From Chiloscyllium plagiosum (taxonomy: Eukaryota), in contig NC_057719.1 in the NCBI RefSeq assembly GCF_004010195.1, positions 29,054,556-29,114,324 on the forward strand: a stretch of 59,769 bases of DNA, in the 5' to 3' direction. The translations under genes and the position numbers were made by a program. The notes under the pieces are model-generated. The model had not been told where the DNA came from. It saw nothing but the letters and a program-made list of their open reading frames with translations, and ran no database searches. Shown here one piece after another: positions 1 through 59,769 of this stretch (position 1 is the stretch's first letter; each line of letters begins with the position of its first letter).

Positions 1-212
1 GGTTTGATTCCAGCCTCGGGTGACTGTCTGTATGGAGTTTGCACATTCTCCCCATGTCTGCGTGGGTTTCCTCCAGGTGTTCCAGTTTGCTCCCACAGTC
101 CAAAGATGTGCAGGTCAGGTGAATTGGTCATGCTAAAATTGCCCATAGTGTTAGGTGCATTAGTCAAAGGGAAATGGGCCTGGTTGGGCCGACAGGCCTG
201 TTGGGTAATGTG
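1..212 (+). mobile_element. tRNA-derived V-SINE (HE1-like), cut by window start
   Basis: B-box remnant plus the core GTTTGCACATTCTCCCC..TGCGTGGGTTTCCTCC..CCCACAGTCCAAAGATGTGCAGG shared with the other SINE copies. Confidence 0.85.
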
Positions 213-355
213 AGGAAAAATCTTTTACACGCAGTGAGTAGTTAGGGTATGGAATGAACTGCCTAGAAAAGTAGTGGAGGCGTGTTTAATTGAGGCATTC
301 AAGAGAGCATTTGATATTTTTTGAATAGTAATGATGTGCAGAGATGTGAAGATAC

Positions 356-986
356 TGTGGCATTTTGTCCATTTTTAATGAAGAAAGGTTGAGACAGAGG
401 TGCCGAGCAATCTGTCCTATGTAATAAAGTAAACAGCTTGTGAGTCTTTGAGCTTTTTTTAAAATTGGAACAATAGAATCAGCCTGAATGGGTGGGGTCA
501 AGCTCCTACAGAACTTGGATTTTAATTTTAGCTTTCTGTAGTTGCTGGAGTCTTGAGTCTGGATGTGGAAGCTGTGATTCCTCTCTCTGTTACTGCTAAA
601 GTTGGGGTTCTGTGCCAGCTGCTAGAATTGCATGTAAGACAATCTATTTGCTGAATTTGTCAAGGATGTGTTTATGGGATGTCACTATATTGGAACAATT
701 ACTTACTAATAATTGATATATATATATATACATATATATTTTATACATATATTATTTTGTTAAGCATTTCGGTAGAGTTATAGTTCGCCAGTTTTATTCT
801 ATATTTAATTTTGACTGTGTTTTAACTGTAATGTATGAATAAAATGTGTTTGCTTCAAGCCTGGTAGTTTAATCAATCAAATTGCATCCAGAATGCAATG
901 CCTGGCACTTACCTTTAAATAAGAAAAAGTTAGGGTCTGGATATCTCCTTGACATGTTTTGAGGGGTTTTGGTCTGGTCCATATCA
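356..986 (+). mobile_element. Solo LTR related to the Gmr1-like Gypsy LTRs
   Basis: 3' end (aaagttagggtctgg...tgttttgagggg...ctggtccatatca) matches the 3' ends of the LTRs ending at 5180, 10894 and 21207; internal AATAAA. The 5' boundary is approximate and no TSD was seen. Confidence 0.6.
716..750. repeat. Imperfect (TA)n microsatellite
   Basis: atatatatatatatacatatatat... seen directly. Confidence 0.8.
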
Positions 987-2142
987 GGGGCAAGAGGAAA
1001 AGGTAGGAGATTGTCACTAGATAATAGAGATGGAGAAGGTAATAGAGCCAGTGCAGGTACGCTGGGCCAAATATTCTGAACCATCATAATTCTATGATTC
1101 TGTGCCCCTTCAAGCATCCATAGTTGATATATCAAAGCCACTTTTCGACTGACCACCCCATTAAGGAATTGTCTGAAATTGTGGTTTACATAGAACCCAA
1201 ATACAAACTCTTTGTAATGGTTACAATTGTAGAAGCCACCAGAGTTTTTGCAAGCCAGATGTATCACCTATAGCCATGTTACAAATTCAGGAATGTATCA
1301 TCAACTTGTGGAATGTATAAAAGGGAAGGATTATTGTTTATTCAAACATAACTAGATGATCTTGATTTGAACCCAATGCATTTTTAAAATGTATTCATGG
1401 AATATGGATATCACTGGTTAAACCACCATTCATTGCCCATCCTTGATTGTTCTAAACAAGATAAACTACCTTCTTGAACTGCTGAAATTCTTGGGCTGCA
1501 GAGACACTATAAAGGCTATTTCTTTTTATTTCATCTTCTTATTGCTGTGGACTGAATTAGGAAAACAGCAGTTTTACCGCACTGAGGAAGGAAAAGCAAG
1601 TTACTGAAACTAATTGTAAGTTGTGTTTACACTGTTGCTTTGCAAGCAGTGCTGGAAATGTAAATAGATGACATGGCATCAGAGGTGTGTGTACAAAGTG
1701 AGATTCAGATGGCAACAATTGGCTGACTGATTTGGGCAGTTGTGACCAGTTACAGATGTCAAAATGTGCTGGCAATTCTCAGATTGGTTCCTGGGCAGCT
1801 GAACAGCTTGTAGGTGTGAATTATACAGAGAAAAGCTCTCAGATCACTGGAAGACGAGGTCAGGAATCTATCTGACCTGTAAAATATCTAAAGAGCACTC
1901 AAGCAGATGTTTTCTCCCACCAGTTGCTGTAAGCTATTACTTTTAACCAACAAAACAGTGACTTTATAATTTGTGAATCAATCACTCAGTGCTTCATGTG
2001 AAGAAGTGAAAGAAGCCAAAAGAAAAAATTTGAAGAACTGAAGGTCTTTGGAAGGGGTCTACATCAAAACCTGAAGACTGGTTCTATTGAACTGTTTCCC
2101 TGGTTTTTTTCACTCTATTTGTAATCCCAATGTATTTTTGTC

Positions 2143-2163
2143 TATATATATATATATATATAT

Positions 2164-2202
<39 letters not shown>
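2143..2202. repeat. Compound (TA)n(GA)n microsatellite, followed by a 20-bp direct repeat
   Basis: Seen directly; tttaaaagaaatttgagagt occurs twice just downstream. Confidence 0.9.
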
Positions 2203-2205
<3 letters not shown>

Positions 2206-2307
2206 TTTAAAAGAAATTTGAGAGTTTTAACTTTAAAAGAAATTTGAGAGTCATATATTAAAAGTTCACAATTGTCTACCCATGGTTCGAATCTATATAT
2301 TTGTCAC

Positions 2308-3230
2308 TGTTATGAGGTTGTAGATGTGTACTGTACCTTTAAGGGAGCTGAAATTTCTGGCTGGCACACAGTGTGCTGAAAGATTTAAATGCGTAATATT
2401 TGGTTGACACAAATAACTGGAGCTGCGATACCATGGTACAAAATAAATTCTAATTCAGCCAATCAGTTTAAATTATACCCGAGATAGCAAAACCCAATCA
2501 AATTTGAATTTTACTGTTTTGGATGACAACAAAACAATGAAATGGTCCAATGTTTTGGATTTGGATAAAATTAGACATTTTGAACAGTTAGGGGAGAACA
2601 GCAAAGAGCTGCCAAGCACCAACATAATAGCCAGCAGACTAGCTCTCTGAAAGGTACCTGTCCATAAGAAATATGTGCAGCAGAACACCAAAGCTGACCT
2701 AGAGAAATCTACAGAGAAAGTCTGAAGATGACAATTGGTTTTTGAAAGTGGTTTGTCATAAATTTAAGAGGGAATTTATCGGACCAGTATTGTAGAGTGG
2801 AAGGGAAAAATAAGTTTAAGAGAAAGGAGTTGTAAATAGTTGTTGTTTAATGCTTTCCTTTGGACTTAAAGAATAAAGTTGTTAATTTTTTTAAAAATAA
2901 TGATATTTGGGATAGTTCTTTGCCACTCGAAATTTAACAGATTACGGCACAAGGTGAACTTTTCTGTGTAGGAGAAAGTGAGGACTGCAGATGCTGGAGA
3001 TCAGAGCTGAAAATGTGTTGCTGGAAAAGCACAGCAGGTCAGGCAGCATCCAAGGAGCAGGAGAATCAACGTTTCGGGCATGAGCCTGAAGAAGGGCTCA
3101 TGCCCGAAACATTGATTCTCCTGCTCCTTGGATGCTGCCAGACTTGCTGCGCTTTTCCAGCAACACATTTTCAGAACTTTTCTGTGTGGCTGGTTTAAAT
3201 TAGTAGAGGGGATTACCTTGTGTTGTAATA
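2308..3230 (+). mobile_element. Solo LTR, family B
   Basis: Colinear with 21360-22085 (tgttatga.gttgta...ccaatcag.ttaaattat...gaataaa...ggtttaaattag..ga); interrupted by 2970-3173. Confidence 0.75.
2970..3173. mobile_element. Palindromic Penelope-derived non-autonomous element with degenerate hammerhead motif
   Basis: ~80-bp inverted arms; core CTGAAGA-A-GGGC-TCAT-GCCC-GAAAC at 3086-3110; 14-bp TSD GAACTTTTCTGTGT (2956-2969 / 3174-3187). Confidence 0.8.
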
Positions 3231-4031
3231 ATAACAAATAGTGTTTTTTGTTAAGTAAAGAAACCTTATTCTGTTTCCCTTATTCTATCAGACATGTAAA
3301 GTGGGAATATTGCATAATTTGACAAAAGTTTGAACTTTTGTGATGACTCCAGGATTAGTCAGCGTGCTACCCCAATGAGGCATAACAACATCTACACTAC
3401 TGTTAGGCAGGGAGTTCCACGATTTTATCAATTGATAGAATAGTGATTTTGTTCCAAGTCAGAACAGTGTGTGATTTGAAGGGAAACTTGTAGTGATGGT
3501 GTTGCTATGCATCTGCTGTCCCTTTCCTTCAAGCTGGTAGAGATTGCAGGTATGAAAGATTCTGTCTAAAGAGCCTTGGTGATTTATTGCAGTGCATCTT
3601 ATTGTTGGTAGTGCTGTTGCTATTGTGAATTGCTAGTGAAGAAAATGAACATTGAATGTGCTGGATGCACTACCAAACAAACAGGCTACTTTGACCTGAA
3701 TGATGTCAAAGATATTTGAGTGCAGTTGGAGATGTACTCATCCAGCCAAATGGAAAGTATCCCATCATACATCTGACCTCTCCTTTGTAGATACTGGAAA
3801 GTCATTTTGGGAGACAATCTTAATACATTATTCTGGAATGAGGTCTTTGCATACAGGTTTAATCTCAATTAAAAGCTTTAAAAGATAGTTCCGTTGGTTG
3901 GAGAAGGACTGATAAATCGGAATTGCAACGAGCTTCCATATACAGTAAAATCACAATAAGTTGAATTGCAGACGGCCGCCCACCAATTCTTGTTAAGCAG
4001 TGCTTCGAAAGGGACAAAGAAGCTACTATGT

Positions 4032-4178
4032 AACAGAAAGAGAAATTGCTGGAAAAACTCAGTTCTGGACAACTGAAATGTTAACTCTGCTTTCTCTGCA
4101 CAAATGCTACCAGACACGCTTAGGTGCTTCAGCAATTTCTGTTTTAATTTCTGATTCCTAGCATTTGCAGTTCTTTGC
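4032..4178. mobile_element. Degenerate Penelope-derived repeat (same family as 46655-46757)
   Basis: gaaatgttaact...tttctctgcaca.atgct.ccagac...agcaa.ttctgtttt shared with 46677-46750; partial fold-back. Confidence 0.55.
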
Positions 4179-4646
4179 AATTTTTTTTGTTAAACTGTTA
4201 TGTCACTTGATTTGCCTGCAAATGAATCACTGTCAAAAAACAACAAATTATAACTCAGTGAAGCAGCAAATTTATGAAAAATATCTTTATTTTTCAATTT
4301 GTTCACACCGTACAATGGCTTGATCTTGTACAATGAAAGGCTTTGAAAATCATTGTGAGTTATTTCTGGAAAAACTCAGAAATCATTTTCTTCTCCAGAC
4401 AAATCCACCTTGTTATGAATGCAGTCAAACATACATTCTATGTTTTTGTGACACAGAACAAGATCTCAGCATATCTCTCCTATCTTTGTAGCTTCAGCTC
4501 GGGAAGCAGATGGTTGAAAGGGCAGCTATTCATCTAATCCTTCCGGATCATCAAGGTGAATATCTTGCTTTTTATCCATTCATTTATTTTGTCTATTTTT
4601 TCTCCCAAAAATTATAGAGGGCATCCAGGCCTTTTATTGGCCTCAT

Positions 4647-5180
4647 TGTCACGAAGCTGGTCCATTTTCAAAGTTACTATGCATTTGAGTTTTTTTCAGA
4701 GAGGGGGAAAATTGGCCAGCCTCCAAACAGGCTGGGTTTGAAAGGTTTATTGGGGCCCTTTTTGTTTACCCCTAACAGATAATGCCTCCAGCCTAAGGCT
4801 TTCATGTCTTTTAAAAAACAGTATAATCAAGGGGACATGGCCAGCTGTCTAGCTGCACAGTTTGGGGGTTAGTTGAGTCAGGAAACTGGAAACTCTCTAC
4901 CTCCTTCTGCCCTTCTGACTTTGTAACCTGTAAGTTTTTTGTGTCATTTTTACTCTTTGTGCTAAGGGGAACAGCATCATTAAGTTGGGATAGCCTGTTG
5001 GTTCATTGTGTTTCATTCTCTAATTTTGTAAATAAATTATGTTTGTTTAAAACTTGGCAATCAGACCAGCTAATTCATTCCTGGAGTATCCACCGTACAC
5101 CTACCTGAAAGAAATAGCAAAGTTACGGTCTGGGCTACCTGCTTAAAAATGTTTTGAGGGGTCGGGCCTGGTCTATAACA
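4647..5180 (+). repeat. 5' LTR
   Basis: tgtcac...taaca; direct repeat of 10280-10894 with internal deletions. Confidence 0.92.
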
Positions 5181-5328
5181 GATTGGGGACTCTTTGTGGG
5201 ACTTGTTTGTAGTTCCAAATTGGGATTTGGTATTCGAATTGTTTGGACTCAGAGGCAGCGAGTGGCAGGTATTGATATCTTTTATTTCAGGTGTTGATTT
5301 GGTTGGGTAAAAATAGTTTGGGATAGCA

Positions 5329-6670
5329 ATGGTTTTTTCAGTCACCAAGAGTTTTCTAGAGGTGGAAGAAGTGACCTTGGGGATTTTAAAAAAGGTAGAT
5401 AAGGTCAAGCTGCAGGAATTAGTAGGCAAGCTGGAGTTAGAGCTACCTCCTAATGTGAGGAAAGGTGAGATGATTACAACAATAGCTCAGCTTTTAAATT
5501 TGCTGAAAACACCATCAGGATCTGTAGAGATGGCAAACATTCAATTGCAAATGAAGCAGCTTGAGTTAGAGGCGAGAGATAAGGAAAGGGCAGCAGAAAT
5601 GAAACAATTTGAGTTACGATTAAAAGCAGAAGAGAAAGAAAACGAATGAAGGGCTTTAGCAGAAGAGAAAGAAAGAGTTTGAACTCCAGAAAATGACACT
5701 TAGAAAGGAAAGTCGGCTTAAAAGGATGGAGATGAAGGCTGAGGGTAGCTCAGTGAGGAAGAGAATGAGGATGAGCAAGCTGCTGGTAGTCAGAAGCCTA
5801 GTGAGAAACTGTTTAAGTATGGTCAAGCATTGCCTAAATTTGATGAGAAAGATACGGAAGCCCTTTTCATCTCATTTGAAAAAATGGCTAAACAAATACA
5901 GTGGCCAGTGACCATGTGGGTTTTGTTAATCCAAATCAAACTTCTAGGTAGAGCTAGTGAGGTATTCGCATCACTATCAGAGGAGGCATCGGGGAGTATG
6001 AGAAGATAAAAAAGCCATCTTAAGTGCATATGAGCTTGTACCAGAAGCCTACATAGAGGAAGCTCAATTATCCAAAGGTCACGGGCGGGGAGTATTTGGT
6101 TCGGCTAATCGAATTCTGGATAATTGAATGCTGGATTATATTATAGCTAAGCATTGCGACCTTGCAATCTTGTCAGATAATCCGATATTCAGATAATCAA
6201 GGTTCCTCTATAGACAATGGAATCTAAGGAGGGACCCTGGTCAAACCTATATTGAGTTTGAAAGAATCAAAGAAAGTAATTTTGATAGGTGGATAAGTGC
6301 TTTAAAAATACTGCAAACCTATGACACTCTTGGAGGAATTCAAAAATTCACTGCCTGAAGTAGTGCACACTCATGTGGAAGAGCAGAGAGTTAAAACGGC
6401 AAGGGTAGCAGCTGAAGTGGCTGATGATTATGAGTTGATCTATGAAACACAGTTTGGCTTCCAAAATCATCTTCAATCGACGAGGGATAGAAATTTGGGC
6501 AAAGAGAAATCCTCACATGGAAAGGGAAAGGTAAATCTCTGTGAAGATTATAAGGATAACTTACCACAGGGTTAAAAAGGAAATCTTCCCAAGGGACAAC
6601 AAAGGTAAAAAGCTTTGGTGTTTTCATTGCAATGAAGTAGGCCACATGAAATTAGTGTTCGTGGGTTAAG
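5329..6670 (+). pseudogene. Gypsy gag (coiled coil, SCAN-like capsid region, CCHC knuckle), disrupted
   Basis: Fragments LPKFDEKDTEALFISFEKMAKQIQWP, AYELVPEAY, LEEFKNSLPEVVHTHVEEQRVKTARVAAEVADDYE and CFHCNEVGH (~6619-6645). Confidence 0.8.
6054..6210. mobile_element. 157-bp MITE (Tc1/mariner, pogo/Tigger-like) inserted in gag
   Basis: Imperfect TIRs TAGAGGAAGCTCAATTATC / GATAATCAAGGTTCCTCTA, internal GATAAT repeats, TA on the right flank; removal rejoins gag at EAY-RQ. Confidence 0.75.
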
Positions 6671-6736
6671 AAAAAGCCTGATGTATAGAAACAGGACATG
6701 CCTGGGAGTTTTGTTGGAGTGGTAACATAAAGCACA

Positions 6737-7140
6737 GTGGAAGCAAGAAAGCTGAATCAGAGTGTACAAGCTGATCAGAGATTGGTTAAGGAGGAAGTGC
6801 CAGATCTGCTTAGAAAATATACCTACAAGGGTAAAGTTTATTCACATAGGCCAGGAACAGCAGGTAGAGAGGTTACAATATTAAGGAACACAGGATCTGT
6901 GGTGTTGAAGGATGAGGAGATATGTACACATGAGGGACAATTGCCAGAAAAGGTACTGGTAACAGGAATTCATGGTGAGACAAAACATGCTCAGTTAAGT
7001 AAAGCGAGGTTAGAGTGTCCAGAGAAGAGTGAAGAATTTGTGGTAGGCTTACTGGACAAACTCTCAGTTCCAGAAATACAATTTGTCCTTGCAAATGATA
7101 TAGCTGTTTCACTGGTAGGAGTACTGCTACTGTGGTTGAA
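6737..7140 (+). pseudogene. Gypsy aspartic protease, disrupted
   Basis: VTILRNTGS (catalytic D to N relative to LRDTG) and IQFVLANDIA (ILGND-type motif). Confidence 0.7.
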
Positions 7141-7578
7141 AAGCCAATGGAGACTTAGGCAACTGAAGCAATGCAGAACCGTTATCCTGTAATCTTTCCT
7201 GATTGTGTGGTAATGAGGTCACAAAGTCACCAGTTGAAACAGGAGAGCTCAAAGGCTATAGATAAGGAAGCTGAAGTGGCATTAGCAGAGACTTTATTTG
7301 ATCAGATAGTTGAGATAAAACAGGAGCAAATCAGTGATCATGCAAATATTTTTAGCTTAGCTGAACTAATTGAGTTACAGCAGAAAGATGACAATTTAAA
7401 ACAGTTGTATCAAAAGGCATACGCAGAAAAGGAATCTGAATGTATCCCTAAGTGTTATTACCTGAAAAATTATGTCTTGATGAGGAATTGGAGACCATCA
7501 CATATTCAGGCAGATGAGAAATGGGCAGAAATTCATCAAATTGTCTTGCCAGTGGGGTATAGAAGGGAGATGTTGTGA

Positions 7579-8620
7579 GTGGCTCATGAACTACTACTCC
7601 GAGGTCATTTAAGAGTGAGGAAAATACAGGCTAAAATACAAAGTCAGTTTTATTTGCCTGGACGGCACATGGATGTAGTTGAATTTTGCCAGATGTGTCA
7701 TACATGTCAGGTAATTGGAAAACCACAGGCGATAATAACACCTGCAATTTTAAGACCTGTTTCAGCATTTAAGGAACCTTTTACAAAAGTCTTAATTGAT
7801 TGCGTAGGTGCCTTACTTCAAACAAAAAGTGCAAATCAGTATTTGCTAGCAATAATGGATGTATTGACAAGATATCCAGGGGCTGTCCCATTATGCAATA
7901 TCACAGCCAAAAGGATTGTAGAGAAATTACTTAAATTTTTAAAATTTTAGATATGGGCTACCAATAGAGATACAGTCAGATCCAGGGTCACACTTCACAT
8001 CCAAACTATTCAAGGAAGTTATGGACAGCTTAGGAATAAAACAATTCCAATCTAATGCATACCATCCAGAATTGCAGGGAGTGCTAGAAAGGTGACATCA
8101 AACATTAATGACCATGTTGAGGGCCTACAGTCAAGACTATCCACATGATTGGGATAAGGGAATTCCTTTTATGCTTTTTGTGATCAGAGATGCATCAAAT
8201 GAATCAACCAAATTCAGTCCATTTGGATTAGTTTTTGGGCATGAAGTGAGAGGACCATTAAAATTGATTAAGGAGAAAGTAGTAGGTCAGAATTCAGAGA
8301 CCATGCATTTGGCCTCTGTGTCAAATTTTAGGGAACAATTAAATAGAGCAGAGAAGTTGGCTAGACCACATTTAAAAATATAGCAGTATTCAATGCAACA
8401 GAAAGAAGACAAGAAATCACAAATTCGCAATGTTGCTACTGGGGATAAGGTATTAGTATTATTTCCAGTCATAGGTTAACCTTTAAAAGCAAGGTTTAGT
8501 GGATCTTATCAAATCAAAAGGAAATTAAGTGAGGTGAACTTCTTGGTAGAGACATTAGACAGGAACAAACCTCACAGAGTGTGTCATGTAAATATGCTAT
8601 AAAGGTATTTTGACATGGAG
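7579..8620 (+). pseudogene. Gypsy integrase (HHCC, DDE core, GPY/F), upstream of RT
   Basis: AHE..GHL...FCQMCHTCQ, VLIDCVG, IQSD, YHPELQGVLER, FSPFGLVFGHEVRGPL, KARFSGSYQI. Confidence 0.88.
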
Positions 8621-8869
8621 GGAAAGCATGAGGAGAAGGTATTAATGATTACAACACAGAAGGAAGAACCAAGTCCAAAGGATTCTGCACTGGACATTCC
8701 TCAAATTAAATTGGACAATGAAGAAGTTGTCAAAAATTGGGATTGAATATTGAGAAAAATTGAAATGACCTGAAAGAGTTACTACTATTACATGGGGGGA
8801 TATGCAGAAATAAACTGGGAAGTACTAATCTAATTGTGCATGATGTAGATATCAGTGATACTGTTACAA

Positions 8870-10100
8870 TTAAGCTACATCCTTATAGGCATAACCCTCT
8901 AAAGTTGGCGCAGGTTCAGAAAGAGATTGCATGCATGCTCCAAGACAACATAATCGAAGTACAGTGACTGGAGCCCACCTGTAGTAATGATGCCAAAGCC
9001 AGATGGTACCCAATGGTTATTTGTGGACTATTGCAAATTCAATGCAGTTACAAAGACTGATGTATATCATGGTTGGAAGACTGTGTTGAAAAAGTGGGGC
9101 AAGCAACTTACATTTCTAAGTTGGGCTTGCTCAGACGCTGTTGGCAGATACCTTTGTCAGAAAGAGCACCGGCAATTTCGACTTTTGTAATGCCAAATGG
9201 ACTGTATCAGTTTAAAGTCATGCCATTTAGCATGAAAAACACACCAGCCACATTTCAGAGACTAACCAATAAGGTCATTGCTGGATTACCCAACTGTGTG
9301 GTGCACATGGATGCCATCATGGTTTTTAGTCACTCATGGAAGGAACATTTACAACATTTATCAGACTTGTTTGATTGACTTCAGCTTGGTGATAAACCTA
9401 ACTAAAAGTGAAGTTGCCAAAGCACAAGTCACCTTCCTGGGCCATGTTATTGGAAACAGACAAATGGCCCCATGGAATGTGAAACAAAAGTAATTGGGGA
9501 ATTTCCCATACCATTGACAAAAAGAGCAGTACTATGGTTCCTGGGATTGAATGGATTTTATCGAAAGTTTGTGCTGAATTTAGCCGTGTGGCTGCTCCAC
9601 TCACTGAATTGCTAAAGAAAGGCAAGAAGTTTCAGTGAACAGTAAACTGTCAGAAGGCATTTGACAGCCTGAAAACAGTGTTAACCACTGCCCCAGTAAT
9701 AGCCACACCTGATTAGGCAAAGCCTTTCAAGGTGGCTATCGATGCAAATGATATGGGTGTCGGTGTGGTGCTCCTTCAGGAAGATGACGAAAAGATAGAA
9801 AGACCTAGCAGGTAATTTTCCAGAACATTGAACGTTCATCAGCAGAAATACTCAACAGTTGAGAAAGAGACTTTGAGCTTGGTGTTGGCATTATAACATT
9901 TCAGTGTTTATATTACCAGCAACACAACTGAGATAATCATATACACTGATCATAACCCACTGAAGTTTGTGGAGAAATTTAAGGACAAAAATACCACACT
10001 GTTTAGATGAAGCTTGCTGTTATAGCCATTCAGTTTGACAATTGTGCATATGGCAGGTTGAGAAAATGTAATTGATGACGTATTGTCGAGACTCGAATGA
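8870..10100 (+). pseudogene. Gypsy reverse transcriptase + RNase H, disrupted
   Basis: PKPDGTQWLFVDYCKFNAVT, GLYQFKVMPFSMKNTPATFQR, HMDAI (YxDD decayed), AIDANDMGVGVVL, YSTVEKE, YTDHNPL. Confidence 0.88.
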
Positions 10101-10279
10101 GAAGCAGAGGCATTCAGTGGTGGGAGTGCAACAGACTGATTCCGAATGTAGTTGTGCATGTTTGAATGTTTATAGTCAGTGCATGTGTATGTGTGTTTTA
10201 GGATACTAAAAACTATTTTTAGGGGTTTTGAGAAATGAAGCCATCTTTGGATATTGATGGGTTTTTTTAAGGGGTGAGG

Positions 10280-10894
10280 TGTCACAAAGCTGGCCCTTTC
10301 TCAAAGTTACTGTGCACTTGAGTTCTTTTAGCAAGGAAATAAGTGGCCAGGCTCCAACTACGCTGGGTTTGAAAGGTTTATTGGGGCCCTTTTTGTTTAC
10401 CCCTAACAGATAATGCCTCCAGCCTAAGGCATACATATCTTAAAGAAAAGTATAATAAAAGAGGCGTGGCCAACTCTTTAGTTGCGCAGATCAGTTCAGT
10501 TTGGGGGTTAGTTGATTCAGGGTCACAGTTGAAACTGGAAGCTCTCTCCCCCCTTCTGCCCTTCTGACTTTGTAACCTGTAAGCTTTTTATGTCATTTTT
10601 ACTTTTTGTGCTAAGAGTTTATTGGGACTGTTGCAAGTATTTTGGAACAGCATCATTAAGTTGGGATAGCCTGTAGAGTTCAATTAGGATAAGTTATTCG
10701 GGTATTCTATTTTTGGTCTATTGTGTTTCATTCTGTAATTTTGTAAATAAATTCTGTTGTTTAAAACTTGGCAGTCAGACCAGCTAATTCACTCTAGGAA
10801 TATCCACTGTACACTCACCTGAAACAAATACCAAAGTTACGGTCTGGGCTACCAGCTTAAGAATGTTTTGAGGGGTCGGGCCTTGTCCATAACA
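10280..10894 (+). repeat. 3' LTR
   Basis: tgtcac...cataaca directly after the PPT, followed by TSD TCAT. Confidence 0.92.
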
Positions 10895-12229
10895 TCATAC
10901 TTTGTGAGTACTATCTTAACATTCAGAAGACTTTTTTTGCACATTCCTATCACAAGAAGTGACAGTTTTTCAGTGCCATCCATGTAATGACAGAACATAG
11001 CAATGACACATTGCTTGTTTCAATTTCTACAATTATATGTTTCTTCTTTCTACATATGAGCATAAGAGCTAGAAGCTGGAGTAGGCAATTCAGTCCCTTG
11101 AGCCTGCTCTGCCATTTGATATAATCATGGCTATTCTCATCTCAGCCTCAATTCCACTTCCTTGCCTTCTCTCCATAAACCTTCAGTATGTTATTATTAA
11201 AAATCTGTCTATCTTCTCCTCAAATTTACTCAATGTCCCACTTACATGACAATCTGGGGTAGTGAATTTCACAGATTCCACCTTTTGGAAGAATTAAGTT
11301 CTCATCATCTCTGTTTTAAATCTACTACCAATCATCCTAAAACTATAACCTCTCATTCTAGGTTGCCTGTCATGAGGAAAAGCCCTCTCTTTATCAATGT
11401 TATCAGTCTTCTTTAGCATCTTTATACTTCAGTTAGATGTCCTCCAGACAGTATAGGCCTAAACTAATCAATCACTCTTCAAAACGCAAACTTTTGTGTC
11501 TGGAATCAATCAAGTGAACTTTCTCTTAACTGCCTCCAGTATAACTGCACCCTTCCACATAGTAAGGCAACCAAAAATTTACGCAATTACCATAATTGGC
11601 CGTTCCCTGGAGATGAGGATGACTCTCGTCCATTATCAGGGTGAGTCCTTGGATGACTGTACAGCCCACTGTGGCTACTGCGTGCTCTGTTACACTTGAG
11701 CAGATGATGGTCATGGGAAGGGGTGGCTGTGGCATTGGTGTAGCAATGCACTCATTTTGCCTGGCTTCCATGTTTTCCTGATGGCAAATCTAATGTGCTT
11801 GATGCTGTCTTGGATGCTCCTCCTCCACTTTGGACAGTCTTGGGCCAGTGATTCCTAAGAATCTGTGGGAATGCTCCCCTTCGCCAGTGAGGTCTTGAGT
11901 GTATGACTGAACTTCTGTCTACCTGGTGCTCACCAGTCATTTCAGAGCTGGGAATAGAGTACCTGCTTGGGGAGTCTCGTGCCACTCATGTGAATGATGT
12001 ACCCAACCCATCATAAATGATCCAGTGTGGTCAGTGACTCGATGCTAGGGAGGTTAGCCTGGTTAAGTATGCCAGTGTTAGTGCATCTTTCTTCTCAGCA
12101 GATTTGCAAGATCTTGTGCAGACAGTGATGGTGTTACTGCTCCAGTGCCTTGAGGTGTCTGCTGTAGACAGTCCATGTCTCAGAGCCTTATAGAAGGTTG
12201 AGAACAACGACAGATCTGTAAACCATGAT

Positions 12230-15114
12230 AAAACATAGAACATAGAAAAGTACAGCACAGAACAGTCCCATCGGCCCATGATGTTGTGTGAGGATTAATT
12301 CTAATGTAAAATAAAATAACCTTACCTACACACCCCTCAATTCACTGCTGTCCATGTGCATGTCCAGCAGTCGCATAAATGACTCTAATGACTCTACTTC
12401 CACCACCACCGCTGACAACACATTCCATGCATTCACAACTCTCTGCATAAAGAATCTACCTCTGATGTCTCCTCTTTACTTTTCTCCTAATATCTTAAAA
12501 CTATGACCACTTGTGCCAGTCAATCCTACTCTGGAGAAAAGTCTCTGGCTATTGACTCTATCTATTCCTCTCATTGCCTTGTATTCCTCGATCAGGTCAC
12601 CTCTCTTCCTCCTCTCCAGAGAGAAAAGTCTGAGCTTAATCAACCTCTTTTCATAAGACAAGCCTTCCAGTCCAGGCAGCATCCTGGTAAACCTTCTTTT
12701 CACCCTCCCAAAGCCTCTGTATCTTTCCTATGGTAGGGCGATTAGAATTGAACACAATAATCCAAGTGTGGTCTCACCAGGGACTTGTAGAGCTGTAGCA
12801 AAACCTTGCATCTCTTAAACTCGATCCCCCTGTTAATGAAAGCCAAAACACCATATGTTTTCTTAATAGCCCTATCCACTTGGGTGGCAACTATGAGGGA
12901 TCTATGCACTTGAACACCAAGATCCCCCTGTTCCTCCACACTGCCAAGAATCCTGTCTTTAATCATATATTCAATATTCAAGTTCAACCTTCCAAAATGC
13001 ATCCCTTTGCATTTATGCAGGTTGAACTCCATCTGCTATTTCTCAGCCAAGATCTGCACCCTGTCTATGTCGCACTGCAGCCTGCAGCTCCAACCTTTGT
13101 GTCATATGCAAATTTACTCACCCACCCCTCAAACTCATCATCCAAGTCATTTAAAGAGCAGAGGCCAAGAACAGAGCCCTGTGGGACACCACTCAACACT
13201 GACCCCCAGGCAGAATACTTTCCATCTACAACCACTCTCTGCCTTCTGTTAGCCAACCAGTTCTGAATCCAGACAGCCAAGTCTCCCTGTATCCCATACC
13301 TCCTGACTTTATGAATGAGCTTACCATGGGGAACTTTTCAAATGCCTTGCTGAAGTCCATGTATACCACATACACTGCTCGACCTTCATCAACCTGTCTT
13401 GTCACCTCCTCAAAGAACTCAATAAGATTTGTTAGACATGACCTCACAAAGCCATGCTGACTGCCTTTAATCACACTATGCTTTTCCAAATAGTCATAAA
13501 TTCTCAGAATTCTTTCCAACACCTTGCTGACCACAGACATAAGACTGACTGGTCTGTAATTGCCATGGATTTCCCTATTAACTTACTTGAAAAGAGGAAC
13601 AACATTCGCCTCCCTCCAATCCTCTGATATGAATCCCGTGGAGTGTGCAGAAGCAAAGATCTTCGCCAGCGGCTTAGCAACCTCCTTGCTCACTTCCTGG
13701 AGCAGCCTAGGATAAATCTGCTCTGGCCCTGGGGACTTATCAATCTTACTGTTTGCCAAACTTTCTAGCACATCAACTTCCTCAATCTTGATCTTTTCAA
13801 GCCTGTTTGCCGCTCCTCATAGTTCTCATTCACAACAAGGTCCCTTTCCTTAGTTAAATCCGAAGCAAAAAATTCATCCCCTATCAGCTCAGACTCCACG
13901 CACAAGTTCCCTCCGTTATCCCTGACAGGCCCTACCTTCTCCCTGATCATTCTATTATTCCTCACATATGAGTAAAATGCCTTTAGGTTCTCCCTAATTC
14001 TTCCTTCCCGAGCGTCTCCTGGCTCTCCTCAGTTCATTTCCGAACTCCATTCTAGTAAGCCTGTAATCCTCTAAAGCTGTGCTCNNNNNNNNNNNNNNNN
14101 NNNNNNNNNNNNNNNNNNNNNNNNNNNNNNNNNNNTTAATCTTACCCCTTCTTACCTGTCTCAGAGGAATAAATTTGTGCATCACTCGCAACAACTGCCC
14201 CTTAAACAGTCTCCACATGTCTGCTGTGCCCTTTCTGTGAAACAATTGCTCCCAGTCTGTACATCCCAACTCCTGTCTGATAATGTCATAATTTCCTTTT
14301 CCCCAATTAAATATCTTTCCTTGGTAGCTGCTCCTTTCCCTCTCCAAGGCTATGGTAAATGTGAGGCAGTTGTGGTCACTGTCACCAAAGTGTTCTCCAT
14401 CCATGGGATCTGACACCTGTCCTGGCTCATTGCCAAGTACCAAATCCAAAATGACCTCTCCCCTTGTTGGCCTGTGTACATACTGAGTAAGGAAACCTTC
14501 CTGAACACAACTGACAAAAACAGCTCCATCCAAACCATCTGTACTAAGGAGGTTGCCCCTTAGGTTCCTTTTAAAAGTTGAAGTCACCCATAACAACAAC
14601 CCTGCTACATCTACATTTTTCCAAAATCTGCTGGCCTATCAGTTTTTCAATCTTTCTACTGCTATTAGAGGGTCTGTAGAAAACACCCAATTAAGTGGCT
14701 GCTCGCTTGCTGTTCCTAACTTCCACCCATACTGACTCAGTAGACAAACCTTCCTCAACAACCTTTGTTTCTGCAGCTATGATGCACTCTCTGATTAGCA
14801 ATGCTACACCCCCTCCTCTTTTTCCAATCTCCATGTTCTTTTTAAACGTTCTAAACCATGGAACATCTAGCAGCAAGTCCTGCCCCTGTGAAACCCATGT
14901 GTCCGTTATGGCCACAACATCATAGCCCCAAGTACTGATCCATGCTCTCAGTTCATCACTCTTATTTTTGACACTCCTTGCATTAAAGCAGACACACTTT
15001 AACTGATCCCTTTCTTTAATCACGTGGGAAACCTTCCCGATAGATTCACTACATCCTGTCACTGCCCCATCTATAACTAACCCCCTCTCAGATGTGTAGC
15101 TCTGATTCCCACCT
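12230..15114 (-). mobile_element. CR1 (HER1-like) LINE, ORF2 endonuclease + RT, decayed
   Basis: LKCVCFNARSV (APE), GDSDHN, YMDFSKAF, SGVPQGSVLG, KFAYDTK, LVRPHLDYCVQF; (AACATAG)n tail; 5-bp TSD ATGAT (12225-29 / 15115-19). Confidence 0.9.
14085..14135. other. Assembly gap (51 N)
   Basis: Run of n inside the CR1 element. Confidence 0.99.
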
Positions 15115-16054
15115 ATGATCCGATGTTGTTATTCTTGAATACACTTTTATTCAGGCAGCCAAAGGCTGCACTAGTGCACTGGAAGAGATGCTGGAACTCT
15201 TCATCAATAGCTGATTTGGCCAACAGGACATTTCCAAGGTATTGGAAGATGTCATCATTCTCTAAGGCCTCCCCATACATACTGATGATCGGGGGTTTGC
15301 TACACAAAGCCAGGCCAGATTGATGGAAGACCTTTGCCTTGCAGATATTCAGGGGGAGACCCAGGCTCCCACATGCCTCCATAAAGGTGCTGGTGATCAT
15401 CTGGCATATGTACACTGAAATTGCACATACTCGAGTATCATCTGCTTACTGCACTTGATCACACTGGTTGGATGACTTTGATTTTGGCTTGAAGGAAGTG
15501 GAGGTTGAATCATTTCCCAAAGGTTCCATAAGTTAGCTCCACTCCAGCAGGGCGCTTGGCAGTGAGATGAAGCATTGCAGTGAGGTAGATTAAGAACAAT
15601 GTTGGGGCGATAATGTAGTGCTTGACACCAGTCCAAACTGGGAAAGGGTCAGTAATGGACCGATTTGTCATTGCCTTGACTTCTGTGTTGTCATGGACAT
15701 GAGGTGAAGGATGGTGACAAATGTCATGATGCAACCAAAGACTCCATAATGCTTCCTGAATGATGGTGTCAAAAGCATTTGTAAGGTCGAAGAAGGCCAT
15801 GTAGAACAGTATGTTTTTTTCCCTGCATTTCTCTTGCTGCTGTCCTGCTGTGAAAATCATGTGCAGTCTCACTAATGCTCTATACTGCTGCAGCAAGACT
15901 TCCCTACTTTTGCATTCTATTCCTTTATGAATAAATGCCAAATTACATTTTCTTGCATATTACAGGTTGAATCTGCATACTAGTTTTCTGTGATGCATGC
16001 ATGAGGGCACCTGTATCCTTCTTCACTAAAGCACTTTGAAATTTCTCTCTATTT

Positions 16055-16720
16055 AGAGTCAAAGCATCATAGAGAAATACAGCACAGAAACAGACCAATG
16101 GTCCAACTTGTCCATGCTGGCCAGATATCCAAAATAAATCTAGTTCCATTTGTCAGCATCTGGTCCATATCCTCTAAACCTTTCCTATTCATATACCCAT
16201 CCAGATGCCTGTTAAATGTTGTCATTGTACCAGGCTCCATTATTTACTATTTCAGGTTATTCTATATGCGCACCATGCTCTGCATGAAAAGGTTGCTCCT
16301 TAGGTTCCTTTTAAATCTTTCTCCTCTCACCTTAAACCAATGCCCTCTAGTTTTGGACTCCCACACAATGGGGAAAACACCTTGTCTATTTATCCTATTC
16401 ATGACTGTCATGGTTTTATAAACCTCTACAAAGTCACCCCTCAACCTCCAATGCAGGGAAAATAGCCCCAGCCTATTCAGCCTCTCCCTATAGCTCAAAC
16501 CCTCCAACTCTGGTAACATACTTGTAAATCTTTTCTGAACCCTTTCACAGTCACAACATCTTTCCTACAGCAGGGAGACCAGAATTGCACACAGTATTCC
16601 AATAGTGGCCTAACCAATGTCCTGTACAGCCACAACGTGGTCTCCCAACTACTATACTTAATGCACTGATCAATAAAGGCAAACATACCAAATGCCTTCT
16701 TCACTATGCTATCTACCTAT
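16055..16720 (-). mobile_element. 5'-truncated CR1 LINE 3' end
   Basis: LYRTLVRPLLEYCVQFWSP, LSYRERLNRLGLFSL, RLRGDFVEVYK plus CR1 3'UTR. Confidence 0.85.
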
Positions 16721-17169
16721 ATAACACATTGTTTTTCTGTTCATTTGACCAAAATGGATAACCTCACATTTACCATTTTGAACTTCATCCGCCAAAGTTT
16801 GGCCCATTAACCTAAGCTATCCAAATCCATTTGTAAATTTCTTATTTCTTTATTGCAACTTGCTTTCCTACCTATTTCAGGTAGGATACTCACTTGTATC
16901 CAGTGAGTTTTGAAATATTATAATCAATGGATCCACTATCTCTGCTGGTACCTCTTTTAAGACCTATAAGGATGTAATCTACCAGACCCTGGGGACGCAT
17001 CTGTCTTCAGCTCCAATAATATGCTCAGTACATTTTTCCTCGTGACGATGATTGTTCTATCCTCCGATTCTATAATCTCTGCATTACATGTTACTATCAG
17101 GATGGTACTAATGTCCTCCACAATGAAAACTGAAAAAAGAACAATACTGATTTAGTGACTCTGCTACTT

Positions 17170-17486
17170 TTAGATTAGATTAGATTACTTACAGTGTGGA
17201 AACAGGCCCTTCGGCCCAACAAGTCCACACCGACCCGCTGAAGCGCAACCCACCCATACCCCTACATTTACCCCTTACCTAACACTACGGAGAATTTATC
17301 ATGGCCAGTTCACCTGACCTGCACATCTTTGGACTGTGGGAGGAAACCGGAGCACCCGGAGGAAACCCACGCAGACACGGTGAGAATGTGCAAACTCCAC
17401 ACAGTCAGTCGCCTGAGGCGGGAATTGAACCCTGGTCTCCGGCGCTGTGAGGCAGCAGTGCTAACCACTGTGCCACCGTGCCGCCC
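17170..17486 (-). mobile_element. Young full-length V-SINE (HE1-like)
   Basis: A box TGGCACAGTGG, B box GGTTCAATTCC, conserved core, (AATCT)n tail, CpGs intact; near-identical to 58212-58523. Confidence 0.93.
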
Positions 17487-18429
17487 ACTTCTCCCCATTA
17501 TTAACTCCCCAGTTTCATCCTCCAATGAACCAACATTCACTTTAGTTATTCTCTTCTATTTTCCAAACATGCAGAAGCTTTTGCTTTCCATTTTTATATT
17601 TTGAGCTAATTTTCTTTCATAATTTACCTTTGCTCTTTTTGTGATATTTTGTTGATCGTAAAAAATTTCCCAATCTTCCAGTCTGCCACTTGCCTTTGCC
17701 ATATGTTATCCCTAAGTTTTTTTTCTTTATGATAACTTTAACTTCCTTAGCCATGGATGTTTCTCTGTTTTCTTACACTCTTTTGCTTCTCTGGAATATA
17801 TTTTATTTGGGAGCAATTGAGTGTCTCCTTTGACATATGCCAATCATCATAAACTGACCAGCCTTTTAGTCTTCCCATCCAGTCCACTAGGGCCACGTTT
17901 GTCCTCATGCCAATGTAATTACCTTCGTTTATCTCCAGAATACGAGAGTGAGATGCCAGTTGCTAGTTCTTCTAACTGCAATTGACATTCTAGCATGGTA
18001 TAATCACTCTTCCCTAGAGAAATCAAACACAGGGTCTTTGCTATGAGATCACTAATTAATCGCACCTCATTACCCACATAACAAATCCAGAAAAGCTTGC
18101 TCCCTGATTCGTTCCTATTAAAAAGTGATCTGGTAAAAGGCAGATTTTTTCTGAGTTAAGGATGTCTCCTAGTATACACTTGTTCAGTTCATGAATACTA
18201 TGAAAACACTAATCATGGACAACACTATTGAGATTCAACTGACATTTTAGTACCCAATACTTTCATGGATGAAAATTATGCTTGGAGATGGCAAGTACTG
18301 ACGTAACATCGCTGTTGTGATCATCTGATTGCAGATCGAGAGAGCCCAGGGAATTCATATGTAATACACTAAACCAGTTGCACCAGATACACATTCCAAC
18401 CAAAGACAGTGAAACCAGATCTCTGGGTC

Positions 18430-20275
18430 AGCACCTCACATTTATCTAAATGAAATTCTATCTGCCCAATCCTCAGCCCATTGACCCATCTGATCTAAAT
18501 CTCATTTACTCTGAGGTAAGCTTCTTTGCTGTCCACTACACCTCCAATTTTGGTGTCATCTACAAGCTTATTAACCATGCCTCCTGTTATGGATCAGACC
18601 AGACCCCCTCAAAATGTTTTAAGAAGGTGACCCAGATCCTAAGTTTTTTTAATGCAGATAAAAAGTAGACATTCCAGGAGTCAAACCACTCAGCTTTAAA
18701 TAAAACAGAGTTTATTTAAACATTATGGATGAAACACGAACAAAAGAAAACAGAATTTAGAAAATCTTAACTTATTTGCTAACTCAGCAACACAATATTG
18801 AACTTAACAAAACTGCTGTAATCCCTGTAACATCCTATAAACACACTCCTTGGCAAAAGGTAAATTCAAAAACAGACTCTTATAGGCAGGATAGTATTCA
18901 AAGAGAAAGTTCAGACAAGATCTCTGTTGAAATATGAAATGTCTTTTTAGTGTAGCTGCTTCTCTAGGTCCTCAGCTAAAACTAAGCCAAACTAGAGAAC
19001 TGACCCCTCCCCTGCCATTGTTTTCAAGTAGATACTTCCAGGCATATCAGCTTTTACGACCCCACTTGAAAAGAACCAAGGTCAACATGACCTTGTTAAA
19101 GGAGCAGCATCATCACCCTCCCATGTTCACATCCAACCATTTGTATAAGTGATGAAAAGCAAAGCACGCAGCACTGATCCTTGTGACCCACCACTGGTCA
19201 CCAGCCTCCAGTCTGAAAAGTAACCCTTCGCCACTACCCTCTGTCTTCGACCTTCAAACCAGTTCTGTATTCAAATGGTTAGTTCTCCCTTTACTCCATG
19301 TGATCTAATATTGCTAACCAGTCCACCACAAGGAACCTTGTCGAACATCTTACTGAAGTCTCAAATCTTTCGCTATGAAGGCCAACATACCAGTTTCCTT
19401 CTTGATTGCCTGCTGTTCCTGCATGCTTACCTTCAGCAACTGTTGTATGAGGACACCCAGGTATTGTGGAACAGTTGGCTCTCTCCATTCATAGTCATTC
19501 AGATAATAATGAAACTTGCTGCTTTTGCTACTAAAGTGAATAACCTCACATTTATCCTCATTATACTCCATCTGTCATGCATTTGTCCACTCACTGAGCT
19601 TGTTCAATCATGCTGAAGCATCATTGCATCTTCCTCACAGCTCATACTCCCACTCAACTTTGTATCATTTGAAAATTTGGAGTTATTACATTTAGCTCCC
19701 CCATTTAAAATCATTAATATTCATTGTGAATAGCTGGGATCTTAGCACTGATTCCTGTGGTACCCCATTAGTAACTGCCTGGCTTTCCTACTCTTTGTTT
19801 CCTAACTGCTAACCAGTTTTCTATCCATCTCAATATACACTACTCCATTCCCATGCGCTTTAGTTTTGCACACTAATCTCTTATGTAAAACCTTATCGAA
19901 CGTCTCCTGAAAGTATAAACAAACTGCATTCCACTGGCTTCCCCTCATCAACTCTACAAGTTAATTTCTTGAAGAATTCCAATAGATTAGTCACGCATGA
20001 TTTCTCTGTTGTAAATCCAGGCTGACTGTCTGATCCTGCCACTGTATTCTAAGTGCTCAGCTATGAAATCTTTTACAACAGACTTTAGCACTTGCCCCAT
20101 TACTGATGTCAGACTGACACATCTATAATTTTTGGATTTCTCTTACCCTCACTTTTTAAATAAATGGGTTACATGAGCTTTGCTTCGATTTGTACAGACT
20201 GGTCCAGAGGATTTGGAATCCTGGAAGATGACGACCAAAGCATACATTATTTTTAGGGCTACTTCCTTAACTACT
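18430..20275 (-). mobile_element. Two adjacent CR1 RT fragments (~18430-19345, split by a solo LTR, and ~19365-20275)
   Basis: RT motifs on minus (LVDDTKIGG, DFSKMFDKVP, DKCEVIHF). Confidence 0.65.
18585..19117 (-). mobile_element. Solo LTR inserted in CR1
   Basis: Similar to 20597-21207 in reverse; TSD CTCC (18581-84 / 19118-21); host CR1 is contiguous once it is removed. Confidence 0.85.
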
Positions 20276-20596
20276 TCGGTAAAGCTAAATTCCTTGACGT
20301 TGAAAGAAGTAAAAGGGGCAGTTAGGCACTTAGAGATGAGTTACACCTGAAAGCCAGAAAAACAAATGGTGGAACTGATGAGAGTGAAACAGATAAATTA
20401 AAATTGGAACAGAGAATCCAAAAATGGAAAAAAAAGAGGTGGGAATGAAAAGAAGAAAGACATTTCAAAGAAAGGGAAAGAAAAGGTAAGTTTAAATTGA
20501 ACCAACTTGAGCTGAGAAAGAAAACTGAAGGTGGCTCTGCTGAGGCAACCATTCCCAACTTAGACATAAGGACTGAAGTATTCAAGTTTGCTCATT

Positions 20597-21207
20597 GGTG
20601 ACAATGCTGCTCCTTTAACAAGGTTATGCTGTCCTTGGCTATTTTTTTCAGAGAGGTTGTAAAAGTCTGCAGTTGAAGGGTTTCAGGGCTAGTTTGATAA
20701 TAGCTAACTGATAATACCTCAAACAGAAGGCTTTCAAGTTTATAAAACAAACACTTGTACAATGAAAGAGGCCAGTTCTCCCAGTTCAGCTTTTCTCTAG
20801 TCTGGTTTGGTTTTTAGCATGAGTGTGGAAAAAGCTGCTGTACTCAAAGAAGCAAGTCCAAGCTGGTACTCTCTCTCTGACATCTTTCCTGTAAGACCCT
20901 GTGTTTGATTTTATCTTTTGTGACAAGGAGTGTTTATGAGGATTATTGCAAGTATTTGAAACATCCTCCTTAATTTAGGATGATCTGTTGAGTTTTCAGA
21001 TAGGTTACATTATTCAGTATTCTGTTCTCTTTTGTTTGTGTTTCATTCAGTAATTTTGTAAATAATTCTGTTTTGCTTAAAATTAAGTGGTTTGATCAGC
21101 AGCATCTCTCCTGAATATCCACTTTACACCTACTTAAAACAACCAGCAAAGTTATGGTCTGGGTTGCCTTCCTGAAATGTTGTGAGGGTATGGCCTGGTC
21201 CATAACA
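20597..21207 (+). mobile_element. Solo LTR
   Basis: TSD CATT (20593-96 / 21208-11); ends ggcctggtccataaca like the Gmr1-like LTRs. Confidence 0.85.
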
Positions 21208-21359
21208 CATTAAATCCAAAGATTTTGTGCAAAAGAGTTGGATGTTTTCTTTATCTCTTTGAAAGCTTAGCACAGCAGTTAAAGTGGCCAGAACAGCAAT
21301 GGAAACTGCTATTGTCAAGCAGACTGATGGGGAAAGCTCACAAAGTTTACTGCCTCTTA

Positions 21360-22085
21360 TGTTATGAAGTTGTAAGTGTACTTTACCTTTAAGACAGAAT
21401 GAAAGCTGACACGGACCTAGAAAAGCACAGAGCGTGTTGAAAACTTTACAAATGTAACATTCAGCTATGAAACACATAGCTGAGCTGAGTTGATATGTTA
21501 CACAACAAATTTGCATTCGGCCAATCAGCTTAAATTATGCCCTAAGATAACAAAATCCAAATGAATTTGAATTTTATTGTTTTGATGACATCAACCAATG
21601 AGATGATCCCATGTTTTGGGGTATAAAATCAGGCATTTTGAACAGTTGGCCAGAGTGGCAAAGAGCACCAACAAACACAGACTTCCTGTAGAATCGCTCT
21701 CTGAAAAGTACCTATCGATGCAGCAAAAGACCAAAGAAAAGACCCAGAAAAGTCTATAGAGGAAGGTACAAAGGAGTCATGACACAGCTGACTGGTTTTG
21801 AACTTCGAATTTTTTTGTAAAACTTAATTGGGAGGGTTTTATCGGATTGGTATAGTTTTGTAGAGTGTGAGGTAGATAAATTGATCAGACAAAGGAGGTT
21901 TACAATGTATATAGTTGTTGTTTAATGTTCTTTTTTTTCTTGGAGTTAAGGAATAAATTGTTTTTTTTCTTTAAATAGTGGGGTTTGGTGCTTTGTCATT
22001 CATACTTTTATAGATTATAAGGTGAGGTGAGTTTTTTGGTGTTTCTGGTTTAAATTAGCAGAAGAGTTTACCCTGTGTCATAATA
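21360..22085 (+). mobile_element. Solo LTR, family B
   Basis: Homologous to 2308-3230; near-TSD CTTA/TTTA; gag relic resumes after it. Confidence 0.8.
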
Positions 22086-22272
22086 TTTACCTGAGAAGAT
22101 TGTCACTGACTTTGAGGCAGTGAATCAAAATATTTCAAGTGAGTACCAGCTAGTGCTTGAGGTTTATAGCAGGCAGAGAAAACTGCTCCTGACTGTTCAA
22201 AGAAGGGAATGAATTGGGAGGCAGATGGGAAACCGCTCCAAGTGCTTCTACTGAAGGAAACGAGATTGGCTC

Positions 22273-22740
22273 TAGAACATAAAACATTACAGTGCAGTAC
22301 AGGCCCTTCAGCCCTCAATGTTATGCTGACCTGTGAAACCAATCTGAAGCCCATTTAACCTACACTATTCCATTGTCATTGATATATTTATCCAATAACC
22401 ATTTAAATGCCCTTAAAGTTGGGAGTCTACTACTGTTGCAGGAAGGGCGTTCCACACCCTTAGTTCTCTTTGAGTAAAGAACCTAACTCTGACATCGGTC
22501 CTATGTTTATCACCCCTCAATTTAAAGCTATGTCTCGTAGTGCTAGCCATCACCATCCAAGGAAAAAAGGCTCTCACTGTCCCCCCTGTCTAATCCTCTG
22601 ATCATGTTTTATGTCTCTATAAAGTCACCTCTCAATCTTCTCTCTAACAAAAACAGCCTCAAGTCCCTCAGCCTTTCCTCATAAGACCTTCCCTCCAAAC
22701 CAGACAACATCCTCATAAATCTCCTCTGCACCCTTTCTGG
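22273..22740 (-). mobile_element. CR1 LINE 3' end
   Basis: CR1 tail and ORF2 C-terminus (RSYEERLRDLRLF, LRGDFIETY-like). Confidence 0.75.
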
Positions 22741-24089
22741 GTAACACCAGGCTCTGGTGTTCCGCAGAAACTAAATCTGCAAAACCTATGTCTGCAGCAT
22801 TAAAGGGTAGTCAGTATCTACATGGGCATAACTGTTGACCAGGATAGCTTTTAGAAGTTTGTATCCAAGGTGCTTACACAACAATTGAGAGAAATCAGCA
22901 TTCTCCTCGAAACCAGATGCTCACAGACCTTGCTAGTTAGAAAAAAAAATCCCATTTGAAAGCAAGTTATATTTCAGTGTGCAGTCAAAAGCGCTCATGG
23001 AAAAGAGTATAAAGGTGCCACCAATTAAAGAAAGTATATTTGATCAGGGTCTGGTAACAGTAGGGGGTAAGCTAAAAGTATCCAATGTCAGGGATAGATA
23101 TCATACTGGGGAATGATTTGGCTGGTAGGCTTCATGTTATAATAATCACTAAGTTCTATTTCCTCATGTATATCAGGACATGAGGTTGCATAATATTTCT
23201 GCCTACTGCACTTTGTGTCAATTCAGCTTATTTAGTAACAATCAAATAATGTGGTTTTGAGCTTTCGGCTACAATCTGTATTCAAATTGTATTGCACTAT
23301 TTTCCAATGCTGAGTGTTTGTGTTCTTTCTCTCACCATTCTCCAGGTGAGGTAGTAAATATCACTTAACATCTATGCTAAAAAGAAATGCAAGAAGTTCT
23401 CTTGATAGTTTAGCAACATTTTTCAACAGCAAATGCTACTAAATACTTAATAACTTTTCATTCATTGTGTATAATATTGATAGTATAAAACTGCTTTCTC
23501 CTTTCACAAGTTGCAAACTTCTAAGCATGTTATTCATACCCTGAGGATTGCTTTGAGGACAGCTCTTGTAGTATGATGCTATCTAAATGCAACTCTTATT
23601 ATAGTAAAGTTGTCAACCCAAATTCCCTTAGTGTTCAGTATTTATCCTTAGCTTCCTCTTCAAACTCAGTATTCAAAGCTCCTGCAGTCTGCTTCAAGTG
23701 ATATTGATAATGCTTTAAACTATGCAATGTGTTTCATTTCATGTACAAGTTGAGGATGACTGAGTTCCCATTGTTCAAGAAAGTGAATGGTACTTTAACA
23801 GTAACAAGACATATTTGTCTAGGTGGTTACAATATTATTAGAATCATCATTTGTGGAAGTTGTAACACAACGTATTATGCAAAACATCTTTATAAATGGG
23901 CTAGAATTCCTGTATTTTTCTCCAGTCCTTGAAGATGCATGAACTCCTAACCTTTAAATCTTTAAACAACCAAAAAAAGTGAACTATTTTCTTTGTGACC
24001 TTCAATACTTATTGTAATCGTAATTTATAAAGAATTGACACATCTACAGTGTTCATTTGTAGTGCTCCAATACGTATTTTTCTCCTCTC

Positions 24090-24630
24090 CTGCTAGCAAT
24101 TCTACCTGCAACAGATCATCCCCAGTTAATTATTTGCCAACTCTAACGTAAAGTAACTGCCAAACACCTCTTCTTCTCTCCTTTCAGTTGTCTAAAAGGA
24201 AGTTTTGCTCTGTGATATCCAACTCCCCTTCTCCCATCACTCAAGTGCAAGTGCAGGAAATGCAACATACATCCTTCCATGTCCTCCTGCCATCGAAGGC
24301 CTCAAACACCCCTGCCAGGTGAATCAGTGATTTCCTTATACCTCTTTCAGTTTACTATGCTGTATTTGCTGCTCACAATATGGCATTCACTACACTGGGG
24401 TTGACAAAAGTAAACTTGGTGAATCTTTATAGAACATCTCTGTACAGTCAAGTCCACAAATATGAATCTGTGCTCCTGGTAACTTGTAATCTTGATCCTC
24501 CATCACATTCCTGCTATAACCTCAGCCTTATATGTGAGTCCAATGAAGCCCAAATTAATATTGAGGGAATAGTACTTCATCTGTCAGTTAGGTACTGCAG
24601 GCTCAGCACTGATTTTTAATAACTTTAGCT
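24090..24630 (+). pseudogene. Penelope-like element GIY-YIG endonuclease relic
   Basis: Frameshifted translation follows the PLE endonuclease pattern: CKCRKCN..., IEGLKHPCQVNQ.FPYTSFSLLCCICCSQYGIHYTG (VYCI.C..C...YIG), EHL, NEAQINIE, F.LGT, FNNF. Confidence 0.65.
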
Positions 24631-25154
24631 TATAACCATTGGTCCTAATTTGCATTTGTGAATCCTGTTCTTCAGGACTTCCCAAAAGTGGAGGTCAGGG
24701 ACCCTAAGTGGGGTCATAAGCTGAAATTTTGGATCTGTGGACTCTAAGGCAGCAAACCTGTTTGAATCATTTTACCACACTTTCTCACACTCCTATTCAC
24801 ACAGGGTCTCATGCACTTTTGCATACATAGTCACTTAAGAGGGCAATGTCTCCCGCATTTGTTGATGGTAAAATGACACTGGGATGTAACAACATATTAG
24901 GCACAATTCTATAGTTAAGGCCAAGTTATATTTTGCTGGCCAACTTATTAAAGGGCACTATTTCCTTGCTGTAAGTACTTACGCTGTGAGGTCAATTTGG
25001 AGTTATTTGCTGCTGAAGGAAATTTGTATAGTCACAGTTGCTTATAAATTCTAGCTCAAGAGTAACCTTGGCTGTTTTCCTTTCATTCTTTCAACAGTTC
25101 AAATTGTGAATGACTCAAATCATACATAATTATAGATACACATCGATATAGATG

Positions 25155-25463
25155 GGGCGGCATGATGGCTCAGTGGTTAGCACTGCTGCCTCACAGCACC
25201 AGGATCCCAGGTTGAATTCCAGCCTCTGGTGACTGTCTGTGTGGAGTTTGCACATTCTCCTCACGTCTGCATGGGTTTCCTCCAGGTGCTCCAGTTTCCT
25301 CCCACAATCCCAAGATGTGCAGGTCAGGTGAATTTGTCATGCTAAATGGTGTTAGGTGCATGAGTCAGAGGGAAATGGGTCTGGATGGGTTACTCTTCGG
25401 AGGATTGGTGTGGATTGGTTGGGCTGAAGGGCCGGCTTCCACACTATATGGAATCTAATCTAA
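25155..25463 (+). mobile_element. V-SINE (HE1-like), older copy
   Basis: A/B boxes, core and AATCT tail with CpG decay. Confidence 0.9.
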
Positions 25464-27580
25464 TATATACAGTATAAAAAACTTTTAAGATCACCGCTGC
25501 TACATCTTTAAAAGAATTTGACAAGCTTCATTTAACTTTACTGATTCAACGGTGTCACAACAACACTAGCAAGTACTAGACTAAACGGTTGATTATAGTA
25601 ATAGCTGCTCTTTCCTGCACTACTTATTGTGTTTACTATATAACTGCTATGGATTTGGCTTTTTTAGAAGAAAAACAGGTCTACAAAAATGGTTTAAAAT
25701 AAAACCTGCACTTAAATGAAATTATTGTTCCATTTCACTCACAATGATGCATTTTGGTGTTTTACTTTAAAGCAGCAAATGGTGTGTGACTGACTGACTG
25801 GAGTCAAGCCAGAATTTGTGATTAATTTTCCGAAGCAATACATGCTCTAAGAATTCAGTTACCGCTTTGAGTACAAACAGGTTAAAATGTTTACCTTGAG
25901 TTGTGATTATCACTGCACGCCAATTCAACATAATGACAAGATTTTCAAAAGGATGATTTTAGACAAGCACCTTTACGACAAGTCTAGTAAATAGGGCCAG
26001 TTTGTTGTTATCTGTCAATTGCAATCCTCGGCGAGAAATGGGATGTTGGATGTCAATTAGAGGTAGCGCATTGTGAATGCCAATGAACTCATTTCGTCTT
26101 TAGGTTTCCATTGGAACCAAACAAAGGGTAGTAGCATATAGCGAATGAAAAGTAGACAATCAGCAATTTATTGCAAGAAACATGCCATGCAAAGGGAATA
26201 AAAACTAATATGACATCTTTTCCCTTTAAAATTGTCCAGCAACAATAAACTCGAGATAAAAAGGCTCCTTTGTTAAGACGTAGAAGATTATTTACAGAAG
26301 CAGCCAATTCGCAAATTGCTTCCTGATTGCCATGTTGGATTCCCTGTAGAGGCTTAAGAAAAAGGAGGGCAAATACCAAGGACAGCGCCTGAGTGAACAA
26401 TAAGCAGTTCCAGCCGGGCTATTAATTGGTAAGGAGAAGCTCGGGATTAGGAATTGTACAGTGGCTGCAACGGCTCTAGTTGAGAGCATTGCTGTAGTTG
26501 TGGCCAATATGTGAAAGCTAGAGGTTATAACTGCCACTTCAGGGGAACGTATAGCTTCTAAACAGAAAGACGAAAGCAGTATATTGGTATACAGCATGTA
26601 TGTATTGAAGTGTGCGATATAAATTTGTTTTGCATCATTCTAACAGATTATGAACCTGAGCATTTTGTTGTAAAACCTAAGATTTCTTCGTAATAGGGAC
26701 CATTTCAAAGCATCTGTTGACTTTGTACCAAGTAACATTACGTCACTTTCGATTAACGGTATGTAACAATCCCTTTCCGTTTTGTTCTTTTACTTGAGCA
26801 ATCGAGTTTCACATTGAAATTGTCACGTCAAAATGACAATTTGATTTTTCTAAAAATGTTTGAATCCGCCGGCGAACCAAAAGTCCAATGCAAACATATG
26901 AACGTCTGAGTTTTACAATTGATTACACTAAAACGTACAAATTTTTAGATCGAAAGTTGTTTCTTACCCGAACTTATCGTACAAGAAGACAACATTTGCT
27001 TTATTTATTTTGCAAAGTTAGCATTGTTGGAACATGGAAGTTACGGTATAAGTCTGGGAGAAACGTAAAAATTCAATATCACCACATAAAGTTCCGATCC
27101 TTTAGTTTTCAAGATATTTTATGAGACATTTTTGAAAATTCATTTTCATTTAAGTGTTGATTTTGAGGGATGATAATGCTGTTTGTGCTCACTAAGTTTA
27201 GTTTTAACGGGGCTGGTGAGCATGTCTGCAATCATGCATGCGCCGAGTCCTACCTACCTGATCAATTGATGTTTAAGCAGGGCGGCGGTGTAAATAGAAG
27301 TGAACCGCAGATTATAATAAAGCCAGTAGCAGAGGTGTCAGCCTAGTGAGAGAAACGATGCATTTGGAAGTAGTTTGTCGGGAAAACAATACAATATGCA
27401 TGCTGTAACCAGATGGCTTAAGCATAAAGGCCACTTAATTGTCTATCCCTTTCGACACTTACGTAAACACGAGCTAAAGTACTAGTGAAATATATAGAAC
27501 AGAAACAAAACCGGAGAAATCGTGCGTTGCCAACTTCCTGAGCTGAGATCTTAAAACGTAGCAACATTACAAAAACAAAG

Positions 27581-27811
27581 TTAAAAATCACACAACACCA
27601 GGTTATAGTTCAACAGGTTTAATTAGAAGCACACTAGCTTTCGGAACGCTGCTCCTTCATGAGGTGGTTGTCATCACACACAACCACCTGATGAAGGAGC
27701 GTCGCTCCGAAAGCTAGTGTGCTTCTAATTAAACCTGTTGGACTATAACCTGGTGTTGTGTGATTTTTAACATTGTACACCCCAGTCCAACACCGGCATC
27801 TCCAAATCATG
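27581..27811. mobile_element. Palindromic Penelope-derived element (second family)
   Basis: ~90-bp near-perfect inverted arms (27581-27670 / 27681-27770); 15-bp TSD ATTACAAAAACAAAG (27566-80 / 27812-26). Confidence 0.85.
27685..27719 (+). ncRNA. Minimal type I hammerhead ribozyme motif (Penelope-type)
   Basis: CAC-CTGATGA-A-GGAGC-GTC-GCTCC-GAA-AGCT-A-GTG: intact core, 5-bp stem II, palindromic AGCU in place of stem III, CAC/GTG stem I. Confidence 0.7.
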
Positions 27812-29332
27812 ATTACAAAAACAAAGCTAACTTGTTCTTTTCTTTACATTTCAGGAGTATGTGGAAACTGCCATTTCAGTATTGAAATAACGACAGAACT
27901 CAAGTAAATTTAATAAACTAACTCCTGAGGGCACTGCATTACCTTGATTCGTACAACTGCAGGGCTATATTTTAAATGAGGTCTGCAACTAATGGGATTC
28001 TCAGTGTTTTAAGCACAGTTTTAAGCACTTTGTTTTTAAAGAAAAGGATAATGCCTCAAAGAAGCTCTGTGGGCGTGCCGCAATGTTGGCGTTCCTGTAT
28101 TTTATATGAGGCGTTAAACTGAGAACCATTCTACGAATTGTCACTATATTTTCTACCGGAACTTGCTGAGTTGGCTGCCGTCCATCCCATATTAAAACAT
28201 TCAACAACATTTCTAAAGTAACTCATTTGACTATAAAACTTTTAAAAGGTTTAACAGAAATGCAATTTTTTCCGATGACTTTTATTTTATTATTTTTCAA
28301 TGTATTATTATTATTGGAAACCAGATATTTCGAACGTTTTTTCCCAAATAGTGAGGCCAGTGACAGATATCTGTACGCATATGTAAGCACACGTATCAGT
28401 ACGTTCCTTGTAAGGTTTAGCCGGTTTGCTAAGAAAATAAAACTCTAAGTCTACCCTGTATCATGGTATCATCTCTCTTCATATTGCAGTGTATGTGCAA
28501 TTTTTAAAACGTTGACGAGCAGTAAGTGGCATGGCTTATTGTAAGAATTTGAGCACATCATAAACAAGTATTGTCTGGGCTTATGAAATGCAATAATACA
28601 GCATTGATCTTCTTTATAATAACAGAAACAACGCTGAAAAGAATTGCCAGAATCTCTTAAGTCACTCGGATCAGTATTTCACTTTGTCATTTCAAGTTAG
28701 TAGTTTGAAGCTTGATATAGTCCATTATCTATACAGGTGTTTAGAAATATAAGGAGATGCCCCTGGCGTAACTTAAATTGACCCCGGGCTGGAAGATGGC
28801 AAAGAGGGAGTTGACTCTCCTGTCATTTGGGCATCTGTGCTATGTTCCTTGGCTGGACGAATTCAAACAGGTAATTGACATAGCATAAAATACTAGCCCC
28901 AGAAAGAGAGTCTATCAACAAGTACACAGAATCATGAGGCTGTACTTGCCAGGCAGGTGCATTTTTTCAGCTCAAAGATAGACGAGAAAAGGATGAATTC
29001 CCTAACACTTTGACAGGACAGCAGATTGCTGCCTTTACAACTTTAATGAGACCAGTTCATTCTGTGCCAAATATTTGTTCAATTTCTAGTATTAGTGAAC
29101 CAGTCTCAATTGTCATCAGTTATACAGTTTTCTGTCTAATCACCGATAATGCACCATATCTAAACTGCCGCTCCTAACAAATTTAATTTAAAAATCCAAA
29201 AATTCCTTGCAAATAGTCAATGGCCTCTCTTAGGAAACCGTGGTCCTAAATACCAAATTTTAACCGTATTTTGAATGATGTGATGACTAATAAGGCATGT
29301 TAGCCTGAGGTGAAATCAAGCCTTTTGGAATA

Positions 29333-29422
29333 AAAACAGAAATGTACTGGACAAGCTCAGCAGGTCTGGCGGAAAGAGGAACTAAGTTTACATTTCAAGT
29401 CCAATATGACTCTTCTTTGGAA
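29333..29422 (-). mobile_element. Degenerate Penelope-derived fragment (46655 family)
   Basis: Reverse complement resembles the 46655-46750 element. Confidence 0.4.
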
Positions 29423-30013
29423 TTGGATTTTTTGTTTGGAAAGTCAAAACCTTTTGGAAGTTTTGTCCAAATACATTTTTGAGTTACAGGAAAATTGCAT
29501 GTTTACATTTTTCCTTCTACCTGTCAAATTTTGAAAAAAAATATTTCTCAGCCTGCTGTTGTCCAATTGAACACTTTAACGGAAGCCATGGGGTGTGCAA
29601 AAAGAATAGAGATAAATTAGATTTTGTAGATGATCAACACCGGGCAAGAAATCGCCATTTTTTATGGACAGCTATTTTGCGTCTGATAGTTTTACATTGT
29701 AAAACAGTACAGCCGATATGACTGTTATTTTCTATCTTCTCAGGAATGAGAATTAAGCTTGTAACCATTATAGAGCAGAAATATGTCATTAATTGTGTTC
29801 ATTTATCCACTTATAATTAAATAAATCTTGTTTCGCAGTTTATGATATAACTTTTATAAAATATTCTCCAGACGTTATCACTCTTCAAGGTTGAGAAACA
29901 TCAAGAGAGAGCAACCTGTAAGATGAAATAGAATTATTCAAATGAAAAGTAGATATATTTATTTCAGAACATTGCATTTTAGATGTGGTATATAATTAAT
30001 TTGAGTTTGGGCA

Positions 30014-30357
30014 GGGCAGTACAGTGGATCAATGGCTATCACTGCTGCCTCACAGCACCAGGGACCCGGATTCGATTCCAGCCTCGGGCGACTGTCTGTA
30101 AGAAGTCTGCACATTTTCCTCGTGTCTGCGTGGGCTTCCTCCAGGTGCTTCAGTTTCCTCCCACAGTCCAAAGATGCGCAGGTTAGGTCGATTGACCATG
30201 CAAAATTGCCCATTGTGGTCAGAGATATCTCGGCTAGGCGCATTAGTCAGGGGAAATGTAAAGTAGTAGGGGAATGGGTCTGGGTGGGATACTCTTTGGA
30301 GGATCGGTGTGGACTTGTTGGACCAAATGGCCTGTTTCCACATTGTAGGGATTCTAT
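30014..30357 (+). mobile_element. V-SINE (HE1-like)
   Basis: tRNA-like head, core and CR1-derived tail; explains the overlapping ORFs at 29959-30577. Confidence 0.9.
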
Positions 30358-33300
30358 ACTATTGTATACTGAGTGTAACACGATTGACAGGAAATTAGAT
30401 AACTTTAAACCTATGGTTCCCAAAATTATCCACCAACTCATCAGTAGTGACTTATTGTTATGTTTAATTAATAAGTCAATTATCACTGTATTAGGTGTAG
30501 CTACCAGACTGGTGGATGTAAAACTAGATAGATATTTGTATTTTTGTCTAACATTTCTTTCACTTACATACTCTTAAGAGTTTTGTATTTGGTCCCGGTT
30601 CACTAACATACACCTTGGCCAGGTAAAAACATATTGATTGAGGGGTTGTCTATGATTTAAACATTGAGTAAATGTCAGCAGTCGAGTATTGAAGTGTTTT
30701 GAAGTTTGCAGTTGTACAGTGCTGCCTTAACTGGTGCTGAACTCCAGATGGAGAGTTGATGGGTCAAATGATTTTCCACCACGCTCCATCTTCTTATGCA
30801 CTAATGGCTAAACAGTTCAAATGATGGGATGGTATGTTTTTTTTTAAAACATCTGGAGTTAGCAATTAAAATATTAGAACCGTGAATGAAGGGCAACTTA
30901 ATATATCAGTAACACATTTTCAAGGTTTAACCCATGTTATATGAAAGAAGTGCTGGAGCCATTTTGAATTTTCTGTAAGATGGTCATCCTATTTCCACAC
31001 AGGCATACAATAGACCATGAAAGACATAACAGCTAAATATTATAGTACATACTTTCATAGGACAGATCCATGTTGAAACTTTTACCCGAAAAGAACCACT
31101 TTTTACTGCAGATAATCTCATGCAACTTATAGTTCATACCACTTACCGTTTTTGCAACATATCTGCAATATAAGAATTGCATGGAACATACAGTTTATAT
31201 TTTATATTTTACTTGCATTGTTACTTTAGTCCATTTATTCCCAAGGGCTAAAGTGATGTTCAACAGCAAATAGACTAATCTCACAGTACCGGGGAGATCT
31301 GTGAAGTTGGCATTTACTTGTGACCAATTAGGTAACTGTCTATAAGACCTGTTCACCATCTACTTAATATAAGCACGTTTTAAATATTACAGGTCAATGT
31401 AAAAGCCTTAATAATTCAAATCTAGATGGAAAATTATAGTTTATGTGTATCAATAATTCCTAATTGTGGCCATCATATGTGCATTGATTGGAAGGTAAGA
31501 GAAAAGGATGTATGGGCCATGATCTAGGTGACAATCACATTCATAATAGGAAGTTCCGTAATAAAACCAATTTTGGGTAAGGGGTTTGATTTCTGAATGG
31601 AGATAAATTTTATTCCATATAGTCATAGAGAAATAGAGATGTACAGCATATAGTTCGAGATGTCCTTGTATCATTGGAACTACAATGGCAGTGTAATAAA
31701 AACTAAGTGATATGTTAAACCTATTAACAGTTGAATAATTTTATGACATAGGGATTATATGATCGGAAGTTTAGGAAAAAAAAAAGCAGATGCTAAAATA
31801 TCCAGTATCCCCTAACTTTCTAACATCAGAGTAACAAAATTATGCTGTGGAGGTGCCTGATAATAAGTACAATATTGTTATAATGTCTACCGTAGTAAAT
31901 ATATTAAGAAAACGTGGGGTTTCGTTCAAAATTAAATCTTTGATTAGACATTGGAAACTTTTTGTATAGTATTTATAGATAATTATTTCACTAGCTTATA
32001 ATTAAACTCCCCGGCAAGTCCAAGTAACGCAAAACGGGAAGCATGCAATGAATACTAATAAGTATATCTTACTCGTGTGCCTTTCTCAGCGAACGAACAA
32101 GAAAACGATCAAATCATTGCGAAAAATAACCAGGAGCCTGACAACGAAAATGCAAGTGTGGAAAAATAAAACTATGTCACCGATTTAACGGTATAGATGT
32201 GCAAATTGTGATTAAATTATATCAAATATTGTAGAGGTCTGAAAGCGTTAGGTCTTGTACTGAAAGAAGATGTTTGTTTACTCCTAACAAGATTATTGTG
32301 AAAATAATGCATAATTAATTTTCAGCTCTACTCTGATTTGCATATTTAAATACCACAGAACCTATATAATACGTTAAATGCATCTTTTGAAAACATTTTT
32401 GTTATGTTTTATGTTAAAACATCGGCTTGGAGCACGGCCACCCGAACTTTCTGTCAGTCTATATTTCATCTGAAGTTGCATCATTTAATTATTAATACAT
32501 TAATTGCAATCCTTCATACTTCCCTTGTGTGGTGGGGGCATAATCTAAGTCATTCAATCTTAACTGAAAGAAACTCGAGAATTATATTGAGAGCTTAATC
32601 ATTAAATAGTTAATATTTTTTCTGTTCGGTATTTGGGACAGAACACCCTTATCATTGTTATTTTCGACGGTTAACTCGTAGCAACGTACTCCATGGAGCC
32701 GTCTAAAATCAATGTTGCTCACGTTTCTTTCTGGGATCTGAAGGGAAAACAAACAACATTATAAGAAACAATTTTGCAGTCTATTAAAAGCAGACCTGCG
32801 ACTGCACCCAGAGAGAATACAAGAACTTTTAAAGAGGACCCTAACACTATCGTAAGTAATAGTTACGGATTAAAATGACTAATCCGTAAGCAAAATTTTA
32901 CATTTAAGTGAAAACTATCGCTTAAGCATAAGTGAGATTAGGAAAGCAAATATCATTTATCAATCTGATTTAAAAAAAAGAATTCTGTATATTTTCAAAA
33001 TACTGATGATCACAGCAATCTATCGCAAATTTATAATTTGGCTCTACAGTCGCCATTAGCAAGGATTAAAATCCATTTCAAGCGAGTTGATCTGAAAGCA
33101 GTGACATGCTTTGCAATTATAGCAAGAATAAAATTAAAACCGCGGTATGCTCTGTCACACACGAGCAATCGGTATGAATAAATTTTTCAAAATCTATAGA
33201 CGGTCCACTGATTACAGCACATTCATTTATTACCAGGAACCCTTAAACATTTCACCTACTGAGACTACTCACAAGAAAAGCCATTAATGCTTTATAAACA

Positions 33301-36300
33301 AATTTGTTTCTATCAACTACATGCTCAATCATTCTTACAATTTGTAACTATTTCGATGAGTAAGCTGCAGGATTGGGGGAAACCATACAATACTTGCCAA
33401 ATTTTCAGGACGCTTTTAAGAATGCTACAAACAAAGTAAGTAGCAAAAATTAATGTGTACATTTTTAAAAATTGGAACTAGTTAATATATTGCCCATAAA
33501 CAGTTCTCACTAAATAGAATAGTATTGCGGATCTTAGGAAATGGTTTGATTTAGAAGTAGAATCAGATTAGTGGTGAGAAAGGATTAATGCATCGATCTT
33601 TATTCTAACCTGCCTAAGTGCTAATAATGCAAAACCTAACTATTCCTGTCAAGTCTGATTCTACTGAAACAACGGAAGGCAAAGAATGCCATCAAACATT
33701 TGAAGAATGCTTAGGTGGCTGGACTAGAGAAGTGGCAATTCAATGTAATGTTAACAGATTCTTTTTAAAAAGCAACTAGGGTGAAAAATGTGCAACAGAA
33801 GTAAACCATTAATACAATTAGAAAATTTGGAATTGAGAATGACCATTTCAACCACTGAGTGATAAGATGAGGTGGCTACATAGGCGAATACAATGTTAGA
33901 ATGTTTCACAAAACAATTTGATTTGCACATGGTTTCTGCCAAACTTGAAAGTTCAATTCTTATCACCAACCACAAAAACATGCACAGATATTGGAGTGGA
34001 TGAATACAATATCAACAAGATATCCTCGTAGAGAATTGAGCTGTGATCTCCTTATCATGAATGTAAAAAAATAATTTGTTATAGATAAGACCCAGATCTC
34101 TGCAGGGATATACAGCCAGTTTGTATAAATTGCATAATACATTTAAATCCTAAATAAACATCTTCCCTCAAGCAATGATAATCATTTGAAATAATGTAGC
34201 ACTTAAAATCTTAGCGATAAAACATATAAGACACATTCAAAACATTGGTTGAAGCCACAATCGAGTTACGTACCAGGAAACCCTTCAGTTCTTTGTAATG
34301 TCTCACAAACATTTCCTATATTCTTCAGGTATTCTTACAATTAGAGCTTATTTCAGCTATCATTGAATTAATTTATTGAATTATTCATATCATTAATCAT
34401 TCATATCATTGAGTTACTTACATAAATTTATAAGTACTTCTATAAGTTTCAGTTTTATCCTTTAATTTTCAACTGTATGATAATCACAACTCATTTTAAT
34501 TACATTCTTTCAGTCAAAAAGTTAAATATTTTCCCAAACAAATCTAAAATTTTGAATCTAAAATACTATACTATATATCGTAATTATAGGGCTATATTAA
34601 CTGCAAAGGATAAACTGCATTTAGTTTTAAATTCGTTGTTTGAACTCGAATACTTCAATACTTAGTAATGGTTGCAATTAAAAAGGCAAGAGCTTCACTG
34701 TAGTATCATTGAAAGGCAACAAGAAGAGGGTAAGTTTATTCAGAATCACTACCGATAAAATGAAGACCTAGGCACTAAAATTGTGTTTAACATTTACCCA
34801 CAATGATTTTGACAAATCGCTAGTGAATGCAATTTACACATCCGGTTGTGGCTGTCAGACAGATTAGAAGAAAAGTAGCATTTTAATATAATTCACTTCA
34901 ATTAGGATGTTACTAAATTGTGTCCATCGTAAACCCAATTTTTGTAACTTCTAAAACAAAACAAAATGCCTGTCAATTCAGGTCAATTTCATTAACTCAA
35001 AACCAGCCAAGCAGTTCCCAGGCTGAATCAAAACGAACATGTAACATCATCCAAAGTTGGCGAAAAAAAGGAGCAAATTCATAGCATTTAAATTGGAGCT
35101 GAATGCTGTTGCTTTGAAATAACAAACTAAGCTCAAAAATATTTTCATTTCAAGAAATGCACTCACCCATTCAGTCGCGCGCTTGCCTTTCTCTTGTTGT
35201 ATATAGTTCAATGCTGTCTGAACCCCAGTCATTTGCTTTGCTTACCTCTTGCGGATTCAAAATGTTGCCTGGTAAATCTTTTGTAAACTCCTTGTTAGCC
35301 AATACACATCACAGAATGCTTAAAGCGCCCTTTGTCCTTCAGGGACTCAAGATCCCATCATTAGCGTTTATTACTCAGAGAAGTTTGACAATGTTATTGA
35401 CTACTTAGAAGATTTTTTCATTCATTCTTGTTGAGGTCCACCTCGCGCTTGAATAGAAACGGAAATATTTTTTCAAATATTTCCCGAGCCTCGAACACAA
35501 AAGATAATAAGCTGTTGCACATCTCCTCCCCTAGCCACCTTAGAATACAATGTTTTCTTTCTCTTTAAGATGAGAACAGAGTGGGAAAGCAATATTGCGC
35601 TTTTAAGTAATATTGCTCTTCCACGTTATTGGCGTATGCCTTGAAAACTGCGAATAAAGCGATGAATTTACCTTTTTTGTAATTAATACTATCTCCAGAA
35701 TCCCACTCCCATGTCGCTTGTTACTTGTTTGGCCGTTACTTCTTATTTACATATGGCTCGACAGTTGAAGGCTCGGGCAGTTTAATACCCATTTCTGCGT
35801 CTACGGTTATAATGTTTACTTCACTTGCTTTATGTGACCTTCTGACAAATTCGCTGAAAATGTAGTCGCTCAAGAAAATGTGGAACAGACTTCTCAGCTG
35901 CAATGAAATACATAACAATGATTATACAAACACTTGTTTTAATGAATACCATTTTGCCACACAACTATTTAACAGGGATTTTAAAATATAAATATATAAC
36001 GCCTGATGAGTAACTGAAAAAAAATTGACTTCTATTTTAAAACAGTTTTATTATCTTGCAGACAATTTATACCATTATTCAATGTCTGTTTTAATATTGT
36101 TACATGTATTCCCTGCATATTGAACTAACCTCATTCAGTGCCGCAGTGTAAACATATTAACTGCTCCATGACTATAAATTGCATGTTTCTGTTTGTTATT
36201 ATTAATTAAATGTTTTGCATTTTCCTATTGAGTCGATACATTTTTCATCGTTTTGTTTCCGTCATACTAAAGGAGGGTGAAAGTTCCTCCTCGAATTTCT

Positions 36301-38836
36301 GCTAAACTCATGAAGGTTGTAACGCCCTATCAGTGGCACGACCCAGTAGATCAAATGCTAGTTAATTTCATAACACCCAGTCCAAAATACTCCACAGTCA
36401 TTGGCTCTCAATGATGTCATAAATATCCAAATATTAATTCAAAATGAACATTGATTTAAAAAAGAAACATTGACCTATTTGGGGAAAACGTGATCTATGA
36501 GTTTTTCGGAAAAAAGGTGTCAATTTCATGGCGATTTATTGCAAAACTGAATGGGTAACACGGATACTCAATATTGACTGTTCTACAAATAGAGATCTCT
36601 TCCGGGTGAAGTCGTACTCTGCACGGTTTGAGCCGAAATGTAGTTCGCGAAGTAACTACAGGCGAGCAGCAATTATACTGATGATTTGTATAATATTAAG
36701 TGTGAAAAAAATCAATTAAAATAGACATCCGCAATCACAGTCAATGCAACTACTGACCACAAGTTATTTTCTAAAGTACCCTTTCGACTGCTTTGAAACG
36801 CCATTTATGCATGAAGCTGCAAAAACGAAATCAATAGTCGTGAAAATAAATCATGAGACTCAGCAAGCTAATGAAACCGTTAATATATACGTTGACGAAT
36901 TACGACACAAGCAAACATTTGAGATCCCAAAACCTACAAAATCTAAATCCTTCCGATTATTAAAATATAAAATAGTTATGTGTAAAAGTGTGTGATTATC
37001 CATATGGTTAGATCTTTGCCTGGAGAAATACAGTTGGCGCAACACGACTATTGGAGCAATAACTCTTTACTGCCCTGAGTTATTTGATTCGGCGAACTAA
37101 TAAAACTGCAGTTTAAAAATTATTCTTGAGCTTGCCAACTGCCCTGCACTTCGATATGAAAATAATCCACCAAGAATTTAGCCCAAAATTTTGCATCGGC
37201 ATTCTTATATTTTATGCAGATAAATAGATCGATTGCTGATAGCTATGTGTTAACATTTACAACACACTCAAAGAAATCGGGGCATTTAGGCAGGGCATTG
37301 GATTTGAAGTCGTGTTTGGTGTTCGTAATGCGTGGTTTTTGCACAATTTATGATCATTTCTAGGCAATTTACCAGAATGAACACAACAAGGAATCAAAAT
37401 GGCAAATTTCTTCGGAGATAAACATAAATGATTTCTACACATTGGTTAACAAATTTCTGACTTATTTTAATTATGCCTATGAGGTGATGGCAAATTTCAA
37501 ACTAGATATCGTAGGATGTATAGCATTTAGTAAAATGGCCAATTGTGGAATTAGTTGGACCCAATAGATATTATTGTGCTTAATACTAATTAATCTAGTA
37601 AATATTGCCAATTTTTATTAGTCAAAACCGTGATGTGTACTTTTGTTTATATTACTTGTTGAATTAAAATATTCCTGTTAGTGTGCACGAAGCAAGATGC
37701 GTCTACTAATAATTGAAGATTCCTTTACATTTAGAGAATTCCCAAATAGCATTGTTACATTGTGTTTAAACCGCACTTACGTGACATTTTACGTATTGAA
37801 ATAGGCTACACACACAAAGCAACGCTAAAGTGATTCATTAATAATAGTTTCGCCACGCACTGTAACATTAAATTGGTTTTTTTCCGCACTAAGAAGTGTT
37901 TCAAATGAATTACAATGCAACACATGCAAAGAGGTATTCCTGGATATTTCTCAGCGTTGGCTGAATAGAGTCAACACTTGAGAACTGTTTTAGAACTTTG
38001 TCGTCTGAATTATGAAAGCAGTTTAAATCCAGTGTTAACTTGCTATTGCACTTCAAAAAGGCTACAAAACAAAGTTTGTTTGTAGAATTAAAATAAGGCT
38101 TCGTTCCATTCTGCATAAAGGTGTTGTCCCGGACACTTACTGTGCTTAGGTTTGAGATCGTAAAGGTTATTGTTCTGCGAAAATTCCTTTACATTTGCAT
38201 CGCAAAATCCAGCAATACATGATGCTGCCTGCTTGAAAACGCCAGCAAATGTTACATTGTCAAAGAACACTGCGGCGAGTATTTCCAACTTGTCTTTCAC
38301 TTTATATGGTAAATATAAACTACAAGGATAATAGCCGTAAAAATAATGTAGAATGTAATGCATAGCTGACAACAGCATGCACGACAACAGCAGTTTGGCT
38401 ATCATCTTAATATCATGGAATAAGCATAACTGCATATGGTCAGGACATATTGTATAGTTCACATTCTTAAGTGTTCTACAGCAGAAAAGAAATCACATTA
38501 AGTCGGAAGACAACCAAAAAGGCAAATGAAATCAGACGGCGCAAGCATAAAGAAACATAGCTCAAGTGATTTAAAGATCAACGTCAAATTGTATAACATG
38601 AAGCCATTTTAGCTCGATGAGATTTAGCGAGCCTGTGGCACGAAGCTTGGTTTTAACAGTATCGGATTAACAGATCCGTTCCAAGTTTAGCTGATTCAGG
38701 TTAAATCTGATTTTCTCCTTGACCAACTGAAATGTTTACTTCAAACATCCCCACAGTCTTTGCAATCACAATGAAACTATCCAGGGAAACACAGATGAAC
38801 TGAAGATTCAGAAAAGAAAATTGAATTGTTAAATAT

Positions 38837-38842
38837 TTTATT
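38837..38842 (-). terminator. Candidate six6 polyadenylation signal AATAAA
   Basis: tttatt on + strand ~480 nt downstream of the stop, after an AU-rich 3'UTR; a T-rich tract follows on the minus strand. Confidence 0.5.
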
Positions 38843-39316
38843 TATCTTTCAAACTGTGTACCACTACCAATGAACAATACTCTACAAATAGTCTGTGCAC
38901 AAATGAACATACAAATAATGCAAAAAGCTAACAAAACAATTATTTTAAATAGACAAACAAACATATATGTATATATATATAAACTTTAAAGTAAAGTAAA
39001 AATATAACACCTTCTTTCAACATGAAATACCCACGAAGTTACAGGGTAGGTGCTCAAAATCTTGCAGCTTGGCAGAAATGGTTATCGAGGCATCACTTCG
39101 GTAATTTCTTTTCTATATGTATCCTTTAAATAAAGGTCATCACGAGTTTTTTTTTTAATTTTAACGACCGTGGTCGTCAAGTCTTCTGCCGTGAAAGCAG
39201 AATAAACCATTCCTAAGAGGATGATGCAAGGACCTGGCGACTGGGGTCCTCCGCTGCGGTTCACTGGACTCATTGTGCTGGAATTTGGAGGCGCCCTCAG
39301 GCTCTGGGTTCTCTCC

Positions 39317-39497
39317 TCAGATGTCGCAGTCACTGTCGCTCGACGTGATGGAGATAGCCGAGGTGGCCGCTTTGCTCCTCTCCGACACGCTGCACAAGCT
39401 GGCAGCGGGACTTGAAGCGCCAACCAGTGGTTCCACAGCAGCGTCTTCCTCGCTCAACGAACGCACGGACGCCTGTGACAGAATCTGCTGCTGCAGC
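39317..39497 (-). CDS. six6: SIX homeobox 6, coding exon 2 (C-terminus)
   Basis: Pyrimidine tract then CAG| acceptor (39500-39498). G completes the AG+G Arg codon, followed by LQQQILSQ...[19 protein letters not shown]. 572+181=753 nt, i.e. 250 aa; intron 39498-40281 is 784 nt, GT-AG. Confidence 0.96.
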
Positions 39498-40124
39498 CTG
39501 CTCTCGTGAGGAAAACACAGCGAGGAATTACAATCCAGGTGAAATGTGCATCGACACAGAAACACGCGTCAACATCGGCAGCTAATCAAAGACCCGAAAA
39601 TCACCTTCAAGGTATTTGCTCTGGGCGATGAGCACCCTTGTCAACAACAAAGCAAACTATTTTATGACTATTTTTTACAACTGCTAGTGCTTCCAAATAT
39701 GGCGAATCAATTCAGTGTTCTTTCGGTCTAACATAATTGAGGCATTATTGTCGCAAATAACTGAAGTCAAGATAAGAAGAGACAGATTTGCGTTAAAATT
39801 TAGAAACATTGATTTTGGACCTAACAGACCTCGAAGAAAATCTAAGCGTTTATCCACCCTATATATTGAGCTTCTAAGAGCCAATCTGGAAGGGTTGGCT
39901 TAATCGAGTTGCAAGGACTAATGATTGAAGTATTTCCTTCAGTCTGATGTGATTTACACGAGTCCAGACTTTACTGTGAAATACAAGCAGTTTTAGGCAG
40001 ACACAGATAAGAGTAATCAATCAATTCAGTTGTTTTGTGTACCTATTTGATTCGACGAGTTATTTTAATACCATAAACACGAATTTTAAATTACCTAACT
40101 GCAGCATATTGTCATGTTTTGCTA

Positions 40125-41027
<903 letters not shown>

Positions 41028-41067
41028 TTAAAAAGGGGGAAAACATTCAGCCCACATCTGATTTTCT

Positions 41068-41134
41068 ATTGGACTTGGCAGATTCGGTATCTGGTTGCCA
41101 TGGCTGCCTGTCAATCACTGTCAAATTTGCCAAT
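41068..41134 (-). promoter_or_regulatory. six6 proximal promoter motif cluster (CCAAT, RFX X-box-like, PBX-MEIS/PREP decamer, extra TGACAG)
   Basis: ATTGG 41068-72; GTTGCCATGGCTGC 41094-41107; CTGTCAATCA 41108-41117 (TGATTGACAG on minus); CTGTCA 41118-23; CCAAT 41130-34. All are 215-280 nt upstream of the ATG. Confidence 0.6.
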
Positions 41135-44100
41135 CAACCAGAAGGAAGGGTAAGAATTTTATCACCTCCAAAGAAACCTCACTATTGTTGGAAAAATCTA
41201 ACATATCTTCATTTCTATATTCGGTCGATCTAAAAGAACGAAGTTTTTTTTAATGACGGGTGTGGGTAAATAATTAAGTTCACAGGGAAAATGGATATTT
41301 TATCAGCCCTTTGTCGATCATGATGTTGTTGCTTTCGGAGATACGATTCAAACATCGATTAACGAGAGACGTAAATAGTATTTCGATCAATATTCACTTA
41401 TGTGACAAAACTCGGTTCTTTCAAGTCTTTGGTTCAACATGTATATTTGTATTTAATTCTACTTCTAATAATGTGCAATGTGTAACAATATCCAAACGAG
41501 TAAAATGCTGGGTTGCTGTAATCAGATCTCCAATCGCTTTGCGGCTATTCTGTACCACATATACTTTATGTCAATTTGTTACGCGGAATTACAAAGCATG
41601 AGCTGAAGTCCCCCCAAAGCATTATGGACTAATTTACACTGGCTCTTTTCCATGAAGTTAAAGGCCAACAAAATAAAATAACCTTTTGTATCATAACTTA
41701 TTATCATGATGACAACACAGACCGCATTTCAGAAATAAAACGTAGTATCTGCTTAAAGTTAAACGGTTAAACGCAAAGTGATGCATTTACTTGACAAATA
41801 TCATCGACATGTCAATTTCGGACCGTTGGACTATCAAATCTATTCTAAGTGACTGAATATATTTAAACTGTATCCATTATTAGAGTATCTATAATAATAC
41901 CCTTGTCTTTAAGTACTGACTATCTGCATATACCGACTTTTGAATTAAACAGCATACATTATGGAACTATAAATCCCTATGAACAAAATTCTATATGAAT
42001 ATTTACAAATATGAATATCAAAACATAAGTCGCAATATTTGGTATGGAATATGTCCCTTTTGGATGTAAAAGAAAGTTCAGCGCGGTTAGAAATGACATC
42101 TTTTTACGGTTCGTACTTATATTTTATCACAGTTCTATACAGTTGAACTGAAGATACCCTTTCAAGCCATTTTGAGTGATTTCCGAGGTTGTGGGAATGT
42201 GTTCAGCACATTAAACTATGGTACAATCCACTGCGAGTCGGTGATGGTTGAAAGCCAAGCGCGAGATCTGATAGCAGCTGGCTGTAGCCAGGATGGTATC
42301 AAGCAATCAGTTATTTCAAAAGTAAAGCCACTTAGAACAAAGAACACAACCTGCTTAGCGTAAGAAAATACACTGTTGTATTATGACAATTTCGGGTTCA
42401 GGATGGCGGCTTTTAGAGGTACTGACCTGGCCCTAACGACTATCAATTGCGTCTTCCACGTTTCATTATCACGTGGGAAGCGAATATCTTCCTACTTGAA
42501 ACGTGGATATAGTACTAAATATTTATTTCCCTCTATTTTGTTTGCAGAATAGTTTGACTCCAAAGTATTTCGGTAGGATTATGTTGTTCAACGTAAGCAC
42601 AGTTTCTTGAAACATGTGAAAATGTTTTAAAGTACAGAAACGATACTGGTTCGTACGAACAGCGTCGATTACTGAGATGTTCTTCAATAACGCAAGTGAA
42701 ATCAAATATTTCATTTCCACTAAGAAAGGTGTCAAATGCGATATTTAAGCAGCGCATTTACGGGATTTTTTTGTAGAATTGCTAGGCATAAATTTGTGAC
42801 TTTCTGCATTGTTTTATATTGCGTACTTTTTCGTGTTTTTATTTGTTAATAATATTGGATTGCGACGCGCAAAAAGTCGGCATTCTACGCCTTTTTATTG
42901 TCTACATTATTTCCACATGTTTACAATCAATGCTGCATCACCCAAGCAAACAAAATGCTCTCTGCACCAACTTGTCAGAAAGCATCAATACAATCTGCTA
43001 TTATACGTGGCATTGCGGGCCAGTTTACGCCAGAAAGCTTGTAGCAATGTAACAGTGGCAATAACATAAATCCCAACCTAAATACTTCGACGCAGCAACA
43101 AAAAGCAATCCAAATTGCTGAACTGAATTTACTGGCGCAGTTTGGTCACCTCCATTGCTCAACAATGTTTCTGTACGAATAGTTGGAAAAAAGTGAGGCT
43201 TATTTAAAGATGCATACATACATGCTCGGCACGTAACAGTATTAATATGGCACCACAATTTTATTAAAGAAACAACAACAAATACCTCGTACAGATCTAG
43301 CTACCGAAAACCATAGAACCATTTATTCATCTACGCACCATAGACAAAATATAAAAAATGCAGGCTATTTGGTATCATGCAATATATGGATTAATCAGAG
43401 AACAAACTATTGAATAAATTGTTTATTTATGGGCAGTACGAATTCATGATATGACGCAAAAATATTATTTATTGCGTCTGCTAACATGCATGTGAAATAC
43501 ATTTCACTCCGTTTACTCCGTGCTATACAAATACAAGGTGTGGCTGCTATGTGTTATGTGTCTTCTCAACCGAATTGGAAGACACAACCTAACAGTTTCA
43601 TCAACATAGTTTCATCAACTATGTACGCCGTACATTTATGAAATTTAATCTGTAAAAGGGGATATCATTTCAATGAGGTAGTTGAAAGGATGTTCAAATT
43701 GGTTATACGTAGCTGATTGTATTGGGATGACGGGGCAACGCAACAAAACTTGGAACAAGAAGAACAACATAGCACCAAAATGAGATCTTCTTTAATCTGG
43801 ATAAGCACCTGATGGTAATATTTTAATTAATAAATATAACACCGATGAATGCTCTACGGATTTACAGTATGTGGAAACGTGCACTAATTGTGATAGTTTG
43901 CGCGTCACTGGTTTAAATATATTTATTTTTGATAGATTTCAAGGTTGCATAAATAAAGTTGATACATCCTTGCTGATAAAGAATACATGCTTTGTAAACA
44001 TATCTGTGTATCTCAAATAGAATTTTACTTGCTGTCCTGTAAGGTATTTATTACAACGGAAAATGCGGAGGCCTTTTCGAGGAATGGCCGTAGCATTTCT

Positions 44101-44319
44101 GTCTAACGGCATCACACATATACAGTAGTGGTTCTTTTTTTGCACTCATTCTAGGATGTGGCCTCATTGGTACTGTATATCTAATATGGCATAATTTATC
44201 GTCCATCTGTTCCGAGTAGGCCTGAGAAGGTGATGGCATAACTGAATGCCTTACTAGGTATTTTTAGATGGCAGTAACTGGCTAGTGAACTACTTTGGTA
44301 TTGAGTTTGCATCACATAT

Positions 44320-44529
44320 TGGAGAAAGTGAGGACTGCAGATGCTGGAGATCAGAGTCGAGAGTGTGGTGCTGGAAAAGCACAGCAGGTCAGGCAGCATC
44401 CGAGGAGCAGGAAAGTCGACATTTCGGGGAGAATCCCTTCATCAGGAAGGGTTTATGCTTGAAATGTCAGTACTCCTGCTCCTCGGATACTGCCTGACCT
44501 GCTGTGCTTTTCCAGCACCGCATTCTTAA
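44320..44529. mobile_element. Palindromic Penelope-derived element (2970 family)
   Basis: ggagaaagtgaggactgcagatgctggagatcagag head, inverted arms, cttcatcagg (CTGATGAAG on minus); 9-bp TSD ATCACATAT (44311-19 / 44530-38). Confidence 0.82.
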
Positions 44530-44789
44530 ATCACATATAGGGCAGACCTAAAGACGATAGGTTTACATCCCCAAAACACTTGCATTTGTGTTTGGGTTTT
44601 ACGAAAATGTAACATATTTCTAGTCACTTTTACCGATCCCAGCTTTTAAAAGCCAGGTGTTTTAAAACCGAACTCAGCTCTTGACACAGACATTAAACTC
44701 TTTGGTTGCTTACAGTAAGAATTATTGATTAGAAACACGCACACTTTTTACCGAATCTATAAAGGTAAAGCACGTATAGTTTGCTGTCA

Positions 44790-44937
44790 TTAGAGAAAGT
44801 CGATTGGTAGGGTCACCACACCAAACGAGTTGCTCAGAAAGAGAATCCTTAACGGTAACATCAGCCGGTCCGAGAATTGAACCCCCTATTGGCACAACTC
44901 ACCAGCTGTCCAGCCAACTGAGCTAACTGACCCACTC
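44790..44937 (-). mobile_element. Degenerate tRNA-derived SINE head
   Basis: Minus strand: A box TAGCTCAGTTGG and B box GGTTCAATTCT, no intact cloverleaf. Confidence 0.55.
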
Positions 44938-46654
44938 GGTCTGTAATTAATATTAGATTGGCTTCATAGTATTCATTAGAATTTCAGGTCGATGACATTT
45001 CCTCAGAACCCTTTACCTACCTGTTTCTACAAGCTCTAGACTATGTTTCTTTAAATATGAATGTATTAAAAAGCACATTGCTTAAAAATTGTTTTTTTTA
45101 ACTCGATTTCAACTTGAAGTTAATCAAATTAATATAAATTAATTAATTTAAAAATCAAACTTTTTTTGTGACAGCATTATTACTGGTCGTAACCAAAATT
45201 GAATTTATCGCTTGACACAACTGAACCAACAGCTAATGTAAAAGTATGCAAAACGTAGGTGATCCGTAATTTATTAACCGATATATGACTAACGTTTGCA
45301 AAAAATTTTGTGTCTCCACTCTCGACCATCGGTAACTTCTATTCCATAAACTTTCTGGTTAGGTCTGACATAAAAAAGGATTAACAGCTCTATGTCAAAA
45401 TATCTGCAGTTCTCCGCCTGCATAGTTACTCTTCCCATATGTATTGGTCATCCAAACGGCATCTATTTATGTATTGCTCACTATACAACACACTTTTCCA
45501 ATCTTGTTCCGGCTAACGGTGACTGTCATACTGTAAAGCACAAATATTGCTTAGAATCTAAGATTCTATAAGACCAAAATTGATTTCAGCGATTTCAGCA
45601 TAGTCTCCATTCAGCCACGAATGTAGTAGCAAACGCATCAATTACCTCCCCTTTTAATTTGCTCCCTCTTCTTTGTGGATGGGAGATCGCCACTATTCTC
45701 GAGCAGATGCAAGCCTTGCAATCTACCCATAGGCGTATGACTAATAAAAACGGGCTTCACTGGGGAATTCAACAGCAAAATACCTTCTGATTCTATCAAT
45801 AGAAAGAAGTTTGTACAATAATACTGACGGTCTGTGAAAATACTTCGGGTTATTAACTGACCACCAAATAACTACAGAGCTGTTATTCATTCTCTGGTTA
45901 TTTGAACGCGCTTTAAAACGCACGCTATTGCTTTGGCCTCTAATTTTACATGATTGCTGTTATCTTATGCACACGTTTAAGTATTAAATGTCGCATTCAT
46001 CATAATTTGATTAGGTTTTATTAGCATATGCACCAACCTGTATTTAATGCAAAATACCAAGTTGGTTGTGTACAGTATTCACTGCCATTACGTGGCGCTT
46101 TCTCTGGGGTCATTTTATTTGAGTATTGTGCATCTTAAATAGTAATCAAACCATGAAAAAAACACAGTAAAGCCCAAAATCAAACGTGGCATTTTTAAAT
46201 TGTACGCAATACTTTTTTTTTCTTGTGAGCACAGTTGTAATGTCCATACTGTGTTGTTCATATTCTTTATGCCCATAATCGGCATGGACACCACACCGAA
46301 TTGATGGATCATAATTCCTGTTATTGCTGATATTGATCCTGTAACTCAGCTCCTTTCTTTCTGTCTTGCATTCCTTGTCACCCTTATTTTGGGTAAAACA
46401 TAAAAAAAGTTTCAATTATCACACCGAACAGAAAAGACTTAAAAGAGAAACAATACTTTTAGTAAAATCCCCAATCTATTTTTGAGATGTTCATTACATA
46501 CTTGATGTTTGTGTAACCGCAATCTGTTTTATTAGTGCTCAGAATAATCTTCGTTTTTGGTCAGTCAGTTGAAGGTAGAAGGCTAATATGTGTGTCATAT
46601 GATTTTTTTTTTACCGTGTTATACGACACATTGCTTCGCAATTGATTTATTGCT

Positions 46655-46757
46655 TCTGAGGAAGGGTCACCGACTCGAAATGTTAACTTTGATTTCTCTG
46701 CACAGATGCTGCCAGACCTACTGAGGTTTTCCAGCAACTTCTGTTTTTTTTTGCTTC
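46655..46757 (+). mobile_element. Short Penelope-derived insertion beginning at a hammerhead core (third family)
   Basis: CTGAGGA-A-GGGTC-ACC-GACTC-GAAATGTT from 46656; 12-bp TSD TGATTTATTGCT (46643-54 / 46758-69). Confidence 0.7.
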
Positions 46758-47137
46758 TGATTTATTGCTGATGAGTTAAGTCCAAGGAAGGCAAAGATCT
46801 ATTAGTGCCTAATCCCGTTCAATAAACATAGTACTTAAACTAAGATTCTAGACATAGTTTTCATTTGGTTTTGTAACAATACATTCTGTCTCTGTTAAGC
46901 ATGCTTAAGGGCTGGTTTAATGTCTTTAGAAAACATTACTTTCATAGTTAACATCTTATCAATTTTTTTTTATAAATGACCAATCAGCAATCTCCTCATC
47001 CGGTTTGCATGCCTTCTTTCGATATCATTTAACTCATTTTGTTTTACATATGCTTTCCTCTACATCTAGCATTCAATTGCAAATGTGGGAAGTGCAATAC
47101 TGCGAAGTGCGGATTCCATATGAAAGTGTTACATTTG

Positions 47138-47200
47138 GACTGGTGCTGTGTGATTTTTAACTTTGTCTACCCCAGTCTAACACCAGCACCTCCACATCGT
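47138..47200 (+). mobile_element. Fragment of the 27581-family Penelope repeat
   Basis: tggtg.tgtgtgatttttaac.ttgt..accccagtc.aacacc.gca.ctcca matches 27751-27805. Confidence 0.7.
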
Positions 47201-47619
47201 GGTTGCATTTACTCTGTGTTACTGGCATTTGCACGCGATTCACACAAACATGAAATCAATTCTAAAAAACAAATCAGTGCCTCAGTAAGGCTGATTTGCG
47301 CTCTACATAATGATGGCAGACCACGTTCTAAATTCACAACTACATTGGAGAACTGCTGCTGTGTTGTAACATCTGTGATTCTGTTAGCTCTGCAGTTAAA
47401 AAACACGATGCACAAAAGTTGGTTTATTGGTTGATGTTTACATAATAGTGACCAAAGCAGCAGGAAAGATTGCTGTGTTTAAACGAATATTTCCCTTGCA
47501 GGTTATAATAAACCTCAGTCACCTGCAACTGCCCAGGAACAAATAAAAGGGAGGCAAGCAAGAGCAGAGTGGCCATTTTGAGAAGGGCTGCTTTGTGGTT
47601 GAAGTGCTGCTAGAGGTTT

Positions 47620-49945
47620 AGAGTCATGGAGATGTACAGCATGGAAATAGACCCTTCACTCTCACTCGCCCATGCCGACCAGATACCCTAACTCAATCTA
47701 GTCCCACCTGCCAGCACCTGAACCATACCCCTCCAAACCCTTCCCATTCATATACCCACCCAAATGCCTTTTAAATGTTGCAATCATACTAGCTTCCATC
47801 ACTTCCTCTGGCAGCTCATTCCATGCACGTACCAGCCTCTGCATGAAAAAGTTGCCCCTTTTATCTTTCCCCTCTCACCCTAAACCTATGCCCTCTAGTT
47901 CTGGACTCCCCGATCCCAGGGAAAATACTTTGTCTATTTATCCCATCCATGCCCCTCATGATTTTATAAACCTCTATAAGGTCACCTCTCAGCCTCCAAT
48001 GGTCCAGGGAAACCAGCCCCAGCCTGTTCAGCTTCTCTCTATAGCTCAAGTCCTCCAACCCTGGCAAAATCCTTGTGAATCTTTTCTGAACCCTTTCAAG
48101 TTTCACAACATCCTTCCGATAGGAAGGAGACCAGAATTGCATGCAATATTCCAAAAGTGGCCTAACCAATGTCCTGTACAGCTGCAACATGACCTCCCAA
48201 CTCCTGTACTCACACTCTGACCAAGAAAGGAAAGTATACCAAACGCCTTTTTCACTATCCTATCTATCTCTGACTCCACTTCCAAGGAGCTATGAACCTG
48301 CACTCCAAGCTCTCTTTGTTCAGCATCACTCCTTAGGACTTTACCATTAAGTGTATATGTCCTGCTAAGACTTGCTTTCCAAAAATGCAGCACCTCGCAT
48401 TTATCTAAATTTAATTCCATCTGCCACTTCTCAGCTCATTGGCCCATCTGATCAAGATCCTGTTGCAATCTGAGATAACCTTCTTTGCTGTCCCTACATC
48501 TTCAATTTTTGTGTCATCTGCAAACTTACTAACTATACCTCTTATATTCACATCTAAATCATTTATATAAATGACGAAAAGTAGTGGACCTAGCACCAAT
48601 CCTATGTCACTCCACTTGTCACAGGCCTCCAGTCTGAAAAAAAACCCTTCACCACCACCCTCTGTCTTCTACCTTTGAGACAGTTCTGTATCCAAATAAC
48701 TAGTTCTCCATGTATTCCATGAGATCTAACCTTGCTATCTAGTTTCCCATGGGGAATCTTGTCGAATATCTTACTGAAGTCCATATAGATCACATCCACA
48801 CTCTGTCCTCATCTTTGTTCTTCAAAAAAACTCAACCAAGTTAGTGAGACATGATTTCCCATGCACAAAGCCATGTTGACTATCCCTAAATACATGTACA
48901 TCCTGTCCCTTAGGATTCCCTCCAACAACTTGCCCACCACCGATGTCAGACTCACTGGTCTATAGTGTCCTGGCTTGTCTTTACTACCCTTCTTAACAGT
49001 GGCACCGCATTAGCCAACCTCCAGTTTTCCAGCACCTCAAGGGGCCCAGGAATCACTTCCCTAGCTTCCCACAGGTTGCTAGGATACACCCAATCAGTTC
49101 CTGGGATTTATCCACTTTTATGCGTTTCAAGACATTCAGCACTTCCGCCTCTGTAAGATGACATTTTTCAAGATGTCACTATCTATTACCCTACATTCTA
49201 TATATCTTCCATGTCCTTTTCCACAGTAAAAACTGATGTAAAATACTCGTTTAGTATCTCCCCCATCTCCTGCAGTTCCACACAAAGGCCACTCTGCTGA
49301 TCTTTGAGAGGCCCTATTCTCTCCCTAGTTACCCTTTTGTCCTTAATGTATTTGTAAAAACTCTTTGGATTCTCCTTAACTCTAATTGCAAAAGCTATCT
49401 CATGTCGCCTTTTTGCCCTCCTGATTTCCTTGTTTAGTATATTCCTATTGCCTTTATGCTCTTCTAAGGATTAATTTGATCTATCTTGTCTATACCTGAT
49501 ATATGCTTCCTTCTTTTCTTGACCAAACCCTCAATTTCTTTAGTCATCCAGCATTCCCTATACCTATCAGCCTTTTGTTTCACCCTAACAGGAATGTACT
49601 TTTTCTGTCTTCTCATTATCTCATTTCTGAAGGCTTCCCATTTTCCTGCCGTCCTTTTTCTTGCGAACATCTGCCCCCAATCAGCTTTTGAAAGTTCTTG
49701 CCTAATACCATCAAAATCAGCCTTCCTCCAATTTAGAACTTCAACTTTTAGATCCAGTCTATCCTTTTCCATGACTATTTTAAAACGTGTAGAATTATGG
49801 TCACTGGCCCCAAAGTGCTTCCCCATTGATTCCTCAGTCACCTGCCCTGCCTTATTTCCCAAGAGTGGGTCAAGTTTTGCATCTTCTCTAGTAGGTACAT
49901 CCACATATTGAATCAGAAAATTTTCTTGTACACACTTAACAAATG
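47620..49945 (-). mobile_element. CR1 LINE ORF2, 5'-truncated
   Basis: CVQENFLIQYVDVPTR, IYMDFSKIFDKIPH, VLGPLLFVIYINDLD, SKFADDTK, LVRPLLEYCMQFWSP and 3'UTR. Confidence 0.9.
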
Positions 49946-50056
49946 TGACTTGCCTATTTCTCCTGGCGGTCATACTTGATTGAATTTGCAGTATGACCAT
50001 GTCACTGTAACTAGTGTCTATCATACTCTGTGCCCCCTGTATGCTCCTCAGTGTGT

Positions 50057-52440
50057 GGGTTTAAGTGTGGGCTTTGATAAATATTGAGTTTTGGTGAGGA
50101 AGACAATCAACAAGGAGGTAAGAGCAAGGTAAGATTCTAATTTTTGTCTTAGTGTAAAGGGGTAGAGATAGCATTTCATGCAGTAGTGTCCTCCTCCTGC
50201 CAGATGTGGGAGATCAGGAAGCAGTCTAGTGTCCCTGCCGACTATGCTTGCAGAAATTGTGATCAGCTATAGCTCCTCACAGATTGTCCTTTTTGGTTAG
50301 AGAGGCATTTGGACACACTGAGGAGCATACAGGAGGCACAGAGTATGATAGACACTAGTTACAGTGATGTAGTCATACTGCAGATTCAATCAGGTAGATG
50401 GATGACATAGGAGAAATAGGCAAGTCATGCAGAAGTCTCCTGTGGCTATTTCCCTCCCTAACAAGTATACCATTTTGAATAATGCTGGGGGTATAAGCCT
50501 CACTGAGGAGTACAACAGCAGCCAGGCCCGTTCCACCAAAACTGGTTCTACTGTAGATCAAGGTTGGGCAAATTCCAAGCGAGTATTAGTAGTAGGGGAA
50601 TTGTCGATTGGGGGACAGACAGGCATTTCTGTGGTTGCAATTGAGACTCCAGGATGGTGTGTTGCTTTCCTAGTGGCAGGGTCAGGATATCTCTGAGCAG
50701 TTGCATGAAATTCTTAAGGGCGAGGGTGAGCAGCCAAAGATCGTTGTACATATTGGTACCAACGACATCAGTAAGAAAAGGGATGTGGTCCTGAAGAGTG
50801 ATTATAGGGAGTTAGGGAGAAGGTTAAATGCAGGATCTCAAGGACAGTAATTTCTGGACTACTTCTAGTTCCAAGTATTAGTGAGAGTAGAAATAGGAGG
50901 ATTTGAATGCATGGGCTTGAAGTTGGTGCATGGGGCAAGGATTCAGATTTTTGTATCTTTGGTTTCTCTTCTGGGACAGAGATGACCTGTACAAGAGGGA
51001 TGGGTTGCACCTGGACTGGAGGGGGATCAATATCTTCGGAGGAAAATTTACCAGAACCACTCGGGAAGGTTTAAACTAGTCTGGCAGTGGGGTGGGATCC
51101 AAAGCAGTAGGGAGATAAAACAGACAGTTGAGGACAGTACAGAAGTTAATGAGAGAAAGGTAAATAGTTGGTAATCTCAGTACTAGAAAGGGCAAGTAAG
51201 AGCATGTAGGAAGCAAGAGAAGTCTGGGTTAAACTGTATTTATTTCAATGCAAGAGACCTGACAGGTAAGGCAAATGAATTCAGGGCATAGATGGGTACA
51301 TGGGACTGGGATATTATAGCTATTAGAGAAGGATGGCTGAAGGATAGACAGGACTGGTAGCTCAATGGTCCAGGGCACAGATGCGATAGGAAGGATAGAA
51401 GTGGAGATAAGAGAGGAGGGGGAGTTACATTTTTGAGTAGGGAGAACATCACAGCAGTACTGAGAGAAAACATTTTAGAGGGTTCGTTCATTGAGTCTAT
51501 ATGGATAGAATTGAGAAATAAAGAGGGGGAGAATACTTTGAAAGCATTGTACAGTCGGGCCCCCAAGAGTTAGCAGATTGAGAAGCAAATATGGAACGAG
51601 ATCACAGATATCTGCAAGAATAATAGGGTTGTAATAGTAAGAGATTTTAGCTTTGCTAACATTGACTGGGACTACCATATTGTTAAGGGCTTAGAAGGAG
51701 AGAAATTTGTTACGTGCATTCAGAAAGAATTTCTCATGAAGTATGTCGATGGCCCTACTAAAAAAGTGGCAAACTTGACCTCTTCTTGGGAAATAAGGCA
51801 GGGCGAGTGATGAAAGTGTTAATGGGTGAGCACTCTGGGACTGTAATTTCATTAGTTTTAAAATAGCTATGGAAAAGGATAGATTTGGTCCACAAGTTGA
51901 AAGTTCTAAACTGGGCAAGGCCAATTTTAGCGGTCTTATACAGGAATTTTCAAAACTTAACTGGGGGAAGATGTTTGCAGGAAAGGGACAGTTGACAAGT
52001 GTGAGGCTTTCAAAAGTGAGTTAATGAGGGTTCAGGGCCATCATGTTTCTTTTAGAGTGAAGGATAAGGCTGGAAGGAGTGGGCAACCTTGGATGACTAG
52101 AGTTATTGAGGCTTTCACCTGGTAAAAGAAGGAAACATTTGACATGTAAAAACAGCTGGAATCAAATGAATTCCTTGAGGAGTCTAGAGGGCATCAAAAT
52201 ACACTTAAGAGAGAAATCAGGAGGGCTGAAGGGGGACAAAAGAGGGAATTGGCAGATAAGGTAAAGAAGCAAAGAGATTCGATAAGTACATGAAGCACAA
52301 AAGAGTCACAAGAGAGAGAACAGGGCCTCTTAAAGTTCAACAAGGTCATCTACATGCGGAGCCACAGGGAGAGATCCTAAATGAATATTCCTTGCTGGTA
52401 TCTACTTTTGAGAAAAGTATGAATGCTAGGGAACTTAGAC
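50057..52440 (+). mobile_element. CR1 LINE 5' half: ORF1 (zinc finger/zipper + SGNH esterase) and ORF2 endonuclease, decayed
   Basis: SSCQMWE..DYACRNCDQL, RVLVVGE, VVHIGTNDI, DGLHL, then LNCIYFNAR, DRSGDKRGGGV. Confidence 0.8.
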
Positions 52441-54395
52441 CATAAGACCATAAGACATAGGAGCAGGAATTAGGCCATTCGGTCCATCAAGTATGCTCTG
52501 CCATTCAATCATGGCTGATAAGTTTCTCAACCCCATTCTCAGGCTTTCTCCCCATAACCCTTGATTCTCTTGACAAGCAAGAATCTATCTATTTGCCTTA
52601 AATATACTCAATGACCAGTGCCTTCTGTGGCAATGAATTTCATAGATTCATCACTCTTTGGCAGAAAAGTTTCGCCTTACCTCCATTCTAAATGATCTTC
52701 CCTTTTCTGTAAGGCTGTACCCTCAGGTCACAGACCCTCCAGCCAAGAAACATTTTTCCAATGTCCATTCTGTCAAGGCCATTTAGTATTCTGTAAGTTT
52801 CAATTAGATAACCTCTCCTCCTTCTAAGCTCTAGAGTCCTCAAATGTTCCTCATATGTTAAGCTTTTCATTCCTGGGATCATTCTCATCAACACCTGTGG
52901 ATCTGTGTTAGGGCCAGTCCATCCTTCCTTAGGTGTGGGACCCAAAATTGCTCACAATACTCTAAATATTGTTTGACCAGAGTTTATAAAGCCTCAGAAG
53001 TACATCCCTGCTTTTATATTCTAGTCCTCTTGAAATAAATACCGACATTGTATTTGCTTTCCTAACTACCAATTATATTCCATCTGCCACTTCTTTGCCC
53101 ATTCTCCTAACCTGTCTAAATCCTTCTGCAGCCTCCCAGCCTCCTCAATACTACCTTTCCCTTCACCTTTCTTTGTATCATCCGCAAACTTAGCCAGAAC
53201 ACCCTCAGTTTCTTCAACTAGATCATTAATGTTTAAAATTAAAAGTTGTAGCCCCAACTGACCCTTGCAGATTACCACTAGTCTCTGGCTGCCATCTTTA
53301 GAAGGAGCCTATATCCCCACTCTCTGCTTTCTGCCCGACAGCCAATCTTATCTCTATGCTAGTACCTTGCCTCTTACATCATGGGCCCTTATCTTACTCA
53401 GCAGAGTCCTATGCAGCACCTTGTCAAAGGTCTTCCGGAAGTCCAGATAACATCCATTGGCTCTCCTTGGTCTAACCTGCTTGTTACTTCTTCAAAAAAT
53501 TCTAAGAGATTTGTCAGGCATGACCATGCTATCTTTGTCCTATTTTACCATTCACTTCTGAGTATTCAGAAATCTCATCCTTCACAATGGACTCCAAAAT
53601 CTTACCAACAACTGAGGTCAGGCTAATCAGCCTGTAATTCCCACCTTTTGCTTTACCCCCTTCTTAAACAGAACGGTTACATTAGCCTTTTCCAGTCCTC
53701 TGGGACCATCCCTGACTCCAGTGATTCCTGAAATCACTACCACATCTACTATCTCTTCATCCTTCAGAACTCTGGGGTGAAGTCCATGTGGTTTACCCAC
53801 CATTGGACCTTTCAGTTTTCCTAGCACCTTCTCTTTAGTGATGGTCACTATACTTACCACTGCCCCATGACTCTCTTGAATTTTTGGGATATTGCTCGTG
53901 TCTGCCACCATGAAGACTGATGCAAATCACTTTATTCATTTCCTCAGCCATTTCTTCATTCCCCATTACTATTCCAGTGTCATTTTCCACCTGCCCAATG
54001 TCCACTTATGCCTCTCTTTTGCCCTTGTAAACCCTTGTAATCTTATTTTATATTACTGGCTTGCCCTCATATTTAATCTTCTCCCTTCTTTTTTTGTTGT
54101 CCTCTGTTAGTCTTTGAAGGTTTCCCAATCCTCTGGCTCCCCACTGCCCTTCACTGCATTATATGCTTTCTCTTTTGCTTTTATGCTGTCTCTGACTTCC
54201 TTTGTCAGCTGTGGTTACCTCATCTTCCCTTTAGCATGCATCTTTTTCCCAGGGATGAATTTTTGCTGTGTCTCCTGAATTACTCCCAGAAATGCCTGCA
54301 TTTCTGCTTCATTGTCTTTCCTGTTAGGTTGCTCTCCCAGTCAATTCTGGTCAGCTCCTCCCTCCCTCTCTGTAGTTGCCTCTATTCAACTGTAG
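52441..54395 (-). mobile_element. CR1 LINE, 5'-truncated
   Basis: (CATAAGAC)n tail; LAKFADDTK, LQKDLDRLGEWAKKWQMEY, ANVTVLFKKG. Confidence 0.85.
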
Positions 54396-54700
54396 ATAGC
54401 CAACAGCTTTTTACCATAATAGGGGAGTCTAAAATAGGTTTAAGGGGAGAGATACAAAAGAGTCCAGAGGGCCAGTTTGTTTCACACAGAGGGTGGTAAA
54501 TGTCTGGAATGGGCTTCCAGAGTTAGTGGTAAAAGTGAGCACAATTTCACCATTGAAGAAACATTTAGACAGGTACATGGATGGGACAGGTATGGAGGGT
54601 TATGGAGCAAATGCAGGCAAATGGAATTAATTTAAATTGTGAAAACTGGGTAGCGGAGGCAAATTGGGCTGAAGAGCCTGTCTATGACTCTAAGATGCAA
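54396..54700 (+). mobile_element. CR1 3' end
   Basis: FTQRVVNVWNGLP-like ORF2 end and CR1 3'UTR. Confidence 0.7.
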
Positions 54701-55699
54701 TGCAGAAATTCATCAATACTGCTTAAATAGCACTTTCCAAACTCAAGCTTCCTACCATTTCATGGATATGGGCAGCGTATATAAGTAAATGCCACTACCT
54801 GCAAATTCATTTTCAAGCCATTTGAACTTGAAAATTTATTACCATTCCTCCACTGTCACCAGATAAATTTTTAAAAAGAATTAGCATGGTGTCTTTTGCT
54901 GAAACATAAGCAAGCAACAATGCTGATGTTTCAACAATAAAATCAGAACTTCACAACAAAAATGAAATGAACATAAAATAGAACAATTAAGTTCCCTTTC
55001 ACATATAAAATATTTTGAAAGATTTCAAAACACATGGTAAAGTAAAATCCCATCTATTTCAGCACCATTATTTTACAGTACTCTGATACCAGCAAGTTCC
55101 CCTCTCTATTGCAGCTATAGACATGGTTTGCTTATTTCTTGAAATTCCCAGTCTTGAGAGCTTAATAGCCTTTTCCTTTTATTCATACATCTCATCTTAA
55201 ACTTTATTAGCTTCAAGGTTCAAACTAAATACTTCAATTCTGGAATTTTCAAATTAAATTCCTTACACTGAAGTGGCATATCTCCAAACTGTTCTGAACT
55301 CCTATCTCTGGAGAAACAGTTCTTCCATCTGAACCATGCCTTCTATAAACTGAATAGAAAGCTTTCATCCAAGCTATGGGGTTTTCCTTAGCAAAAATCA
55401 ATTTGAGAATCTCCTAAACCAAGCGTAAACTAATGCCTATCAATATTTGCTTTCTCCAACCATAAAACTTTCACAATGCAAACACGCTCACATCATCATT
55501 CAAGGTGGGCCATCAGGCCAGATCCTCTTTGAGACATACTGCTTTAAAATTATGGCACCAGAAAGATTAACAAGTAGCAATTAAACCCTTTCATATACAC
55601 AGACCAAAATCCACATGCCACATGTTCAAAACCCAAACTCTAAGATAAATACCAAATTACATATGGATTACATCCCTTACATCATTGTAGAGGATATTG

Positions 55700-57170
55700 T
55701 ATAAAGCATATTAACAGGAAGTAGAATGTAGACGTCAATGGATAATTTTCAGGTTGGCCGGATGTAATATTATTATGAGTATTATGCCACAACAGTCCGC
55801 GTTGGGACCTCAGCTCTTTAAAATTTCCATAAATGACTTAGGTAAAGGGATAGAAGGTATGGTTGCCAAATTTGTTGATAATACCAATAGTAGGAAAGCA
55901 ACTCGTGAAGAGGACATAAGATATTGAAAAGATATTGAACAATTAAGTGACAGAGCAAGATCTGGCAAATTAGTATAATGTGGCAAGTGTAAAGACCATT
56001 TTTGCAGACAAAATAAAAGTATATTATGTAAATGGTGAGAGTTTGCAGAGCTCTGAGATGAAGAGGGATCAATTTGTGCTAGTATATGAATTGCAAAAAT
56101 CTTGTGTGCAGGCACAGCAGGTAATTATGGATGCTAATAGAATGTAACCATTTATTGTGATTGGAACTGAATACAAAATTAAGGCAGTTACGATTCTGTT
56201 ATACAATCTAGTGGCAAGACCACATCTGGAGTTCTGTGGACAGTCGTGGTCACTTTACTTAAAGATGAGTGTAAATGTGTTAAAAGAAGTTCATAGATTT
56301 ACCAACCAAATGCCTGAAATTGGGTGGGTTGTCTTATGAGGAGAATGTGAGGACTGCAGATGCTGGAGATCAGAATCGAAGAGTGTGGTGCTGGAAAAAC
56401 ACAGCCGGTCAGGCATAAGTGAGGAGCAGGAGAATGAGACCTTCATCAGGAATGATGAAGGGCTTATGCTTGAAACGTCGATTCTCCTGTTCTTTTGATG
56501 CTGACTGACCGGTTGCACTTTTCCAACATCACACTCAGGTTGTCTTATAAAGAAAGGCTACACAGGCTAGGCTTGAATCTGTTAGAAAATAGAAGTGTAA
56601 GAGGCAACTTGATTGAAATATGTAAGTTCTTGATGAGTCTTGACAGGGTCGATATGGCAAGGATGTTTTCCCTTTTGGGAGAATACAGAATTAGGGGTCA
56701 GTATTTAAAACAGAGATGATGTAAACAAAATTCTCACAAGGTTTATAAGTCCTTGGAACTTTCTTGCTGAAAAGGTAGCCTTTGAATATTTTTAAAGCAG
56801 AGGTGAATAGATCGCCAGAAATCTAGGAGTGAAAGGCTACTCGGGTAGTCAGGAATGCGGATTTGACATTATGATCATATGAGCAATTATCCTAATAAAT
56901 GACAGAGCAGACCTGAGGAGACAAAAAACCTTCTTCTGCTCTTTGTTTCTACATTTGTATGTTACCAAACATTTTGCTTATATACCCTCAGTCTTTTATC
57001 ACTTCTCCCTTCCAAGCAACTTAATCAAAGACATTTGGACAGATATATTGACAGGCAAAGGTTTGAGGGATAAGGGCAAAATGGAGGCAAATGGGACTAG
57101 TTCAGTTTAGTATACCTTTTTGGTATGGGCAAGTTGGTTGGAAGAATCTGCTTCCATGTATGACTCTATT
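55700..57170 (+). mobile_element. Old CR1 RT/3' fragments
   Basis: VAKFVDNT, LVARPHLEFCGQSWS, LSYKERLHRLGL, RGNLIEICK; second 3' tail at ~57025-57170. Confidence 0.7.
56338..56537. mobile_element. Palindromic Penelope-derived element (2970 family) inserted in CR1
   Basis: Back-to-back cttcatcagg / tgatgaagggcttatgcttgaaacgtcg hammerhead remnants; 11-bp TSD GGTTGTCTTAT (56327-37 / 56538-48). Confidence 0.82.
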
Positions 57171-57983
57171 CCCTTCATTATTTTCAAAACATGAAACAAA
57201 TCTCTGCTAACCAACATTTCAAAATGAAAATAGCCATCAATTCTCAGATTCTATCTTGATAGCATTGGTTTGAAGACTGGGATTCTTTTTGGCTACATTT
57301 ATCTCCACTGCTTTAGGATTTAAATACTCATTGCCAAATTTGGGGACTACAATTGGATACAGCAGCCCAAATTATGCCAAGGGAATCCTAGGATAAGTTT
57401 TCAGTCTAGATTCTTCATTAATTATATGGATGTATTGCCTACTCATTATAGAACCTGCCTGATTATCATTCCATTGAAGTCACTGGGATGAAAGTCTGGG
57501 TGGATTCCATAGCAAGTGCATAACAACTGCCTCTCCACATTATTACCCTGGGTGGTCAAGATGGTCACTTCCCTTGTCAGTTTAAGTTGACCTACTTGAA
57601 ATGAATTTAGTTTTGGCGGTATAAGTTGGAGAACTACAAAACAAAACTCCCATATTTTGGCCAGCATAAATTCACAATTTCACCCAGAAAGACCATAATG
57701 ATTATTTCTAAAAGGCTTGAAACAAAATTATATTATTAGTTACAGTAATGAATCTTCTTCTGAAATTGCCATTAGACAACATTTTTTGAGTCTCTGCTCA
57801 AGTAAAATTTCAAGTGGAAAAATGGTGAAGCAATGTTTTCCTTTATGCGGTTGAAATTTATACTTGTTGCATAATTTAGACTTCCTGCAGTTTAAAAGTT
57901 CAAGGTGGCAGTAATTCTGAAAGTAACATGCTTGCCAGAAAATGGACAATAATTTTAACACTCTCTTTTTTCTCATTTAGATG

Positions 57984-58744
57984 TGTGAGAGACGATTTCG
58001 GTACAAATAGTTAAGATGTGCATGACCTCAGAGTCTAAGGGGAATAGAGCCGTGGGGGTAGAGTAAAACATGCTTCTCTATAATAAAGGACGAGACATCT
58101 GCTGCTACAGAGTAGAAAAACAAGTCCTTGATTGATAAGACCACTAACTCTGACAGAGAAGAATAAGTCCTTGACTGATAAGACTACAGGGTAGAAAACC
58201 ACTGTGCCACCGGCGGCACGGTGGCACAGTGGTTAGCACTGCTGCCTCACAGCGCCAGAGACCCGGGTTCAATTCCCGACTCAGGCGACTGACTGTGTGG
58301 AGTTTGCACATTCTCCCCGTGTCTGCGTGGGTTTCCTCCGGGTGCTCTGGTTTCCTCCCACAGTCCAAAGATGTGCAGGGTCAGGTGAATTGGCCATGCT
58401 AAATTGCCCATAGTGTTAGGTTAAAGGGGTAAATGTAGGGGTATGGGTGGGTTGCGCTTCGGCGGGTCGGTGTGGACTTGTTGGGCCGAAGGGCCTGTTT
58501 CCACACTGTAAGTAATCTAATCTAAAACAACTCGGGAAACTGTTGCAGACTTTGTGAGAATGTGAACCTCGTGACTCTTTAGAGCTATAGAGGGGAGGGA
58601 CTTGTACTGTATTTAATTAGAAACATTGTTAGCCTGGCGCGCCTTTTTTTTTAAGGGTGCCCAACTCTGCAGACTTGTTAATAAAACTTTGTTTTCCTGA
58701 ATTTGTCCAGAGCAATTATTGAGAAGCGATTTTCGTTTCTAACA
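57984..58744 (+). repeat. ERV 5' LTR (interrupted by a SINE)
   Basis: TG start near 57982-57984 (approximate); U3 direct repeats; AATAAA 58680-85; ends ...ctaaca at 58744, 4 nt before the PBS. Confidence 0.75.
58212..58523 (+). mobile_element. Young V-SINE inserted in ERV U3
   Basis: Full head, core and (AATCT)n tail; short AAAAC repeat on both flanks. Confidence 0.93.
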
Positions 58745-58748
58745 AACT

Positions 58749-58764
58749 TGGGGGCTCGTCCGAT
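58749..58764 (+). promoter_or_regulatory. Primer-binding site complementary to the tRNA-Pro 3' end
   Basis: TGGGGGCTCGTCCG(AT) versus the canonical Pro PBS TGGGGGCTCGTCCGGGAT. Confidence 0.88.
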
Positions 58765-58964
58765 CAACACTCCGGCCGCGAGGGGGGGCTGAGGAAGGAT
58801 ATCGGAGAAGGTGCACCCTGCCGAGTTCGGCAGTCCCTGATTCCTTGCTTGTCGCCCCGCGCGGCTTGAGCGAATGATATCCGGAAGGCTCAGGAGATCA
58901 AAGGAGGGGTGTGGCCGAGGCAGTGGGGACGGTTAACGATCGAGTAATTTCGGTGCACCGAACC

Positions 58965-58973
58965 CAGGTAAGA
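58965..58973 (+). promoter_or_regulatory. Candidate retroviral major splice donor
   Basis: CAG|GTAAGA in the leader between PBS and gag. Confidence 0.55.
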
Positions 58974-59187
58974 ACAGACTTGCGGGAACCGTCTTTCCGG
59001 AGGACTGGGGACCTGCGGAGTGCCTGTAGATTTTTCTACAGAGACGTGGGACACAGGAATCCAAAGACCGGGGGTGCCTGCAAAGGGACCTGGGCGATCA
59101 CGGGACTGAAGGTCCGGGAATTGGCTAAATAGTGATAGATTATCACGGGATAATACTGGAATCTCCGATTTTACAAAGTCCTCGGCA

Positions 59188-59769
59188 ATGGGAAATAAGG
59201 GAACCAAGGCGAATAAGGGAAAGGTAGGCTTGAGCGTAGACAATGAAAAATACCCCGGGGTACCTGACGATAGTCCGTTAGGAATAATGTTAAATAATTG
59301 GGATCAGGGTAGGAGAAAAGGAAAATCTAGAAAGAAGATGGTGAGATACTGTCAAACGTGGTCCCAAACACCTATTCAGGGAGACTCAGTGTGGTGGCCT
59401 AAATTCGGCACTGATGAAGACTGGGTCCGGCAAGCTCTAATTTTATATGTCAATTCGAAACCTAATGTTACTCGGGGGGAAAGTGATTACGCCCTTTGTT
59501 GGCTGCCAGTCACACTATCTTGCAAAATGAAGGTAACCAATGAAGACTCGAAAGGGCAGAAAGAATGGGAACCTTTACCGCCGCCCTACGTGACCCCGTC
59601 GGCCCCGCAAAATGGTCCTTCGGGTGGCGACGATTCAGGGGAAGTGGAAGAAAGCGGGGAGGAACCACCAGGTGCCACAGGAGTACAGACTAGATCTCAA
59701 GCTGAAAAGAGTCACAGACGGAACTCTGTCCCGATTGCAAGAATGAATCCACTCCGGGAAGTGCCCATG
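59188..59769 (+). CDS. gag: Retroviral Gag N-terminus (MA, late-domain spacer, start of CA), 3'-partial
   Basis: 194 uninterrupted codons: MGNKGTK...DSPLGIMLNNW...KKMVRYCQTW...WWPKFGTDEDWVRQAL...DYALCW...EPLPPPYVTPSAP...MNPLREVPM. Gly2 myristoylation site, good Kozak context (GCAATGG), PPPY 59578-89, PSAP 59596-607. Confidence 0.88.
   Translation, partial: MGNKGTKANKGKVGLSVDNEKYPGVPDDSPLGIMLNNWDQGRRKGKSRKKMVRYCQTWSQTPIQGDSVWWPKFGTDEDWVRQALILYVNSKPNVTRGESDYALCWLPVTLSCKMKVTNEDSKGQKEWEPLPPPYVTPSAPQNGPSGGDDSGEVEESGEEPPGATGVQTRSQAEKSHRRNSVPIARMNPLREVPM

What the first reader, a model, noticed from the sequence alone, without database searches (positions are those of the whole stretch)
57984..59769. 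Young, apparently intact class I endogenous retrovirus ~17 kb upstream of six6, missed by the ORF track
Seen: LTR ending in CA, Pro PBS, CAG|GTAAGA donor, and a gag frame open for all 194 available codons with Gly2, PPPY and PSAP two residues apart, and PLREVPM at the expected capsid start. CpGs are abundant, unlike the decayed flanking TEs. Known: a Pro PBS, myristoylated MA, PPxY/PSAP late domains and the SPLG..L..W / WP.FG matrix motifs are typical of gamma-like class I retroviruses, and cartilaginous-fish ERVs are sparsely described. Inference: a recent, possibly coding-competent and possibly undescribed shark retroviral lineage.
Basis: partly seen in the sequence, partly recalled or inferred. 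Interest (0 to 1): 0.7.

Follow-up and report, generated by a model that had tools for sequence, protein, structure and literature searches.

The report
Broken shark retrovirus, odd primer site
This is a damaged copy of a multi-copy retrovirus family in a shark genome, likely millions of years old and likely already catalogued, and its one oddity is a tRNA primer site with a small deletion or insertion in 50 of 51 copies found.

Summary
The motifs are real, but the provirus is not intact. Beyond the window lie a 2,497-N run, env and the 3' LTR.

Signs of damage and age:
- The LTRs differ at 5 of 432 sites.
- The 5' LTR carries a ~324-bp SINE-like insertion.
- env lacks a furin-type cleavage motif and stops inside the membrane anchor.
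- The interior is 1.2-1.7 kb shorter than in five sisters, if the gap sizes hold.
- At shark mutation rates, 1.2% means about 8 million generations.

It is a class I, gamma-like ERV, not Gypsy. Sisters have gag-TAG-pro-pol and an ERV3-type env, with the closest proteins in bamboo sharks and rays, then reptiles and birds. The LTR search gave 588 candidates.

Only 1 of 51 has normal length, although standard reverse transcription should restore it about half the time. A sequence look-up of the scan's earlier notes found nothing.

The parts
57980..57983 (.). Target-site duplication GATG, repeated after the 3' LTR. It is 4 bp here; of 12 copies checked, 9 have 5 bp, 2 have 4 bp and 1 has none.
57984..58744 (+). 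5' LTR (TG...CA), 432 bp without the insertion; 5 substitutions and a 1-nt indel against the 3' LTR, which lies beyond the window (L011 6410-6841)
58200..58523 (+). SINE-like insertion (~324 bp) flanked by AAAAC repeats, with a 16-nt fold-back at its 5' end; absent from the 3' LTR. The tRNA-derived SINE label is recalled.
   Evidence: similar sequence in 7 of 20 other fetched loci
58680..58685 (+). AATAAA. Family RNA reads are polyadenylated 12-16 nt after the matching signal of the 3' LTR.
58749..58764 (+). tRNA-Pro primer binding site after a 4-nt spacer: 14-nt match, then 2 nt missing; shared by the sub-lineage
58965..58973 (+). Splice-donor-like CAG|GTAAGA in the leader (use untested)
59188..59769 (+). 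5' part of gag (matrix, late domains, capsid start), open for 194 codons; three codons shorter than most sisters just before PPPY. The element goes on beyond the window: 2,497 N (L011 2025-4521), a broken ERV3-type env (L011 4522-6201), a polypurine tract and the 3' LTR (L011 6410-6841).
40122..40853 (-). Context: first coding exon of a SIX homeobox gene (six6 by synteny); the provirus points away from it

Best explanation
This is a defective provirus of a class I, gamma-like endogenous retrovirus family with an ERV3-type envelope, which likely inserted into a shark germ line millions of years ago and has since decayed. Shown: integration with a target-site duplication, two LTRs 1.2% apart, a later SINE-like insertion in the 5' LTR, and two lesions in env. 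Shown in sisters only: gag, an in-frame TAG, then protease, RT, RNase H and an MLV-type integrase. Inferred from gammaretrovirus biology: the ancestor primed reverse transcription with tRNA-Pro, made Pol by read-through, made Env from a spliced RNA and budded through PPxY/PSAP. Inferred: this copy can no longer make infectious particles, may lack part of pol, and most family members are now solo LTRs. The indel-bearing primer site was evidently usable and was passed on almost unchanged; why is open (see the section on the most novel reading).
For: - Structure and TSD.
- Sister gag-pol with Gag_p30, one zinc knuckle, RVP, RVT_1, RNase H, rve and MLVIN_C. TAG at the junction in 5 of 5 readable copies.
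- RT scores against solved RTs: top hit E 3e-79, MMLV RT 2e-64, foamy 5e-32, Ty3 2e-21.
- Env is 76-90% identical to three C. punctatum ERV3-1-like proteins and 61% to a stingray protein. Gag is 85% and 52% identical.
- Env stops 56 aa after the cysteine loop, against 94-108 in 3 of 3 sisters and 95-131 in 8 of 8 database proteins.
- The furin-type motif is absent here, but present in 4 of 4 sisters with an env junction and 5 of 6 database proteins.
- Gag-to-env distance is 3,079 against 4,295-4,799 in 5 sisters.
- LTR search: 588 candidates, 40 scored, all 96-100%. About 51 copies have a readable primer site.
Against: - pol of this copy cannot be read, and N-run lengths are estimates, so the deletion is not shown.
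- The env frame break lies in a G run and could be an assembly error. mixes family copies and cannot settle it.
- The RT evidence comes from sisters, and L015 may be chimeric at its 3' end.
- No named gamma- or epsilonretrovirus was in the tree.
- The age rests on 5 substitutions and on borrowed rates. It spans 0.9 to 61 My across the rates tried.
Confidence: 0.88

Rival explanations
1. One reading: a recent, coding-competent provirus of a still-active, undescribed shark lineage.
For: gag is open for 194 codons and env for 559. CpG is retained. Family LTR RNA is polyadenylated at the expected site in one RNA run. Other LTRs in the genome are 99% identical to this one.
Against: The LTRs are not identical, the 5' LTR is interrupted and env has two lesions. 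It fails two of the three 'invading ERV' criteria of PMC10435555. Only 11 of 79 RNA reads are at least 99% alike to this locus. Chiloscyllium gamma-Env lineages are already published.
Confidence: 0.04
2. The copy belongs to a non-autonomous, pol-deleted sub-lineage that was short before it integrated and was moved by helper proviruses.
For: The interior is 1.2-1.7 kb shorter than in sisters. Internal deletions occur in the family (L015, L055), and one element pairs this LTR and primer site with an unrelated interior (L051).
Against: The sister with the same short leader and an almost identical env (L030) has a near-normal gag-to-env distance and an integrase tail. No second copy with the same short interior was seen.
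Confidence: 0.15
3. The provirus was co-opted, either as a source of truncated secreted Env or Gag, or as a regulatory element for six6 or the six6os1-like gene downstream.
For: Long open gag and env frames. It lies between six6 and S6OS1 exon matches, in the orientation of the latter, about 2 kb before a CpG-rich patch.
Against: At about 1% divergence, open frames are expected without selection. No RNA reads lay on the 3' flank in the one run laid (about 2% of a polyA single-cell run; weak). No conservation across species was shown.
Confidence: 0.05

Closest known systems
Gamma-related class I ERVs with gamma-type Env in Chiloscyllium (ERV-GA.a-Cpu; Chen et al., bioRxiv 10.1101/2021.11.23.469661; Results section and passages read)
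   Same: Same host group as the closest proteins, gamma-related Pol, gamma-type Env and a simple gag-pol-env layout. The paper reports 46 orthologous ERV groups in the genus and CXnCC loop variants.
   Different: Sequence identity was not testable because the supplementary consensus and locus tables were closed. The passages I read do not mention primer-site indels.
ERV3-1 (HERV-R)-type Env class I ERVs of birds, reptiles and mammals
   Same: Env hits carry this annotation (about 34-44% over most of the length in birds and mammals). The nearest named RT is from a rattlesnake (68%), then passerines (59-64%). PMC4422223 (part 1 of 2 read) notes a lemon-shark ERV close to a human ERV; its HERV-I label is recalled, and that paper was not held.
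   Different: Shark-specific sequences, a mostly 5-bp TSD, and an indel-bearing Pro primer site.
Murine leukemia virus-type gammaretroviruses
   Same: Gag_p30, a single zinc knuckle, TAG read-through layout, MLVIN_C, Pro primer, PPPY and PSAP, CXXC and ISD.
   Different: The TM loop is CX7CC rather than CX6CC, the RT lies among reptile and bird ERVs, and the primer site is not a perfect 18-mer.
Mouse ETn, MusD and IAP families with imperfect primer sites (PMC7472051; passages read)
   Same: The commonest primer site of the family mismatches the tRNA, indels included, yet the family spread.
   Different: In mouse, perfect sites recur across the tree as apparent revertants. Here each indel type is one side of a single branch, and only 1 of 51 copies has normal length.

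Membership tests
Retroviridae, class I (gamma/epsilon-like) ERV | LTRs TG...CA, TSD, PBS and PPT around gag-pol-env | tested here: met
   pol of this copy lies in an N run
Retroviridae, class I (gamma/epsilon-like) ERV | gag and pro-pol in one frame separated by a stop; single zinc knuckle | tested here: met
   in sister copies only: TAG in 5 of 5 readable junctions
Retroviridae, class I (gamma/epsilon-like) ERV | RT closer to MLV-type RT than to Ty3/Gypsy, foamy or lentiviral RT | tested here: met
   (sister L015)
Gammaretrovirus genus proper versus gamma-like ERV clades or epsilon | RT groups with named gammaretroviruses in a tree | tested here: inconclusive
   one search had no named reference viruses; the family groups with a rattlesnake ERV and two unnamed proteins (98/95)
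Gamma-type Env | CXXC in SU, ISD, and a three-cysteine loop in TM | tested here: met
   CWVC, ISD, TLV_coat E 5e-07; definition from PMC9967133 section 3.7
Gamma-type Env | Loop spacing exactly CX6CC | tested here: not met
   CX7CC here, in 3 of 3 sisters and in relatives; Chen et al. class such loops as CXnCC
Invading ERV (Wang and Han 2023, PMC10435555) | Identical LTRs | tested here: not met
   5 substitutions, 1 indel and an insertion
Invading ERV (Wang and Han 2023, PMC10435555) | [quoted passage not shown] | tested here: not met
   env has two lesions; pol unreadable
Invading ERV (Wang and Han 2023, PMC10435555) | Insertional polymorphism | tested here: inconclusive
   a contig of run X1 spans the 3' junction without differences; X3 and X14 do not cover it; no empty site among the rows shown
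ERV-GA lineages of Chiloscyllium (Chen et al.) | Near-identity to a published lineage consensus | not testable with these tools
   bioRxiv supplements closed; journal version not held

The most novel reading that the evidence does not exclude
This shark retrovirus family replicated in the germ line without overwriting its primer site from the tRNA. Two sub-lineages each fixed a different indel in the Pro site and passed it on almost without reversion (50 of 51 copies), although the genome holds no matching variant tRNA. That would mean near-strict PBS inheritance, as described for Ty1/Ty3, in a true class I retrovirus. It could arise through trimming or strand-biased repair of the tRNA-copied strand, or through strong silencing of perfect sites by tRNA fragments.
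Probability: 0.3. Interest if true: 0.55.

Novelty: new member of a known kind. Interest (0 to 1): 0.25.

Why it matters
As a locus it is ordinary: one decayed copy among hundreds of LTRs, of a kind already surveyed in bamboo sharks. It shows that 99% LTR identity and retained CpG do not mean 'recent' in a slowly mutating shark genome. The point worth keeping is the family-wide primer-site indel. It gives a countable natural test of how the PBS is inherited in germ-line retroviral replication, and of whether tRNA-fragment silencing shapes ERVs outside mammals.

Tried and rejected
- Pfam on the 194-aa window Gag: no family. Rfam: two weak matches far below their gathering scores, taken as chance. 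No tRNA genes in the window.
- Gypsy origin: rejected.
- A variant tRNA-Pro matching the shortened site: 0 matches, against 49 for the normal 3' end.
- Perfect-PBS loci as revertants of this family: rejected for those checked. Ten of 19 loci show no LTR or gag match at DNA level, only a short leader match in 4, and where gag matched, mostly 28-58% Gag identity. Six of 12 loci show no DNA match. The others were not checked.
- Two 'LFDSL' regex matches in L023 and L027 had no env hit and were dropped from the furin count.
- No RNA holder was listed by the run index; this is not evidence either way.
- The 5' junction was not examined in other individuals. Run X14 (another organism) did not cover the flank, so orthology is untested.
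- Papers: 'HERV-I' with 'lemon shark' gave 0; a PBS-variant search gave 0. 'Chiloscyllium' with 'endogenous retrovirus' gave 7, of which only Chen et al. was read. In PMC10435555 the genus appeared only in the genome list among 14 supplementary files; one PDF was unreadable and long cells are cut.
- The scan's earlier notes by sequence and by words gave nothing.

Full report
1. Observation. The window shows an LTR from 57984 (TG) to 58744 (CA), a Pro-type primer site at 58749, CAG|GTAAGA at 58965-58973, and a gag frame from 59188 open for 194 codons with Gly2, PPPY, PSAP and PLREVPM. An open frame this long has a chance of about 2e-5. CpG o/e is 0.84 against 0.05-0.33 in the preceding 10 kb. 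A SIX_SD plus homeodomain exon starts at 40853 on the minus strand, 17.1 kb away. S6OS1 matches 39 kb and 149 kb beyond the window end support the name six6 (the six6-six6os1 pairing is recalled).

2. The rest of the element. The window ends where a run of 2,497 N begins in G000:C10. After it come 559 open env codons (L011 4522-6198), a polypurine tract, a 432-bp 3' LTR (L011 6410-6841) and GATG, which also precedes the 5' LTR. The LTRs differ by 5 substitutions in 432 sites and a 1-nt indel. The 5' LTR holds a ~324-bp insertion between AAAAC repeats that the 3' LTR lacks; similar sequence occurs in 7 of 20 other loci. I infer a SINE that arrived after integration.

Env has CWVC, an ISD and a CX7CC loop. 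It lacks the furin-type motif seen in 4 of 4 sisters and 5 of 6 database proteins. It stops 56 aa after the loop, inside the membrane anchor, against 94-108 in 3 sisters and 95-131 in 8 database proteins. The gag-to-env distance is 3,079 against 4,295-4,799 in five sisters. That suggests a missing 1.2-1.7 kb, but it depends on gap sizes.

3. Family. The leader-gag search gave 65 matches from 40 scored of 87 candidates. The LTR search gave 588 candidates, with 40 scored at 96-100%. I took 20 sister loci and 13 more loci, six of which proved to be other families. No family copy could be read end to end: most have N runs, and the others are broken, truncated or cut by a contig end. Sisters show Gag_p30, one zinc knuckle, an in-frame TAG (5 of 5 readable), protease, RT, RNase H, integrase and MLVIN_C. 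Of 12 copies with both ends, 9 have a 5-bp TSD, 2 have 4 bp and 1 has none, so these are independent integrations.

4. Relatives. Env is 76-90% identical to three Chiloscyllium punctatum proteins annotated ERV3-1 Env-like, 53-61% to stingray proteins and about 40% to bird proteins. Gag is 85% identical to a C. punctatum protein and 52% to a stingray protein. I infer a bamboo-shark-like host. Sister Pol hits are mostly bird and reptile ERVs. For the RT tree I chose 31 of the 120 listed hits, dropped one as too short and added two shark copies. The shark rows group with a rattlesnake ERV and two unnamed proteins (98/95); no named virus was included. Against solved structures the RT scores E 3e-79 with the top hit and 2e-64 with MMLV RT, against 5e-32 for foamy virus and 2e-21 for Ty3. 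Gypsy is excluded; gamma versus epsilon was not tested with references.

5. Age and activity. K2P is 0.0117. At 7e-10 per generation (PMC10587355, passages) that is 8.3 million generations (2.7-19). At the 2.2e-10 per year assumed for sharks in PMC4422223 (part 1 of 2 read) it is 27 My (8.5-61); at a mammalian rate, 2.7 My. In one search a contig of run X1 spans the 3' junction with no differences; X1 may or may not be independent of the assembly. X3 and X14 do not cover the junction. In RNA run X23 (about 2% read), 79 reads lay on the stretch, with polyA tails 12-16 nt after AATAAA. Only 11 are at least 99% alike and none lie on the 3' flank, so family LTRs are transcribed but this locus is not shown to be.

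6. The primer site. The normal tRNA-Pro 3' end has 49 exact matches in G000, and a variant matching the shortened site has none. The window's form, lacking 2 nt, has 24 exact matches, plus one copy with a further substitution. The sister sub-lineage carries a 3-nt insertion in 25 matches (20 exact, 5 with one mismatch). A normal-length site followed by the family leader occurs once, with one substitution. Other Pro-primed families in the genome have perfect sites. In a 12-copy tree the two types are split by a single branch (100/100).

Standard reverse transcription copies the tRNA into the plus strand, so about half of new proviruses should carry the tRNA's sequence (PMC4549124, part 1 of 2 read). 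One or fewer of 51 has a probability near 2e-14 under that model if the copies were independent. About half lie on high-numbered, probably short contigs and some may duplicate one another, so the true n is lower. Imperfect family-wide sites, with indels, are known in mouse ETn, MusD and IAP, where perfect sites recur (PMC7472051, passages). The phenomenon is therefore known, and only its strictness stands out. The mechanism is inferred, not shown.

7. Literature. Chen et al. (bioRxiv 10.1101/2021.11.23.469661; Results read whole, other passages by search) found gamma-Env ERVs in 6 cartilaginous fishes, name ERV-GA.a-Cpu, and report 46 orthologous groups in Chiloscyllium. Their supplements were closed and bear directly on novelty. 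PMC6001957 (passages) reports that cartilaginous-fish retroviruses are scattered through the tree, which fits the reptile and bird neighbours. PMC10435555 (passages and supplement searches) defines invading ERVs; this copy fails two of its three criteria. Searches for papers on this exact family or its primer site were made; none of the listings named it.

8. Verdict. A real but defective class I gamma-like provirus of a probably catalogued family, with low divergence but probably great age. Interest 0.25, mainly for the primer-site pattern.

Noticed in passing
window 58197-58234: The SINE-like insertion begins with a perfect 16-nt inverted repeat of its own 5' end, which suggests a fold-back or template switch during insertion.
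   Followed up: partly
L025 (reverse strand) ~2114-6480: The interior of one sister is a ~4.3-kb tandem array of a ~104-bp LTR-derived unit, either a satellite expansion or an assembly artefact.
   Followed up: no
L051 ~187-7554: Family-type LTRs and the shortened primer site flank a leader with no match to the family leader or gag: a possible non-autonomous or recombinant element.
   Followed up: no
L029 ~6650-8029: A different class I gag (about 40% identity) lies in reverse orientation inside a sister copy, a likely nested ERV insertion.
   Followed up: no
L011 ~8840-9340; G000:C10:29153530 and 29263740: A CpG-rich patch lies 2 kb past the 3' LTR, with S6OS1 (six6os1-like) exon matches further on the same strand. 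The provirus sits in the region between six6 and this gene.
   Followed up: partly
L033-L048: Other Pro-primed class I ERV families with perfect 18-nt primer sites and 4-nt spacers exist in the genome.
   Followed up: partly
window 58105-58201 and sister LTRs and leaders: LTR U3 and leader lengths vary among sisters through tandem units (LTRs about 430-550 bp; a ~93-110-nt leader unit in one to four copies).
   Followed up: no
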